NCBI GenBank assembly: GCA_963675755.2
Contig: CAXXMD010000003.1
Coordinates: 1,024,001-1,088,000, forward strand
Length of the DNA: 64,000 nucleotides
Direction: 5' to 3'
DNA from: a bacterium
GTDB taxonomy: Bacteria; Zhuqueibacterota; Zhuqueibacteria; Residuimicrobiales; Krinioviventaceae
Part shown: positions 1-64,000 of the stretch, piece by piece
How positions within the stretch are numbered: the first letter of the stretch is position 1
Layout: the number at the start of each line of letters is the position of its first letter
Program-made: the position numbers and the translations under genes
The notes under the pieces: model-generated
The model's input: only the letters and a program-made list of their open reading frames with translations
The model's database searches: none
Told to the model about the DNA's origin: nothing

Positions 1-907
1 TCAATCCATTAGGATATCCACTGCCATCAATATTTTCATGATGTGAGGAGGCAATCATGGGAACATTGCGCAATTCTCTTGAAAAATTGATACGCTCCAA
101 TATACTTTTAGTAAACTTGGGATGATCCTTAATGTGCTCATATTCCTCATTTGTCAATCGGGTTTCTTTTGTCAAAACAGCTTCACGAATGGCAATTTTA
201 CCATAATCATGCAGCAAAGAAGAAATTCTTAAAACACGGCGGTCCTGCTCACTGAAACCCGCAACCCGGGCAATCAAATCAGCGAACAAGGCAATCCGTT
301 TCGAATGTCCGGCAGTCAAGGGATCCCGTGCATCAATGGTACTCGCAAGTGTTTCTATAAAGCTGTCAAATGTCTTGATCTGTTCTTCATAGAGCTGGGC
401 GTTTTCTATTTGGCCGGCGGATAAAACAGCTATTGCAGTCAATAGTTCTTCATCATCTTTATTAAAAGATTCACCATGTTTATTCAAAGTCTGAAAAACA
501 CCAATAACCTCTCCTTTTTGGTTCCTGAGAGGTGCATTCAAAACATTTCGTGTTTTGTATCCGGTCTTTTTATCGATATTGGGATTAAACCGCGAATCGT
601 TATAAGCATCTTTAATATTCAATATTTCACCGGTCTCTACTACATGACCGGCAATTCCCGTATTACTGGGGAACCGTATCTCTTTTTCTCCATGTGCAAC
701 CTTGGACCAGAGCTCTCCTTTTTCTGCATCCAGAATAAATACCGAGCATCTGTCACAATCCAAAACTTTTTTCACTTCATCCATAATCTTCATCAATAAC
801 CGGTCAATTTCAAGTTCTTTAGAAATATTACGGGTTACACTCAGCAACAGCTCTAATTTAAACTTGTCGCCTCTGGTAAACTCGAATTGTTGAAGTGATT
901 TATTCAC
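1..907 (-). CDS. GAF + HD-GYP cyclic-dinucleotide phosphodiesterase (3' end runs off the window)
   Basis: Not in the ORF track. Manual translation from GTG at 907 gives MNKSLQQF...DAYNDSRFN...LNKHGESFNKDDE (GAF), then ARDPLTAGHS...LHDYGK...HHENIDGSGYP (HD-GYP). Confidence 0.9.
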   Translation of the reverse strand, partial: MNKSLQQFEFTRGDKFKLELLLSVTRNISKELEIDRLLMKIMDEVKKVLDCDRCSVFILDAEKGELWSKVAHGEKEIRFPSNTGIAGHVVETGEILNIKDAYNDSRFNPNIDKKTGYKTRNVLNAPLRNQKGEVIGVFQTLNKHGESFNKDDEELLTAIAVLSAGQIENAQLYEEQIKTFDSFIETLASTIDARDPLTAGHSKRIALFADLIARVAGFSEQDRRVLRISSLLHDYGKIAIREAVLTKETRLTNEEYEHIKDHPKFTKSILERINFSRELRNVPMIASSHHENIDGSGYPNGL

Positions 908-921
908 ATTTAATGATTTGT

Positions 922-2106
922 TTATTCAACCTGATTTTTATTCAAAGGAATTACAAAAGCCATTCCAACAGCATACCAAACCATTGTAACAACTTCAGCG
1001 TCGCCATAGTTCCACTCAAAAAAACCATTTAATAAAAACGCCAGAAAAACCGCCAGGGTTGCCATCACCCAGGCATATTGTAATGAGGGCCCTTGACCAC
1101 CTAAAAATATCTTTTGCTTCCACAGCCTGACAAAAATATTAACCATCATGAACAAAAATGCAGCCAAGCCTACAATACCCAGCGTTACGGCTATGTGCAC
1201 ATAATTGCTGTGAAAATGCCCAACAAGCTCTGTTGTTCCGGGGGGTGCATATTTCTTGTATACCTTTTGTGTACTCATATCACCCACACCTACTATGGGA
1301 TGATCTTTGAAAATCTCCCAGCCAACTGACCACCATGCAATTCGCTTGGCATTGGTACGCCAGGTAGGGTCAAACATGTGCTGAACCCGGGCCGAAAAGG
1401 CATCGGGTCCTAAAAAATAAACAACCGGCATGAGTGCAATAATAGCAATAATCAATTTTCGATTAGAAAAATAAACAATCAGCAGCGCACCCACAAAAAA
1501 CCCCAGCCATGAGCCACGTGTTGAAGTAAGAATAAGGCACATTAAATTGATAAGCGTTAAAACTGCAAAAATCCATTGCCAGGGTTTCTTTTTATACAAC
1601 ACTGCAAGTGCCATTGCTGCAAGAGAACCAATCATGGTAATTCCACCGGCAGTCATGGAATTGTGAATATTTCTCACACGTACGGTAGGATTAGCCAAAA
1701 AGGATTTAATACCCAACAGAGAATAAAACGAAACCGAAAAAACAAATATATATATCAATCGTTTAAATATTTTCTCATCATCCAACTGGGATGATAATAC
1801 ATAAACGATGGGTATTAATAGCAATCGTTTTAAAAATATAAATGACTCGCCAACATTTTGAGAAAAGGGCAAAGAAATCAAAGACGCGGCCACAAACAAT
1901 AAAAATCCCCATTCAAGCTTTAAGGGTTTAAAACGGGTGCCTTTTGTAACAAAAAGACGAAGCAGCCAGAAAAAAATAGCTAGCCCAATACTGCTCTGGG
2001 TAACTGCAATTTTAAATGGCATAAACGCTGCAAAAATATATAAAAACACCACAATCGATTTTTCCGAAAAACGATCAAGCTTGTTCATTTTAGGCGTCAA
2101 TTGCAT
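922..2106 (-). CDS. O-antigen ligase / Wzy_C family membrane protein
   Basis: Multi-TM protein with LTSTRGSWLG, R..WW....EIFKDHPIVGVG and HFHSNY motifs typical of WaaL-like ligases. Confidence 0.85.
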   Translation of the reverse strand: MQLTPKMNKLDRFSEKSIVVFLYIFAAFMPFKIAVTQSSIGLAIFFWLLRLFVTKGTRFKPLKLEWGFLLFVAASLISLPFSQNVGESFIFLKRLLLIPIVYVLSSQLDDEKIFKRLIYIFVFSVSFYSLLGIKSFLANPTVRVRNIHNSMTAGGITMIGSLAAMALAVLYKKKPWQWIFAVLTLINLMCLILTSTRGSWLGFFVGALLIVYFSNRKLIIAIIALMPVVYFLGPDAFSARVQHMFDPTWRTNAKRIAWWSVGWEIFKDHPIVGVGDMSTQKVYKKYAPPGTTELVGHFHSNYVHIAVTLGIVGLAAFLFMMVNIFVRLWKQKIFLGGQGPSLQYAWVMATLAVFLAFLLNGFFEWNYGDAEVVTMVWYAVGMAFVIPLNKNQVE

Positions 2107-3991
2107 GCTCCTGTAATCTAAACTGCATATTATATAATTTCTGATACAAACCCTTGTTTTTCACAAGTTCATCGTGACGGCCCTGCTCAACAATTTTGCC
2201 GTTTTCAAGCACAATAATACGGTCCGCATGTAATATTGTGGATAGTCTGTGCGCTATAACAAAAGAGGTACGGTTTTCCATCAAATGTTCTATTGCCTGT
2301 TGTACCAGCAATTCAGATTCTGTATCCAGTGCTGAAGTGGCCTCATCCAGAATCAGTATGGGGGGATTTTTCAATATCGCTCTGGCTATTGCAAGACGTT
2401 GTCGCTGACCTCCGGAAAGGGTTACTCCACGCTCACCTATATTGGTATCATAACCATTGGGTAACGCTTCAATAAAGTCATGGGCATTTGCATTTTTAGC
2501 GGCCTCGACAATCTCATCCATTGTGCGCTCTTCTGCACCATAAGCAATATTATTACGAACAGTATCGTTAAACAAAATGGTTTCCTGAGTTACAATACCC
2601 ATCACCATGCGCAGACAATGCAAGTCGATATTGCGTATGTCAATTCCATCAAGCTCAATAGAACCGCTGTCAGGATCATAAAACCGGGGAATCAGATCAA
2701 CCAGCGTAGATTTACCCGCGCCACTGGGGCCTACAATTGCAAGCACTTCACCCTTTTTTACTCCAACATTAATACCTGACAAAACCTCACTGCCCTTTTT
2801 GTATGAAAAAGAGAGGTCTTTGATCTCTATCTGTCCTTTAAACTCATTTACAAATACCGGTTTCTCAACATTCTGAATAGCAGGTTCCAGATCCAAAACC
2901 TGAAAGATACGCTCACCTGCAGCCAATGCCTCCTGAATCCGGCTGTTTACATTAGACAGCTCTTTAACCGGAGTCATGATGGAGAATATCAGCAATAAAA
3001 ACAAAATAAAATCATCGGGAGACAACAACTGCCCTCTTAAAACCATATCTCCACCAAACCACAAGATACCCACAGCTATGGATGTTCCCAAAAACTCGGT
3101 AAGGGGTGAAGCCAGGTTACGTGTACGCGTGATCTTGACCAGGGTCTTGAAAAAAGCGTGGGTTTCCTTCATAAACTTTTTGATCTCAAAGTTTTCCATG
3201 GCAAAAGCTTTAACAATACGAACACCGGAAATCGTTTCCTGCAAGACCGATGTTACATCTGCCATCTTTTCTTGCGAATGCGCGCTCTGCTTGCGAAGCT
3301 TTATGCTGATCCAACCAATAATGCCCAGGCTGAACGGTGTTACCAGCAATGCAATCAATGTGAGTTGCCAGCTGATAATGGTTGCCCATGTCAGAGAAAA
3401 CAGAATAATCAGCGGGTTTTTCACCAAAGTCACAAAACTTGCGGATACGCCATTGTTCACCAGTGTCACATCGTTGGTGATGCGCGAAATGATCTGACCG
3501 GTACGCGTACCGTGGTAATAACTCAGGGAGAGTTTGTTAATGTGTTTGTACAGATCATTTCGGACATCCCGTATAACCCCCTGCTCCACATAAGCCATAA
3601 AAAAGGATTGAAAATACGAGAATATGTTTTTAAACAACATTAAAAATATAATAAAAATACAAACTCGCTTTAAATTCACATGTCGGTCTGGTGTATTAAA
3701 CATGCTGTAAAGATGGCCTTTAACAAACAGCCACTTATCATTCAAAGACTTTGGTATTGCTTTGTCCATCATAGATGGCGCAGCATCAGTAGATGACTCT
3801 ATTTCTGCCGAATCCATTGTCATCACTTGTGCCGAACTGTTTTCTGCATTGAAAATGGTGTTCAAAAAGGGCATTATACCCATATAAGAAGCACCATTAA
3901 AAAGTGTATACAAAACAATGCACAATATGGAACCTGTTAAGCGCGCCCAGTATGGCCGGATATACCCCAGAATACGAAAAAAAATCTTCAT
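2090..3991 (-). CDS. MsbA-like ABC exporter (fused TMD + NBD)
   Basis: Walker A GPSGAGKST, signature LSGGQRQR, Walker B ILILDEATSALD, H-loop IAHRLST, N-terminal TM domain. Confidence 0.92.
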   Translation of the reverse strand: MKIFFRILGYIRPYWARLTGSILCIVLYTLFNGASYMGIMPFLNTIFNAENSSAQVMTMDSAEIESSTDAAPSMMDKAIPKSLNDKWLFVKGHLYSMFNTPDRHVNLKRVCIFIIFLMLFKNIFSYFQSFFMAYVEQGVIRDVRNDLYKHINKLSLSYYHGTRTGQIISRITNDVTLVNNGVSASFVTLVKNPLIILFSLTWATIISWQLTLIALLVTPFSLGIIGWISIKLRKQSAHSQEKMADVTSVLQETISGVRIVKAFAMENFEIKKFMKETHAFFKTLVKITRTRNLASPLTEFLGTSIAVGILWFGGDMVLRGQLLSPDDFILFLLLIFSIMTPVKELSNVNSRIQEALAAGERIFQVLDLEPAIQNVEKPVFVNEFKGQIEIKDLSFSYKKGSEVLSGINVGVKKGEVLAIVGPSGAGKSTLVDLIPRFYDPDSGSIELDGIDIRNIDLHCLRMVMGIVTQETILFNDTVRNNIAYGAEERTMDEIVEAAKNANAHDFIEALPNGYDTNIGERGVTLSGGQRQRLAIARAILKNPPILILDEATSALDTESELLVQQAIEHLMENRTSFVIAHRLSTILHADRIIVLENGKIVEQGRHDELVKNKGLYQKLYNMQFRLQEHAIDA

Positions 3992-4002
3992 TTAATTATA
4001 TA

Positions 4003-4185
4003 TTAATCCTTAATTTCTTTATAATCCACATCTTCAACATCCGAATCTGACAAATCCAGAGGCTCATTACTTGATTTTCCATTTACTTCAATATCTGATT
4101 TTTTTGAAGGAAACAGGCTAACAATCAGTTTATATGCCCAATATATTAAAAAAAATAAAAATAAAAACCGAAATAACATTTCCAT
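4003..4185 (-). CDS. Small single-TM hypothetical protein
   Basis: Hydrophobic N-terminus and acidic C-terminus ending VEDVDYKEIKD; 11 nt upstream of the ABC gene on the same strand. Confidence 0.65.
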   Translation of the reverse strand: MEMLFRFLFLFFLIYWAYKLIVSLFPSKKSDIEVNGKSSNEPLDLSDSDVEDVDYKEIKD

Positions 4186-4206
4186 TTACCTTGAACGCTA
4201 AAGTAC

Positions 4207-4231
4207 AAAAAGAGGGCATAAACCCTCTTTT
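4207..4231 (-). terminator. Intrinsic terminator after folB-folK-kinase
   Basis: AAAAAGAGGG-cataaa-CCCTCTTTT hairpin with A/T tracts on both sides, just past the kinase stop. Confidence 0.65.
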
Positions 4232-4235
4232 AATA

Positions 4236-4895
4236 TCATTGTTTTTTTGACTTTTGAGCTAAGTGGACCGGAGAATAATACTCTATTCCGTAGTGTGGGC
4301 GCATTATTTGTTTTACAAGATCATCAAACTCAGTATCATTGTTAACAAAATCTATCAAAGTACTGTTGATCACCAGCAGAGGCGTATCATTATAATGAAA
4401 AAAGAACTTGTTATAAGCCTCATTCAATGATTTTATATAATCCATTGAAATATCTTTTTCATAACCCCTACCCCGCTGTCGGATATTGGCCATCAACCGT
4501 TCTGGCGAAGATTGCAAAAACACAACCAGGTCAGGTTTGGGGATATCCTGCTCCAACAAGCTTGCAATTTTATCATACAGAAATAGTTCACGGTCTTCAA
4601 GGTTCAAATGCGCAAAGATTCTGTCTTTGGCAAACAAATAGTCAGATAGCATAATATCATGAAAGAGGTCAGGCTGCACATTTTCCTGCTGCTGACGATA
4701 TCGGCTCAGCAAAAAGAACAATTGCACCTGAAAAGCAAACCGTTGTGGATCTTTATAAAAATCTTTTAAAAACGGATTTTCTTCAGGCTGTTCGTACACT
4801 GTTTTTGCATCAAGATGCTCGCCCAGCATTCGAGTCAAACTGGTTTTCCCGGCGCCTATTACGCCTTCTACACATATATATTTTGGCAAAGACAC
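4236..4895 (-). CDS. Deoxynucleoside kinase (dCK/dGK family)
   Basis: P-loop EGVIGAGKTSL, ENPFL..FY, PDLVVFLQ and R.R..E lid; typical neighbour of folK. Confidence 0.92.
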   Translation of the reverse strand: MSLPKYICVEGVIGAGKTSLTRMLGEHLDAKTVYEQPEENPFLKDFYKDPQRFAFQVQLFFLLSRYRQQQENVQPDLFHDIMLSDYLFAKDRIFAHLNLEDRELFLYDKIASLLEQDIPKPDLVVFLQSSPERLMANIRQRGRGYEKDISMDYIKSLNEAYNKFFFHYNDTPLLVINSTLIDFVNNDTEFDDLVKQIMRPHYGIEYYSPVHLAQKSKKQ

Positions 4896-4896
4896 A

Positions 4897-5430
4897 TTAA
4901 ACCTCTTTCAGCTTTTCCCAAACAGCGTTTGAGGTTGCATAAAGTTCAATCCTGTTTCTATCAGGGGTCTCTCTTAATAACTGTTCTACAGTCTTGTTTA
5001 ATCCAGGTACCACATATTGCGGTGCAATTTCACACAAAGGAACCAGAACAAACCGTCGCTCCGACAATCCCGGATGTGGCACAACAAGCGTTTCGCTTTT
5101 TAGTACAAGTTGGTCAAAAATCAAAATATCAAGATCCAGTGTTCTGGGGCCCCATTTTTCTTTACGGACCCGTCCCAGCTTTTGCTCGATATCCTGCAAA
5201 TGCGTCAGTAGTGCATCCGGCACCAAATCAGTATGAATCTGCACAACCGCATTCAGAAAGTCTGGTTGCTCTATGCTTCCGAATGGCTCCGTTTCATATA
5301 ATCCGGAAATGCTAACCAGATCACCAAAAAATCGGATTTCCTCAAGAGCGCTATAAATAGAACCTTCCCGATCTCCCTGGTTTGAGCCAATCCCGATAAA
5401 AACGTTTTTGTATTCTTTATGCTTTATCAC
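4897..5430 (-). CDS. folK: 2-amino-4-hydroxy-6-hydroxymethyldihydropteridine diphosphokinase
   Basis: IGIGSNQG, YETEP, FLNAV, WGPRTLDLDIL and PHP..ERRFVLVPL HPPK motifs. Confidence 0.96.
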   Translation of the reverse strand: MIKHKEYKNVFIGIGSNQGDREGSIYSALEEIRFFGDLVSISGLYETEPFGSIEQPDFLNAVVQIHTDLVPDALLTHLQDIEQKLGRVRKEKWGPRTLDLDILIFDQLVLKSETLVVPHPGLSERRFVLVPLCEIAPQYVVPGLNKTVEQLLRETPDRNRIELYATSNAVWEKLKEV

Positions 5431-5782
5431 GGGTTATTTCAATTTCTGTACCGTTAGCCAACCCACCCAATGGTGCAACGGGCTTTTTAACTCTAACAGT
5501 AACCTGCTCAATATCCAGCTTGCTTAACAAATTGTCAGCAATATTTTGGCTCAAAGCTTCTATTAAAAAAAAGCGATTATTTACAACACAATCGTAAACA
5601 ATATTGTAAATCTTTCTAACATCAATCGTATCATGCAGTTTATCGGATTGCGCTGATTTGGAACTATCAAAGAGCACTTCAACGTCAACATCAAAGCGTT
5701 GACCATTTCTCTGTTCACTGTCGTCCAGTCCATGATACGCATGAAAGGTCATGCCACGAACTTTAAGTTTATCACGATACAT
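5417..5782 (-). CDS. folB: Dihydroneopterin aldolase
   Basis: FHAYHG...E...GQRF.VDV, D.L.DTID, LIEAL and VRVKKP motifs; overlaps folK. Confidence 0.93.
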   Translation of the reverse strand: MYRDKLKVRGMTFHAYHGLDDSEQRNGQRFDVDVEVLFDSSKSAQSDKLHDTIDVRKIYNIVYDCVVNNRFFLIEALSQNIADNLLSKLDIEQVTVRVKKPVAPLGGLANGTEIEITRDKA

Positions 5783-5998
5783 TTTTCAAAAAAAATCCAA
5801 AAAATAAAATAAAAAATTAATATATTAAAATAACGTACGATTGTCAAGCTAAATTAGGTTGGGCACAACGTAAAGGCAAGAAAGCAAGACACTTATGAAA
5901 AGGGATTAATTTACGCACCACTGTCTTTTTTTGGTATTTATTGAACAGTATAAACTTTTTTAACACTTGAAATTGTTACAATAACAGGTATTCTAAAA

Positions 5999-8900
5999 AT
6001 GGAGCGGCAATTGAAATTAAAACATATCGTTGCAATTTTGATCATTTATGCAATTCAACCCTTGTATTCAGCAGCTATCCCACAAGGGGAAAACGCAGAA
6101 CCACCATTTAACGGCGGGGTTGAATATCACAATATAGACAATATAAATACAAATCAGCGTGCTATTTCTTTCAGATCGCTGGACAACGGCCTAAAGGACC
6201 AGCTCTCTGAAAAAGGTATTGCTGTTTCGGGTTCTGACAACTTTAGCCAGATCACAATTCAACTCAATTCAGCTCAAACGCTTGCCGGCAAAATAGATTT
6301 AACGCTTGACCGCAATTTATCAATTTCTCCCGACAATCCCCTTCCGGCATATATCTTTGTTAAAGGGAAAACGGGTTACAAGCTTGTTTCTACAGAAACA
6401 TTCAATCTGGATGGCTCTCTCTCTTCAATTTTTGGCGGTCAGTATACGGATGAAATAACAGTACTTGTTCCTCAAATGGAATCTGATGCACCGTCTCAAA
6501 TTATTGCATCTGCTAATGTGGGCGAGATCATTAATGATGACGCGGTTAAAATCATGTTGCTGGGTGACTCTATTACCTGGGGTGAATACGATAACGCAGA
6601 AGAAGGGCTTCGAAAAAGATTATATGAACGATTAACCAACGCGGGCTACAACTTTGATTTTGTAGGAAGCTGGGGTGAAGCACCTTATGAAGGACATTTC
6701 AGATTTAGTCAAAAAATAGACGATTTTTACCCTCCAGATTTGCTTGGCGGTGACCATGGAAATATGGATGTTACCAATCCCATGAACAATCACAGACCCA
6801 ATATTGTGGCTTTTCATCTGGGGACAAACGACCTTAACAGTCAATACAAAGATGTTGGTCCGTACGAAGAAAACGGAGAGATTATAAATACACAAAGTGG
6901 TGAAGTTGCCGTCTTGATTGATTATCTGTTAAAATGGCATAATGGTGAATTTGGTGAAAACCTGGATTATATCATTGTCAGCCTGATCATACCCATGGAA
7001 GATACTGCTCGCAGCGGAACACTTGAAAAATGTATCGAATTCAATAAAGAAGTAGCCCGCCTTGCCAGAGATTACCGTAACGGTGTTCTAACCGGGCAGC
7101 CTGAACCGGTATACATTTGCGACCATTTCTCTCGTTTACAGGAAAATCCATATATATGGACTAATGAATATTTTGATCCCATGTATGATATGATGCACCC
7201 CACCAAAGAGGGATTGGACACCATGGGAGATACCTATTTCGATGTATTTAACTATATTCTATCCGGTGAGACAAAGTGGTTCCGGGATATCACATGGTAC
7301 GCTGATGTTGCAGGCTTTGCCGACAAGTATCACAGTTACAAAGGTGTATCTCTTGTAGATATCAACCAGGACGGCTATGACGATATTTATGTAACCCGTA
7401 CAGCCAAAGGCGATGCTGACCCCCGTGATGCATTCTATCTCAGCAATCCGCAATTGCCCTATACAGAAAGCGCATTTGACTATCACATTGAAGATGAAGA
7501 AAAAAGTAACAGTTCCGTATTTGTAGACATTGACAATGATGGCGATTTTGACATGTTCAATGGCAGTACGACTGATAGTCCCAACCATTTATACCTGAAC
7601 CAGGACAATCAGGATTTTGAAGATATTAGCACCCTGGCGGGAATACTAAACCAGATCAAAACGACCACATCAACATTGGCATTTGACGCGGAAAATGACG
7701 GTGATATGGACATTCTCGCCATCAATTCCGAGGCATTGAACGAATATTATGTAAATGATGGCAATGGCAGCTTTACTTCAACCGCCAGCAACCTGCGCGA
7801 TGTAGTTGAAGCAGGCAAATACAGCATCTCTGCTTCAGCAGCGGATTTTGATAATGATGGCGATGTTGACATCTTTTTATCAAAACGCGAAACCAACAAC
7901 AAACTTTGGCTAAATGACGGAGCCGGTAACTTTTCTGACGTTGCCGAATTTGCCGGCGTTGAAGGTAATTACGTCAGCCTGAACCACAACGGTGCAAGCT
8001 GGGCAGATCTGGATAACGATGCGGATCTGGACCTGATTTTGGGTGTCAGCCATACCAGCAGCACACCTGATCCCTATTTGCAGGTATATGAAAACCAGGG
8101 TGACGGCACTTTTGATAATATTTCCAATTCTTTAGCCATCCCCATGGATGGGCTTGCTCCCATTATTGGCGATTTTAACAATGATGGATGGGAAGACATT
8201 CTCATTACCAGTGTGGCAGACTATTCGGGACTCTATCTGAACCAGGGCAACTGGACCTTTGCCAAAGAAAACAACAGTGGTACCGAGGTTTATGCCGGTG
8301 ATATGCGTGGCGGTGCACCATTTGATTATGATCTGGATGGCGATTTGGATCTGATTATTACCCGCGCAGACGTTTTTAATGTCATGATGCAAAACAATCT
8401 CAGCAATGGTTACAATTGGTTAAGAGTAAATGCTTATGGACCGGATGGCAATATTGGCGGATACGGTACAAAAATTTGGGTTTACGAATCCGGGCATGTG
8501 GATGATGCAGATTACCTGTTGAGCTATCGTGAAATCACCTCAGGTGCCGGCTATTTCTCGCAATACTCTCCCACACAGCACATTGGTATGGAATTACACA
8601 GCCAATGCGACCTGCTTGCAAGATTCACTGACGGCACCATGGTTGTAATGCGAAATGTTGCGGCTAACCAGACCATTACCATTCGCCCCGAAATCCCTCA
8701 AAATACCGGTACCGATCCCGCTCTATTGGCAGAATACAGCGGCAACAATCAGGAAAAAATTGTAGGACAAACGCTTGACAATCCCATCGTTGTCAAAGTT
8801 ACAGATGATGAAGGCAGACCGGTTGAAGGATCAAGTGTGGCATTTCAAGTTATTGAAGGCGATGCAACCCTGTTTATTCCGGATCTTACCACAGATGCCA

Positions 8901-11900
8901 TTTCAGTTGAAACAGAAACCGGAAATCTTTCCGGAAATATGCAATGGTTTTACGACTTGACCGCATCTGGCAATGGTTTTGTAGCCGTTCCCTCATATCT
9001 AGGCGGTTCAGGCAGTGCCGAACTTCAAGTTGAAACAGCTGAAGCGGACCAGTTCTCGGTATGGGTGCGTTTTGCGAACGCACAGGCATCAGATCAGGTA
9101 ACCGTGGCAATTGACGATTACCAGGCAAAAACCCTGACGCTCTCTTCCCAGGAAGGTTGGCAATGGGTGCAAATACAGGAAAACAGCGTTGCGTATTTAT
9201 ACAATCTGGAACAGGGTTCACATTCCATTACCCTGGATATCAATAGCGGCAGACCCCACATTGATAAATTATTATTCACCACCGATGTCAATTATGTGCC
9301 TACCGGTGCTGAAGAAGGAGAAAATGAATCTCCTAATCTTACCGATCGTGAAGGTTTAGCTCGTCGTTTTGTTGAACTGGGACAAACAGCCGGTGAAATT
9401 ATTGTTGAAGCATCTCTATCCTATAACGGATCACCAGTTGATGGCAGTCCTGTTCAATTCAGCTTGTCCGCGCTTCCCGGTACCCCGGTTACCATTGAAA
9501 AGACATCTGGTGATGCACAGGCGGGTGATATAAACGTTCCTCTTGATGAGCCTTTTGTCGTAACCATCAAAGACGCATTCGGCAACCCCATCCCTGATTT
9601 TCAGGTCGTATTTTTAGTACTTTCAGGCGGTGGTGTAATAGACAACAACGCGGTGAATACTGATGAGCTGGGTCAGGCAAGCGCAACCTTGACTCCTGGT
9701 AGCGCAAGCGGATTGCAGCAGGTACAGGCTATTGCGGAAGGTGTTCCCGGCTCTCCAGTAACATTTACAGCAGCTATTCGGGGTGTTGCCAGTGATATGG
9801 AATATGTTTCCGGTAACAATCAAACCGGCAAAGTATTGGAATTTCTGGCTGATCCCATTCAGGTCAAAGTGCTGGAAGAAAATGGCGGCCCCGCAATTGG
9901 TTACCAGGTGAATTTTGCGGTATTGAGTGATACCGGCGGCGTTGTAGATTCTACCACATATGCTGCTATTCAACAAGGTGCTACAGTCCAGGCAGACTCT
10001 TCAACACAGATCCTTACCAATGTAAACGGTATAGCAAAGGGTTACTGGCTATTGGGTAAAACCGCGGGTACAACAAGCATGCAAGTCAACGCAGGAGAGA
10101 TAAACGGATCTCCTATAACAGTTAATGCAACTGCAACCGCAGGAAATCCCGCAGTAATATTGCAGATATCCGGTAACGGTCAAACTGCAGCAGTAAACCA
10201 TTCTTTACCTGAACCTCTGGTTGTACGTATTAATGACAAATATGGTAATCCCATATCCGGTCATTCGGTTGTCTTTACTGCTGAAAATGGAGGTGGTTTT
10301 GACGGCAGCACCCAAATTGTAGCTCAAACCAGCAACCTGGGTGACGCAAAAGCCGAATTTTCAACCGGCGAAACCGCAGGAACAGATATTTACGAAATTA
10401 ACGCCAGCGCTTCATACAATGGCAGTGAAATACCCGGATCACCGGTAACCTTTCTGGCCTCTGCCACATCGGGAAGTGCTGCTAATGCATATAAAATTTC
10501 AGGAGACGCACAGACTGATACCGTTGGGCATGTACTAAAACAGCCGTTCAGGGTAAGAGTCACTGACAGTTATAACAACCCGGTTGAAGGATTTGAAGTT
10601 AGATTCTGGGTTGAAAACGGTAACGGTTCTTTTAACGGACAGGATATTGATACTCAGGTTACCAATGCAAACGGATATGCTTCTATCGATTTCACTTTGG
10701 ATGAAAAAGCGGGACAAAATCAGGTCCAGGCTGTCTTTGCCGGCTTGTCTCCGGAAGTTATTGCATTTTCCGCAACCGGTGTGCACGATGTTCCTCAAAA
10801 ACTACTTTATGTATCGGGTGATGATCAAAGCGGAGTTCGGGGAACCCGGTTAAATCAGCCTTTCCAGATCAGAATTACAGATGTGTTTGAAAATCCCGTT
10901 CAAGACCATCCCGTAAGCTATGAAGTTACCAGCGAATTGGGTGAAATAGATGGATTAAGCTCGTTCAACACCAGTACAGATGAATTGGGCCTAGCGCGTG
11001 CATATCTCACCCTGGGTGAAGACCTGGGTGATTCAAACCATGTGGTTACTGTGTCCAGTGAATATATTGGCCAGGAATTGGATGGCAGCCCTTATACATT
11101 TTATGCATCTGTTAAACGTGGCAATCCCGCTCGAATCATACCTATTACCAGTACAAGCGGTTTGATTGGTGCACCAGGGCAGGTTCTGCCAGACACTATT
11201 TTTGTCAAAGTGGTTGATACAGACAACCTGTCAATACCCAATTTTACGATAAAATATTCTATTCTCACAGGCAACGGCCGGTTCGAAGCAAATGATAAAG
11301 ACACCTTGTCCGTACAAACTGATTCCAGAGGTATAGCGTATGCGGTTTGGCGTCTGGGTGACTATCAGGATGCACAACAAATCTCAGTTTCTGCAATTTA
11401 TGAATCTGAACATCTGGAAAACTCGCCTCTCAGCTTTAGCGCTTATGCAGTTTCTTCCGGTGCTGAAGATCTGGTTTATGAAGCAGGAAACAATCAGACC
11501 GGAATGGTGGGGCAGGCACTGCCTACTCCGCTTGCAGTCAAAATCAAAGATGGACTGGGTTTTCCCGTATCCAACCATCCCGTAACATTTACGGTAAAGG
11601 GTGGATCCGGAACCGTTGGTACAAGATCTGACACTCTGGTCCACACAAATGAGAACGGCATTGCCAGCGTTATCTTTACTCTGGGAAGTGAAATGGGTGA
11701 CAATTTACACACCGTAGAAGCCAGATCTTCCAATAAAGGTACTGCATTAACTGGTTCACCCTATTTATTTACCGCATCAGGTGAAGCAGGTATTACGGAT
11801 GCAGCCCTTTCCACCATGAGCGCTGAATCTCCAATTCCGGCATCCGGTGACGCTTTTTCTTCTGTTCTTGTTAAATTAAAAGATATATATGGAAATGCTC

Positions 11901-14446
11901 TTGCCAACAGAACAGTCACCCTTTCTCAACAGGGTGTTAACACCACAATTACACCATCAACGGGCACAACCAATGAAAGCGGTACGTTTGGCGCGCTGGT
12001 GTCTTCAGTTACTCCGGGTACTGTTACACTGACAGCCGCAGCAGATGGTGTAGAACTGGATCAAACTGTAAACATTTCCTTCTTTTCAACTGATGCGTCA
12101 AAACTCACACGCATTAGTGATTCGGATATCATCGCCTTTCCGGGATCATTCCTTGCTGAACCACTCACTGTCAAAGTAACGGATAGCAGCAATCAACCGG
12201 TTGCCAACTATCCCATTACTTTTCAGTCTGAAAATACAGATATTGCCTTTGAATACAGCCAACCGGTTTATACAGATGAAGATGGCCTTGCCTCATGCAA
12301 TGTTCAGGTATGCCCAGAGCCCTGCGAACTGACTGTACAAGCGGTAGCAGGTGGTTTAACCGGAAGCCCCATGTCATTCAGCATTTATGTAATGATGCCG
12401 GAAAATCTCTCCGTTTATAAAATCAGCGGCGACAATCAAACCGGTCCTCTGGGACAATCATTATCTGAGCCGGTGGTAGTTCAGATCAAAGATGGTGACA
12501 ACAGACCCGCCGGTAACATGGGTATTCTGTTTTCATCAGAAAACACAGATGTTGCACAGGTTGATAGCGGTACGGTAAAAACCGCAGCTGATGGCAACGC
12601 CCAAACCACGATCAGTCTGGGTACCAAATCCGGACAAACTCAAATCACTGCCCGTATGGTTGGTACCAGCAAGCAGGTTACTTTTACTGTCTCTGCTACC
12701 TCAGATCAGGCTCAAAACCTTGCGCTTGCATCGGAGAATCCGCAATCAGTCAATGTCACTGAATCACTGGCATCTCCACTTTCTGTCAAAATCACTGATG
12801 ATGCCGGCAATGGCGTTGCAGACCGCGATGTTGTATTCAAGCTTATCAGCGGACCCGGTGAACTTGAAGGCGATACAACACAAACCAGCAATGCCTCGGG
12901 CTTAGCATCCATCGGGTTTACTGCAAGCACAACAAGCGGTACATCTCTTGTTAGAGCTGTCAGCGCTTCTGTTCCGGGTGATACCGTATGGTTTACAATC
13001 AAATGTCTGCCTGACGATGCCACAAGTATGGAAATTGCGGCTGGTAACAACCAAACCGGCATTGCAGGTCATAGATTAAACAATAAACTGTCAGTATTGG
13101 TCAGTGATCAGTATGGCAATGGTGTGCCTCAGGTAATGATTACATTCAGGGCCGCACAAGGCAGCATCGAACCGGACTCTATCGCCGTTAGTGATTCAAC
13201 CGGTCACGCCAAAGCAAGCTGGGTATTGGGAGCAAGTGCCACAACCCAAAGTGTTACAGCCATTAAAAACGGACTTGATAATTCTCCACTACAGTTTCAA
13301 GCCCAGGTATTGTCAAACAGTGCGCCTACCATTGCCATTTCAACGACAGATCTGACAGTTGCCGAAAACGACAGTATGAAATTTACGGTTCAGATTACAG
13401 ACGCCGAAAATGACAGTTTTACGGTTAATGTACAGGGCTTACCTGACGGTGCCGAATTTAATGCAAATGGCGTTTATAAATTTGCTTGGCTGCCCACTTA
13501 TTCACAGGCAGGGACATATGATATTAAATTCACAGCCACAGATACGCTGGGTGCAACAAGTCAAAAATTTATTCAATTAACCGTTACAAATGCAAACCGT
13601 AAACCGGTAATTGATCTGAATTCAAGTCTGCCTGTGGCCCATGTATTGGGAACTATTACTAAAGGTCAATCTATTGACTTTTATGTCAAAGCCACAGATG
13701 CTGATAATGATCCGCTCAACTATATCTGGTTGGTTAACAACGAAGCAAAAGCAACCACAGCTGAATACAAACTGCAAACCCAGAATCTCGACATCGGAAG
13801 TCTTACAGTTACAGCCTTGGTATTTGATCAACAGGATACTGTAAAAACCGCATGGATTGCTTCAATAACAACCGCAATTGAGCTGAAAGACTTTGCAGGT
13901 GTATTCAAGAATTTTGACGGTGTAGAACTGAACTGGAGCACACGACGTGAAACCGACAACAGCGGTTTTTATGTTCAACGAGCAACACAAAAAGCAGGCC
14001 CGTTTGAGACGGTAAGCAGTTTGATACCGTCAAACGAAAAAGGCACATATACCTTTACTGATCAGGAAGTTCAGGCAGGTAAAACGTATTATTACCGCCT
14101 TGAAGACCTACAGACAGATGGCAGCCGTACAACACATGAAATGATTACGGTTGAACCACCGCTTCCAAAATCATTTACACTGCATCAGAATTATCCGAAT
14201 CCGTTCAACCCGTCTACTACTATACGGTTTGAAACGCCAAAACCTTCCAAAATTACGCTGGTAGTCTATGACATTCTTGGACGTACGGTTAAAACGCTGA
14301 TCAATGATCGTATTGAGCCAGGTTACCATATCTCTAAATGGAACGGCACCAATGCACAGGATCTTATTGTTGCGGCAGGCGTTTACTATATGGTCTTGAA
14401 TACGGAAGAAGGTCGGTTTGTGAAAAAACTCGCGCTGGTTAAATAA
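5999..14446 (+). CDS. Giant secreted multidomain protein: SGNH hydrolase + FG-GAP/VCBS propeller + ASPIC/UnbV + CBM-like module + ~13 Big_1-type Ig repeats + T9SS-type C-terminal domain
   Basis: Signal peptide; LLGDSITWG / HLGTND / DMMHP; repeated D.(D/N).DG..D loops; repeated SG(N/D).Q...P..V.V.D..G.P repeats; C-terminal LHQNYPNPFNPST...KKLALVK. Confidence 0.85.
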   Translation: MERQLKLKHIVAILIIYAIQPLYSAAIPQGENAEPPFNGGVEYHNIDNINTNQRAISFRSLDNGLKDQLSEKGIAVSGSDNFSQITIQLNSAQTLAGKIDLTLDRNLSISPDNPLPAYIFVKGKTGYKLVSTETFNLDGSLSSIFGGQYTDEITVLVPQMESDAPSQIIASANVGEIINDDAVKIMLLGDSITWGEYDNAEEGLRKRLYERLTNAGYNFDFVGSWGEAPYEGHFRFSQKIDDFYPPDLLGGDHGNMDVTNPMNNHRPNIVAFHLGTNDLNSQYKDVGPYEENGEIINTQSGEVAVLIDYLLKWHNGEFGENLDYIIVSLIIPMEDTARSGTLEKCIEFNKEVARLARDYRNGVLTGQPEPVYICDHFSRLQENPYIWTNEYFDPMYDMMHPTKEGLDTMGDTYFDVFNYILSGETKWFRDITWYADVAGFADKYHSYKGVSLVDINQDGYDDIYVTRTAKGDADPRDAFYLSNPQLPYTESAFDYHIEDEEKSNSSVFVDIDNDGDFDMFNGSTTDSPNHLYLNQDNQDFEDISTLAGILNQIKTTTSTLAFDAENDGDMDILAINSEALNEYYVNDGNGSFTSTASNLRDVVEAGKYSISASAADFDNDGDVDIFLSKRETNNKLWLNDGAGNFSDVAEFAGVEGNYVSLNHNGASWADLDNDADLDLILGVSHTSSTPDPYLQVYENQGDGTFDNISNSLAIPMDGLAPIIGDFNNDGWEDILITSVADYSGLYLNQGNWTFAKENNSGTEVYAGDMRGGAPFDYDLDGDLDLIITRADVFNVMMQNNLSNGYNWLRVNAYGPDGNIGGYGTKIWVYESGHVDDADYLLSYREITSGAGYFSQYSPTQHIGMELHSQCDLLARFTDGTMVVMRNVAANQTITIRPEIPQNTGTDPALLAEYSGNNQEKIVGQTLDNPIVVKVTDDEGRPVEGSSVAFQVIEGDATLFIPDLTTDAISVETETGNLSGNMQWFYDLTASGNGFVAVPSYLGGSGSAELQVETAEADQFSVWVRFANAQASDQVTVAIDDYQAKTLTLSSQEGWQWVQIQENSVAYLYNLEQGSHSITLDINSGRPHIDKLLFTTDVNYVPTGAEEGENESPNLTDREGLARRFVELGQTAGEIIVEASLSYNGSPVDGSPVQFSLSALPGTPVTIEKTSGDAQAGDINVPLDEPFVVTIKDAFGNPIPDFQVVFLVLSGGGVIDNNAVNTDELGQASATLTPGSASGLQQVQAIAEGVPGSPVTFTAAIRGVASDMEYVSGNNQTGKVLEFLADPIQVKVLEENGGPAIGYQVNFAVLSDTGGVVDSTTYAAIQQGATVQADSSTQILTNVNGIAKGYWLLGKTAGTTSMQVNAGEINGSPITVNATATAGNPAVILQISGNGQTAAVNHSLPEPLVVRINDKYGNPISGHSVVFTAENGGGFDGSTQIVAQTSNLGDAKAEFSTGETAGTDIYEINASASYNGSEIPGSPVTFLASATSGSAANAYKISGDAQTDTVGHVLKQPFRVRVTDSYNNPVEGFEVRFWVENGNGSFNGQDIDTQVTNANGYASIDFTLDEKAGQNQVQAVFAGLSPEVIAFSATGVHDVPQKLLYVSGDDQSGVRGTRLNQPFQIRITDVFENPVQDHPVSYEVTSELGEIDGLSSFNTSTDELGLARAYLTLGEDLGDSNHVVTVSSEYIGQELDGSPYTFYASVKRGNPARIIPITSTSGLIGAPGQVLPDTIFVKVVDTDNLSIPNFTIKYSILTGNGRFEANDKDTLSVQTDSRGIAYAVWRLGDYQDAQQISVSAIYESEHLENSPLSFSAYAVSSGAEDLVYEAGNNQTGMVGQALPTPLAVKIKDGLGFPVSNHPVTFTVKGGSGTVGTRSDTLVHTNENGIASVIFTLGSEMGDNLHTVEARSSNKGTALTGSPYLFTASGEAGITDAALSTMSAESPIPASGDAFSSVLVKLKDIYGNALANRTVTLSQQGVNTTITPSTGTTNESGTFGALVSSVTPGTVTLTAAADGVELDQTVNISFFSTDASKLTRISDSDIIAFPGSFLAEPLTVKVTDSSNQPVANYPITFQSENTDIAFEYSQPVYTDEDGLASCNVQVCPEPCELTVQAVAGGLTGSPMSFSIYVMMPENLSVYKISGDNQTGPLGQSLSEPVVVQIKDGDNRPAGNMGILFSSENTDVAQVDSGTVKTAADGNAQTTISLGTKSGQTQITARMVGTSKQVTFTVSATSDQAQNLALASENPQSVNVTESLASPLSVKITDDAGNGVADRDVVFKLISGPGELEGDTTQTSNASGLASIGFTASTTSGTSLVRAVSASVPGDTVWFTIKCLPDDATSMEIAAGNNQTGIAGHRLNNKLSVLVSDQYGNGVPQVMITFRAAQGSIEPDSIAVSDSTGHAKASWVLGASATTQSVTAIKNGLDNSPLQFQAQVLSNSAPTIAISTTDLTVAENDSMKFTVQITDAENDSFTVNVQGLPDGAEFNANGVYKFAWLPTYSQAGTYDIKFTATDTLGATSQKFIQLTVTNANRKPVIDLNSSLPVAHVLGTITKGQSIDFYVKATDADNDPLNYIWLVNNEAKATTAEYKLQTQNLDIGSLTVTALVFDQQDTVKTAWIASITTAIELKDFAGVFKNFDGVELNWSTRRETDNSGFYVQRATQKAGPFETVSSLIPSNEKGTYTFTDQEVQAGKTYYYRLEDLQTDGSRTTHEMITVEPPLPKSFTLHQNYPNPFNPSTTIRFETPKPSKITLVVYDILGRTVKTLINDRIEPGYHISKWNGTNAQDLIVAAGVYYMVLNTEEGRFVKKLALVK

Positions 14447-14477
14447 AACTGGACTTGAACACTAGATTTGATATTAC

Positions 14478-14514
14478 AATCCGTCCGGGACCTCGGTTTT
14501 GGACGGATTTTTTT
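14478..14514 (+). terminator. Intrinsic terminator after the giant gene
   Basis: AATCCGTCC...GGACGGATT followed by a T-tract. Confidence 0.75.
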
Positions 14515-14545
14515 ATCCCCAAACTAAATATGAACAACTGGTAAA

Positions 14546-15220
14546 TCACTCTAGATTATACTCGAGGCTCATAAACTCGGCACTGTCATACTGCAGTAAA
14601 TATTCATCTGCGTCACCATTTGGCAGCGTTATCAATAGAATATACTGATCAATTTCTCCCCAAGCATCTCCTGCCTTGTCCAATTGTACCCAAACATTAT
14701 ATAATCGAACAAATGGTGCACTTTCCAGGCCCGTTTCTTCTTCAAAATAGATTATTTTTAATTCCAGCCCCTCGTATGAAGCGGTATCATCAGAAAATTG
14801 TGCTTTAAAGTTTAAATTACCAGCCGCAGATTGTTGTGACCTTCCCTGCCACTTGCTATCCAGTCTTCGGAATCCTTTATAATTCTCATAGAACATCTGC
14901 CCGTCAACCAATCCATTACGAAAATAAACGGCAAGATCATTCAGACTTTTCTGGTAAAAGTTCATCAACCCGTCACGGGATTCATCTTCAATCCCACTGA
15001 ACCCGACGGACAACCAGGGTGAAAAGTATACACGAACCGGACCCGTTTGGTATGCACTGTAATCTTTGCCCTGGTAATACCTTACATTTTCTGAAACCGG
15101 TACAAGATGATCAAGCTTTTCAACCATTTGAATACCACCCGCGCAATGCAGCATCATCAAAGCCACACTCAACCAGGCGCCGAACAAGGTAATTCGACTG
15201 ACAAATTTTAAACCATACAT
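14546..15220 (-). CDS. Hypothetical (lipo)protein
   Basis: 224-aa ORF with hydrophobic leader ending MLHC; no family recognised. Confidence 0.6.
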   Translation of the reverse strand: MYGLKFVSRITLFGAWLSVALMMLHCAGGIQMVEKLDHLVPVSENVRYYQGKDYSAYQTGPVRVYFSPWLSVGFSGIEDESRDGLMNFYQKSLNDLAVYFRNGLVDGQMFYENYKGFRRLDSKWQGRSQQSAAGNLNFKAQFSDDTASYEGLELKIIYFEEETGLESAPFVRLYNVWVQLDKAGDAWGEIDQYILLITLPNGDADEYLLQYDSAEFMSLEYNLE

Positions 15221-15394
15221 CTGGGGATCTTTCGATTCGAAATCAATTGTATATGAAATTAATTACCAGAGTTGACATGATGAAACAAAAAAAATCGCAA
15301 CTGGATTAATGACCAATATTTTACAGTATTGACTAATTTGCCAATATAAATCAGATTATCTAATAATACTAAACCCCATGAAAAAAAGCAAAAC

Positions 15395-15427
15395 AAAAAA
15401 GCACCTGTCTTGAACAGACAGGTGCTT
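15395..15427 (-). terminator. Intrinsic terminator
   Basis: AAGCACCTGTCT-tgaac-AGACAGGTGCTT perfect 12-bp stem with an A-tract on the left (T-tract on minus strand), just after the 15434 stop. Confidence 0.75.
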
Positions 15428-15433
15428 GATAAA

Positions 15434-16453
15434 TTATTTGCCCTGCAATTTATAATTTGAAGGGACCTCAAACTTGTCTGCGGATATATTGCCGGTTTTA
15501 ATATTTGTTACTTCATAAGAAGATTGGAACAACATTTTGTTTCCACCTTCAGATTTGGGCGCAACTTTTTTCTCTGCCATTTTTGACAATTTCTTGCCAA
15601 AGAATCCACCCAACGCACCGCCAACATCAGTTACATCTACATCATTACTTTCCTGGCTCTCTTGTTCCTGAGCGGCAGCTTGTTCCGAGGCATAAGCATT
15701 GGTAGTTACTGTATATTCCAAATCCATTTTCAGGGGATATCCTTTGATTTCGCCCATGGAATCCTGCAATTGAGAAGCTTGTTCCTTAAATGCCTGCATG
15801 AACTGGGCCATACCGCGATCTGAAGAAAAATCAAACCCTAATGCTTCTGCCAGTCTTTTTTCAAAATCAGCAGCTTTTTGCAATTCACTGGAAGTGATAG
15901 TACTGTTCCAGAAATTGCCCTTGAACAACATGGTGTCCAGCTTGCCGGTTTGTTTATGTGTTCCAATGGTCATAATCGTAGCCAGATAATGGTCACATTT
16001 AATCCCACTAATACTAATGGTCTCGCCTGTTTTTTTAACTTCAATAACAGGTTCCTGCCATTCATATTCTGACTCTATCTCTTCCTGTTCCTGTTGTTCG
16101 GGCATGTCATACATGGATTTACCGGATTCAAACAATTCCTTCATTTCTGCAAAAGTTGTTTCTGTATATTTTTTATCTTGATCAGTAAAATTCCACATTA
16201 ATTGTTTATCAAGACGGGTAATATCAATTGTAGTTCCTTTAGGGCTGAAATGCTTCATTATCGCACCCGTAAATTTCAATTGAGTTTCCGAACGCTTTGC
16301 ATCTCCCTGTACCATTACTTTACTTGTTGAGGTAAAACCTCCCATGCCATAAAATCCGGCACTACTTGCTTTTGACTCGATGGTAACTTGTGCGGATACT
16401 GCTGCAAAAAGTACTACCAACAACAATGCAGTAACGTTCAATACAGCTCTCAT
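15434..16453 (-). CDS. Secreted hypothetical protein, DUF4412-like
   Basis: Signal peptide (AVSA|Q), KKTGET..ISGIKC..Y and C-terminal FEVP..YK pattern; GGAG RBS. Confidence 0.7.
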   Translation of the reverse strand: MRAVLNVTALLLVVLFAAVSAQVTIESKASSAGFYGMGGFTSTSKVMVQGDAKRSETQLKFTGAIMKHFSPKGTTIDITRLDKQLMWNFTDQDKKYTETTFAEMKELFESGKSMYDMPEQQEQEEIESEYEWQEPVIEVKKTGETISISGIKCDHYLATIMTIGTHKQTGKLDTMLFKGNFWNSTITSSELQKAADFEKRLAEALGFDFSSDRGMAQFMQAFKEQASQLQDSMGEIKGYPLKMDLEYTVTTNAYASEQAAAQEQESQESNDVDVTDVGGALGGFFGKKLSKMAEKKVAPKSEGGNKMLFQSSYEVTNIKTGNISADKFEVPSNYKLQGK

Positions 16454-16588
16454 TTTGACTCCTATTTGTTTTTTTCATTGAATTAATTATATTTACATAC
16501 TACCAGAGTATAGTTTTAACAGAATTATAAAACAATTTATGCCCGTAGCAAATAAACAAAATTTTTATCATTTCAAAGTTAATTTTTT

Positions 16589-17482
16589 ATGAAAAATGCT
16601 GAAAATAAAATTATTTCTATCAATCCCCAAGAGCATGGCAACGCGGTTAACCGGTTTATTCAACATTTTGATCTGAAACCAGGCAAACCTGAAATCGATT
16701 ACCTGCAATCCATCTTGCAGCACTTTTCTTCCCTGCCCTATGAAAATATTAGCAAAATCGTCAAGCTTTCTAACGACTTTACCTCCAATGAACGCATACG
16801 CCTGCCGGAAGAAGTCATGGATGACCATGCCCATTATCATTTGGGCGGTACCTGTTTTTCATTAACTTTTTTTCTGCAATCCATTCTAATGGACCAGGGT
16901 TTTAACTGTTACCCGGTAATTGGCAGCATGCACAACCAGCCAAACGCTCACTGCGCACTGGTTGTGAATCTCAATAAAAAACAATACCTTGTAGACCCTG
17001 GCTATCTGTTAACAACACCCATGGAACTGAACAAAGACCGCCCCCGTATTTACAAAACACCCCAGTCTGGTGTAGAGTTGGTTTTCAATCAAAATAACGA
17101 GCATTATTTCCTTTGCACATTTGACCGAAATTTAAGTAAATGGCGTTACTTTTTTCAGAATGAACCGGTTTCTTTCAACATGTTTTTGCAATTCTGGTAC
17201 GATTCTTTCTACAAAAGTTCAATGCATGGTATCTGTATGACAAAGATCCGTAATAACGGTCTGGTCTATCTCCATAAGGATCTGCTACAAATATCAAATT
17301 ATGAAGGCAAGCAAAAGCAGCGGATTAAAAACAATTATCATCAAATTGTACAAGAAATATTCGGCATTGAACCGCAGCTCGTGGAAAAAGCACTGTACGC
17401 GATAAAGTTGAATATTGAACAACAGAAGCATTTGGGACTGTTTCAAAAAAACGAAAGGACTTTTCTGAGTGAAACCGATTGA
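16589..17482 (+). CDS. Arylamine N-acetyltransferase family protein
   Basis: PYENI, GGTCF, H and LVDPG form the Cys-His-Asp triad pattern. Confidence 0.85.
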   Translation: MKNAENKIISINPQEHGNAVNRFIQHFDLKPGKPEIDYLQSILQHFSSLPYENISKIVKLSNDFTSNERIRLPEEVMDDHAHYHLGGTCFSLTFFLQSILMDQGFNCYPVIGSMHNQPNAHCALVVNLNKKQYLVDPGYLLTTPMELNKDRPRIYKTPQSGVELVFNQNNEHYFLCTFDRNLSKWRYFFQNEPVSFNMFLQFWYDSFYKSSMHGICMTKIRNNGLVYLHKDLLQISNYEGKQKQRIKNNYHQIVQEIFGIEPQLVEKALYAIKLNIEQQKHLGLFQKNERTFLSETD

Positions 17483-17987
17483 ACCGCATCCGGTAAAACT
17501 GATTATAGGTGTATTATATAGCGATTCGGAACTCTGGAAACGCGCCCGTGAAAAAATGACAGACAATTATGGTCCCATTGATCACCAGACAAAAGATTTC
17601 CCTTTTGATAGTACACATTACTATGATCCGGAAATGGGCTCACCTATTTACCGGATCTTTTGTGGTTTTCAAATCCTCATTAATCCCGGAAGACTGGCAG
17701 ACATAAAAATTCAATGCAACGATATTGAAGACGCTCTGGCTGTAGACAATAACCGAAAAATCAATCTGGACCCCGGTTATCTGGATTATGACAAGTTTGT
17801 CCTGGCATCCGCAAAGTACAAAGGGCACAAGATTTACCTGAACCAGGGAATCTATGCAGATCCCACTCTCCATTATGAAAAAGGTCACTATATTCCCGGC
17901 GAATACTGCTTTCCTGATTTTAAAAGCGGTATTTATGAAAATGACTTTTTAAACTTTCGAACCCTGCTAAAAAATGCCTTAAAATAG
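17469..17987 (+). CDS. DUF4416-like conserved hypothetical protein
   Basis: F..T.YY..EMG, R.INLDPGYL, LAS.K...H.IYL..GIYA and FPD motifs; GTG start overlaps the upstream stop. Confidence 0.75.
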   Translation: MKPIEPHPVKLIIGVLYSDSELWKRAREKMTDNYGPIDHQTKDFPFDSTHYYDPEMGSPIYRIFCGFQILINPGRLADIKIQCNDIEDALAVDNNRKINLDPGYLDYDKFVLASAKYKGHKIYLNQGIYADPTLHYEKGHYIPGEYCFPDFKSGIYENDFLNFRTLLKNALK

Positions 17988-18162
17988 CCTCAGTAACATT
18001 TTCTTTTACCATAGATGGAATAATTCTTGCTTTTATGGGATTATTAAATGTACAGGGAAAAGGCCAAGGTCTTAACTCTATTGATTTATTGGTGTTACAA
18101 CTGCCCCACATTTGCCTCACTGACTGATAAATTTCCCCGTACAGACAATATTACCTAAATTA

Positions 18163-19545
18163 TTGGAGAGATATACCATGTATAGTCTTTTATCTATTGG
18201 TATACATATTAAAAAAAGCATATTGATTGTTACTCTGTCTTTAATATTCATCTCGGCTTCCATGGCTTTTTCAGATACAAACATGCCAACATCCGGTGAA
18301 CTGGAAAAATCTGCAGATACTATATTTTCTGAATCAAAAAAAATGTTTAATGACGCACAATACTGGGAATGTTCAAGAAATCTCATTCTTATTCTGGATA
18401 CATACCCCGATTATTCGGATATTGACCATGTAGTTTATATGCTGGGCGAATGTTTATACGAAGCTGAAATGCTGGAAGGATCGCGACGTATATTTGAATT
18501 CTTTATCTCTAAATATATCTCCAGTTCTTATCTTCCTTATGCACTTGCGGGCATTCAACGTACCCATTTTGAAATGGGCAGATATCAGGAAGCCATCGAT
18601 ATTTATAACATTATTATTCAGGGAAAACCTGAACCTGAATTATTGGATTATGTAAACTATTATGCAGGCTTGGCTTATTATTATAACAAGAATTACAATA
18701 AAGCCATTGAATCTCTGGCAGGGGTCAGAGAAAATTATCCTTATTCTGATTTCGCACAGTATACCCGTGGACTCGCCATGTTAAAGGCAGAAAAAGTCAG
18801 AGAAGCCATTGACGTCTTTCATAACATCTGCAAATTGCCTGTATATAATCAGGAGCGCCAAAGAATAGTAAATGAAGCACACCTTACACTGGGATTTCTA
18901 TATTATGAAATGGGATATTACCAGCATTCATTAAAAGAATTCAACAAAGTCTCCTCTGAATATGACAATTATGCATCCGTACTGCTTAGCGCAGGCTGGG
19001 CCGCAACAAAAATGGAAGACTATAAAGATGCCATTATTTATCTGACTGATTTTATTTCAAACTATCAGGAGAACTCTGAAATCCCGCAAGGATTGTTTCT
19101 CCTGGGACGCTGTTATCTGAAATTGGGATATTTTGAAGAAGCTTTGAAAAGTTATGATTATCTCATAGAGATTCTGCCCGCGAAAAATGTACTTCCCGGA
19201 ATGTTTGATAATATAAATGTATTTCTGACTGATCAGCTTGAAGAGATTGAAAAAATTAAAATGGATATCCTCCTTTTGGAAAGTAAATTTGTAGATATGT
19301 CTTTGAACATTGATGGAGATATCCCCGAATACATGATAGAAGAAAAAGACAGGGTACAAACCCAACGGTATACGCTTCTCGAACGCATTCGTATGGAAAG
19401 AGAAACCCTTAACGCGTTAACAGAAAAAATTGAAACGGTGCAGGTAATGGCTTCATCCAAAGATGAACAGCGCGAGTGGCGGGCTTATGCAGAGTATGGC
19501 AGATCCCGTGCAATGTATCTCTATAAACAAAAGAACCTGCCTTGA
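18163..19545 (+). CDS. Tetratricopeptide-repeat protein, probably exported
   Basis: Many TPR-like units (Y.LG..., A...LG..YY..G.Y..A) and a hydrophobic leader; true start may be slightly downstream. Confidence 0.8.
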   Translation: MERYTMYSLLSIGIHIKKSILIVTLSLIFISASMAFSDTNMPTSGELEKSADTIFSESKKMFNDAQYWECSRNLILILDTYPDYSDIDHVVYMLGECLYEAEMLEGSRRIFEFFISKYISSSYLPYALAGIQRTHFEMGRYQEAIDIYNIIIQGKPEPELLDYVNYYAGLAYYYNKNYNKAIESLAGVRENYPYSDFAQYTRGLAMLKAEKVREAIDVFHNICKLPVYNQERQRIVNEAHLTLGFLYYEMGYYQHSLKEFNKVSSEYDNYASVLLSAGWAATKMEDYKDAIIYLTDFISNYQENSEIPQGLFLLGRCYLKLGYFEEALKSYDYLIEILPAKNVLPGMFDNINVFLTDQLEEIEKIKMDILLLESKFVDMSLNIDGDIPEYMIEEKDRVQTQRYTLLERIRMERETLNALTEKIETVQVMASSKDEQREWRAYAEYGRSRAMYLYKQKNLP

Positions 19546-19554
19546 TTTTAATTT

Positions 19555-22041
19555 TTACATAACAGAAGTAGGGTCAACATCTATAGATATAGAAACCTTG
19601 TTCTGTTTTATCTGGTCCATAGCCTTCCGAATAGCAGATTTTAACAATCTTCCCGAAGCATCACTTTGTTTAATGCTTTTAAACAAAATGTGCCAGCGAT
19701 ACTGGTTTTGAATCTTTGCCAGGGGAGCAGGCACGGGTCCCAGCATCTGGTAACTGTTATGCTCCGGTATCTGTTTGCTAAATTGTTCAGCGGTTTTTTG
19801 TACAAGAAACTCGTTTTCGCCTTTGAACAAAATATTGATCAATCTGCTGAACGGCGGATATATCAAACCCTTGCGGTCCATGATCTCTGATTTAAAAAAG
19901 TTCTCATAATGATGCAATCTGGCAAACTGCAGGCTGTAATGTTCGGGAGAAAAGCTCTGTACAATCACTTCACCCAATTTTTCTTTTCTTCCCGCGCGGC
20001 CTGCCACCTGAGTGATCAATTGAAACGTTCGTTCCGCAGATCTAAAATCCGGTAAAAACAGTTCCGTATCAGCAGAGATTACTCCCACCAATGTAACATT
20101 GGGAAAATCTAACCCCTTTGCTACCATTTGCGTTCCCAGCAAGATCTGATATTCACGGTCGCCAAACTTTTTCAGCAAATTGTCATGTGCCATTCTGCCG
20201 CGTGTAGTGTCCAGATCCATACGCAATGCCTTAACACCGGGAAAAAGTTCATGCAGTTCTTCTTCTACACGCTGGGTACCAACACCTCTAAACAGCACTT
20301 CAGAGCCCCCACATTCGGGGCACTTTTCAGGAGCGTAACGATTGTATCCGCAATAGTGGCACTTTAATCGTCCGCCCTTGCTGTGGAACGTCATGGGTAT
20401 GTCGCAAAACCGGCATTCTGCGGTATAACCACAATCCGTACATTTATAAACCGGTGCAAACCCTCTGCGGTTTAAAAACAAGATAATCTGTTCACCCAGA
20501 TTCAGCTTTTCATCAATCTTTTTACGAAGCGGCCTGGAAAAAATAATAGGTCCCGATTTACCAATGGTCCTTGGTTCCCGTTTCATGTCAACAAGTTCAA
20601 CCTTGGGCATGGGAATATCATCAATACGCCGCGGCATTTTCAGCAATTCAAATTTATCTATATGGGTATTGTAATAGGTCTCAATAGAAGGTGTGGCAGA
20701 GCCCAATACAACCACAGCCTTGTGCAGCTGTCCTCTTACTACTGCTACATCTCTGGCATTATAGCGCGGTGTCAAATCGCTTTGTTTGAATGAAGGTTCA
20801 TGCTCTTCATCAATGATAATCAATCCCAGATTTTTTAACGGAGCAAATATTGCAGAACGCGGACCAATGACAATCTGATGTTTGCCTTCCCAGGTTTGCC
20901 GCCATGAATCATAACGCTCACCCGGAGACATGCGGCTATGGAAAACCGCCACCTTGTCGCCAAAATGCGCTCGGAACCGTCTGACCATTTGCGGTGTCAG
21001 TGCAATTTCAGGCACCAGTACAATTGCAGATTTATTTTTTTCAAGGGCGTGATAAATCGATTCAATGTAAACCTGGGTCTTTCCGCTTCCGGTTACGCCG
21101 TGCAATACAAATGTATTATAAACTTTTTCATCCAATTTTTTTGCAATAGCTTCCAGAGATTCCCGCTGGTCGGGATTTAAAGTTATTGCCTTTGGTGGAT
21201 CAATTTTCAAACTGGAATAATAATCTCTGATTACTTCACGGGTTTCCAGTTCCAGGAATCCCTTTTCCACCAGAGTAGCAACCGATGCCGGAGTTGTTTT
21301 GGCTTGCCGGGCCAGACCGGTACGTGAGAATTCACGGTCATGATTGTCCAATAATACCTGCAAACAATCCGCCTGCTTGGGAGCTTTAGCAGCAATGGAC
21401 TTTATAATAGCTTCAACTTCGTCATGGGTCAGGGTTTCAGGAAGTTTGACCAGGGTTTCATGTTTGGCATCAACCCTTGCGCGTGAAAGCTCCAGCTCTA
21501 TCCTTACAAAACCTTCCTGTCTCAACCGTTTCAAGCTTGAATAAAAGGAGCCGCCAGACATTTGCTTTTTCAGCTTGTTATAAGACATGGGATTTTGTCC
21601 ACCCAGACGTCTTACAATCTCTGCCTGACGTGGCGAGCGCACCATAAGCGAGTCAGCAAGCCTGACGGGATCATCCGTTAGCAAACGCAAAATTCGCTCA
21701 GAATTCAAATGGATTCCGGCAGGGAGCGCTGCTTTTAATACTTCTCCCCATCCACAAACATAATACTCAGCAATCCACTTTGCCAGTCCCAAAACCTCAG
21801 GAGTAAACAAAGGTACAGGATCAAGTACTTCTTCAATCGATTTGAGCTTGGGGAAATCGCTGCTGGCCTTGCGCGATACCACAAAACCGGTAGTTTTTCT
21901 GGGACCAAATGGCGCCAGAACTCGCACTCCCGGTTCTACATCATCTGCAAAGCGTTCAGGAATAATATAAGTATAAGAGTTTTGCACAGGTATGGGGAAC
22001 ACTACCTCTGCATATGGCATTTCAATATCAGGTATTTTCAT
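19555..22041 (-). CDS. priA: Primosomal protein N' (replication restart helicase)
   Basis: HGVTGSGKT, LVPEIALTPQ, DEEH, four CxxC pairs, GTQMVAKGLDF, QVAGRAGR, C-terminal IDVDP. Confidence 0.97.
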   Translation of the reverse strand: MKIPDIEMPYAEVVFPIPVQNSYTYIIPERFADDVEPGVRVLAPFGPRKTTGFVVSRKASSDFPKLKSIEEVLDPVPLFTPEVLGLAKWIAEYYVCGWGEVLKAALPAGIHLNSERILRLLTDDPVRLADSLMVRSPRQAEIVRRLGGQNPMSYNKLKKQMSGGSFYSSLKRLRQEGFVRIELELSRARVDAKHETLVKLPETLTHDEVEAIIKSIAAKAPKQADCLQVLLDNHDREFSRTGLARQAKTTPASVATLVEKGFLELETREVIRDYYSSLKIDPPKAITLNPDQRESLEAIAKKLDEKVYNTFVLHGVTGSGKTQVYIESIYHALEKNKSAIVLVPEIALTPQMVRRFRAHFGDKVAVFHSRMSPGERYDSWRQTWEGKHQIVIGPRSAIFAPLKNLGLIIIDEEHEPSFKQSDLTPRYNARDVAVVRGQLHKAVVVLGSATPSIETYYNTHIDKFELLKMPRRIDDIPMPKVELVDMKREPRTIGKSGPIIFSRPLRKKIDEKLNLGEQIILFLNRRGFAPVYKCTDCGYTAECRFCDIPMTFHSKGGRLKCHYCGYNRYAPEKCPECGGSEVLFRGVGTQRVEEELHELFPGVKALRMDLDTTRGRMAHDNLLKKFGDREYQILLGTQMVAKGLDFPNVTLVGVISADTELFLPDFRSAERTFQLITQVAGRAGRKEKLGEVIVQSFSPEHYSLQFARLHHYENFFKSEIMDRKGLIYPPFSRLINILFKGENEFLVQKTAEQFSKQIPEHNSYQMLGPVPAPLAKIQNQYRWHILFKSIKQSDASGRLLKSAIRKAMDQIKQNKVSISIDVDPTSVM

Positions 22042-22187
22042 GACAAAAGTTAATTAAAATCCTGTTCAATTTCAACAAACATTAATAAATTGTATTGAAT
22101 CATTCGCAGTATATTTTTGATTTTGCGCTTGATAGTGTAGAGTATTTTTTTTAATTTTATCATTCATATAAACAAAGGAGATTGTGA

Positions 22188-22925
22188 ATGCGTTTTCGTG
22201 TAATTTTATTGGCCTTGTTCATCATAATTGCAGGTATATCCTGCCAAAAATTTGATCCGTTTGCACCCCTGACAAATGAACAGGTTGCAAACCTGTTGGA
22301 AAAAGCAAAAGAACAGAACCCCGGTTCTGATGCTCCCTGCGACACTTTATCCCAGCAGGATATACAAACCATAATGAATGATTTAAAAAACTTTCCCAAA
22401 GAACCGGTAGGTAAAAAAGAAGTCGCTGTAATAGAGACCAATTATGGCACCATGGTTCTGGCATTTAACACCGATGTTGCACCGGAACATTGTACTGCAT
22501 TTAAACGCCTGGTTAAATCCGGATTTTATACTTGTACAAAATTCCATCGCATTGTTCCCGGATTTGTGATTCAGGGTGGAGACATTCTGACACGCGACAA
22601 TAATCCCCAGAATGATGGTTATGGAAATCCCGGGTACAGCCTGAATGCTGAATTTAATGATCTTCCGCATGGCGCTGGTGTTTTGTCAATGGCTCGTTCA
22701 CAAAGCCCGAATTCAGCCGGTAGCCAGTTCTTTATCTGTCTCTCCCGCGAAGGTACCCGCGCCCTTGACGGTAAATATACCGTGTTCGGCAAAGTGATTG
22801 GCGGTTTGGATGTGCTGGATGCCATTGCAAACGTACCGACACGCGTTGCTAATCCTCGCGCACGAGAAAAATCGTATCCAACAGTTGATGTTGTGATCAA
22901 AAACGCATATATGGTTAATCGATAG
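22188..22925 (+). CDS. Cyclophilin-type peptidyl-prolyl cis-trans isomerase, lipoprotein
   Basis: Lipobox-like GISC; FHRIVPGFVIQGGD, LSMAR..SPNSAGSQFFI, LDGKYTVFG. Confidence 0.95.
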   Translation: MRFRVILLALFIIIAGISCQKFDPFAPLTNEQVANLLEKAKEQNPGSDAPCDTLSQQDIQTIMNDLKNFPKEPVGKKEVAVIETNYGTMVLAFNTDVAPEHCTAFKRLVKSGFYTCTKFHRIVPGFVIQGGDILTRDNNPQNDGYGNPGYSLNAEFNDLPHGAGVLSMARSQSPNSAGSQFFICLSREGTRALDGKYTVFGKVIGGLDVLDAIANVPTRVANPRAREKSYPTVDVVIKNAYMVNR

Positions 22926-22930
22926 GTACC

Positions 22931-24609
22931 ATGAGCGCCCTTGAAAAATGTATATTCTTTTTACTGATAATACCCGGATTCTTGTTATCTCAAACCGGTA
23001 ATCAATTCAAATACTGGATATACTTTAATGACAAAGGGCCGCAATCATTAACAAAATCTTTTGACGGAAAACAGTATTTTACTCAAAAAGCTTTGGAACG
23101 CCGGGCCAAAATGAACACAAACGGCCCGGCATTTGATTTTGCAGACTTTCCAGTCTGCCAGGAATATTTAGACATCCTGAAAGCCAACAATATAACATTC
23201 CAAAACCGCTCAAAATGGTTAAATGCTGTTTCTGCTTATTTAAGTAGAGAACAGATTGAACAGATTTCCCAATATTCTTTTATTAAAGAAATTCAACCAG
23301 TGCTAACCGGCACAAAAGCTCCCATCAACACATTTAACGAGATATCTGTTTCAGAGGGATTACAAAAATCTGCAGCTATCGATTACGGTCCTTCTCTTTT
23401 CCAGAATGACCATTTGCGTATTCCCGAGATCCACGATAAAGGAATTACGGGACAAGGGGTTCTCATCGCTGTTCTGGATACCGGATATCGACTGACCCAT
23501 CCTGCGTTAGAGGACGTTCATGTTGTAGATAGCTACGATTTCATTCATAATGACAGCAATGTGGATAATGAAGAGGAAAATCAGGATGTGTCCAGCCAGA
23601 ACCATCACGGAACCTATGCATTATCCGTTATAGCCGGTTACAAACCCGGAGCATTAATAGGCACTGCCTTTGGAGCGGATTTCCTTCTAGCCAAAACAGA
23701 AGACATGAGAATTGAAGCGCCCGTTGAAGAAGACCACTGGATTGCAGCTGCAGAATGGGCAGATAGTCTGGGTGCGGATATTATTTCTTCCAGCATTGGA
23801 TATCTGGATTGGTACATACCCGAAGATATGGATGGTAAAACAGCACCAATCTCAATTGCCGCTGACATTGCAGTAAGCAAAGGGATTACAGTCGTTACCT
23901 CTGCGGGAATGAAGGCAATATCTCTTGGGAAATCATCAGCGCACCTGCCGATGCTTTTAATGTTATCAGTGTGGGTTCTGTCTTTGGAAATGGAAACATA
24001 ACTTCTTATAGCTCTCGCGGCCCCACAGCCGATGGGCGCATCAAACCCGAGGTTGTTGCATTGGGAGAAGGTATTGTTGCAGCCAGCACGCAAACTTCCG
24101 GATACGTTTCTTTTTCAGGTACCTCTGCATCTTGTCCACTGGTTACCGGAGTAGCAGCCCTGATTTTGAGCGCACATCCCGGGCTTACCCCCGAACAGGT
24201 TCGGGAAGCTATTATCAACACTGCAGACAGGAATACAGATCCGAACAATACCTATGGTTACGGATTAGTTAATGCAATAAAAGCATTAAATTATTGGGGT
24301 GAAACCGTTGTACTGACAGATAATAACCAGTTGGGCTGCTATCCCAATCCCTTTAATCCCGCAAATGACAATTCAGTTAGAATTATTTTCAATCTGGAAC
24401 AGACAACACACGTCAATATGAGTGTTTATAACGTACTGGGTCAGAAAATCAAAACCCTGTGGAATGCAAATCGACCTGCCGGAAACTATCAACGCATTTA
24501 CTGGAACGGTACCCATGAGAACGGTGAACCGGCAGCATCCGGTAGTTATTTCTGTTATTTCAAAACCAACAATACCTCTCACACAATACGAATCACCCTG
24601 TTAAGATAA
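22931..24609 (+). pseudogene. S8 subtilisin-like serine peptidase with T9SS-type C-terminal domain, split by a 1-nt frameshift near 23905-23909
   Basis: ORF 22931-24001 has the Asp (IAVLDTG) and His (HHGT). ORF 23971-24609 has SSRGPT.DGRIKP, the Ser (GTSAS) and YPNPFNP. Adding one base at GCGGGAAT restores SAGNEG...APADA. Confidence 0.8.
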
Positions 24610-24618
24610 AGGAAAACT

Positions 24619-25491
24619 ATGCTATTTAAAAAACCCATTTCGCTGGTACTTGGTAGCGGCGGTGCAAGAGGACTGGCCCATTTGGGAGTTCTTCGGGTAC
24701 TGGAAAGAGAAAAAATACCCATCAAACAAATTGTAGGTACAAGTATGGGTGCGGTTGTTGGCGCAGCCTATGCTCAAACTCGGGATATCAACACCGTAGA
24801 ACAAAAATTTCGTGATCTGATTGATGATTCCCGAACCTACAAAGGTACCAAATCCTATAATGGGATCAATAAAGACCACGAAGGCTGGTTTGAGCAATTA
24901 TCTTCACAGATCAAAGAACAGATCACTATGAATATAGCTCTTTTTAGAAACTCGCTGTTTTCTACAGAAAAATTACGGGTCCCTGTAAAATACATTCTTG
25001 ATGACAGCAATATTGAAGATACAAAAATCCCCTTCACAGCAATCTCTACAGATTTACTCAAAGGCTCCATGGTGTTACATAAATCCGGCCCCATCATTCA
25101 GGCTGTAATTTCCAGCGCGTCCATACCCGGTTTTTTCCCGCCAATCAAAATGGATGATACAATCCTGGTAGATGGTGCATACTCGGCCCCGGTTCCTATC
25201 ACCATTGCAAAACAATTTCACCCTCACACCAAAGTTGTAGCCGTAGATGTGTCAGGTTCACTAGAAAGCAAGCCCGATCTTGATAACAGTATCGATATTG
25301 TTCTAAGGAGTTATAGCATTTCTTCAATGCTTTATCATAATCAAATGATCAAACAGGCAGATGTACTGATCCAACCCGAGGTTAGTACATTCCACTGGTC
25401 CGAATTTGAAAAAATAGATTATTTTATTACTGAAGGTATAGAAAAAGCGGAAAAAGCATTAAAGAATATAAAAAGCTTTATGTGGTTTTGA
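24619..25491 (+). CDS. Patatin-like phospholipase (RssA type)
   Basis: LGSGGARGLAHLGVL, GTSMG nucleophile elbow, SASIPG, LVDG. Confidence 0.93.
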   Translation: MLFKKPISLVLGSGGARGLAHLGVLRVLEREKIPIKQIVGTSMGAVVGAAYAQTRDINTVEQKFRDLIDDSRTYKGTKSYNGINKDHEGWFEQLSSQIKEQITMNIALFRNSLFSTEKLRVPVKYILDDSNIEDTKIPFTAISTDLLKGSMVLHKSGPIIQAVISSASIPGFFPPIKMDDTILVDGAYSAPVPITIAKQFHPHTKVVAVDVSGSLESKPDLDNSIDIVLRSYSISSMLYHNQMIKQADVLIQPEVSTFHWSEFEKIDYFITEGIEKAEKALKNIKSFMWF

Positions 25492-26032
25492 TCGTACCGG
25501 CACCCAGATACCGGAACAAAGAATTATATGTATTTTCAGGGGTTTCACCTGTTTTTACACGAATTAAAAAGTTGTACAAATCATCACGCATGGGATGGTT
25601 AAAGCCTATACGCAAGCATGCTTTGCTCTCCCAGATCACACTGGTATTGATGTAATTATATTCCAGACTCAGATCAATAGCAATATCATATTTTTCTCTA
25701 AGAATATCCAATCGTAAGCTTTTGGGGGGCATTCCCAATGTTGAAAGCTGTGCCTTTTGATAAAAAATGCGTTTAAATCCTTTTGGAAAGCCATTATTCT
25801 GTATAGTATCTGCATTATATAACAAGGTAATTTTTGCGTTAGGAAAGACTTGACGAAAAGAATCAAATGATACAATTCCGCTCAGCTTTTGCATATCATT
25901 TGGCAGGCACAATAATACATTATTGGCGTCTTTGATTTGCTCAAAAATGCTTACCGGAGCAGGTCTATTCCCAAAGCGCGATATAAACTTGTAATATGAA
26001 ATAACAGATCTTTGTCCAAATTCTTTTATCAT
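25478..26032 (-). CDS. Hypothetical protein resembling the N-terminal half of GT9-like proteins
   Basis: EKYDIAIDLS...A.LRIGF...YN pattern; no C-terminal GT domain. Confidence 0.65.
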   Translation of the reverse strand: MIKEFGQRSVISYYKFISRFGNRPAPVSIFEQIKDANNVLLCLPNDMQKLSGIVSFDSFRQVFPNAKITLLYNADTIQNNGFPKGFKRIFYQKAQLSTLGMPPKSLRLDILREKYDIAIDLSLEYNYINTSVIWESKACLRIGFNHPMRDDLYNFLIRVKTGETPENTYNSLFRYLGAGTIKTT

Positions 26033-26420
26033 AATTGTATATTCACAAAAATAAGATGATTTCGATGGTAACCCAATATATTAAAATTCTTGTTTTAATA
26101 TAGCAATCTATCTTTAAAAGGTCAATATCAATTTTCAAAACAAACACTGTGTGTCTAAAAAAATTATTTTGCAATTATTTACAGAAAAAGGCAAAAAAGG
26201 TTTTGCTTTTTTATATTTTTATTCTAATTTAAATATTATACACCAATGATTCATACAAACCGATTCTCTTATTTGCTTTGATCGACATTCCTATCGTCTT
26301 ATGATCCGGAACTGAAATATCTCTAGAGAACAGGTACTGTTTTAAAATAAGCAACTTTAAACAATACCTGACAAGGGAAAACTATAAAGACAAGATAATT
26401 TTTTTAAATCATAAATCAAA

Positions 26421-28079
26421 ATGGAGCATAGTATGAAACAACATCATTCGATTGTAAAAGACATGCTAAAAAAAGACCCCAGTCAACTATTGGTCGATCC
26501 ATCTCGTGAGAAAATGATTTCTGATTCTGTTGCTCAAAAACGGGCAGTGGTTATGAAATCCGGTACTCTCGCAACATGGACCCCATCACATTCGACCGGG
26601 CGAAGCCCCAAAGACACCTATATGGTCAAGAATTCAACCAGCGAAAAAAATATCGACTGGACATCTGCAAACTGTATTCCCATGGAGCCGGATACATTTG
26701 AAATGGTATTTGACGATGCAATCCGTACACTGGGTGAAAAAAAGACCCTCTACACATTGAACCGTGTTGTAGGTGCAGATTCTTCATACGCTTTACCCAT
26801 TTTGACTGTTACTGATAACCCCCTGAGCGCACTTTTCATTGACAATATGTTCCGCCCGGTTCCTCTTGATCTGGAAACCAGCATTTTTGCGGAAAAACCC
26901 TTTGTATTGCTCTCATTACCTTATGATTATCTGGATACAGATAAATATAAAGACCGGGTTAGAAAACTGCCCAATGGTGAATATTCTGATCTTTTGGTAA
27001 CCATTGATTTTGATAAACGCGTGGGCATTGTGTATGGTTCAGCATATATGGGATCAATGAAAAAATTGATCTTTACCGTAATGAACTATTATCTGCCCGA
27101 AGAAAACATTCTTCCCTTACACTGTTCAGCCAATGAAGGCCCCAAAGGCGATTGTGCCATGCTGCTGGGTCTCTCAGGAACCGGAAAAACAACCTTGTCT
27201 GCAGATCCTGAACGTGCGCTTTTGGGTGATGATGAACATGGTTGGAACGACACAGGTGTTGCCAACTTTGAAAATGGCTGCTATGCAAAACTGATCAATT
27301 TAAATCCGGATAAAGAACCGGATATCTTTTATGCTACTTTTCATCCGGACCATTATCTGAGTCACGGTTCAATTGTAGAAAACCTGATGGTTTACCCTGA
27401 TGGTGCTTATGACCTGGATGATGAACGCTATACTCCCAACTCGCGTTCTTCATATCCATTGAAATACAATTCAAATGTTAAAGAATCATCAAAATCCGGG
27501 CATCCCAGCACAATCCTGTTTCTGACTGCTGACGCATACGGAGTTTTACCACCCGTATCCAAACTGACTCCGGAACAGGCTATGTTCTGGTTTATAATGG
27601 GTTACACCTCTAAACTTGCGGGAACTGAAACCGGAATTACCGAGCCCCAGGCTGCGTTTTCACGCTTTTTTGGTGCTCCTTTTATGCCGCGAAACCCGTC
27701 AGACTATGCGGACCTTCTTGGTGAAAAAATGCAGAAACACAATGTTAATGTTTATGGAATCAATACCGGCTGGAGCGGTGGTCCTTATGGTGTTGGAGAT
27801 CGTATGGACATTAACCTGACTCGTGCCATGGTTCGTGCAGCATTGAACGGTGATCTGGATAAAGTGGAATATGAACAGGATAAACTGTTCAAAATCTGGA
27901 TTCCCAAAACCTGTCCGAATGTACCCAGTGAAGTATTAAATCCTGTAAACACCTGGGACGATAAAAGCGCGTTTGAAGAAACTGCCCAAAAACTGGCCGG
28001 TTTATTCAAAGCCCATTTTGATAAAAACTTTGCAGGCAAAGTAGATGCTAAAATTGCCGCCGAGTGTCCCCTGGTATAA
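26421..28079 (+). CDS. pckA: Phosphoenolpyruvate carboxykinase (ATP)
   Basis: TGRSPKD, Y.GSMKK, LHCSAN, GLSGTGKTTLSAD, GDDEHGW, NFENGCYAK, GYTSKLAGTE; likely start is ATG 26433 after GGAG. Confidence 0.97.
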   Translation: MEHSMKQHHSIVKDMLKKDPSQLLVDPSREKMISDSVAQKRAVVMKSGTLATWTPSHSTGRSPKDTYMVKNSTSEKNIDWTSANCIPMEPDTFEMVFDDAIRTLGEKKTLYTLNRVVGADSSYALPILTVTDNPLSALFIDNMFRPVPLDLETSIFAEKPFVLLSLPYDYLDTDKYKDRVRKLPNGEYSDLLVTIDFDKRVGIVYGSAYMGSMKKLIFTVMNYYLPEENILPLHCSANEGPKGDCAMLLGLSGTGKTTLSADPERALLGDDEHGWNDTGVANFENGCYAKLINLNPDKEPDIFYATFHPDHYLSHGSIVENLMVYPDGAYDLDDERYTPNSRSSYPLKYNSNVKESSKSGHPSTILFLTADAYGVLPPVSKLTPEQAMFWFIMGYTSKLAGTETGITEPQAAFSRFFGAPFMPRNPSDYADLLGEKMQKHNVNVYGINTGWSGGPYGVGDRMDINLTRAMVRAALNGDLDKVEYEQDKLFKIWIPKTCPNVPSEVLNPVNTWDDKSAFEETAQKLAGLFKAHFDKNFAGKVDAKIAAECPLV

Positions 28080-28085
28080 TATATC

Positions 28086-28116
28086 AAGCCGGTACAGTTA
28101 TTTGTACCGGCTTTTT
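28086..28116 (+). terminator. Intrinsic terminator of pckA
   Basis: AAGCCGGTACA-gttatt-TGTACCGGCTTTTT. Confidence 0.8.
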
Positions 28117-28342
28117 ATGTCCCCTGTAGGCTACATAAAAATAAAAAGTTATCCCCTGTTGGTAACATTTTTTTAAAAATTTTTTCATGTCTCATCAGTT
28201 TAACCATAACTTGATCAAATATCACATCAAAAAAGCCTCTACGGCACAACCTAAAACCTTCAAAAACAATGCCTTACTCAAGAATGCCTGACTATTAAAT
28301 ATCAAACTTCTCTGTATATAAAAAATTGAATTTAACTCATTC

Positions 28343-28357
28343 TGGTATAATTGTTGA
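28343..28357 (+). promoter_or_regulatory. Possible sigma54-type -24/-12 promoter for the pilin-like gene
   Basis: TGGTAT-N5-TTGA versus consensus TGGCAC-N5-TTGC, about 45 nt upstream of ATG 28403; the -12 is GA rather than GC. Confidence 0.35.
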
Positions 28358-28402
28358 TTTGTAACAAGAGAAATTTGCTTTAGAATAATAACGGAGCTCA
28401 TT

Positions 28403-28798
28403 ATGGGACAATCACAACTCTTGTTGATTGTACTCACTGTAATTATTGTGGCAATTGCGGTTGTTGTTGGAATTCAAATTTTCTCCTTGTTTTCAGCAAC
28501 TTCAAATCTGGAAGCAGTTACCAATGATTTGCTGGTCCTCGCATCCAGTGCGCAGGAATACTTTATAAAGCCCAAAATGATGGGTGGAGGAGGCCACAGT
28601 TTTGAAGGCCTGACCATTGAAAAGCTCACCGTGCTTGACGATAATGAAAATGGAGCATACTCGGTAATTTCCGCAGGAGCTAGAAGACTTGTGCTGGAAG
28701 GTATCGGCACACTGGACGGAGACGATGATGGTAGTAATTGTACGGTTCGGGCAAACATATTTCAGGACAGCATTGCGGTCGAGTTTGTCAGTAGATAA
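28403..28798 (+). CDS. Pilin-like protein (MGQxQLLLIV N-terminus)
   Basis: G|Q followed by a ~20-aa hydrophobic helix, an amphipathic helix, Y..KP..MGGGG.SF.G and a small beta-rich head; GGAG RBS. Confidence 0.7.
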   Translation: MGQSQLLLIVLTVIIVAIAVVVGIQIFSLFSATSNLEAVTNDLLVLASSAQEYFIKPKMMGGGGHSFEGLTIEKLTVLDDNENGAYSVISAGARRLVLEGIGTLDGDDDGSNCTVRANIFQDSIAVEFVSR

Positions 28799-28809
28799 TC
28801 CCCTTTTAT

Positions 28810-28848
28810 AAAAAAGCCCGGTTTTTAATTAAATTTCCGGGCTTTTTT
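28810..28848 (+). terminator. Intrinsic terminator after the pilin-like gene
   Basis: AAAAAAGCCCGG...CCGGGCTTTTTT. Confidence 0.75.
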
Positions 28849-30460
28849 GTTTCTTTACATGTTACTTTTTACACCTGCTAACGTATATATTTTATATTCT
28901 AAAATTGGAGTACTCGTGAAATCAAAACACATTTCCCCCGAAATGGCAGTGCTCTTGCTGTTTGTCTTTGCCAAATTTTTCGTTCATATTTATACCAATT
29001 TATTTGCCGGTTATGGTATATTTAGAGATGAATTATATTACCTTGCATGTGCCAACCACCTCGCTGCGGGATATGTAGATCAGCCCCCTTTATCAATTTA
29101 TATTCTATGGTTGTACAAATCTGTTTTTGGAGATTCTGTTTTCACTATCCGGTTACTACCTGCACTTGCAGGCGCACTCACTGTGTTTTTCACCGGTCTT
29201 GTAACACGACGCCTGGGTGGAGGGCTTTTTGCAATCCTTATGAGTAGTGTTGCTGTTTGCGTAGCCCCCATTTATCTGGCTATGAACAGTTTTTACTCTA
29301 TGAACAGTTTTGACATTCTCCTCTGGGCAATAGCTTTTTATATGCTTGTGCGCATCATCCAGCAAGACACGCTGATGGACTGGATTCTTTTTGGAATTAT
29401 TGTTGGTCTGGGAATGCTCAACAAGATCAGTATGGCCTGGCTGGCTATGGGATTTATAGCAGGCCTGCTGCTTACACCACAACGAAAAAAACTACTAACC
29501 ATTCGTCCCTATCTGGCTGGTGGTATCGCTTTTTTAATCTTTGCTCCATATATCATTTGGAATATCACAAACGATTTTCCAATGCTTGAATTCATGCACA
29601 ATGCAACACAACACAAATACAATGGAATTTCACGCTTGGACTTTTTATCCGGCCTTGTACTCAATATGCACCCGTTTCTACTACCCATTTGGATAGCCGG
29701 CCTGGTTTATTTGCTGTTTCCCAAATCCGGTAGAAAATATCAAATGCTGGGATGGATCTTTATAACAACATTTGCTATACTGATTATCAATGGGCACAGC
29801 AAACCCGAGTATCTATCGCCCGCATTTTTACCTCTATTTGCCGGCGGCAGCATTCTTGTTGAAAAACTTTTTCAATTACGATATATGAAATGGGGCATGT
29901 TTGCGGTTCCGGTAATTCTGCTGGCCGGAGGTATTGCCATTGCTCCGCTTGCAATACCCATATTACCGGTGGAACAATTTATCCAATATTCATCCAATCT
30001 GGGCATTCAGGCAGAATCTAACGAAGGCAAAGAATTGTCCCAGCTGCCCCAGTTTTACGCAGATATGCATGGTTGGGAAGAAATGGCAAAATCCGTTGCA
30101 GACGTATATCACTCTCTGCCCGAACCGGATAAACAAAATACCATAATATATGCCCATAACTACGGTGAAGCCGGGGCTATGGACTATTATCGGGAAAAAT
30201 ACGATCTTCCTCCCGTAATATGCATGCACAACAATTACTGGTTCTGGGGTAAAGAGTATTTTAACAAATATTACAACACAGTTATCATCATCGGTGGTAA
30301 AATGGAAGACCACCTCAATGCGCTAGAATTTGTAGAACAAGCTGCTATACACAAGACAAAATATAGTATTCCGTATGAAAACAATATTGGTATTTTTATT
30401 GGCAGGAATTTAATTGTCAGTATGAAAGAGCTATGGTTGAGGGATAAGCATTTTATTTAA
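28847..30460 (+). CDS. GT-C membrane glycosyltransferase (PMT_2 / ArnT / GT39-like)
   Basis: YGIFRDELYY, GYVDQPPL, LG.LNK, YADMHGW, NYGEAGA; many TM helices; likely true start is GTG 28917 after GGAG. Confidence 0.85.
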   Translation: MFLYMLLFTPANVYILYSKIGVLVKSKHISPEMAVLLLFVFAKFFVHIYTNLFAGYGIFRDELYYLACANHLAAGYVDQPPLSIYILWLYKSVFGDSVFTIRLLPALAGALTVFFTGLVTRRLGGGLFAILMSSVAVCVAPIYLAMNSFYSMNSFDILLWAIAFYMLVRIIQQDTLMDWILFGIIVGLGMLNKISMAWLAMGFIAGLLLTPQRKKLLTIRPYLAGGIAFLIFAPYIIWNITNDFPMLEFMHNATQHKYNGISRLDFLSGLVLNMHPFLLPIWIAGLVYLLFPKSGRKYQMLGWIFITTFAILIINGHSKPEYLSPAFLPLFAGGSILVEKLFQLRYMKWGMFAVPVILLAGGIAIAPLAIPILPVEQFIQYSSNLGIQAESNEGKELSQLPQFYADMHGWEEMAKSVADVYHSLPEPDKQNTIIYAHNYGEAGAMDYYREKYDLPPVICMHNNYWFWGKEYFNKYYNTVIIIGGKMEDHLNALEFVEQAAIHKTKYSIPYENNIGIFIGRNLIVSMKELWLRDKHFI

Positions 30461-30464
30461 ATAC

Positions 30465-30497
30465 AAAAGGCACCCGCCAAAATGCGGGTGCCTTTTT
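30465..30497. terminator. Bidirectional terminator between convergent genes
   Basis: AAAAGGCACCCGC-caaaat-GCGGGTGCCTTTTT. Confidence 0.8.
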
Positions 30498-30500
30498 AAT

Positions 30501-33263
30501 CTATTTCATTTGAAAAATAACTGTAGGATCCAGCGGATACCGACCGAATTTCTCGCCATAAACAGCAAGTCCACCCGGCAATGAATCATCCACTTGCAGA
30601 CGTACAACCAGTTCACCCGTCTTGATAGCGTCTCTTATTACTTTCTCCGGAAGTACAGCATTCACAAGATAACCATAAGAACCCGCCTCGCGCAGTTTGC
30701 GATCATGGGGTTGATTATGCCAGCTCAACAATCCGCGATGATCAGCAGGATCGTCCTTTAAATCAAACACACCGCATGAAACACCATTTATAATCACCTG
30801 CACCATACTGGGATACAAAGTCTCATCTGTCATGGGGTAAGAATTTGGATTGCGTGATGGATCAAAAGTGCCTTTGCCCAGCATATAATTACCATCCATC
30901 TCGGTTTGATTATCCTGGTCTTTACCAAACAATTGTTTTGCACCCAATTCTGCTCTGAACACAGCTTCATCTATCAGATCCGCATCCAGTTTTTTGGGTA
31001 CGCGCATGCGGTATTCAAAAAAACCACTCCCAGCGCCGTTGACCTTTAATCCGTCAAGAACGTCCCATTGTTTAACGCTCCATTTAGAATCGGTAAAATC
31101 TCTGGCTTCCGTAGATACAACCAGTTGTTTTTCATCCGGGTACAAATTTTTTCCAATAACCTGAAAAGAAGTAAAATTTCGGTGCAATACAGTGCCCATG
31201 GGGTCCATTAACCGGACGGCTAGAATTGCCAATCCCGGAGCATCGGGCATTACAACAGACAATGGGTCCAGCTTGTGGTTCAACCAGGGCAGATAAGGAA
31301 CCGGCACTGTGGTTTTCCAGTATTCTTTGTACTCACCGGTTGTTGTCCATCCATACAAAGAAGCTTCTAATTCAAGACCCATCGCATAATTTTTATCTGT
31401 CATAAAAGAAGCAAAAACAGGCACATCAATGGTTTCTCCTATACTGACATCTTCACAAATTTGCTCACCTACAACAATATAAGAGGGGCTGTGCATATCA
31501 TTCAATGCCATACCCTCTACAATGTCGCCCATACCGGTAAATTTTTGAGAACGGTCATATTTATAATATCCGTTCCATTCATTGATCACATCATGATGTT
31601 CGGTATAAAGCCAGCCGCAAATTTGGGGACGGCGACGAAATTCATTCATCATCCAATGATAGTCAAAAGACCAGTCTACATCACCGGTACTGCCTTCGTA
31701 TCCCCATACATTACCACACTCACTGTTGAAAAGCGGGTCTTTGTCTTGCTTGTATCCCTCGGCATAATTCCAGGTAGAACCTTCATAGGTATTTTTAACA
31801 ACATTATCCAGAACGCTTTTCCATTGATAACCTGCTTTGTAATCATGCCAACTGTTAATATCTGTAATCACATGATCGTATAAACAAGCCGAGTTGTCTT
31901 CAATCAAACGCGTCTTGTCCAGTTCCTTTGCCTTGTGGTACATTTCTGCCACCCATTTTTGGGTTTTTGGCAAGTACCCCTTGTCATCGGTTTTTAAGCC
32001 CCAGGTTTCATTAAATAAAACCCAGGCAAAAATAGCGGGGTGATTATAATCGCGTTTGATCATTTGACGCATAGCGTATTCGGATTCTTTTTGCATATCT
32101 TTATCGGGATTACCCCAGCTATTGGGAACATCCGCCATGATAAACATACCCAACTTGTCAGCCCAGTAGAGTTTACGGGGAATCTCTACTTTGATATGAA
32201 CACGCTGACCGTTCAAACCAATACGACGTGAACGTAAAATTTCATCACGCATAAAGTCATCGCTGGGAAAAGTGTAATAACCATCAGGATGATAAGCCTG
32301 GTCCAGGGTTGTTTGCAGGTATACCGGTTCATTATTCAGCGCAATATAGGGAATCTCACTGCCCGGTAAATTTACCACACTGATTTTGCGCATACCAAAA
32401 TAGGTAGCCAACACGTCTTTATCAAGCTTGACGGTAACATCATACAAATTGGGATCATCAAGAGACCACAATTTTGCATTTTCAAGAGGCACAACAAAAG
32501 AAACCTCATCCTTCCTACTCGCAATTTCACCGGCATATGAAGCTTCCTTGTTGCCGTTCACTGCAAAATCAAGATCTAATGATAATTTTTTAGGTGCGGG
32601 AGCATTCAACATGAGATCAACCGTGACCTCATTTTTATCTATATCCGGAGTAAAGTGTATGGTTTCTACATAAACATCGGGACGGGCTTCAAGATAGATG
32701 GTCTGCCAGATGCCCGCTGCTCGGCCATATCCCTGTTTACCATAGAGTTTAAAATCGCGTTTAATATCATCCACACGCAATACCAGCTCACCGGATTGAG
32801 TGCCCGCCGGCAATTCAAATTCAAAGGGAGTATAGCCACCCTGGTGGGTGCCTAATTGTTCGCCATTTAACCATGCTGTTGTATGCCAGTCACATGCGCC
32901 AACAACCACAAATACACGCTTACCGCTCCAGGCTGCAGGTACGGTAATGTTTTTACGATACCAGCCAACGTCTCCTTCATCCGCAACGCCAGACAATTTA
33001 CTGCCCCACGAAAACGGTACCATGATGGTTTTGTCAAAATCATGCTTTCCATCAAACCAGCTTTTGTCAATACCACTGTCTTCCGTATCAAACGCAAATT
33101 GCCAGGGACCGTTTAAATTTAACCAGTCGACCCGCATAAAATCCGGTCTGGGGTGTTCCGGCAATGGAATATTTTTCGCGTCAAACGGCTGCGAATAAAG
33201 TACGGTTGATAACACTACCCATATCATCAACATTGATTTGAGAGTTTTCATCTCCTTCTCCAT
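30501..33263 (-). CDS. Glycoside hydrolase family 2, secreted
   Basis: EHPRPDF.R..WLNLNG.W, HQGGYTPFEF, GIWQT, LDQ.Y.PDG.YT, RDYNHP.I..W..FNE.WG. Confidence 0.88.
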   Translation of the reverse strand: MEKEMKTLKSMLMIWVVLSTVLYSQPFDAKNIPLPEHPRPDFMRVDWLNLNGPWQFAFDTEDSGIDKSWFDGKHDFDKTIMVPFSWGSKLSGVADEGDVGWYRKNITVPAAWSGKRVFVVVGACDWHTTAWLNGEQLGTHQGGYTPFEFELPAGTQSGELVLRVDDIKRDFKLYGKQGYGRAAGIWQTIYLEARPDVYVETIHFTPDIDKNEVTVDLMLNAPAPKKLSLDLDFAVNGNKEASYAGEIASRKDEVSFVVPLENAKLWSLDDPNLYDVTVKLDKDVLATYFGMRKISVVNLPGSEIPYIALNNEPVYLQTTLDQAYHPDGYYTFPSDDFMRDEILRSRRIGLNGQRVHIKVEIPRKLYWADKLGMFIMADVPNSWGNPDKDMQKESEYAMRQMIKRDYNHPAIFAWVLFNETWGLKTDDKGYLPKTQKWVAEMYHKAKELDKTRLIEDNSACLYDHVITDINSWHDYKAGYQWKSVLDNVVKNTYEGSTWNYAEGYKQDKDPLFNSECGNVWGYEGSTGDVDWSFDYHWMMNEFRRRPQICGWLYTEHHDVINEWNGYYKYDRSQKFTGMGDIVEGMALNDMHSPSYIVVGEQICEDVSIGETIDVPVFASFMTDKNYAMGLELEASLYGWTTTGEYKEYWKTTVPVPYLPWLNHKLDPLSVVMPDAPGLAILAVRLMDPMGTVLHRNFTSFQVIGKNLYPDEKQLVVSTEARDFTDSKWSVKQWDVLDGLKVNGAGSGFFEYRMRVPKKLDADLIDEAVFRAELGAKQLFGKDQDNQTEMDGNYMLGKGTFDPSRNPNSYPMTDETLYPSMVQVIINGVSCGVFDLKDDPADHRGLLSWHNQPHDRKLREAGSYGYLVNAVLPEKVIRDAIKTGELVVRLQVDDSLPGGLAVYGEKFGRYPLDPTVIFQMK

Positions 33264-33299
33264 AAATTTAGTTCAACTCTTACCCAATGATTACCCTGT

Positions 33300-34880
33300 T
33301 TAAAATGTATCTATCAATCCTTTTACCTCTTTATAAACCGTTGGAGCTGTATTAGGTCCCAATGAATTGACTTCTCCATAGTGCTTTTTTTCACCATAGG
33401 TATAGGGCTCTTTGGCATCCCAATGGCTTTTTGGCATCATGTAACCCAATTCATCATTACCCAGTCCAATCACAAAATTCATATCTCCCTGCATCAACTC
33501 GCGGATGGGAGGTATTTCAACAATGCCCGTCTCCAGATCCCGATTTTCAGGCAATTCAATACCTCCATTTACAATCTCGGGATTAATTTCACCGGGAACT
33601 GTAGCAATCCACGCAGGCCCAATGGACAACAAGTTCACTTCACTGCGCAGGTATTTAAATTTAATAAATCCGCGATTCAAAACACCCAATACTCCGGCCA
33701 GTTTAAATATATCATTATCTACCTGAACCAGAAATGTTTTTGCTCTTAATTTCATAGCCGGATCTTTGACAACCTGCCAGTCATCCGTTTCCATTTTGTT
33801 CAAAACGGCGTCAGCCAGTCGGTAACCCTGCGCTCTTGCTTTTTCAAAAGAACCTTCTTTATAATGTTTATCTGTCCAGGGATCGTAAACATTACAACCC
33901 AGGGTTGTCATCAATCCGCCAACAGCTCCGTTAGCAAAAACCGCAATACCACCAACACCATCCCGTTTGGTTTCACCATCATATACAATGCCGCTTTCAA
34001 TGCCTTCAAGCCAGTAATGACAAAAATCAGCAGTGATCAGGTTGTTGCGTGAGCCCAGGGTTTCCGGGTGATTACCATAATTCAATAAAACACCCAACAC
34101 TTTATCCGTTTCCGAATCGCAAAACTGCATCATGCGGATGGTATCATCCTTAACAATTGGCGGGCGGCTATCGCGTATCAGATCATCTCCGGTTGAATCA
34201 ATTTTAGCCAGTTTTAAATAGGCAGGTACGGCATGTTGTTTTGCCAGAGTTACCGCTTTAACTGCCTGTTCTTTAACAAACTGTTTATATTCATCATTCA
34301 CACCCGTTTTAAAAACACTGGGGCCCCATAATCCCATCAGATCAGGGACTTCATGATTGTGTGTGGATGAAACAATAACATGATCAATATCCGGATTTTC
34401 TATCTTTATCATTTCACGCAGCTCTATAACATCATCATGGAAAAATCCAATGGCATCCAGCACAACATAGGCAACACCCATATCACCATTTTCCCAATAA
34501 ACGGAACGTGCCCAGATATCGTCATGCACTCCCTGAATGGGGTGGTTGTTGCTGAATCCTGCCATCCAATAAGCATCAAATTTCCCATTGCCATTATTAT
34601 CAATAACAGAATCCCCTTTGTCAGGATTAAACCGCGAATTCCCGTCAGCATCGTACCAGCTGTCAATAATTTCCGGGGTAATTGCAACTTTGGCCAAACC
34701 CGCTTTGAGCCCGTTATTCAGAGAAGGACTCTCAAGTGTCAGGTCCAGATCATAATCGGGATGACGGTCCCGTGTCCGCACCAGTGAAAAAATCACAACG
34801 GCAAAAATCAATACTGCCAGTATAGAAGCAAACCAGGCAAAGAACTTTTTCATATTTCCTCCATTTTTTACAATATACAT
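33300..34880 (-). CDS. Neutral/alkaline ceramidase-like hydrolase, N-terminally anchored
   Basis: AG.A...ITP, GVHDD..AR, STHNHE.PD, NYGNHPE, ITADF, NGA.G, VPGE, GLGNDELGY; likely start 34853. Confidence 0.7.
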   Translation of the reverse strand: MYIVKNGGNMKKFFAWFASILAVLIFAVVIFSLVRTRDRHPDYDLDLTLESPSLNNGLKAGLAKVAITPEIIDSWYDADGNSRFNPDKGDSVIDNNGNGKFDAYWMAGFSNNHPIQGVHDDIWARSVYWENGDMGVAYVVLDAIGFFHDDVIELREMIKIENPDIDHVIVSSTHNHEVPDLMGLWGPSVFKTGVNDEYKQFVKEQAVKAVTLAKQHAVPAYLKLAKIDSTGDDLIRDSRPPIVKDDTIRMMQFCDSETDKVLGVLLNYGNHPETLGSRNNLITADFCHYWLEGIESGIVYDGETKRDGVGGIAVFANGAVGGLMTTLGCNVYDPWTDKHYKEGSFEKARAQGYRLADAVLNKMETDDWQVVKDPAMKLRAKTFLVQVDNDIFKLAGVLGVLNRGFIKFKYLRSEVNLLSIGPAWIATVPGEINPEIVNGGIELPENRDLETGIVEIPPIRELMQGDMNFVIGLGNDELGYMMPKSHWDAKEPYTYGEKKHYGEVNSLGPNTAPTVYKEVKGLIDTF

Positions 34881-34944
34881 AATTTTTGAAAATTTTTATA
34901 GGCATAATTTCATATTTATATGTGTTTAATAGGTATTTCAACAT

Positions 34945-35595
34945 GTGGAGGTACATATGAAGAGAACAATTATGTTACTCATTATTATCCTGGTAATGCT
35001 GCAAAATGGTTTTACCCAGGAAACAAACCATACAGACCTTGACGCTAAAGTACATTCATTTCTTTCAAGCCACCAGGGGCAATGGTACGATATGAACGTA
35101 CCGGTAAATGATGGCAAATTACTTTACGACTTGATTATAAAAAACAATTATACTAAAGCATTAGAAATAGGGACTTCTACCGGTCATTCCGCAATCTGGA
35201 TTGCCTGGGCCCTCAGTAAAACCGGCGGCAAACTGATCACCATTGAAATCAATAAAGAACGCCATCGCCAGGCCCTTGAAAACTTTGAAAAAGCCGGCGT
35301 ATCGGATTACATTGACGCGCGACTGGCTGACGCGCATGAGCTGGTTAAACAACTGGAGGGGCCGTTCGATTTTGTTTTCAGTGATGCCGACAAGGGGTGG
35401 TATACTCAATACCTTCAAGATGTGCTGCCAAAATTAGAACCCGGTGGATGTTTTACCGCGCACAATGTTACCAATCTCTACAGTACTTCTATTAAAGAAT
35501 TTTTACAATACGCACAAAACCATCCGGATCTGGAAACAACCATTGACAAATCTTCTCAAGCGGGTGTGTCAATTTCGTATAAAAAGAAAAAATAA
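34945..35595 (+). CDS. Class I SAM-dependent O-methyltransferase (YrrM / Methyltransf_3 type) with predicted signal peptide
   Basis: ALEIGTSTGHS, LITIE, FDFVFSDADK, L.PGG..AHN; likely start ATG 34957 after GGAGG. Confidence 0.85.
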   Translation: MEVHMKRTIMLLIIILVMLQNGFTQETNHTDLDAKVHSFLSSHQGQWYDMNVPVNDGKLLYDLIIKNNYTKALEIGTSTGHSAIWIAWALSKTGGKLITIEINKERHRQALENFEKAGVSDYIDARLADAHELVKQLEGPFDFVFSDADKGWYTQYLQDVLPKLEPGGCFTAHNVTNLYSTSIKEFLQYAQNHPDLETTIDKSSQAGVSISYKKKK

Positions 35596-35622
35596 ACATC
35601 ATCTACTTTTAACGAGACGGAT

Positions 35623-36972
35623 ATGGGGCCACAATTAAAACGAAAACTGGGTTGGTTTCCGGTTACAAATATCGTTATTGCCAATATGATAGGTGCGGGG
35701 ATCTTTACCACCTCGGGTTTACTGATAGCAGATTTGGGAAATCCCCTGGTAATGCTGTGCCTTTGGCTTGTTGGGGGATTAATTGCTCTTGCCGGTGCAT
35801 TTGTTTATGCTGAATTGGGTGCGGCATTTCCCCATGCCGGCGGAGAATACCGTTTCCTTTCCGAACTCTATCATCCCTTACCCGGTTTCTTAAGCGGATG
35901 GATTTCTTTGGTTGCAGGTTTTTCAGCACCTATTGCCGCGTCCGCAATTGGATTTTCAGCATATCTATCAAGGGCGGTACCGGGTTTAACAGAGCAATTT
36001 AACACGGTTTTACCTGTTTCGTCAGATACAATTGAAAAAGGAATTGCAATCCTGATCATCCTTGTATTTACCCTGATCCATGCAAGAGGAGTTGAATTCG
36101 GTACCCGCATCCAAAACGGATTGACGCTTCTCAAAGTTGGACTGTTAATCGGCCTGGTAATTATGGGCTTTACTGCCGGAAGCGGATCTTTAACCCACTT
36201 TATCCAGAGTAAACCAATAACTTTTAATCTTTCTACAATTACAACCGCAGGATTATCACTCATGTGGATCATGTTTGCTTACAGCGGTTGGAATGCGGCC
36301 ACGTATATTGGTTCAGAAATCGCTGATCCGGATGAAAACCTGCCACGCTCGCTCATTTCCGGGACTGCCATTGTTGTAGTATTATATCTGTTGATAAACG
36401 CGTTTTATATTTACGCGCTGTCACCACAGGAAATGAGTGGCGTTATATCCATTGCCGGACTAGCCGCTGGAAACATATTCGGGCAAGCCGCGGAGCGGAC
36501 TGTTTCCGCATTGATTGCGTTTGCTCTCTTTTCTTCACTAAGTGCGTTTATTATACTGGGTCCACGGGTTTACTATGCCATGGCTACAGACGGACTTTTT
36601 TTCAAATTCTTTGCACAGGTGCACCCCAAAACCGGTGTACCGGTTGCGGCAATTCTGTTACAAAGTGCAATCGCTATTCTTTATGTCATGACAGGATCGT
36701 TTGATCAGATTCTGACATATATGGGCTTTTCGCTGGGGCTCTTTCCCGTTCTTACAGCAACAAGCTTGGTAAAATTACGCAAACAAGGGTCTGCATTAAA
36801 AATGCCGGGGTACCCCTATACCATGATCTTTTTTGTTACATTGTCTTTGATCATTTTACTGTTATCTCTCATTACAAGGCCCATTGAATCCGGAATCGCC
36901 TTGATGAATGTTGCTATTGGCATTCCACTCTATTATATATTAAAACGGATAAATAAAAAAGGCACTATATGA
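35623..36972 (+). CDS. APC-family amino acid permease
   Basis: NMIGAGIF, YAELG..FP.AGGEY, FAYSGWN, GPRV.YAMA.DG; about 12 TM helices. Confidence 0.92.
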   Translation: MGPQLKRKLGWFPVTNIVIANMIGAGIFTTSGLLIADLGNPLVMLCLWLVGGLIALAGAFVYAELGAAFPHAGGEYRFLSELYHPLPGFLSGWISLVAGFSAPIAASAIGFSAYLSRAVPGLTEQFNTVLPVSSDTIEKGIAILIILVFTLIHARGVEFGTRIQNGLTLLKVGLLIGLVIMGFTAGSGSLTHFIQSKPITFNLSTITTAGLSLMWIMFAYSGWNAATYIGSEIADPDENLPRSLISGTAIVVVLYLLINAFYIYALSPQEMSGVISIAGLAAGNIFGQAAERTVSALIAFALFSSLSAFIILGPRVYYAMATDGLFFKFFAQVHPKTGVPVAAILLQSAIAILYVMTGSFDQILTYMGFSLGLFPVLTATSLVKLRKQGSALKMPGYPYTMIFFVTLSLIILLLSLITRPIESGIALMNVAIGIPLYYILKRINKKGTI

Positions 36973-37607
36973 AAATCTATAAAATCCTTTTATTCTTTTC
37001 GATTTGTGCATCTCTGGTAATCGCAAATGAAAATAATTCCGCTATCGTTCGCATGAACGCACTCGAAACCAACCTGTTGGAATCTGATTCCGTCAAAATC
37101 GATTTCAATATAACCGCAACGGGTGCAATTGAGGCCAATGCTAAAGGTACATTGCAGTTACTATCCGGCAATCGGATACAATTCTCTGCCAATGGTGGAT
37201 TTGCCGGTGACACCCTCAAGCTTGTGCTTTTTTCTGACGGATCAGAATTGCAAATCAGCAATGGTAAAAGCAATAACAGCGCACAAACCCCGCCATATTT
37301 AAACCAGGGATTAATTATTGGTTTAACAAGAATGGGATTGTTACATAACATTGCCGTAATGCAATTTGGCAGACAACCTGATAAAACCGATGGTACCGTT
37401 CAACAATGGGTAACGGTAAAAAATGTTCAAAACGCTGAAAAAAATGATAACGCTATCACCTTTGATGTATTTGTAGATAATGTTCTTTCCGCAGAAACAG
37501 AGTTAATCATAGATGCTAAAACGGGGCTGCCATTATTGAGATTTCAAACAGTACATTTTGAAAGTGGAGATATGAAGGTTAAAGAAGAGTATACTATCCA
37601 TAAATGA
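36969..37607 (+). CDS. Secreted hypothetical protein
   Basis: Signal peptide (LVIA|N); ATGA overlap with the permease stop; beta-rich, possibly LolA-like fold. Confidence 0.65.
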   Translation: MKIYKILLFFSICASLVIANENNSAIVRMNALETNLLESDSVKIDFNITATGAIEANAKGTLQLLSGNRIQFSANGGFAGDTLKLVLFSDGSELQISNGKSNNSAQTPPYLNQGLIIGLTRMGLLHNIAVMQFGRQPDKTDGTVQQWVTVKNVQNAEKNDNAITFDVFVDNVLSAETELIIDAKTGLPLLRFQTVHFESGDMKVKEEYTIHK

Positions 37608-37611
37608 AAAA

Positions 37612-37637
37612 TCCCGGCAGCTTGGTACTACCGGGAA
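37612..37637. terminator. Hairpin between convergent genes, probable terminator
   Basis: TCCCGGCAG-cttggta-CTACCGGGA with a flanking A-tract. Confidence 0.5.
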
Positions 37638-37647
37638 AATTTAAACT

Positions 37648-38160
37648 CTAGTGTTTATGTTCTTTCATGTGTTCTTTTGCTGCAGCATCAAAATATAACT
37701 CGCTGAATTTATCAGTCAACTCGCGTAACTTTTCAACATTGCTCAAATCCGTGGTTTGTTTACATTTCATAGCAGTCACAAGCATCTGGTGCAAAAGAGT
37801 AACTTTTTCAGTATACTTTTCCTGTTCCGGTTTAATGCGTTGTGTCATAAAATACTGGCTTACAATATCCTGTACCTTGTTTGCATGGTCTTCTTTATTG
37901 GTAACCCAGCGCACAAGCTGATTGTAATTAACCGGAGTTTCTCCTGACAACTGAACAATCTGGTTCATTGATTTTTCTATGGTTGTAGCATGCTCCAAAA
38001 TCAATTTTACACGCAATTCATCATTATATATACCACAAGGAATCTCACAATGGGCCATTACAGCAGATGACTGAATCCCCAGCAATAACACGACCTGAGC
38101 CAGAATAATAAAAAATTTCGATTTCATTTTTCCTCCTAAACTATTATATTTCATATTCAA
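37648..38160 (-). CDS. sodN: Nickel-containing superoxide dismutase
   Basis: Ni-hook HCEIPCGIY right after a signal-like leader; NQLVRWV..KE.HA, QYF..QR and KQT motifs; likely start ATG 38127 after GGAGG. Confidence 0.92.
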   Translation of the reverse strand: MNMKYNSLGGKMKSKFFIILAQVVLLLGIQSSAVMAHCEIPCGIYNDELRVKLILEHATTIEKSMNQIVQLSGETPVNYNQLVRWVTNKEDHANKVQDIVSQYFMTQRIKPEQEKYTEKVTLLHQMLVTAMKCKQTTDLSNVEKLRELTDKFSELYFDAAAKEHMKEHKH

Positions 38161-38320
38161 AATTGTAAAAAATATAACAATTAAATGTTATAAATATTTC
38201 AACTGTTATATAATTCTCTCAAATTGTATTTAAATTGCCGTTTTTGCGAAAAAAACTGCTTGATTAAGATGCCGAAAAATAATATGTTATAAATAAAAAT
38301 AATCGGAAAGGGAAAGTTTT

Positions 38321-39157
38321 ATGTCCAAATTACAGGGCCTCATGGTACCATTGGTGACCCCGCTGACAAAGGAACGGGAGTTTGATGCAGAGGCCATGAA
38401 CCGAATCATCGATAAATTGATCGATAATGTGAACAGTTTTTATGTAGCCGGATCAACCGGCGAATTTCTGGCATTGCCCGTAAAGGCAAGGCTTGAAGCC
38501 ATTGATACAGTTATCAAAGCCGTAGATAAAAAGGTTCCGGTCATTGCCGGGATTGGAGCATGTGCATATGAAGATGTATTGGATTTTGCAGATAAAGCAT
38601 ATGATTCAGGAGCAGACATTGTTTCCCTTCAGCTCCCTCCATATTTCCCCATGACAGATGAAATGATCGAACACTTTTTTACAACCATTGTAGAATATAG
38701 TAAATTACCACTCATGCTGTACAGTATTCCTCAATTTAATGGCAAAAAAATTCCTGTTCAAGTTGCCAAAAAATTTGTAGGGCATCCCAATGTTGTTGGT
38801 ATTAAAGACAGCAGTGGCGATCTTGATTATTTTGAAAGCCTGGTCAAAGAATGCAAAACAGATGATTACAAAGTCTTTATGGGCGAAGAAACGCTTATCT
38901 ATGAAGGTTTGAAACGCGGTTGTAATGGCAGCGTTGCAAGCATTGGACATTTGTATCCGGAATTGTGTAATGAAATATTTGACGCAGGAACAGCCGGAGA
39001 CTGGGACAAGGCAAAACAGTTGCAAGCAAAACTTGTAGAACTCCAATCCGAATATAACAAGATTGGCGGCTATTTTAGCGTAGTTAGTGGCATCAAACGC
39101 ATGATGGCCAAAGATGGTATCTGCCAGGAATACATGGCAAAAATCTTTGAAAAGTAA
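38321..39157 (+). CDS. DHDPS / N-acetylneuraminate lyase family aldolase
   Basis: P.VTP, GSTGE, PPY, LY.IP and Schiff-base GIKDSSGD; substrate not assignable. Confidence 0.88.
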   Translation: MSKLQGLMVPLVTPLTKEREFDAEAMNRIIDKLIDNVNSFYVAGSTGEFLALPVKARLEAIDTVIKAVDKKVPVIAGIGACAYEDVLDFADKAYDSGADIVSLQLPPYFPMTDEMIEHFFTTIVEYSKLPLMLYSIPQFNGKKIPVQVAKKFVGHPNVVGIKDSSGDLDYFESLVKECKTDDYKVFMGEETLIYEGLKRGCNGSVASIGHLYPELCNEIFDAGTAGDWDKAKQLQAKLVELQSEYNKIGGYFSVVSGIKRMMAKDGICQEYMAKIFEK

Positions 39158-39196
39158 TCTTTTTCAATATGTGTCATTCGTGACATATAATATATA

Positions 39197-39234
39197 GAAC
39201 ACGAATGACACAATAAACACGAATTTACACGAAT
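39197..39234 (+). repeat. Left inverted repeat of the GxxExxY cassette
   Basis: GAACACGAATGACACAATAAACACGAATTTACACGAAT, containing three ACACGAAT units; 32/38 identical to the reverse complement of 39674-39711. Confidence 0.9.
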
Positions 39235-39287
39235 CTTTCTAAACTATCATACTTTTTTGATTTAATTAATTCCAATCTGGGGGAAAC

Positions 39288-39674
39288 ATGCTTTATCAGG
39301 AGTTATCGAATCAAATTATCCATTCTTTTTATACGGTGAATAACAAACTTGGATATGGGTTCCTTGAAAAAGTATACGAAAATGCAATGATCATAGAATT
39401 GCATAAAAAAGGACTCAGAATCGAACAGCAAAAAAAGATCAATGTGATTTACGAGGGTATATCAATTGGTGAATATAATGCTGATATACTAGTTGAAAAT
39501 AAAATTATTTTAGAACTCAAAGTTTGTGAAAAATTATGTTCAGCGCATGAATACCAGTTAATTAATTATCTAAGAGCAAGCCATATTGAACTTGGTTTAT
39601 TATTAAATTTTGGTAAAAAGCCAGAATATGTTAGAAAAATTTTCACAAATGACAAAAAATCTCTAAAAATTTAA
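39288..39674 (+). CDS. GxxExxY family protein (PD-(D/E)XK nuclease-like)
   Basis: LGYGFLEKVYENA, ADILVENKIILELK, QLINYL, GLLLNFG; 128 aa. Confidence 0.93.
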   Translation: MLYQELSNQIIHSFYTVNNKLGYGFLEKVYENAMIIELHKKGLRIEQQKKINVIYEGISIGEYNADILVENKIILELKVCEKLCSAHEYQLINYLRASHIELGLLLNFGKKPEYVRKIFTNDKKSLKI

Positions 39675-39711
39675 TTCGTGCAAATTCGTGTCTTTCGTTT
39701 TATTCGTGTTC
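39674..39711 (-). repeat. Right inverted repeat of the GxxExxY cassette
   Basis: ATTCGTGCAAATTCGTGTCTTTCGTTTTATTCGTGTTC; begins in the stop codon. Confidence 0.9.
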
Positions 39712-39739
39712 AATTCTAACCTTTATCATAAGGTGTGTT

Positions 39740-40978
39740 ATGAAAAATCCCATTCTAAAAAAAATCATTATCGCTCTAAGCGCTGTGGGACCGGGTCTGT
39801 TTTTGATCGGTTATAACATTGGGACCGGCAGTGTAACCACCATGGCAAAATCCGGTGCGGAACACGGTATGACCCTGTTCTGGGCTTTGATCCTCTCGTG
39901 CGTTTTTACCTACATTCTTATGGTAGCTTACGGACAAGTCACCCTGGTTACCGGACATACCGCTTTGTACAACATCAAAACACAATTCAAATATGGCAAT
40001 ATTCTGGCACTGTACATAATGGCTGCACTGATTATTGGTGAACTGCTGGCGCTGTTGGGTGTATTGGGTATTGTAGCAGATCTGCTTCAGGAAGGTGTCA
40101 GATTATTAGGCTGGGGCACACCGCACATTGCCTGGTTCATTGTAACACTCATCATCGGTCTCTATGCGCTATTATGGTTTGGCCGTTACCAGGTCTTTGA
40201 AAAAGTGTTGACTGCATTTGTAATTTTAATGGGACTCTGTTTTCTGGTTGTATTTTTTATGGTTAAACCCAGTTTTGCGGCAATTGCAAAAGGGATGATA
40301 CCCGGTATTCCCAGCACACCCGGTGCAATGGGATTGGTAGCTGCCATGGCAGGCACCACCTGTTCGGCTGCGGTTTTTATTATGCGCAGTACGGTTGTTG
40401 CGGAAAAAGGATGGAACCTGAGTCACTTGAAAAACGAGAAAAAAGACGCCTTTGTATCTGCGGCCATGATGCTGTTTCTCAGTGGAATTATTATGGCTGT
40501 ATCTGCGGGCACACTGCACATTATGGGATTAAAACTGGACAATACCGTAGAAATGATCCACATGTTTCAACCCCTCGGTGGTAAATTTGCGGCTTTTGTT
40601 CTGATCTTGGGAATCACCGGTGCAGGACTTTCAACCGTGTTCCCCATTGTTTTGATAGCCCCCTGGCTCGTCAGCGATTATACCGGCAAACCACGTGACA
40701 TCCATTCACCCATGTATCGCACACTTATGTTTATCGGTATATTATTTGGATTGGGACGAATTTTTCTGGAACAGCGTCCCCCGGCTTTGATGGTCTTTTC
40801 ACAGGCGTTTCAGGCGTGTATATTACCGGCTGTAGCCATCCCTATTTATGTGCTCATTACCCGGTCATCCTTAATGCAGAAACATACTGCAAATCTGAAA
40901 ATGAAAATTGGAATAATAGCGGTTATTTTGTTCTCGCTACTGACCACCTATTTTGCAATCAAAGAATTGTTGATATAA
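39740..40978 (+). CDS. Nramp-superfamily transporter (divergent, YcsG-like)
   Basis: GPGL...GYNIGTGSVTT...GA..G..L.W N-terminus, about 11 TM helices; lacks the canonical DPGN. Confidence 0.8.
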   Translation: MKNPILKKIIIALSAVGPGLFLIGYNIGTGSVTTMAKSGAEHGMTLFWALILSCVFTYILMVAYGQVTLVTGHTALYNIKTQFKYGNILALYIMAALIIGELLALLGVLGIVADLLQEGVRLLGWGTPHIAWFIVTLIIGLYALLWFGRYQVFEKVLTAFVILMGLCFLVVFFMVKPSFAAIAKGMIPGIPSTPGAMGLVAAMAGTTCSAAVFIMRSTVVAEKGWNLSHLKNEKKDAFVSAAMMLFLSGIIMAVSAGTLHIMGLKLDNTVEMIHMFQPLGGKFAAFVLILGITGAGLSTVFPIVLIAPWLVSDYTGKPRDIHSPMYRTLMFIGILFGLGRIFLEQRPPALMVFSQAFQACILPAVAIPIYVLITRSSLMQKHTANLKMKIGIIAVILFSLLTTYFAIKELLI

Positions 40979-40997
40979 TTGAATTTCGCTGGCGTAT

Positions 40998-42125
40998 TTA
41001 CAATTCCATGGATTGTAAATATGCCTTTGCGTTTCCGGTTTCCAAAATCTCGCGTATTACCAATGCCGCTTTGTCATTGATCCCCTTGATGCTTTCCAAT
41101 TTATCTTTTAGCTCAGACACCGGCTCGCCTGTTTTTGCAAGTGACCACGCCGCATATCCATATGGACCTTTTTTACCTTTTAAGCGCATCATGTAATCCA
41201 TCTGTTCCAGCATCACAATTACCCGGTCTGTTTCATCCAGAATGTCATCAAACACCGGTTTAGGTACTCTTAGTGGTATATTGTGTTCTTTGGCAGCCTT
41301 GAGCAGGTTTGCATGTATCCAGTCATAGTATTTGCCAATTGCCTGCCCCCAACGATCGCCTTTGTAGATTTTACGATATTTGCCCAGCTCTTTAGGATAA
41401 TGCTTTTCAATCACAGATTCAAAATACTGCCGCTGACGACCATCTTTGAGCGTCATGCCGCCAAAGTGGATATAATCCAGTCCCGCGTCTGCCGCAGCTT
41501 TAACAGATCTCTCTATTTGCTCCTCAGAATCCGTTATAAAAGGAATAACCGGCAGCAGATACATGCCGCATATCACACCCTGCGCTTTAAACTTTTTCAA
41601 AGTCTCTAATCTTTTTAAAGGAGAGGGCACACCCGGTTCAAAAATCCGGCTAACATCCTCATCTACGGATGAAAAGCTCATGCTCAATAGTGTTCGCTGT
41701 TTTTCATGGATGCGGAGGAGTATATCCATATCCCGCTCCACCAGTGTGGATTTGGTCAGCACATGCACAGGATGATTAAAATATTCTATCAGCTCCAATG
41801 CGCCCCGGGCCAGTTTGTACTGCTTTTCAAGCGGCTGATAGCTGTCACCTACACCCCCGCCAAGCAATATAAAACTACGCTTCATGGGCTTGCGTTTTCG
41901 GGATGGATCCAACTCTCGTTTTAACAAGTCCAGCGCATTGGTCTTTACGCTAATATCGCAGCCAAATTCACCATCTACATAATACCCTTCGGCCCTGCCG
42001 TCACAATATGAACAATTGTGTGTGCACCCCCGGTACAGATTCATCCCATAGTAGCTTAAAAACCAGGATTCAATTTTCTTTTGTTTACGTAAAATGGATT
42101 TGGACTGGATCTCGTGAACGTTCAA
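40998..42125 (-). CDS. Radical SAM protein (SplB / Rv2578c-like) with C-terminal HhH extension
   Basis: N.YRGCTHNCSYC, DSYQP.E, LTKS.LV.RD.D, FEPG..SP..RL, PVIPFITD. Confidence 0.88.
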   Translation of the reverse strand: MNVHEIQSKSILRKQKKIESWFLSYYGMNLYRGCTHNCSYCDGRAEGYYVDGEFGCDISVKTNALDLLKRELDPSRKRKPMKRSFILLGGGVGDSYQPLEKQYKLARGALELIEYFNHPVHVLTKSTLVERDMDILLRIHEKQRTLLSMSFSSVDEDVSRIFEPGVPSPLKRLETLKKFKAQGVICGMYLLPVIPFITDSEEQIERSVKAAADAGLDYIHFGGMTLKDGRQRQYFESVIEKHYPKELGKYRKIYKGDRWGQAIGKYYDWIHANLLKAAKEHNIPLRVPKPVFDDILDETDRVIVMLEQMDYMMRLKGKKGPYGYAAWSLAKTGEPVSELKDKLESIKGINDKAALVIREILETGNAKAYLQSMEL

Positions 42126-42145
42126 AGCTTATCTCCGGCGCGCAT

Positions 42146-43468
42146 TTATTTAAATTTTACAATCCCGCATGTAATATCGTCACTCTGCACTGCTTTGCCG
42201 GCGTGTTGCTTTAAATCTTTGTTAATCAAATCCAACAAATCGGATGCTTTCTTTTTCCGGTTTTTGGCAACCAGTTGAATCAGGCGTTCTTCGCCATAGT
42301 CTTCCTGTTTTTTGTTCCATGCCTCGGTAACACCATCCGAATAAAATACCAGCACATCTCGGGATTCAATCCGAATGGTTTCAATTTCAAACGGTACCTC
42401 CAGACTCCCCAAAAAGATCCCGCCATCGCTCAAAATCTGCGGTTTCTTTTTCCCTTTGCGAAACAAGTAGGTTGGATTATGACCAGCGTTAACGCTTTCC
42501 AATTCGCGTGATTTGTGATGATATACACCAATCCAAACGGTAACAAATTTATCAAAAGTGGTAGAGTCCATCAAAACCCGGTTCAGGCTTTTTACAAACC
42601 GCATGAGATCAAAAGAATCTTCCAGTTTTATAAAAGTCTGCAAATAAGAAAAAATGGTAGAAACAATCAATGCCGCGGGAATGCCTTTTCCCGTAACATC
42701 GGCAACCAGAAACAGACTGGAATCCTCATTGATACGGAGCACATTGTAATAATCTCCCCCCACTTCTTTGGCAGGTACCAGCATAGCTGCCGTATCCAGA
42801 TCATCATAATCCGGCAGTTTATCCGGTAAAAGATTCTGCTGGATTGTCCTTGCGGTATCCAGCTCCCGCTCAAGCGCCTCTTTTTCAACCTGTGTTACCA
42901 CCAGCCTGGCGTTTTCAATAGCAATAGCGCATTGCGAAGCCAGGGTCTCAAAAATATTCAAATCCTGTTGAGAAAAACCATTGCCATTCTTTTTGTTTAT
43001 AACTTGCATTACCCCTATCAACTTTTTCTTGCGCATCATGGGCACACAGATCATGTTCCGGGTTTTGTAATCCAACTTTTTATCATACCAGTCATCAAAA
43101 CGAGGATCATTATAGCAATCATCAATCAACAGCGGCTGTTTGTGCTTTGCCACCCACCCGGCCAGACCTTCTCCCAGCTTGACACAATGCCGCTTGACCG
43201 ATTTACCTTTACTGCCGGTAGCCACCTGAAAATACAATTTCTTTTCTTTTTTATCATATAACAGCAGAGAACTGGCTTCAACATCCATGACAATTTTACT
43301 GTCCTCAAGGATCTCATTCAATAGTTTTGATAAAGGCTTGGTTTCTGAAATTTTTTGCGAAACCTTGTGCAAAAAATTAAGCCGGTCAACGAGCGATCTC
43401 AAGTCAGCAATAGAATCCAACAAAGGTCCGGGCATGGTAGTAACTCCCATCAATTCATAATCAAACAA
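42146..43468 (-). CDS. GAF + SpoIIE/PP2C phosphatase (RsbU-like)
   Basis: GAF (GEGLAGWV, DPRF, QVINK), then ELD.AR.IQ..LLP, VGGDYY, ADVTGKG, NAGHNP, YSDG..EA, DDIT. Confidence 0.93.
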   Translation of the reverse strand: MFDYELMGVTTMPGPLLDSIADLRSLVDRLNFLHKVSQKISETKPLSKLLNEILEDSKIVMDVEASSLLLYDKKEKKLYFQVATGSKGKSVKRHCVKLGEGLAGWVAKHKQPLLIDDCYNDPRFDDWYDKKLDYKTRNMICVPMMRKKKLIGVMQVINKKNGNGFSQQDLNIFETLASQCAIAIENARLVVTQVEKEALERELDTARTIQQNLLPDKLPDYDDLDTAAMLVPAKEVGGDYYNVLRINEDSSLFLVADVTGKGIPAALIVSTIFSYLQTFIKLEDSFDLMRFVKSLNRVLMDSTTFDKFVTVWIGVYHHKSRELESVNAGHNPTYLFRKGKKKPQILSDGGIFLGSLEVPFEIETIRIESRDVLVFYSDGVTEAWNKKQEDYGEERLIQLVAKNRKKKASDLLDLINKDLKQHAGKAVQSDDITCGIVKFK

Positions 43469-43484
43469 TAGTATTAAAACAAGC

Positions 43485-44801
43485 TCAATACATTTTTATT
43501 TCACTGTTATAATCCGAATAGTGTATATATTTTAAATTCGTCATCCAGAACACATGTGGCTGTACATCCGCGGGTGAAAACCAGGGCACAAAGGGTCTTA
43601 CATTGTCATACTGAGAATTCTGAGTAATTGCCGTATGGCTCCAGCTATTTCCCATATCATCCGTTACCCAGCGTTCAATCTCAAAAATACCGTTAACTTT
43701 ACGGCTCAAATAAACCACATTGGGGTTTTCATGGTCAAGCACTACACCACCCGAGTAATAAGTCTCCCGCTCTTCTTTGCCTTCGGGAGTTTGTGGAAAC
43801 CACGGTCCCGCCGGAGTGATCTCATGGTCCTGCCATTTCTGTCCGTCCCATCGCGCATAATGATAGCGATGGTCTGTCTCTTTGGGAAAACGTGTATAGA
43901 CGATAACAGGACGATCATCACTGTCTACTGCTACATCCCAAACCCAGGCACGCACACTGTCCTGTCGTGCATCATATACGCGATCAGCCTGTTGTGGTGA
44001 AAAGGGAATATTTTCAAAATCGATCATCTTTTCACCGTTGGCTTTATAAAACGCACCATCATGATAACAGGCATAATACACACTGTTGGTGGGTTCGTTT
44101 CGAGGGTGCCCATCGGTGAACAGGAAATGGATTTTCGATTTGTAATCCGAATAATATTTCACATACGGTCTGCGGTTCTTGTAAATCCGCTCCGGTAATA
44201 TGAACAATTTCGCCATAGACCAGGTCAACCCGCCATCATCCGAGATCGACACATTGGGCTTAAAATCCATACCCCGGTAGAACAAATAGATACGTCCATC
44301 TTCATTCGAAAGCTGATAGGGATTACTATAGGTATATGAATTTTTGGTCCCTTTTGGAAACGCGTCCACATCATTAATATACATACGTGAAATCGGTTCC
44401 CACTGGGTAATATCTTCAGGATTTGTAGAAATCCGCATATACATATCGTCATCACTATGACGAGAATAAAATGCCAGAATTCTGCCATCATCCCGAACCA
44501 GTATAGAGGGCACGTTATGATCGTCTTTTTCCAGTTTTTCATGCAACACAAAGGTATCAATTTTTTTGCTGCTGTGGTTATATGAGCCAATCATAATATC
44601 GCCCTGTTCTGTCACCCAGGCAGCATAAGTGCATTCTTTGGTACCTTTGTGATATATAGCACGAGGATCAGAGAACCAGCACCACACCCCATCATCTGTC
44701 AGGGAACTGTACTCTGATGCGGGCAAAGGTTGGTTCTTTTGACACCCCATAATAACAAACATGAATATAATACTTGAATAAAAAAGCTTTTTTAAAATCA
44801 T
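43485..44801 (-). CDS. BNR-4 repeat-containing lipoprotein
   Basis: Lipobox IMGC; DG.WCWF.DPRA, DDHN.P, YTY.NP, Asp-box SDDGGLTW, RPYVKY. Confidence 0.8.
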   Translation of the reverse strand: MILKKLFYSSIIFMFVIMGCQKNQPLPASEYSSLTDDGVWCWFSDPRAIYHKGTKECTYAAWVTEQGDIMIGSYNHSSKKIDTFVLHEKLEKDDHNVPSILVRDDGRILAFYSRHSDDDMYMRISTNPEDITQWEPISRMYINDVDAFPKGTKNSYTYSNPYQLSNEDGRIYLFYRGMDFKPNVSISDDGGLTWSMAKLFILPERIYKNRRPYVKYYSDYKSKIHFLFTDGHPRNEPTNSVYYACYHDGAFYKANGEKMIDFENIPFSPQQADRVYDARQDSVRAWVWDVAVDSDDRPVIVYTRFPKETDHRYHYARWDGQKWQDHEITPAGPWFPQTPEGKEERETYYSGGVVLDHENPNVVYLSRKVNGIFEIERWVTDDMGNSWSHTAITQNSQYDNVRPFVPWFSPADVQPHVFWMTNLKYIHYSDYNSEIKMY

Positions 44802-44822
44802 CTGGTAATCCTTATCATTATA

Positions 44823-46169
44823 TTATTCATCAGCCATAATCCAGTCTCTTGAAAACCTTGCATATCTAATGGAGTTTCTTTTTCTGTCGTCTCCTCTTTT
44901 AAAATAGCTGTAGCAGACATGCAGCATTCCATCTTTGCCCTGTATCACTGCCGGATAGTGGTAACGATTTCCATCCTTGCCTCGTACATCCAGCTCGATG
45001 TGACGTTTGTAGGGCCAGGATTTCCCCTCATCTGTGGACAAATACACCGCCAAACTGTTCCGGCCTTCTTCAACATCATTGTCCAGCAAGACCCAGTCCC
45101 CATTATCGAGCGTTACAACATCCGCTCCCGCACCGGGATTAGGGATTTCGGTATCCTGAACCAGGCCCCAGGTTTCTCCTTTATCAGTTGAACGGCTGAC
45201 ATGCAGTCGTTTGGGTGGCGGACCATTATCGCGCATATAGGTTACCAGTTCTCCATCACGCGTTTTCGCAATGGCTGGTTGTATGTTTCCCAATCCGACA
45301 ATAGGAGCACTGGTATGCCAGTTCTTTCCCCAATCATCAGTAATCGCCATAAGCGAAAAACTGAATCCGTCGGAATAGAGGGGTAAAATCATGCGCTCGC
45401 CAATAACAAAAGGTTTGTTGCGGGTTTGCCATCCCATTCTACGAAACCAGGGATACCCCATGGATTGTTCATCATAACTGCCATCCTCGTGATACAACCT
45501 GCCGGAGCGCACCATATCATCACCTGCCGCATGGGCTATCAACTTTTCTTTCCGGTCCTGCCATTTTTTGCGCAACTCCTCAGTTTGGAACGCACCCTGC
45601 TTTTCAAGTAATGCTTCCTGCTCATTTACCTGCTTTTTAACAGAAGCAAGAAACGGATCTTCGGGCTGAATGCCTCGCCCTGATCCCGGTACCGGAATGA
45701 TATGCAAAACCTCCTGCCAATCCCATTTGGGCGGACCATCAGCCTCATACTCGGTTGCGATTTTATACTTTAACAGTGATGTTTCCCACTGGTGAGCTAT
45801 CACCGCGTAATAGAATAACCATAATTTCCCCTGCGGATCAATAAACAATACCGGATTGATATCGGGCAATCCCGGTGTATCAGCCAGTTCAAAGGGAGCA
45901 CTCCACTCCTGGCTGCCCTTTTTCAACCTGGCACCCATAATTCTTACATCCTCTGCCTGACGCTCGCCAGTCCCTTGAAACCACGCCACTATGATATCTC
46001 CATTGGCACATTCAACAAGAGTAGAACCATGCACATGTAGCTCCTGCAAAGGGAAAATTTGAGAATTCCATATGCCGGTATCCGCGGCAAGCACTACGCT
46101 CAAGCTCAATATAAAAAGAACAACTTTATTCATATCCGCCACCTCTGTTTTTTCTGTATTATAACCCAT
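44823..46169 (-). CDS. Sialidase-like (BNR_2) beta-propeller protein, secreted
   Basis: H.ST..E..NG....WF.G..E, D.NP.LF, Asp-boxes TDDWGKNW / STDKGETW / STDEGKSW, Y.YP..IQ..DG..H..YS. Confidence 0.8.
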   Translation of the reverse strand: MGYNTEKTEVADMNKVVLFILSLSVVLAADTGIWNSQIFPLQELHVHGSTLVECANGDIIVAWFQGTGERQAEDVRIMGARLKKGSQEWSAPFELADTPGLPDINPVLFIDPQGKLWLFYYAVIAHQWETSLLKYKIATEYEADGPPKWDWQEVLHIIPVPGSGRGIQPEDPFLASVKKQVNEQEALLEKQGAFQTEELRKKWQDRKEKLIAHAAGDDMVRSGRLYHEDGSYDEQSMGYPWFRRMGWQTRNKPFVIGERMILPLYSDGFSFSLMAITDDWGKNWHTSAPIVGLGNIQPAIAKTRDGELVTYMRDNGPPPKRLHVSRSTDKGETWGLVQDTEIPNPGAGADVVTLDNGDWVLLDNDVEEGRNSLAVYLSTDEGKSWPYKRHIELDVRGKDGNRYHYPAVIQGKDGMLHVCYSYFKRGDDRKRNSIRYARFSRDWIMADE

Positions 46170-46246
46170 TTTTTTATTACATTCAAGATCAAATCTTGAA
46201 CATTCAAAACTGTGTGTAAAGAATTGTAATAAACCCCGGAGGAATT

Positions 46247-48043
46247 GTGAAAAGATTATATTTACTTTTACTTGTCTCTATATTGCTCGTTTTAGCGGTT
46301 ACCCCGCTTTCCGCAAAAACATACAAGCTCTATTATCTTGGCGGCCAGTCCAACATGGATGGCTACGGCACCGTCAGTGAACTGCCTGCCGAGCTCAACA
46401 AACCCGTGCCCAATGTGCTGATCTATCAAAGCAGCCGTGAATCAGACAATATGCCGGTAAACGGCATTGGTAAATGGTCGCCTCTGATGCCGGGACATGG
46501 ACGCGGTTTCAAATCCGATGGTCTCACCAACACCTATTCCGATCGTTTTGGGCTGGAACTGACTTTTGGCAAACAAATGAGTGAGATGGACCCCACGATG
46601 CCCATCGCCCTAGTAAAATACTCCAGAGGCGGTACATCTATTCATCCCGATCAGGCAAGCAAAGCCGGTTGCTGGGATTCTGATTTTCACAGCGGCAACG
46701 GTATAAACCAGTACGATCATTTTCTGGCAACCCTGAGCAACGCATTAGCAGTTGATGACATTGACGGTGACGGCGAAAAAGATACACTCATTCCTTGCGG
46801 CATTTTGTGGATGCAGGGCGAGAGCGATGGCCGCGGTCTGAACAGTGCTGAAGCATACGAAGCCAATCTGAAAAAGCTGATGGACCAGATCCGTGCCGCT
46901 TTGCGTGTGGATGACCTGCCGGTTGTTGTAGGACGCATCTCGGATTCGGGACAGGAAGATGACGGCAAGGTTTGGGATTATGGCGATATCGTCCGTAAAG
47001 CAGAAGCCGACTTTTGCGAAAAAGATCCTTGCGCTGCACTGGTAACCAGTACGGACAATTACAGCTATTCCGATAAATACCATTATGACACTGCAGGCTT
47101 TATTGACCTGGGTATACAATTCGCAAACGCCATACACAAACTGGAACAAAAAGAATCCACCGCGTATCTCTTTACCTATTTCAACGGTAATGGCGAAGAC
47201 GGACTGCATTTGGCTTACAGTTATAATGGACTGGACTGGAAGGCCCTCAACAATGGTAAATCCTTTCTAACACCAAAAGTCGGCAGTGACAAGCTCATGC
47301 GTGATCCCTGTGTCATTCAGGGACCGGATGGCCTTTATCACATGGTCTGGACCGTTAGCTGGAAAGAAAAAGGCATAGGATATGCCAGTTCCAAAGATCT
47401 GGTGCACTGGTCAGAACAGAAATATATTCCGGTTATGGAGCACGAAGCCACCGCGCAAAATACCTGGGCGCCCGAAGTGTATTATGACGATACCACAGAG
47501 CAATACTATATTTTTTGGTCTACCACCATTCCCGGACGTTTCCCGGAAACGGATCACAAGGACCCCAACAATCCTGAAAAAAGTATGAAAAATCACCGCA
47601 TGTATTACGTCACCACCAAAGATTTTGATACATTCAGCGATACCAAACTGTTTTATGATCATGGATTTAATGTTATTGACGGCACCCTGACAAAGAATGG
47701 CGATCAATATGTCATGTATCTCAAGAACGAAACCGACCGACCCCTGACCCCGGAAAAGAACATTCGTATTGCAACCAGCGATAAAGCCGCCGGACCTTAC
47801 ACTGATGCATCGGAACCCATCACCGGAGATTACTGGGCAGAAGGCCCCACTGCTATCAAGATCGGGGACTGGTGGTATGTCTATTTTGACAAATATCGTG
47901 AACACAAATACGGCGCAGTTCGCTCCAAAGATCTGAAAAACTGGGATGATGTTTCGAACTGGATCACCCATCCTGACGATATGCGCCACGGTACCGTTTT
48001 CGAGGTACCGCAGTCCCTGCTGGATTCGTTGCTGAAATTGTAA
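46247..48043 (+). CDS. Sialate O-acetylesterase (SASA/CE6-like SGNH) fused to a GH43-family domain
   Basis: GQSNMDG, WMQGESD and D..H; then MRDP, WAPE, VIDG and AEGP; signal peptide. Confidence 0.85.
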   Translation: MKRLYLLLLVSILLVLAVTPLSAKTYKLYYLGGQSNMDGYGTVSELPAELNKPVPNVLIYQSSRESDNMPVNGIGKWSPLMPGHGRGFKSDGLTNTYSDRFGLELTFGKQMSEMDPTMPIALVKYSRGGTSIHPDQASKAGCWDSDFHSGNGINQYDHFLATLSNALAVDDIDGDGEKDTLIPCGILWMQGESDGRGLNSAEAYEANLKKLMDQIRAALRVDDLPVVVGRISDSGQEDDGKVWDYGDIVRKAEADFCEKDPCAALVTSTDNYSYSDKYHYDTAGFIDLGIQFANAIHKLEQKESTAYLFTYFNGNGEDGLHLAYSYNGLDWKALNNGKSFLTPKVGSDKLMRDPCVIQGPDGLYHMVWTVSWKEKGIGYASSKDLVHWSEQKYIPVMEHEATAQNTWAPEVYYDDTTEQYYIFWSTTIPGRFPETDHKDPNNPEKSMKNHRMYYVTTKDFDTFSDTKLFYDHGFNVIDGTLTKNGDQYVMYLKNETDRPLTPEKNIRIATSDKAAGPYTDASEPITGDYWAEGPTAIKIGDWWYVYFDKYREHKYGAVRSKDLKNWDDVSNWITHPDDMRHGTVFEVPQSLLDSLLKL

Positions 48044-48047
48044 TATT

Positions 48048-48086
48048 AAAAATCCCGGTTCTCTTTGAAAGATAGGACCGGGATTC
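48048..48086 (+). terminator. Hairpin after SASA-GH43, probable terminator
   Basis: AATCCCGGTTCT...AGGACCGGGATT. Confidence 0.55.
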
Positions 48087-48145
48087 ATTCTAATATCACT
48101 TGAAGGGGATCAACAAGCTTAATTATTCTAACATCTTAATACCTC

Positions 48146-48603
48146 AACCACAGAGCCACAAAGAACACAGAGAAAAATAAAAGACAACCTCCCGAGGGCT
48201 GATAATCCCTCGGGAGGATTATTTCCAATACTGTTCTATCCCCATCAGTTCCAGGGCAGAGCCACTGGAACCAGAAACGAAAATTCCCGGGCCCTGAGTT
48301 CGAGTGAGTTCGCTTATTGCGAACGAGAGTATCGAAGGGCCGGAATTCGACTCTCTTACTCTTGCCCAAAAACTTAACCACAGATGCATCCGCCAGTGGG
48401 CAGACAGGCGCGGATAAAATCACGATCGCAACAGCGTTGATATCTGTCACGATCTTATTGGTTAAGGCTTTTCTCTGCGCTCTTGGCGTCTCTGCGTACA
48501 AGTTTATATTACTTGATTACACCCTCCCGAGGTGCTCACAGCCCTCGGGAGGATGATTACATTACACATATATACCCATCCTAGTTCTGCGGTTCTGCGT
48601 TAA
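48146..48603. repeat. Mosaic of REP-like palindromes and inverted motif pairs
   Basis: CCTCCCGAGG hairpins at 48188-48217 and 48523-48552; GTTCCAG..CTGGAAC at 48248-48271; CCCTGAGT..GTATCGAAGGG at 48292-48339; inverted CACAGAG/CTCTGCG pair at 48149-48173 and 48472-48496. Confidence 0.85.
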
Positions 48604-48617
48604 AACGCGTATCACCC

Positions 48618-49547
48618 CTATTTATAATCCGTGTTGACAATATAGCGAATACCATCCTCATACGATGTAGGTTTGAACCCGAACCGGTTTTCAAACTTGC
48701 TGCTGTCAAACACATAGTCCCGGTCATTCTGGTACATCATTTCAACCACCTCTTTCATGGTGATGTCAAACAATCCAATTATACGCATCATAAACCGGGA
48801 TGAAACCATATATTTAGGCTCAACACCCAGTTCCTTTGCAATGGCCTCTACCCACTCTTTACCCGTAAAAGGATTAGGCGCCGTGGGTAAATGCCAGACC
48901 TGGTTATAGGCTGCGTCTGTGTTGCCCAGCAAAGCCGTGGCTCTACCGGCATCCGGGGTATAGGTATACGAGTGCTTCTTGTTCGCGTCCGCCAGCCAGA
49001 TAGCCTTTTTACCACGCACCAGATAATTGAACACCGTTTCTGTTAATACGCTGGTTTTTTTAATCGACGGACCATAAAAATCCGCTGACCGGGCCACCAG
49101 TGCCTGCAACTTATCCTTTTCCACACTGTCAAAAATCATATCCACCAACGCTGCCCGTATTGCTCCCTTTTTGCTTACCGGACGGATGGGGGTTTCTTCA
49201 GTCATGTGCGACAGGTAATCCGGATCATACAAGTAAATATTGTCAAAAAACACCAGCTTGCTCTTGTGCGTCTTGCATGCGTCTATTACATTCTGCACAA
49301 TCACCGGCCATTTGGACTGCCATACTTTGAAATCATAAGGCAAACCTACCGTCAAATAGACCACATCAGAACCGTTAACCGCGTTTAGCACCTCATCGGG
49401 CTTGGTAAGATCGGCCGCTAAAAGCTGGTCTGTTTCATTCACTTTTTCAGGATTCCGACTCACCAGTCGGATATCCTCTGTATATTGTGTAAGGGCTTTA
49501 GCCAATTCCACACCAATGGCACCCCCGGAACCCAATATTGTCTGCAT
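48618..49547 (-). CDS. NAD-dependent epimerase/dehydratase (atypical SDR)
   Basis: TILGSGGAIG, FFDNIY.Y, SKKG.IR, ARSADFYGP, HSYTYTPD. Confidence 0.9.
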   Translation of the reverse strand: MQTILGSGGAIGVELAKALTQYTEDIRLVSRNPEKVNETDQLLAADLTKPDEVLNAVNGSDVVYLTVGLPYDFKVWQSKWPVIVQNVIDACKTHKSKLVFFDNIYLYDPDYLSHMTEETPIRPVSKKGAIRAALVDMIFDSVEKDKLQALVARSADFYGPSIKKTSVLTETVFNYLVRGKKAIWLADANKKHSYTYTPDAGRATALLGNTDAAYNQVWHLPTAPNPFTGKEWVEAIAKELGVEPKYMVSSRFMMRIIGLFDITMKEVVEMMYQNDRDYVFDSSKFENRFGFKPTSYEDGIRYIVNTDYK

Positions 49548-49791
49548 AATATATATTCTCCTTTAATTCAAATTCTATTCGCTAAAAACAACAATCGCAA
49601 ATGCTGTTTCCATCCATATTTCTTGTGAACATACGCAGGTATGGGGCAGGTGTTTCAGGGTTTGTACTAGTTTCTTATTTATTCTGTATTATGCAACACG
49701 CTCATTTATCGTTCAAACATTGTCGAAATGATAACAGACATCTTTATGAAATCCTCTCAGAAATTGTCCTGATTTCCCTCTTCGTTTATTG

Positions 49792-49990
49792 GTTCCAGGG
49801 CAGAGCCACTGGAACCAGAAAAAAAATCCCGGACCCTGAGTGTCTGCCGTAGGCAGATGTATCGAAGGGAAGGGACTCTTGATGTACTTTTGGAAATCTT
49901 GATCTATTGATAAACGTAGATTAAAATACGATGGTGACAGAGATAATCTCTGTCACCATCAGTTTGATTAATGCTTTCTCTGGTATTCTT
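49792..49990. repeat. Second, diverged copy of the 48248-48490 palindrome block
   Basis: 30-nt exact match to 48248-48277; CCCTGAGT..GTATCGAAGGG at 49834-49869; perfect 15-bp-arm palindrome at 49930-49960. Confidence 0.85.
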
Positions 49991-50124
49991 GTCAGCTTTA
50001 TATTTAAAAAAGTTATTTTCCGTAAAACAGATTTAACAATTGCTTACACAATCTTGCTTGCTTCAATTACGGCAATTTTATATATTATTAAACAGGTAAC
50101 CATCAACAAATCCCGGCGGCGAAC

Positions 50125-50850
50125 ATGGATCTGTCCATTATTATACCAGCATATAATGAGCACAAAAAGATAAGACGTGATATTTTAGAAGCATCTACGT
50201 TTCTTGAAAACCACAATCTTGAAGGCGAGATTATTATTGTGGATGACGGAAGTACCGATTATACAGCGGAATCTGCTATTCTTGCAGACGTTCCCCCGAA
50301 TATAAAAAAAGAGGTGATTCATTATACACCCAATCGCGGCAAGGGTTACGCGGTTCGTCAGGGAATGCAGGAATCTCTGGGCAAATATATCATGTTTATT
50401 GATAGCGGCAACACGGTGCCCTGGGAGCATGTTAATCGCGGATTGGAATTGTTACAATCCGACCAGTGCGACATTGCCAACGCCTCACGACGATTGCCTG
50501 AAAGCCGCATCGTACGTCCCCATCTCAAAGCACGACAAATCACTTCGCTCATTTTTCGTCGTGTTGCCAGATTACTGATGGGCATTCCGGACTGGGTCAC
50601 AGATACCCAATGCGGATTAAAAATGTACAAGGGAGACATTGGCCGCCGGTTGTATGCAGAATGCACCACCGACGGTTTTCTGTTTGATATTGAAATCTTG
50701 CTCAAAGCGTTGAAAAACAATTATCGGATCAAAGAATTCCCCATTGACTGGTATGCAGACGTGGACAGCCGGTTGGCGCCCACGCGCACCTTTATGAATA
50801 TGTTACTGGAAATGTGGGAAATCACCAAAGAAATGCGAAACTATCACTAG
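50125..50850 (+). CDS. GT2 polyprenyl/dolichyl-phosphate glycosyltransferase (DPG-synthase-like)
   Basis: LSIIIPAYNE, IIVDDGSTD, NRGKG.AVR.G, DTQCG.K, F.FD.EIL. Confidence 0.9.
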   Translation: MDLSIIIPAYNEHKKIRRDILEASTFLENHNLEGEIIIVDDGSTDYTAESAILADVPPNIKKEVIHYTPNRGKGYAVRQGMQESLGKYIMFIDSGNTVPWEHVNRGLELLQSDQCDIANASRRLPESRIVRPHLKARQITSLIFRRVARLLMGIPDWVTDTQCGLKMYKGDIGRRLYAECTTDGFLFDIEILLKALKNNYRIKEFPIDWYADVDSRLAPTRTFMNMLLEMWEITKEMRNYH

Positions 50851-51806
50851 TCCCACTGTCTGCCTAAACGCAGTATCTGCTTTTTACCATCTTCGTCAGA
50901 TACAATCAGCACAGACACTTCGGGAAAGTCCTCAATATACTGCTCAATTTCTTCAAAATCCATTACCATGAATGCTGTGGACAATGCGTCACCTTCTGCT
51001 GCATCCGGGGTAAATACCCAGGTTGCCCGTTTACGTTTTAACGGCTGCCCGTTACGGGGATCAATAATGTGACTGCCCTTCATTAATCCCGAACTGCACA
51101 TGGCATTGTTCTCGAGATCAATTTTTTCCAGCACTTTGTTTGTAAAAGGATCGGTTATAGACACCGGCCAGCCTGCGCGTCCCGGCATGCGTCCTCGTGA
51201 AACAACAGAACTGTAACCGCCATGAATGAGCATATTTTCAATGTCCCACTCTTCAAGCTGTGTTGCCATTTCATCAACCGCATACCCTTTGCCATATCCA
51301 CCCAGATCAATGTTGACAGAATCCAATGATTTTGAAACGGAAAAATCATCCACATCAAAAAAGAGGAGATCCATACCTGTCTCATTTAATACTTTATCAA
51401 TCTCAGATTTGGAGGGATTACGTAAAGACTTGTCGGGATTCAGCCACAACTGCATCAACGAACCAATTGTCACATCAAATATGCCGTTGGTATGGTTGAA
51501 AAATTCCTGGCAGGCAAGCAGGCAATCGAACGCATCCTGTCCTACCCTTACCGGAGTATCTGCTGCTGCAACATTTATACGGGTAATATCGCTCCCCTCA
51601 ACATACTTGCTGAGGTCCCCTTCGAGCTGATCAAGTAAAATAAAGCCTTCATGTGCTGCCTGGGCTGCATATTGTTTATCCTGGTCCGCAATATAAATTT
51701 CATATACGGTGCCCATGGCTTCGTGTTCAAAACGGTGCACATTTTTTTGGGCGGCTACGCCCTCCGGATGGATGGTCCGGTCCAGCGAAATGTCATTCTC
51801 TTTCAT
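50847..51806 (-). CDS. apbE: FAD:protein FMN transferase
   Basis: AMGT, SDI.RIN, FDVT.G, IDLGG.GKGYAVD, HIIDPR.G, DALSTA. Confidence 0.92.
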   Translation of the reverse strand: MKENDISLDRTIHPEGVAAQKNVHRFEHEAMGTVYEIYIADQDKQYAAQAAHEGFILLDQLEGDLSKYVEGSDITRINVAAADTPVRVGQDAFDCLLACQEFFNHTNGIFDVTIGSLMQLWLNPDKSLRNPSKSEIDKVLNETGMDLLFFDVDDFSVSKSLDSVNIDLGGYGKGYAVDEMATQLEEWDIENMLIHGGYSSVVSRGRMPGRAGWPVSITDPFTNKVLEKIDLENNAMCSSGLMKGSHIIDPRNGQPLKRKRATWVFTPDAAEGDALSTAFMVMDFEEIEQYIEDFPEVSVLIVSDEDGKKQILRLGRQWD

Positions 51807-53403
51807 TTTCCTTTTCTTGATTTGTTATTGGTGGTTGTTCATAGTAATATTTATCAAATAAAGATTTTACAACATAGCCTCTTATTTCAATCATTGGCCG
51901 CAGTTCGCGGTAATCGTCAAACAGGGGCATATACAACTCCCTGTGACCTGGTGGTGGAATTTCATACAATTTCCGTGCCAGTTCAGACTCTAAAGCGGGA
52001 GTAACAAGCACAATAGGTGCTGCCGGAGTATCCATATTTACCTCAGTCCACCATCCAATTCTGGGAAACTCGCGTAAATACCAGGGCAATGGCCAGTAAT
52101 CTCCACCAGCACAAATTACATCTATCCGAACGTTGTTACCATCCGGATGATATTTCGCAACTGCTGTTACTTTGTCTCTAATGGCAAAAACATCTTTTTG
52201 CGGATGAGAAAACACCCAAGGATTGGAAGGATCGTCATAATATTTAAAATTTCCCAGCAGAGATTGCCATAACAGATTGGCAGAGCCTAACAGCAACAGA
52301 AAAACAATACCGCCAATTACCATGCGGTTACGTATTATTGACAACAGGAAAACCAGGCCTGCGGCAGCTAAAATTATAAATCCATGCCAAAAGCCAAGAA
52401 CAATCCAGGGGGTTTTATAAGGAATGGCGGAATAAAGAACTGTTAAAATCAAAGTAAACAAGGCAATAAATCTGAGCAAATTCTCATCAATTCGAGAACT
52501 GCACCGCCCGCTGAAAACAGCCCAAAGTCCTACCAGTGCCAGGGCAAAGATAAATCCCTCACTCCAGTTCACACCATATGTCGCAGGATTATATAATAAT
52601 ATTTTTAAATACCAGTACCAGGGATAAATATGAATATCAAAATTACCCGCCTTGTTGAAATAATTGGTAAATGTAATTACAGAATCAACTATACCACGCG
52701 GATTTGCAAAAAAGGAAGAAAAAAACAATATCGATACACCCACAGCAGACAAAAACAAGGCGGCTACATGGTCCCAACGAACCAACTTTAAATATTCACG
52801 AGTAGCAATAGGGTGCCAGGCAAAAGCATTTATCAGCAATGCAAGCCCCATAGCTCCCCACACAATAATACAGGTCTCTTTGGTAGCGTGCATCAACCCA
52901 ATAAACACTCCCATCCATATAGCCCAGGCAATATGGTGGGTCTTTAAATATCGATAAGCGGAAACAATTACCCCAAATGAAAACGCAACCAGGAGTATTT
53001 CCATAATATAATATCTGCTGTAAAACACCATAACAGGAGAAATCGCTGTTAGGAATCCGGCCGATATTACAATTGGCCAGCCCAGTCCTTTTACAAGGGG
53101 AAACAACAAAAGAATAAGCAGCAGACCAAAAAAGACGGTAACCACTCGCAAAGTAAACTCGTCCAGTTCAGGATACGTAAACTGGCCTCTTAGAACAGCT
53201 GGAACAAGGGAGAAATAATTTAATGTAGGACCATGATACTCGTGCCAGTCATACTTGTAGTCATTATGTTCAATCAATTCCCCAAGTTTAACAGCATGAA
53301 TGGCTTCATCCGTGTGCAGGGCACGAATAGAAAGCTGCGGCAAGCGTATGGCTGCCGCAGCTAAAATAACAATTATAAAAAGAATTAATTTTTTTGTTTT
53401 CAC
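51793..53403 (-). CDS. TIGR03663/Agl23-like GT-C membrane glycosyltransferase
   Basis: R..H.DEA.H, Y.YD..EYHGP.L, SP...FYSRY.I.E, ATKET, YK.PW, YWPLPWYLR; multi-TM. Confidence 0.8.
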   Translation of the reverse strand: MKTKKLILFIIVILAAAAIRLPQLSIRALHTDEAIHAVKLGELIEHNDYKYDWHEYHGPTLNYFSLVPAVLRGQFTYPELDEFTLRVVTVFFGLLLILLLFPLVKGLGWPIVISAGFLTAISPVMVFYSRYYIMEILLVAFSFGVIVSAYRYLKTHHIAWAIWMGVFIGLMHATKETCIIVWGAMGLALLINAFAWHPIATREYLKLVRWDHVAALFLSAVGVSILFFSSFFANPRGIVDSVITFTNYFNKAGNFDIHIYPWYWYLKILLYNPATYGVNWSEGFIFALALVGLWAVFSGRCSSRIDENLLRFIALFTLILTVLYSAIPYKTPWIVLGFWHGFIILAAAGLVFLLSIIRNRMVIGGIVFLLLLGSANLLWQSLLGNFKYYDDPSNPWVFSHPQKDVFAIRDKVTAVAKYHPDGNNVRIDVICAGGDYWPLPWYLREFPRIGWWTEVNMDTPAAPIVLVTPALESELARKLYEIPPPGHRELYMPLFDDYRELRPMIEIRGYVVKSLFDKYYYEQPPITNQEKENERE

Positions 53404-54122
53404 TTCACCGGTTTGCCGTATACGGCGACTTCGATATAGTGGTTAAGGTCGTTATTGCTATTGCCAGCGCTATAACAGCGAACATAGCGGCCTTTAACAC
53501 CTTTGGCGTCAATCAGACGACCTTCAGAAGTTTCAACATAATGTTTATCACTTCCTGCGCCCAAACCAGCAGAGTTGTCAATGTCATTATTATAAATGGT
53601 ACTTACATTCTGGGTAAAATCAGCATCATCAGCAACCTGAACAATCACATCAAAATAAACACGTGCCTGTTTGTGGAAATGCCACAAAACAACCGCATAA
53701 ATATTACTTTGTTCTTCCAGATCAATGGTTACATGCTGCAAAAAGGGTCCAAGCTCTACATAGCTGCCATCTGCGGCTTCTTTGTCATTATCGGTAATCA
53801 TATCAATTTCACCAATAATAGGCATATCATCGGTACTGGTTACCGGTTTTCCTTCAGCAAGATTTACTGTGCCTTTAGGTGCCAAAAATGGTGCACGGGC
53901 TTTACCCAATGGTTTTTCAAGGTTAGGTACGTTCAAATTTTGAGGAGTTCCCACAAACATCGGTTTGGGCAATTCCAATGGAATTGGTTCCATATCTTGC
54001 GCTTGTGCTTTGGATGTCATAACATCCACACCAATAACTGACAATGTCAAAGTCAGTGCAAATGACAAAATATAGGTACGCATAAGGAATTTACTCAACA
54101 TGGCTATACTCTCCTTTTTCAT
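53400..54122 (-). CDS. Exported protein with discoidin / F5-8 type C (galactose-binding-like) domain
   Basis: Hydrophobic leader; LP.P.F.GTP, NLA.GKPVT, ITD.DK, VTIDL, RYVR.YS, NHYIEV.VYG; GTGA overlap with the next gene. Confidence 0.75.
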   Translation of the reverse strand: MKKESIAMLSKFLMRTYILSFALTLTLSVIGVDVMTSKAQAQDMEPIPLELPKPMFVGTPQNLNVPNLEKPLGKARAPFLAPKGTVNLAEGKPVTSTDDMPIIGEIDMITDNDKEAADGSYVELGPFLQHVTIDLEEQSNIYAVVLWHFHKQARVYFDVIVQVADDADFTQNVSTIYNNDIDNSAGLGAGSDKHYVETSEGRLIDAKGVKGRYVRCYSAGNSNNDLNHYIEVAVYGKPVK

Positions 54123-54277
54123 ATGCCAATGTACTTATTTTCATGTTAAACATTTAACGATCTGACAGTTCAATAGTTTCAAATCAAATCGCAGGAATAA
54201 TATAACATGTATTAAAAAAATATGCAAACAAAAACAATATAAAATTAAATTCGTTTAAAAACAGTCACTTATACTAC

Positions 54278-54302
54278 AAAAACGCCCGCAAGGGGCGTTT
54301 TT
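54278..54302 (-). terminator. Intrinsic terminator
   Basis: AAAAACGCCC-gcaag-GGGCGTTTTT. Confidence 0.75.
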
Positions 54303-54305
54303 AAT

Positions 54306-55751
54306 TTATAATTCTTTAATTTTCAAGTTTCTAAACCAAACAGGCTGACCATGGTCCTGAAAGCCTATATGACCTTCTCTAACCATATCTTTATAAGCGT
54401 ATTTGAATTTATTCGGGGTACCATCCGGATTTTTACCAGCTTCTGTCCAGTCATTCAGATCCATTTCAATAATCTGTTCACCGTTTTGCACAACCCAAAT
54501 CATGTTATCTTTACAGGTAATGGTATAATGGTTCCATTCATTGGCTTTTTTCTGATTCTGCACTTTGGGTGCTTTTACATCATAGATCGCGCCACACATT
54601 CCAATTCTTGCTCCATCTGTGGTTTCATGCACTTGCACTTCAATGCTGGTATGGGTTGTGTTTTCAAGATCGCTGCAACGGAAAAATACACCGCTGTTTG
54701 CACCTTCAGAAACCTTATATTCTACGTCCAGAATAAAATCACCATAACGTTCTTCGGTCCAGATATAACCCTTATGGTGCCAGGTCAGTTCACCATTTTC
54801 CCAGGTCCATGCACCAGGATTCATAACTGCATTTGACAGATCACATTTGAGCAAGCACTTCCAACCGGAAGGATTCAAAGATTGCGCAACATGGTTGAAA
54901 TATTTTACACAATCACGAATTTCTGGAACAGAAAATTCCCAGTTGTGCTCATATTCAATTGAAAAAGTACCTTTGTAACCCTGTTTGTGCAGCAGTTCCA
55001 TAATGCCTTTAACATCTGCTTTTCCTGTGCCCCACTGAACATCGTGAGCGTCTTTTCTACCAAAAGAATTCAAATCTTTAAAATGTAAAGCAATCAGACG
55101 GTCACCCAACTTTTCAATTGCTTCTTTGGGGTCAATACCTGAACGCATCCAGTGACCGGTGTCTCCCATCGCGCCAATCCATTTGCTGCGGCCCTTGCAA
55201 ACCTTGAGAACGGTTTCGGGATCCCAGTAATGAGAAGGTTTGGGATGATTGTGAATAGCTACATTAATCTTGTATTCCTGACACAATTTATCAATCAAAT
55301 CAAATGCTTCTTCCGGGGGTTCAGAAGCGATGGTTTCAATTCCCATGTCTTTACAAAAATCAAAAACTTTACGGCACTCTTTTTCGTCATTCGGAAGGCT
55401 GATCACACCGTAATTCACCAGGGTCATTCCATATTCTTTTAATCTGGCTTTAATTTCAGCTCTTTTTTCTGCGGGCATGTCTGTGGTGGTTTTCATGTTT
55501 GGATCATCTTTGCTGATAACCTGTCCCGGGTACATTTCAACCCAATCGAGTCCCAGAGATGCCATTTTATCCAATGCTTCATAAAAGGTATAACGGTTAA
55601 AGGTGTATGCCTGTGCACCCAATCGCCAGCCTTCATAAGCATCAGTTGCGGGATGATATGTTGTAGGAAGTTCTTCGGCAAAAGTCATTACCGAACAGAC
55701 CAAAATCAGGGCACCAATCAGTGCCAACTTTAAAGATTTTTTAATACTCAT
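54306..55751 (-). CDS. Xylose-isomerase-like TIM barrel fused to DUF1080 (3-keto-disaccharide hydrolase-like), secreted
   Basis: G.QAYTF, AIHNH, DTGHW.RSG, H.KD, SIEYE; then Y.DF.L..EYK, NSG.FFR, E.Q, GAIYD, EWN, GHIGFQDHG..VWFRN.KI. Confidence 0.88.
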   Translation of the reverse strand: MSIKKSLKLALIGALILVCSVMTFAEELPTTYHPATDAYEGWRLGAQAYTFNRYTFYEALDKMASLGLDWVEMYPGQVISKDDPNMKTTTDMPAEKRAEIKARLKEYGMTLVNYGVISLPNDEKECRKVFDFCKDMGIETIASEPPEEAFDLIDKLCQEYKINVAIHNHPKPSHYWDPETVLKVCKGRSKWIGAMGDTGHWMRSGIDPKEAIEKLGDRLIALHFKDLNSFGRKDAHDVQWGTGKADVKGIMELLHKQGYKGTFSIEYEHNWEFSVPEIRDCVKYFNHVAQSLNPSGWKCLLKCDLSNAVMNPGAWTWENGELTWHHKGYIWTEERYGDFILDVEYKVSEGANSGVFFRCSDLENTTHTSIEVQVHETTDGARIGMCGAIYDVKAPKVQNQKKANEWNHYTITCKDNMIWVVQNGEQIIEMDLNDWTEAGKNPDGTPNKFKYAYKDMVREGHIGFQDHGQPVWFRNLKIKEL

Positions 55752-55789
55752 GAGTCATCCTATTTTTGATAAACTTGAAGAAAGGAAAA

Positions 55790-55818
55790 AGAACTGCCGG
55801 CATGGGACCGGCAGTTCC
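55790..55818 (-). terminator. Intergenic hairpin (terminator or mRNA stabiliser)
   Basis: GAACTGCCGG-catggga-CCGGCAGTTC with an A-rich left flank. Confidence 0.6.
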
Positions 55819-55826
55819 TGAATTTA

Positions 55827-57230
55827 TTAATATTCTAATTTCCAACCATTGCGATAGTCGGTATGAACTAATTCATTAGCTTTATCATTGTTGGTGAATT
55901 TCATATTTTTTGCATCCCATTGCAGGATTTTGTTATCATCCTGTAACAATGTTGCAATATTTCCAAGCATCATAGCTTCAGTCAGGGGACCGGAATATGA
56001 AAAATCAGTGGTTGATTTTTTACCATCTTTAATAGCCTGGATCCATTCCGCGTAAATACCAGGTGAACGTTCGATGGTTTTCTTGGGTTGTTTGTATTTT
56101 TTCATCTTGGCTTCGGGAATGATACGTGGGCTGCTGCCATAGGTACCACACATAATTGTGCCTTCAGTACCAACAAACAGTACACCACCACCACCGTCAC
56201 CCATACGACGACCATCTTCCAACTCTTTCGGACGTGGTGGTGTTAATCCACCATCATACCAGGTCAATTCAACAGGAGCCATTTTTCCACGTTTGGGGAA
56301 TGTAAAATGTACGGTAGATGCCAATGGGAAAGAATCAGACCATAAATCTGAAGAAGATGCCTGAATAGTTTCAGGAGCTTCCAACTTTAATGCCCACCAG
56401 GGATGATCAATCAAGTGTGCACCCATATCGCCAACAGCACCGGTTCCAAAATCTTTCCAGCCTCTCCATGCAAATGGATGATATGCAGGATGATAAGGAC
56501 GCCATGGGGCAGGTCCTAAGAACAGGTCCCAATCCAGTGTTGGGGGAACTGAAGGAATTTCTTTGGGTGCATCAATACCCTGCGGCCATACCGGACGGTT
56601 GGTCCAAACATGAACGCGGGTAACATCACCAATAGCTCCGTCCCAGATCCATTCGTTGATCAGGCGTGCATCTTCACTTGCATGGCCCTGGTTACCCATC
56701 TGGGTTACAACATCCATCTCTTTGGCTGTTTTAGCAAGCATACGTGCTTCATATACAGAGTGGGTCAAAGGTTTCTGGCAATAAACATGTTTTTTCATAC
56801 TCATCGCTTTCATCGCGATTGTCGCATGTGTATGGTCCGGAGTACTGATAGTTACAGCATCAATTTCCGGCATAGAATCTAACATTTCACGAAAATCACG
56901 GAAACGTTTTGCATTCTTGAACAGTATAGGCAGGTTAGGATGTTTTTCTTTATCTCTATCTACATGTTCTTTAAATTTACCAAACATAGTGTCATCAACA
57001 TCGCAAAGCGCAATTACATTTTCAGAACTTACGCCACTTATATCAGATTTTCCTTTGCCACCGATACCAATTGCAGCTATATTTAATTTATCACTTGGAG
57101 CTGTTTTTCCATTACCTGCCAATACACTATTGGGCACAATGGAAAACGCAGCAGCGGCTGCAGCTGCTCCACCAATAAATTCACGACGATTCATACCTTC
57201 GCCTTTTTTATCTTGTTCATTACCTTTCAC
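55827..57230 (-). CDS. Gfo/Idh/MocA oxidoreductase, Tat-exported
   Basis: NRREFIG; IGIGGKG; STPDHTH; YCQKPL; QMGNQG; GDMGAH. Confidence 0.93.
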   Translation of the reverse strand: MKGNEQDKKGEGMNRREFIGGAAAAAAAFSIVPNSVLAGNGKTAPSDKLNIAAIGIGGKGKSDISGVSSENVIALCDVDDTMFGKFKEHVDRDKEKHPNLPILFKNAKRFRDFREMLDSMPEIDAVTISTPDHTHATIAMKAMSMKKHVYCQKPLTHSVYEARMLAKTAKEMDVVTQMGNQGHASEDARLINEWIWDGAIGDVTRVHVWTNRPVWPQGIDAPKEIPSVPPTLDWDLFLGPAPWRPYHPAYHPFAWRGWKDFGTGAVGDMGAHLIDHPWWALKLEAPETIQASSSDLWSDSFPLASTVHFTFPKRGKMAPVELTWYDGGLTPPRPKELEDGRRMGDGGGGVLFVGTEGTIMCGTYGSSPRIIPEAKMKKYKQPKKTIERSPGIYAEWIQAIKDGKKSTTDFSYSGPLTEAMMLGNIATLLQDDNKILQWDAKNMKFTNNDKANELVHTDYRNGWKLEY

Positions 57231-57342
57231 AGTTGACCTCCTTAAATATTAAAAAACTCTTATCATGGAAATTACTAATTTATCCCGTTACATTCAATGA
57301 ATAAGCAAAAGGTGTTATACATTTTACAAATTTTTACAAAAA

Positions 57343-59406
57343 TCAACTATTTATCTTTTGCAATACCTTGTTTGCAGTATTGATAACACTATCGTTATCT
57401 GTTTGCTTCAACACTTTATTCATTATCTCTGTAACATACGCGGGATCAAGTTGATATACTCTGTTACCAATTTCGGTTGCCGCTACTTCGGCTTCACGTT
57501 TTAAATTTTCATTTCCAAGATAACTTGCAACCATAGTCAATGCATTTATACTGCGTAATTCGGAAACACCCGAAAGAACCATACGCTGTTCAGACACTTC
57601 ACCTGCTAAATCCATTGCCACTTTGTATAATACCAAAGATTCTTCGTCATTACGTCTGCTATCCAGTTTTAATAGATCCAGATAACCACGCAATGCAAGA
57701 ATTTTAACTGTTCCATCATCAGTTGCTTTTGCAATGGTTAACAGATCGTCGATTGGGCTGGTATCAGTCCAAAGAGCCAGCGCGCGTACCGCTGCTTTTT
57801 GCAGCTCTACATTATCAGAGTTGAGATTTTTACGCATCAATGTTAATGCTTGCTGATCACCCAAGCGACCCAATGCTTGCAGTAATGCGCTCTTTGCTTC
57901 AATATTTTCTTCTTTTTCTGCCGCTTTACGAATTTTTTCTCCCCTGTCACCATCAATCATTAAAGCAACCGCAACCAGGGTTTTTACAGCTTCCTGACGA
58001 ATAGTATTATTTTCTTCATTTACAGTTAAATTGATGAGCTCATCAAAATTATCAGGAGTTGACAAAGTTGCTAATGCTTTGAATGCTTCCCGACGAACAA
58101 CACGGTCATTATCTTTTGCGGTTTTTAACAACATATCTGTTGCTGTTTTAATATTTCTTGCACCTGCACTGCGTACCAATTCCGCTTTGATCTTGGAGCT
58201 TGAAGCATTCATGGAAGAGATGATCTTTTTATCAACTGCCGGAGCGTCCAGTCTGTCCAGACTCAGTTGGGCTGCTTCTTTTACATCGGCAGAACTATTG
58301 GCAGCTATCTCTGCTAACAAATCTACATCAGAATCATCACCAATCCGGGACAATGCTTTCAATGCTGCAATTTTGATCTGTTCGTCATTAGATTTTACAG
58401 CACTTAGAACAGCCGTTTTAGCACCCACTTCGCGACGGTCTGCCAGTGCAGTCAACAATCTTACCTGACCCATTTCTGATAGTTTGTCAAGCTTGGCAAT
58501 CAAAGGTTCGAGATTGCTTTTTGCCGGCAATTCTTTTACAAGACCAATTGCTGCGGTTTGAATTGCTACATCTTTATCCAAAGCTTTTACAAGTATATCT
58601 ACAGCACCCGCTCCCGATGTTGCCACCATACCTCTTAATGCAGCAATACGTGCAGGAGTAGATTTTTCGTTTTCATAAACAGATTCATAAATTTTCACTG
58701 CCGCATCTTTATTTTTAGCAGCAAGACCATCAGCACTCTGCAGCCATGCATCAAGCGCCAGTGCTTTTAAATCACCTTTGCTTTTTTTCACAACCTTGGC
58801 AAGTGCGTCAGCAGCATCAGTTGTTGCAATTTTTCCCAAAGCGGCAAGAGAAGAACCGGCAATTTCTGCATTTTTATCACCTGTAGTTTTTTCAAGGCTT
58901 TTTACTGCAGAAGCTGTTTTTCTCTGACCCAGTGTATTAATGATACCAACTTTAACATTTCCTTTTGATTTTCCAAGGGCTGCCAGGAGAGCATCATCTA
59001 CCGCTGTTCCGGGAATTCTTTCCAATGCATAAAGTGCAATATCAGATGTCTCTGAATTTTTAAGCAATTCACTCAATACCGGAACAGATTCACTGGTTCC
59101 AATAATAGAGAGCTGTTTACAAACAAATTGTTTTCCTGCAAATGTTGCGTCTGTTTTCAGAAAACTGATCATGGCTTTTTCAGCCGCAGCCTTATCTGCC
59201 TGCGAATCCAGAACATCTTTCATTAAATCGCTTAATTCAGACAATGCGGCACGACTCTGACCAAAATCATATGTTTGAATATCATTGAGCAGCGCGTTAA
59301 CTTTTTCTGTTGTTGTTTGAGAAAAAACTGCTGAAGCAGCAAAAACTGAAACACAAATCAGCAGAACATAAGCTGAAAAGTTTAAACGTTTTTTCATGTG
59401 AACCAT
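57343..59406 (-). CDS. Secreted HEAT/PBS-lyase repeat protein
   Basis: Signal peptide and many AL.ALG.IG / VR..A..AL alpha-solenoid repeats. Confidence 0.85.
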   Translation of the reverse strand: MVHMKKRLNFSAYVLLICVSVFAASAVFSQTTTEKVNALLNDIQTYDFGQSRAALSELSDLMKDVLDSQADKAAAEKAMISFLKTDATFAGKQFVCKQLSIIGTSESVPVLSELLKNSETSDIALYALERIPGTAVDDALLAALGKSKGNVKVGIINTLGQRKTASAVKSLEKTTGDKNAEIAGSSLAALGKIATTDAADALAKVVKKSKGDLKALALDAWLQSADGLAAKNKDAAVKIYESVYENEKSTPARIAALRGMVATSGAGAVDILVKALDKDVAIQTAAIGLVKELPAKSNLEPLIAKLDKLSEMGQVRLLTALADRREVGAKTAVLSAVKSNDEQIKIAALKALSRIGDDSDVDLLAEIAANSSADVKEAAQLSLDRLDAPAVDKKIISSMNASSSKIKAELVRSAGARNIKTATDMLLKTAKDNDRVVRREAFKALATLSTPDNFDELINLTVNEENNTIRQEAVKTLVAVALMIDGDRGEKIRKAAEKEENIEAKSALLQALGRLGDQQALTLMRKNLNSDNVELQKAAVRALALWTDTSPIDDLLTIAKATDDGTVKILALRGYLDLLKLDSRRNDEESLVLYKVAMDLAGEVSEQRMVLSGVSELRSINALTMVASYLGNENLKREAEVAATEIGNRVYQLDPAYVTEIMNKVLKQTDNDSVINTANKVLQKINS

Positions 59407-59446
59407 CCTCTACTCTATTTATAGTTTAATTTTATTTACCAGACTA

Positions 59447-60754
59447 TTATAATTTCCAGGGGCTTCTCATTGCCCGAGACAAATACCGGTTTGCTTCCGG
59501 ATTGTTTACATACTGTTCTTTTTCCGGATCCCAGTACAGTTTCTGTCCCATTTTGATAGCTGTCAAGCCCAGATGCGCCACCATTATGGAACGATGCGAA
59601 ACTCTGGCAGGTGCAATGGGCTCCTGACGAGTACGTACACAATCCAAAAAGTTTTGGCGGTGATCATTACTTTCATACAAATGTACTTCATTAGGACCAA
59701 TAGTAGATCGAAGTAACGATTTGGGATGCGCATCGATCTCTCCACGCGTAACATAAACCCATCCTTCGGTACCTTCAAATATTACACCCATACCACGTGG
59801 ATGGCGGTCCCTGTCCATAACTTTAATCGTAAATCCTTTTTTATATTTACAATCAAACTCATAACTCTCCATGGTATCATAGAGAATTGTATCTCCTGAC
59901 GGAAAAACTCCGGTACCTTCAATTTCAATAGGAGCAGTCATTTCCGAATCCATGCCCCATTGAGCTATATCAATATGGTGGCCTGCCCAATCGGTAAGCT
60001 GTCCACCCGAATAATCGCTGATCCAGCGAAAATTCCAGTGGCATCTACCGGGACTATAAGGAACTTTGGGTGCGGGTCCCAACCACATGTCATAATCAAA
60101 ACCTTCCGGGGGTTTGGTAAATTCAACACCCACATCGCGGATGCTGCTTTTTGAGGGCAAACCTACTTTGACCATATCTACCTGGCCTATTCTGCCGTTT
60201 CTTACCAATTCGCAGGCAAAACGAAAATTACTGCTTGATCGCTGCTGACTGCCGGTTTGAAAAACAATTCCATATTTTTCAACCGCGTCAAGTATGGCAC
60301 GACCTTCAGCAATAGTATATCCCAGTGGTTTTTCCTGGTATATATCCAAACCTTTTCTGGCAGCACGTGTAGATACAATTGCATGCCAATGATCAGGTGT
60401 TGCATTACAAATGGCATCCAGATCATCTCTATCAAGTAATTCACGAAAATCATTATAGGTTTCACAATCCTGATTCCCATATTTTCTATCTATCATTTCT
60501 TTTGCTTCATTACGATGATCCGTATCTACATCACAAACCGCAACAACATGCGCATCAGATTTCCCCAAAAACCCGTTCAAATTACCGGTACCCATACCCC
60601 CAAGTCCGATAAAGCCCATTACTATACGATCATTTGCAGCTACAGCTCCATTCTTTCCCAATGCAGTTGCAGGGACGATTGTCGGAAAAGCTGCCGCGCC
60701 CGCACTTAGTGCCGCCGCTTTTAAAAATTGTCGTCTTTTCAAAAGTGCCTCCAT
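59447..60754 (-). CDS. Gfo/Idh/MocA oxidoreductase, Tat-exported
   Basis: KRRQFLK; IGLGGMG; ATPDHWH; YQEKP; QTGSQQRS; TDWAGHH.D. Confidence 0.93.
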   Translation of the reverse strand: MEALLKRRQFLKAAALSAGAAAFPTIVPATALGKNGAVAANDRIVMGFIGLGGMGTGNLNGFLGKSDAHVVAVCDVDTDHRNEAKEMIDRKYGNQDCETYNDFRELLDRDDLDAICNATPDHWHAIVSTRAARKGLDIYQEKPLGYTIAEGRAILDAVEKYGIVFQTGSQQRSSSNFRFACELVRNGRIGQVDMVKVGLPSKSSIRDVGVEFTKPPEGFDYDMWLGPAPKVPYSPGRCHWNFRWISDYSGGQLTDWAGHHIDIAQWGMDSEMTAPIEIEGTGVFPSGDTILYDTMESYEFDCKYKKGFTIKVMDRDRHPRGMGVIFEGTEGWVYVTRGEIDAHPKSLLRSTIGPNEVHLYESNDHRQNFLDCVRTRQEPIAPARVSHRSIMVAHLGLTAIKMGQKLYWDPEKEQYVNNPEANRYLSRAMRSPWKL

Positions 60755-60761
60755 GTATTTT

Positions 60762-62078
60762 TTACAAGTGCCAGGGACTTCTCATACTGTTACCAAGCAT
60801 TCTGGATGCAGCATCATCACCGATAATTTCTTCGGTATCGGGATTAAATTTCAATTTACGTCCCAACAGCATTGATATTTGACCCAGGTGACCTGGTGAT
60901 GCGGAACGGTGCGCAACTTCACAAGGGGTAATGGTTTCTTGACGTGTTTTAACACAATCAATAAAATTACGCCAATGACCGGGAGATTCAAACAAATGGA
61001 TCTCATTCGGTCCAATAAGATCCCGTTTCAAGGTGGGATCAGATGCTTCAAGTACACCACCACGGGTTACAAATACCCATCCTTTATCTCCAATCCATTT
61101 TGTGCCGCCACGAATTTCCGGGTAACCACCGGCCATTACCATTTTCACACCATTGGGATATACTGTGTCTACCCAATATTTACCGGCCGTATTCCAAACA
61201 CCCGTTGCAGGATATTCACCGGTACCTTCAATTTCAACAGGACCGGTATACTCGGTACCCATACCCCAGTGCGCAATATCTACATGATGTCCTACCCAGT
61301 CCATCAACTGACCGCCGCCAAACTCGAGACGCCAGCGCCAGTTTTTATGTACATATGATTTAACATATGGAAGATAAGGAGCAGGACCCACCCAGGTTTC
61401 ATAATCCAGTTCAGGTGGAGGTGTTGTAATCAAATCCTGTCCTTTTGTATTCGCAAAATCAGATTGGCCAGCGGGCAAACCCACTTCTACAGTATGCAAC
61501 TTGCCAATGCGCCCATTCAATACAAGCTCTGCACCAAACCGAAAGTTGGATTGAGACCGCTGCCAACTACCGGTTTGCCAGATACGGTTGTATTTTTTTA
61601 CTGCATTCACCATAGCCCGGCCTTCTACAAGGCTGTGAGAAAAAGGCTTTTCACCAAATATATCTTTTCCGGCTTTTGCCGCTTCAATTGCAGGAATTGA
61701 ATGCCAGTGATCCGGAAGACTGAGACATACAGTATCAATATCTTTACGTGCCAACACTTCTCTAAAATCATGATATGCTTTACAATCTTTATTGTCATAT
61801 TTTCTATCAACAATATCTTTGGCGTTTGCAAGATGATCTTTATCAATATCACAAACCGCTATTATATGACAGTCGTCTTCGCTGAGAAAATTTTCCATAT
61901 TCCATGTACCCTGCCAGCCAACACCAATACTTGCCATGGTGACTTTATTGCTGGGGGCAATTGCTCCGTTTTTTCCTAAAACCGTTGCCGGAATAATTGC
62001 CGGAAATCCTGCAGCTGCAATACCCGCGCCCAATGCACGTTTTACAAATCCACGCCTGTCAATTTTTTTGTTTTCCAC
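60762..62078 (-). CDS. Gfo/Idh/MocA oxidoreductase, Tat-exported
   Basis: DRRGFVK; IGVGWQG; LPDHWH; GEKP; QTGSWQRS; DWVGHH.D. Confidence 0.93.
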   Translation of the reverse strand: MENKKIDRRGFVKRALGAGIAAAGFPAIIPATVLGKNGAIAPSNKVTMASIGVGWQGTWNMENFLSEDDCHIIAVCDIDKDHLANAKDIVDRKYDNKDCKAYHDFREVLARKDIDTVCLSLPDHWHSIPAIEAAKAGKDIFGEKPFSHSLVEGRAMVNAVKKYNRIWQTGSWQRSQSNFRFGAELVLNGRIGKLHTVEVGLPAGQSDFANTKGQDLITTPPPELDYETWVGPAPYLPYVKSYVHKNWRWRLEFGGGQLMDWVGHHVDIAHWGMGTEYTGPVEIEGTGEYPATGVWNTAGKYWVDTVYPNGVKMVMAGGYPEIRGGTKWIGDKGWVFVTRGGVLEASDPTLKRDLIGPNEIHLFESPGHWRNFIDCVKTRQETITPCEVAHRSASPGHLGQISMLLGRKLKFNPDTEEIIGDDAASRMLGNSMRSPWHL

Positions 62079-62096
62079 ACTGTTCTCCTGTTTTAT

Positions 62097-63383
62097 TTAC
62101 AAATACCAGGGACTCCGCTTTGAGCGTACTTTAAGTCTGTTCGCTTCCGGGTCGTTTACAAAATATTCGGTATCCGGGTCCCATTGTAATTTCCTACCCA
62201 ACTGAACTGCAAGATTACCAAGATGGCATACTGTAACAGACCGACAACCAATTTCCACATCTGTAATGGGTATTCGGCGGTTTCTAATGGCTTGCAGCCA
62301 GTCATCATGATGATCATTACTGTGATACAGTCGAATCTCATTCGGTCCAATCTTGTGGCTTACCAACTTGGGATTACTGGCCTTTAAATATGACCTGTTT
62401 ACATCTATCCAACCATCGGTACCTGTAAACAGAATGCGATTATCATCAAAGTCCGTATCCATCACCACGCCATTGGCATATTTATATGTTAACAACATAT
62501 AATCTTTTCCATCGGGGGGATTAATCTCTACCGGGCCGCTATAATCCATACCCAAACCCCATTGCGCTATATCAAAATGGTGCGCGCCCCAATCTGTCAT
62601 GCCGCCACCGGAATAATCCCGATAATTGCGCCATGCCGGATATCCGGTAAAACTGATTGGTGGAGCCAAAATAGCATTGTAAGGACGATTAGGAGCAGGG
62701 CCCTGCCACATGTCCCAATCCAACTCGGCCGGTTTTGGTTCTTCTGGCAGTTCACAAACAATCGGATGAGGGATAAAACCTGTTCGAATGCTCACACGTA
62801 CTGTTTTGACATCACCAATATATCCGTTGCGGACCAGTTCACATGCCTGACGGAACCCGCTGCTTGAGCGTTGCATACTACCTGTTTGAAAAACCCGGTT
62901 GTGACGGCGAACTTCATTCACCATTTCACGGCCTTCGTCAATAGTTAGGGTTAGGGGTTTTTCACAATAAATGTCTTTGCCAGCCCTTGCTGCCATTATT
63001 GCTGGAATTGCGTGCCAATGATCAGGCGTTGCAATGACTACCGCGTCTATATCTTTTCGGTCCAAAACATCTCTAAAATCACGATAAGCATCACAACCTT
63101 TATAATTCAGTTCCTTTTGTTTGGAATAATAGTCATCCACACTGTTTTTAGCTCGCTCCATTTTCTTTGCGTCAACATCACAAACTGCAAGCACATGTGT
63201 TTCCGGTGAGTTTAAAAATCCGCGTAAAAGTCCCGCACCCTGTTTACCAACACCAATAAAACCCAGGGTGATTCGATCATTTGGCTTCACCTTGCTGCCA
63301 CTCCAGGCAGATGCCGGTATTATTGTAGCCGCACCAGCCAGAAAACCCGCCTGTTTCAGAAAATCTCTTCTTTTAATATTCAT
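62097..63383 (-). CDS. Gfo/Idh/MocA oxidoreductase, Tat-exported
   Basis: KRRDFLK; IGVGKQG; ATPDHWH; YCEKP; QTGSMQRS; TDWGAHH.D. Confidence 0.93.
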   Translation of the reverse strand: MNIKRRDFLKQAGFLAGAATIIPASAWSGSKVKPNDRITLGFIGVGKQGAGLLRGFLNSPETHVLAVCDVDAKKMERAKNSVDDYYSKQKELNYKGCDAYRDFRDVLDRKDIDAVVIATPDHWHAIPAIMAARAGKDIYCEKPLTLTIDEGREMVNEVRRHNRVFQTGSMQRSSSGFRQACELVRNGYIGDVKTVRVSIRTGFIPHPIVCELPEEPKPAELDWDMWQGPAPNRPYNAILAPPISFTGYPAWRNYRDYSGGGMTDWGAHHFDIAQWGLGMDYSGPVEINPPDGKDYMLLTYKYANGVVMDTDFDDNRILFTGTDGWIDVNRSYLKASNPKLVSHKIGPNEIRLYHSNDHHDDWLQAIRNRRIPITDVEIGCRSVTVCHLGNLAVQLGRKLQWDPDTEYFVNDPEANRLKVRSKRSPWYL

Positions 63384-63422
63384 GATAGATTTCTACTCCT
63401 GAAAATACATAAAATATTTTAT

Positions 63423-64000
63423 CTACAGTTCCAAGACTATCCTTAATCCGGTCTGAGTAAATTGATAAGATGCGGGAGCACTGGTTCGTGCAGCACATCG
63501 CAACCCTGGTGGAAACGTATCAAAAGCTCCACCGCGAATAACCCGCAATGGTCCGGTTTCGGGTCCAGTAGGATCAATGGATACGGTTTCGGGGTATTTT
63601 TTTTCATAAATATCCGCGCACCATTCCGACACATTACCCAGCATGTCATACAATCCCCAGGCATTTGCCTGTTTCTGTTTTACCGGGTGTGTTACATTAT
63701 CGCTGTTTTCACTGTACCACGCTGATGACTGTAAATCGCCCACACTGCCAATAGAAAGGTCAGAACCTGCACGGCAGGCATATTCCCATTCCGCTTCAGT
63801 AGGCAACCGGTAGGTTTTGCCTTCTTTGGCAGATAGCTTTTCACAAAAAGATACCGCATCCTTCCAGCTTATCTTTTCAACGGGTAGATCATTTCCCTTG
63901 TTGTCGCTCCGGTTAAAACCCATTATGCTTTCCCATTGAGCCTGGGTGATCTCTGCAGCACTCATATAAAAAGAATTTGACAGGGTAACATTCTGGACCA
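63423..64000 (-). CDS. Formylglycine-generating enzyme (FGE-sulfatase / SUMF1) domain protein, 5' end outside the window
   Basis: E.TQ.QW, PVE..SW.DA..FC, RLPTEAEWEYACRAG, NAWGLYDM.GNV.EWC, RV.RGG; the frame stays open upstream of Met 63965 (VQNVTLSNSFYM). Confidence 0.9.
   Translation of the reverse strand, partial: VQNVTLSNSFYMSAAEITQAQWESIMGFNRSDNKGNDLPVEKISWKDAVSFCEKLSAKEGKTYRLPTEAEWEYACRAGSDLSIGSVGDLQSSAWYSENSDNVTHPVKQKQANAWGLYDMLGNVSEWCADIYEKKYPETVSIDPTGPETGPLRVIRGGAFDTFPPGLRCAARTSAPASYQFTQTGLRIVLEL

What the first reader, a model, noticed from the sequence alone, without database searches (positions are those of the whole stretch)
39168..39711. GxxExxY nuclease-like gene packaged between 38-bp inverted repeats: a candidate minimal selfish or intervening element
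Seen in sequence: the 128-aa GxxExxY ORF (D...ELK PD-(D/E)XK core) is flanked by 39197-39234 and 39674-39711. These match 32/38 as inverted repeats and are each built from an ACACGAAT unit repeated at about 9-10 nt spacing. The right arm starts in the stop codon, and a 9-bp UUCG hairpin (39168-39189) sits just outside the left arm. Deleting 39197-39711 leaves a 67-nt spacer between the co-oriented aldolase and transporter genes, which looks like an ordinary operon. There is no transposase and no obvious target-site duplication. Established: GxxExxY (TIGR04256) proteins are widespread and of unknown function. Inference: this is a transcriptionally neutral insertion whose arms either fold into a dsRNA stem that loops out the ORF (as in rRNA intervening sequences) or are the DNA sites the protein binds and cuts to spread. 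That would be an uncharacterised class of nuclease-plus-repeat element.
Basis: partly seen in the sequence, partly recalled or inferred. Interest (0 to 1): 0.82.

Follow-up and report, generated by a model that had tools for sequence, protein, structure and literature searches.

The report
Small nuclease gene between repeat-array ends
A 521-base unit, one small nuclease-like gene of unknown function between two mirror-image arrays of a short repeated DNA word, turns out to be one copy of a compact, probably selfish DNA element that recurs with almost the same ends in many bacterial phyla.

Summary
Window 39194-39714 holds a 128-aa GxxExxY/PDDEXK_3 ORF between 41-nt inverted arms. Each arm has four CACGAAT-like units spaced 9-10 nt apart.

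It is not a one-off. All 8 GxxExxY genes of this genome sit between such arms, and the unit differs from copy to copy. Among 74 relatives from many phyla, 45 have inverted flanks that exceed every shuffle. In 43 the ends are nearly the same: AATAGAACRCGGAT...ATCCGYGTTCTATT.

The genome also carries about 94 such arrays (3 in a reversed-sequence control), mostly without the gene. Some are hairpin doublets.

Conservation lies in the repeated units, not in arm complementarity, and mismatches show no G:U bias. This favours DNA sites read by a protein over an RNA stem.

Best reading (about 0.45): a minimal selfish element made of a gene plus terminal repeat arrays, with orphan arrays as derivatives. 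It works like REPIN-RAYT but uses a PD-(D/E)XK protein.

Not shown: a clean empty site, a target duplication, protein binding, cleavage or RNA processing.

Genes of the four-helix-bundle "23S IVS protein" family share the same architecture, so a cassette or IVS-like reading stays open. I found nothing in print linking GxxExxY to repeats.

The parts
38321..39157 (+). Upstream neighbour: a DHDPS-family aldolase or lyase. It is not part of the element.
   Evidence: PF00701 E 2.5e-53. It falls below every NCBIfam equivalog cut-off.
39168..39212 (.). Doublet at the left border: an arm(-) fragment (GTGTCATTCGTG), a 17-nt loop, then the start of the left arm.
   Evidence: I3 (20-nt arms, 85% complementary). 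The loop is inverted in G001.
39194..39234 (+). Left terminal arm. The terminus is ATAGAAC, followed by four CACGAAT-type units starting at 39200, 39209 (degenerate), 39218 and 39228.
   Evidence: The terminus matches the cross-phylum consensus AATAGAACRCGGAT.
39235..39287 (+). Leader, with a G-run (39279-39283) 4 nt before the ATG.
   Evidence: A GGGG(G) run lies before the start codon of all 8 paralogs. A weak promoter-like match at 39224-39253 is not above chance.
39288..39674 (+). The GxxExxY / PDDEXK_3 ORF, 128 aa. Key residues: G24, E27, Y30, D66, E76-L-K78.
   Evidence: AlphaFold2 pLDDT 93.4. The fold is a PD-(D/E)XK nuclease, nearest Cas4 SSO0001 and the BpuSI nuclease domain.
39674..39714 (-). 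Right terminal arm. Four inverted units lie at 39674, 39684, 39693 (degenerate) and 39702. The terminus is GTTCAAT. The innermost unit overlaps the stop codon.
   Evidence: In about half of the related elements the right arm likewise starts within 3 nt of the stop codon.
39740..40978 (+). Downstream neighbour: an Nramp-family transporter. It is not part of the element.
   Evidence: PF01566 E 2.4e-51.

Best explanation
Window 39194-39714 is one copy of a compact element of about 0.45-0.6 kb that is probably selfish. It has one gene for a minimal PD-(D/E)XK nuclease (GxxExxY family). The gene lies between two terminal inverted arms of about 40 bp. Each arm is an array of 3-4 copies of a 6-7-nt word spaced 9-10 bp apart and ends in (A)ATAGAAC.

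Shown:
- Gene and arms form a unit that recurs with almost the same termini in many phyla.
- The repeat word co-varies with the protein clade.
- Related arms are scattered through this genome without the gene, singly, as hairpin doublets or around other cargo.
- Arm-bearing sites differ in content between two congeneric genomes.

Inferred:
- The arms are double-stranded DNA sites, each word bound by one subunit of the encoded protein.
- The protein brings the two arms together and cuts at or near the termini.
- That lets the unit, and in trans the gene-less arm pairs, move, be copied or exchange cargo.
- The logic is that of a REPIN-RAYT system or of a homing nuclease sitting inside its own palindromic target.

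At this locus the element simply sits in the 67-nt spacer between two co-oriented genes.
For: 1. All 8 GxxExxY genes of the genome have sense-oriented arrays upstream and inverted arrays downstream. The word is copy-specific: CACGAAT, CACGAAG, CACAGAG, CACRGAT, CGCAGAG. A window of that size is expected to hold 0.012 strict arrays by chance.
2. Across phyla, 45 of 74 loci have an upstream-versus-reverse-complemented-downstream score above the maximum of 222 shuffles. In 43 of 74 the termini GAACRCNGA...GTTC are recognisable, and element lengths are 440-690 bp.
3. Conservation sits in the units: C-N-GAT columns are 0.8-1.0 conserved. The 21 variable columns are complementary within a locus in only 0.45 of cases, against 0.33 between loci.
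4. The mismatch spectrum is symmetric: 50 G:U, 54 A:C and 127 other among 1594 pairs.
5. The unit class follows the protein clade. gx2-like genes have RRAG units (9 upstream, 7 downstream, no other class). gx5-like genes have RGAT (36 and 37, against 1-2 RAAW and 1 RRAG). gx6-like genes have RAAW (4 and 3, against 1 and 1 RGAT).
6. The catalytic residues are invariant or nearly so in 40 sequences, and the fold is a confident nuclease fold.
7. G000 has 94 arrays of at least 3 units, against 3 in reversed sequence. Among the 112 profile hits (E up to 10) there are 15 '(-) loop (+)' doublets and 3 '(+) loop (-)' doublets.
8. Turnover is high. Of the G000 copies, 3 are shared with G001 and 5 are not. 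G001 has 2 copies that G000 lacks. The edges of the differing segments fall at or inside arms at the gx2 and gx7 loci and at one G001-only locus.
9. There are many decayed copies: 35 of about 150 listed matches in relatives carry in-frame stops, and the G001 orthologue has TAA at the catalytic Lys codon. In G033, near-identical fragments lie at contig ends, which suggests recent multiplication.
Against: - No clean filled-versus-empty pair was found. Every G000/G001 difference is a replacement of content, not a simple insertion.
- There is no target-site duplication: 30 of 43 elements have none, 11 have 1 nt, and one each has 3 and 4 nt.
- The 8 copies in this genome are only 33-54% identical to the window's copy, so there is no sign of recent transposition here.
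- Array number does not scale with gene number in 41 related genomes. G013 has 2 genes and 284 arrays. G033 has 22 gene matches and 2 arrays. G037 has 0 genes and 19 arrays.
- Arms also bracket unrelated cargo.
- An unrelated protein family, the four-helix-bundle TIGR02436 family, has the same kind of flanks with quite different words (15 of 28 loci above shuffles). This weakens the argument that the nuclease itself must be the engine.
- Binding, cleavage and movement are all untested.
- The protein has no separate DNA-binding domain.
Confidence: 0.45

Rival explanations
1. RNA-level element, like an rRNA intervening sequence. The two arms pair in the read-through transcript into a stem of about 35 bp. 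RNase III cuts the stem, which releases or destroys the ORF RNA and leaves the host operon functional. The repeat words would be incidental.
For: - The arms pair in the minimum-energy fold of 39160-39740 (z = -5.8, 0 of 100 shuffles as good).
- No terminator lies between the aldolase and the transporter.
- The four-helix-bundle family, known from 23S rRNA intervening sequences, has the same flank architecture.
- The Coxiella intervening sequence is a 428-nt element with one small ORF and a 28-bp terminal stem cut by RNase III (PMC4990558; abstract and passages read).
Against: - There is no G:U excess among arm mismatches (50 against 54).
- Specific words are conserved across phyla, while variable columns are barely more complementary within a locus than between loci (0.45 against 0.33).
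- Many arms stand alone with no partner to pair with.
- None of 202 loci holds rRNA-like sequence.
- A stem gives no reason for 3-4 direct repeats at a fixed period.
Confidence: 0.2
2. Cassette system. The arms, and especially the '(-) loop (+)' hairpin doublets between ORFs, are recombination sites used by an unlinked recombinase or by host recombination. GxxExxY and four-helix-bundle genes would be merely frequent promoter-less cargo.
For: - The same arms hold different cargo in G000 and G001: gx7 against a small lipoprotein-like ORF; gx2 plus a 226-aa ORF against 130 nt; a GxxExxY gene against an empty doublet.
- Doublets sit between ORFs in arm-rich, indel-rich regions.
- Two unrelated protein families share the architecture.
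- A 17-nt loop between inverted arm pieces is flipped between G000 and G001.
Against: - The arm word follows the protein clade even within one genome.
- The termini of the gx5-like clade are almost the same in many phyla. That is hard to explain if the acting factor were host-specific.
- Isolated copies have only the two inner half-sites, not full hairpins.
- The termini GTTC|TATT do not fit the integron core site GTTRRRY as I recall it.
- I did not search for an integrase.
Confidence: 0.15
3. Not mobile. The arrays are operator or structural sites for autoregulation, or for another cis function of a host-beneficial nuclease gene. The scattered arrays would be other binding sites of the same proteins.
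For: - Arrays at helical spacing upstream of a gene are typical operators.
- dN/dS between the G000 and G001 copies is below 1 by my hand count (4 non-synonymous and 5 synonymous changes).
- The paralogs are old.
Against: - Pseudogenes and fragments are frequent.
- Presence is patchy between congeners.
- The phylogeny is mixed, with multiple transfers reported for PF13366 (PMC3424549, table row read).
- The second array always lies downstream in inverted orientation, abutting the stop codon.
Confidence: 0.1

Closest known systems
REPIN-RAYT systems (Bertels and Rainey 2011, PMC3337134; abstract and passages read)
   Same: - A short gene (about 0.4-0.5 kb) is flanked by inverted copies of a repeat.
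- Each gene copy goes with its own repeat type.
- Several copies in one genome are very different from one another.
- The repeats are also scattered through intergenic DNA, partly as inverted doublets that can form hairpins.
   Different: - The protein is a PD-(D/E)XK nuclease, not an HUH/Tyr IS200-like transposase.
- Each arm is an array of direct repeats, not a palindrome.
- The family is spread across phyla with mixed phylogeny, rather than inherited vertically.
- Repeat numbers are tens to hundreds and do not track gene presence cleanly.
23S rRNA intervening sequences with an S23p / four-helix-bundle ORF (Coxiella, Leptospira; PMC4990558)
   Same: - The size is about 0.43-0.5 kb, with one small ORF of unknown function.
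- Terminal inverted repeats can form a long stem.
- It is regarded as selfish and possibly once mobile.
- The ORFs tend to decay.
- Genes of that ORF family in this lineage have the same repeat-array flanks.
   Different: - The element is not in rRNA (0 of 202 loci).
- The ORF is a nuclease, not a four-helix bundle.
- The arms show word conservation rather than stem conservation.
Insertion sequences and MITEs with terminal inverted repeats that carry several transposase-binding sites
   Same: - Conserved termini.
- Inverted arms with internal repeated sites.
- Gene-less derivatives in the same genome.
   Different: - No known transposase family.
- No target duplication.
- No near-identical copies in this genome.
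Integron gene cassettes and attC sites
   Same: - Promoter-less small ORFs are separated by imperfect palindromes.
- Cargo differs between close relatives at the same sites.
   Different: - The arms are built of direct repeats.
- The termini do not fit the attC core as I recall it.
- The arm type follows the cargo across phyla.
- I did not look for an integrase.
Cas4 and lambda-exonuclease-type PD-(D/E)XK nucleases, and small PD-(D/E)XK homing endonucleases such as I-Ssp6803I (the last is recalled, not from a call)
   Same: The fold and catalytic motif match. The best structural matches are Cas4 SSO0001 (Foldseek E 3.4e-4, TM 0.58; VIA Z 8.0) and the BpuSI nuclease domain (Z 8.5). There is a weak Cas4b profile hit (E 4e-4).
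   Different: - The protein is half the size of Cas4.
- I saw no Fe-S cysteine cluster in the alignment.
- It is not next to cas genes here.
- The structural scores are in the range of a shared common fold only.

Membership tests
GxxExxY protein (TIGR04256) / PDDEXK_3 (PF13366) | Profile score above the curated cut-off | tested here: met
   135.8 bits against a cut-off of 35; 137.4 bits against 22.
GxxExxY protein (TIGR04256) / PDDEXK_3 (PF13366) | G-x-x-E-x-x-Y motif and the D...E-x-K nuclease core | tested here: met
   G24, E27, Y30, D66 and K78 are invariant and E76 is at least 90% conserved in 40 sequences. The fold is a PD-(D/E)XK fold.
REPIN-RAYT system | The gene encodes an HUH/Tyr (IS200-like) transposase | tested here: not met
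   The only families hit are PF13366 and TIGR04256. The fold is PD-(D/E)XK.
REPIN-RAYT system | The gene is flanked by inverted copies of its own repeat type, and that type is also dispersed in the genome as inverted doublets | tested here: met
   8 of 8 genes are flanked. There are 94 arrays against 3 in the control, and 15 + 3 doublets. The unit class follows the protein clade.
REPIN-RAYT system | The repeat unit is itself a short palindrome (REP) | tested here: not met
   The arms are arrays of direct repeats. Only pairs of arms are complementary.
23S rRNA intervening sequence element | Inserted in a 23S rRNA helix | tested here: not met
   This copy lies between two protein-coding genes. 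None of 202 fetched loci has rRNA-like sequence.
23S rRNA intervening sequence element | Terminal stem cut by RNase III | not testable with these tools
   The stem forms in silico. No RNA runs hold the stretch. The mismatch spectrum gives no support for a selected RNA stem.
Insertion sequence with terminal inverted repeats | Target-site duplication and a known transposase family | tested here: not met
   Duplication length at the borders of the inverted repeats: 0 nt in 30 elements, 1 nt in 11, 3 nt in 1 and 4 nt in 1, of 43. No transposase profile was hit.
Integron cassette / attC | Core sites RYYYAAC and GTTRRRY (consensus recalled from memory) and an integron integrase | tested here: inconclusive
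   The termini read GAAC... and ...GTTC|TATT, which does not fit GTTRRRY as recalled. I did not search for an integrase.
Homing endonuclease gene | A nuclease ORF splits its own recognition site, and empty sites exist and are cut | tested here: inconclusive
   The arms are mirror-image half-sites around the ORF. '(+) loop (-)' pairs without a gene exist: 3 in G000, some beside the gene in L118, and one at a site that is filled in G001. Cleavage is untested.

The most novel reading that the evidence does not exclude
GxxExxY nucleases and the four-helix-bundle '23S IVS proteins' would be the engines of one unrecognised superfamily of minimal mobile elements. Their ends would be arrays of short direct repeats, each read by a subunit of the element's own oligomeric protein. 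The PD-(D/E)XK protein would then be a new kind of transposase or homing nuclease. The many gene-less arrays and hairpin doublets in these genomes would be its dependent, REPIN-like population. That would also explain the origin of ORF-bearing rRNA intervening sequences.
Probability: 0.3. Interest if true: 0.85.

Novelty: new variant of a known kind. Interest (0 to 1): 0.7.

Why it matters
GxxExxY/PDDEXK_3 is a large, widespread family with no assigned function. It is listed as 'Unknown' in the 2012 PD-(D/E)XK survey, and full-text searches for GxxExxY, PDDEXK_3, PF13366 and TIGR04256 found no functional study.

Three results give the family a concrete, testable role. Its genes come packaged between conserved repeat-array termini. 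Those termini persist across phyla. The same arrays populate intergenic DNA.

The results also link the family to the old, unresolved question of what ORF-bearing rRNA intervening sequences are.

If the protein does act on its arms, it would be a very small programmable pair of a DNA word and a nuclease, and a second example, independent of RAYTs, of a gene living with a population of dependent repeats.

Tried and rejected
- Empty site. Nramp orthologues in 40 relatives have no aldolase within 1.5 kb upstream, except in G001, which carries the element. The G000 paralogue of the transporter has no aldolase beside it. Contigs of four public runs showed no joint that skips the element, and one contig (run X3) spans it at about 93% identity. 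So there is no empty site, and I could not test insertion here.
- RNA evidence. No RNA holder was listed for the stretch, so nothing can be said on expression or processing.
- Rfam. There was no family match at 38000-41000 apart from a chance-level snoRNA hit.
- Solved structures by sequence: none at E up to 1.
- PHROGs: no hit.
- Homodimer prediction: no verdict, score 0.00. I do not use it either way.
- Orientation bias. The upstream neighbour is co-oriented in 61 of 69 loci and the downstream one in 53 of 68. A crude baseline in contig C1 is 82% (252 of 307), giving p = 0.21 and 0.35, so there is no bias to report.
- Copy-number correlation between genes and arrays across 41 genomes: none apparent. 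The triple-unit pattern also misses two-unit arms (G033) and other words (CAGGATA, AGGATTA).
- Permutation control. Pairing the upstream flank of one locus with the downstream flank of another is not independent, because arms are shared between loci. I therefore used shuffles.
- Promoter and terminator scan: 9 promoter-like sites against 4.2 expected, none compelling, and no terminator.
- Literature on the arm strings. The 16- and 17-nt arm strings occur in no paper. The 10-mers hit 89 papers; none of the 20 listed concerns bacterial repeats.
- Supplements of papers were not opened. The NCBIfam and Pfam curators' free-text comments on these families were not available to me and may already mention flanking repeats.
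- Rows dropped. 6 of 80 cross-phylum loci were dropped for flanks under 100 nt or no + strand match. 31 of 74 had no recognisable terminus motif. L104 was left out of alignment A4 for an in-frame stop. 2 of the 30 four-helix-bundle loci lacked enough flank and were not entered.
Full report
WHAT IS AT THE SITE. The window lies at G000:C3:1024001-1088000. Between a DHDPS-family aldolase gene (38321-39157) and an Nramp transporter gene (39740-40978), both on the + strand, lies a 128-aa ORF at 39288-39674. The ORF matches TIGR04256 'GxxExxY protein' (E 8e-40, 135.8 bits, cut-off 35) and Pfam PDDEXK_3 (E 4e-40).

The longest inverted repeat in 39100-39800 has arms at 39194-39234 and 39674-39714. 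They are 41 nt long, 83% complementary and 439 nt apart. Read, each arm holds four CACGAAT-type words. The left arm's words start at 39200, 39209 (degenerate), 39218 and 39228. The right arm's words are inverted and start at 39674, 39684, 39693 (degenerate) and 39702. The spacings are mirror images: 9, 9, 10 on the left and 10, 9, 9 on the right. The outer ends read ATAGAAC and GTTCAAT.

ACACGAAT occurs 6 times in the window against 2.2 expected, and 5 of the 6 copies are in the arms. Together with the start of the left arm it forms an 'arm(-) fragment, loop, arm(+)' doublet (I3).

THE PATTERN IS GENERAL IN THIS GENOME. The genome has 8 GxxExxY genes, all above the family cut-off. They are 33-54% identical to the window's copy.
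- Every one has an array of short words in sense orientation upstream and the inverted array downstream.
- The word differs from copy to copy: CACGAAT, CACGAAG, CACAGAG/CACGGAG, CACAGATA, CACGGAT, CGCAGAG. Both arms of a copy use the same or a closely related word; at the sixth copy (gx6) the upstream words are CACGAAT and the downstream ones CACRGAT.
- A G-run lies a few bases before each start codon.

The arrays are not confined to these genes.
- A strict scan found 73 arrays.
- A profile built from them found 112 hits at E up to 10, 92 of them below E = 1.
- A chain scan found 94 arrays of at least three words, against 3 in the reversed sequence.
- Most lie in intergenic DNA beside ordinary genes.
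- Fifteen are '(-) short loop (+)' doublets and three are '(+) short loop (-)' doublets.

Even so, the association with the gene is far beyond chance: 0.012 strict arrays are expected per gene-sized window.

THE PATTERN IS GENERAL ACROSS BACTERIA. In 40 relatives plus the window's own genome G000, 39 of 41 genomes have GxxExxY matches, from 1 to 22 each. About 35 of the roughly 150 listed matches carry in-frame stops. Flanks of 29 of these loci show the same architecture with further words: CGCGAA, CACAAAG, CAGGATA, AGGATTA.

A scan of one genome per species with an alignment of three of the window genome's paralogs found 553 confirmed relatives. The 80 best came from records labelled Ignavibacteria, Bacteroidota, Chloroflexota (Anaerolineae, Caldilineales), Acidobacteriota, Planctomycetota, Patescibacteria, Desulfobacterota, Nitrospirota, Chlorobi, Cloacimonadota, Armatimonadota, Calditrichota and Gammaproteobacteria.
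- 74 of the 80 had both flanks available.
- In 45 of these 74 the local alignment of the upstream flank to the reverse complement of the downstream flank beat the maximum of 222 shuffles.
- In 43 of the 74 the two ends could be anchored on the same motif: AATA|GAACRCGGATGACRCGGATTnnACGGATT ... AATCCGTnnnATCCGYGTCATCCGYGTTC|TATT.
- End-to-end lengths are 440-690 bp, mostly 450-530 bp.
- In about half of the loci the right arm starts within 3 nt of the stop codon.

The window's element (ATAGAACACGAAT ... ATTCGTGTTCAAT, 521 bp) is a slightly diverged member of this clade.

DNA SITES OR AN RNA STEM? Three tests bear on this.
1. Mismatch spectrum. If the arms were kept as a stem in the sense RNA, mismatches should be enriched for G:U. 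Among 1594 aligned arm positions in 45 loci there are 1363 Watson-Crick pairs, 50 G:U, 54 A:C and 127 other mismatches. There is no asymmetry (p = 0.77).
2. Column-by-column conservation in 43 anchored elements. The conserved positions are the words (C-N-GAT) at a period of 9-10. The 21 variable columns are complementary within a locus in 0.45 of cases, against 0.33 between loci. That small excess is what shared origin of the two arms would give. It is not what a selected stem would give.
3. Word class against protein clade:

| Protein clade | Main word class (upstream / downstream) | Other classes |
|---|---|---|
| gx2-like | RRAG (9 / 7) | none |
| gx5-like | RGAT (36 / 37) | RAAW 1-2, RRAG 1 |
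| gx6-like | RAAW (4 / 3) | RGAT 1 / 1 |

These rows are kin, so this table is not a test of co-evolution.

Words repeated 3-4 times about one helical turn apart, mirrored at the other end, are what one expects of multi-site protein-binding termini. The arms do pair in a computed RNA fold (z = -5.8), but any inverted repeat would.

THE PROTEIN. AlphaFold2 on a 40-row alignment gives pLDDT 93.4 and pTM 0.85. The model has two N-terminal helices and then the core sheet.
- Foldseek's best matches are Cas4 SSO0001 (E 3.4e-4), lambda exonuclease and related exonucleases.
- An all-against-representatives search gives the BpuSI nuclease domain (Z 8.5), Cas4 SSO0001 (Z 8.0) and many restriction-type nucleases at Z 5-7. 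That score range shows a shared common fold only.
- PADLOC gives a weak Cas4b hit (E 4e-4).
- G22, G24, E27, Y30, D66 and K78 are invariant, and E37 and E76 are nearly so.

So an active metal-dependent nuclease is likely. Its substrate is not shown.

TURNOVER BETWEEN TWO CONGENERIC GENOMES. G001 belongs to the same genus. Flanking DNA is about 88-98% identical.
- This element: G001 has it in the same place at 98% identity, but with TAA in place of the catalytic Lys codon, and with the 17 nt between GTG and CAC at the left border inverted.
- Other G000 copies: one is shared at 88% identity and one is shared but mosaic. Five are missing from G001.
- G001-only copies: G001 has two that G000 lacks.
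- gx7 site: G001 has the same outer arms around a small lipoprotein-like ORF.
- gx2 site: G001 has the same arms around 130 nt, where G000 has the gene, a hairpin doublet and a 226-aa ORF.
- One G001-only site: G000 keeps the left arm but holds an empty '(+) loop (-)' doublet of another word class.
- A 20-kb arm-rich stretch shows many further indels at arm-bearing spots.

These are replacements, not clean insertions. At about 90% identity the history cannot be read. No target duplication is seen at 43 elements.

A SECOND PROTEIN FAMILY WITH THE SAME FLANKS. One of the two TIGR02436 (four-helix-bundle, '23S rRNA intervening sequence protein') genes of this genome lies between inverted arrays of AGCTRTN words. 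In relatives, 15 of 28 such loci beat all shuffles, with many different words: TCAGTTG, AACGTTG, TCAATGA, GGCTGTA, GGATGTT and others.

The Coxiella intervening sequence is described as a 428-nt selfish element with one S23p ORF and a 28-bp terminal stem cut by RNase III. The idea that such elements were once mobile is old but unresolved (PMC4990558, abstract and passages).

This shared architecture is the main reason I keep the RNA and cassette rivals alive. If an unrelated, non-nuclease protein sits in the same kind of frame, the nuclease need not be the engine.

WHAT IT MOST LIKELY IS. I commit, at about 0.45, to a minimal selfish element in which gene and arms are one unit. On this reading the arms are word-specific DNA sites for the element's own protein, and gene-less arms and doublets are its derivatives.

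The closest working analogue is the REPIN-RAYT system: a short gene flanked by its own repeat type, each gene with its own type, the genes very different from one another, and the repeats dispersed as inverted doublets (PMC3337134, passages). It is not a member of that system, because the protein is not an HUH/Tyr enzyme and the repeats are not palindromes.

A homing-type variant is compatible with the mirror-image half-sites, the absence of target duplications and the existence of empty '(+) loop (-)' pairs. In that variant the nuclease cuts empty mirror-image sites and the gene is copied in by repair. It is untested.

Rivals:
- An RNA stem processed by RNase III (0.2).
- Cassettes moved by another recombinase (0.15).
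- Non-mobile operator arrays (0.1).

NOVELTY. Full-text searches for GxxExxY, PDDEXK_3, PF13366 and TIGR04256 found 5 papers in all. I read the passages of two; they mention the family only in passing or list its function as 'Unknown'. The other three I saw only in the search listing, and none has a title or abstract about the family's function. The long arm strings occur in no paper. I could not see the curators' comments on the family models, which may already mention repeats. I rate this a new variant of a known kind: a selfish gene-plus-repeat system. If the PD-(D/E)XK protein proves to be the mobilising enzyme, it may be more than that.

Noticed in passing
G000:C3:33515-33838 (outside the window); relatives' loci L173-L202: Genes of the four-helix-bundle '23S rRNA intervening sequence protein' family (TIGR02436) are also bracketed by inverted arrays of short direct repeats with quite different words (AGCTRTN, TCAGTTG, AACGTTG, TCAATGA and others). 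In relatives, 15 of 28 loci score above all shuffles.
   Followed up: partly
window 48140-48500: A second arm-bracketed unit lies in the window. Its arm(+) is CCACAGAGCCACAAAGAACACAGAG at about 48146-48172, and its inverted arm (CTCTGCG-type) is at about 48474-48500. Between them are about 300 nt full of small hairpins and no convincing gene. The 121-aa ORF on the - strand that spans it looks spurious.
   Followed up: partly
window 39183-39199, compared with L010: The 17 nt between GTG and CAC at the element's left border are inverted in the congeneric genome G001. The ATAGAAC terminus therefore faces the other way there, and the small outer hairpin is lost.
   Followed up: yes
L010:2802-3188 (G001 orthologue of the window's ORF): The orthologous copy has TAA in place of the catalytic Lys codon (ELK becomes EL*). 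Elsewhere it differs from the window's copy by 3 further amino-acid changes and 5 synonymous changes.
   Followed up: yes
G000:C2:2202315-2206944 (L003, L004) and L033: The gx3/gx4 subfamily carries an extra conserved box of about 20 nt (ATCGAGCGAAGCGGGCGGT-like) next to its arms on both sides. The box is also present in a relative from another genus.
   Followed up: no
G000:C3:100001-120000 (L155): This is an arm-rich region (about 12 arms in 12 kb) with many insertions and deletions in both directions relative to G001. It also holds other short repeat families with many copies in G001, for example a 154-nt unit at about C3:108963-109155.
   Followed up: partly
G000:C3:638125-641830: Arm hairpin doublets separate ORFs whose N-termini look like the ends of RHS/YD-repeat toxin cassettes. 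This is judged by eye from the translations and was not checked against profiles.
   Followed up: no
G033, several contig ends (L169-L172): Near-identical GxxExxY fragments end at contig borders, and about 100 nt beyond the arm is also shared between copies. This suggests a recently multiplied, possibly larger repeat unit in that genome.
   Followed up: partly
upstream of all 8 GxxExxY genes of G000: A GGGG(G) run lies 4-9 nt before each start codon. It is a uniform ribosome-binding-like signal that travels with the element.
   Followed up: no
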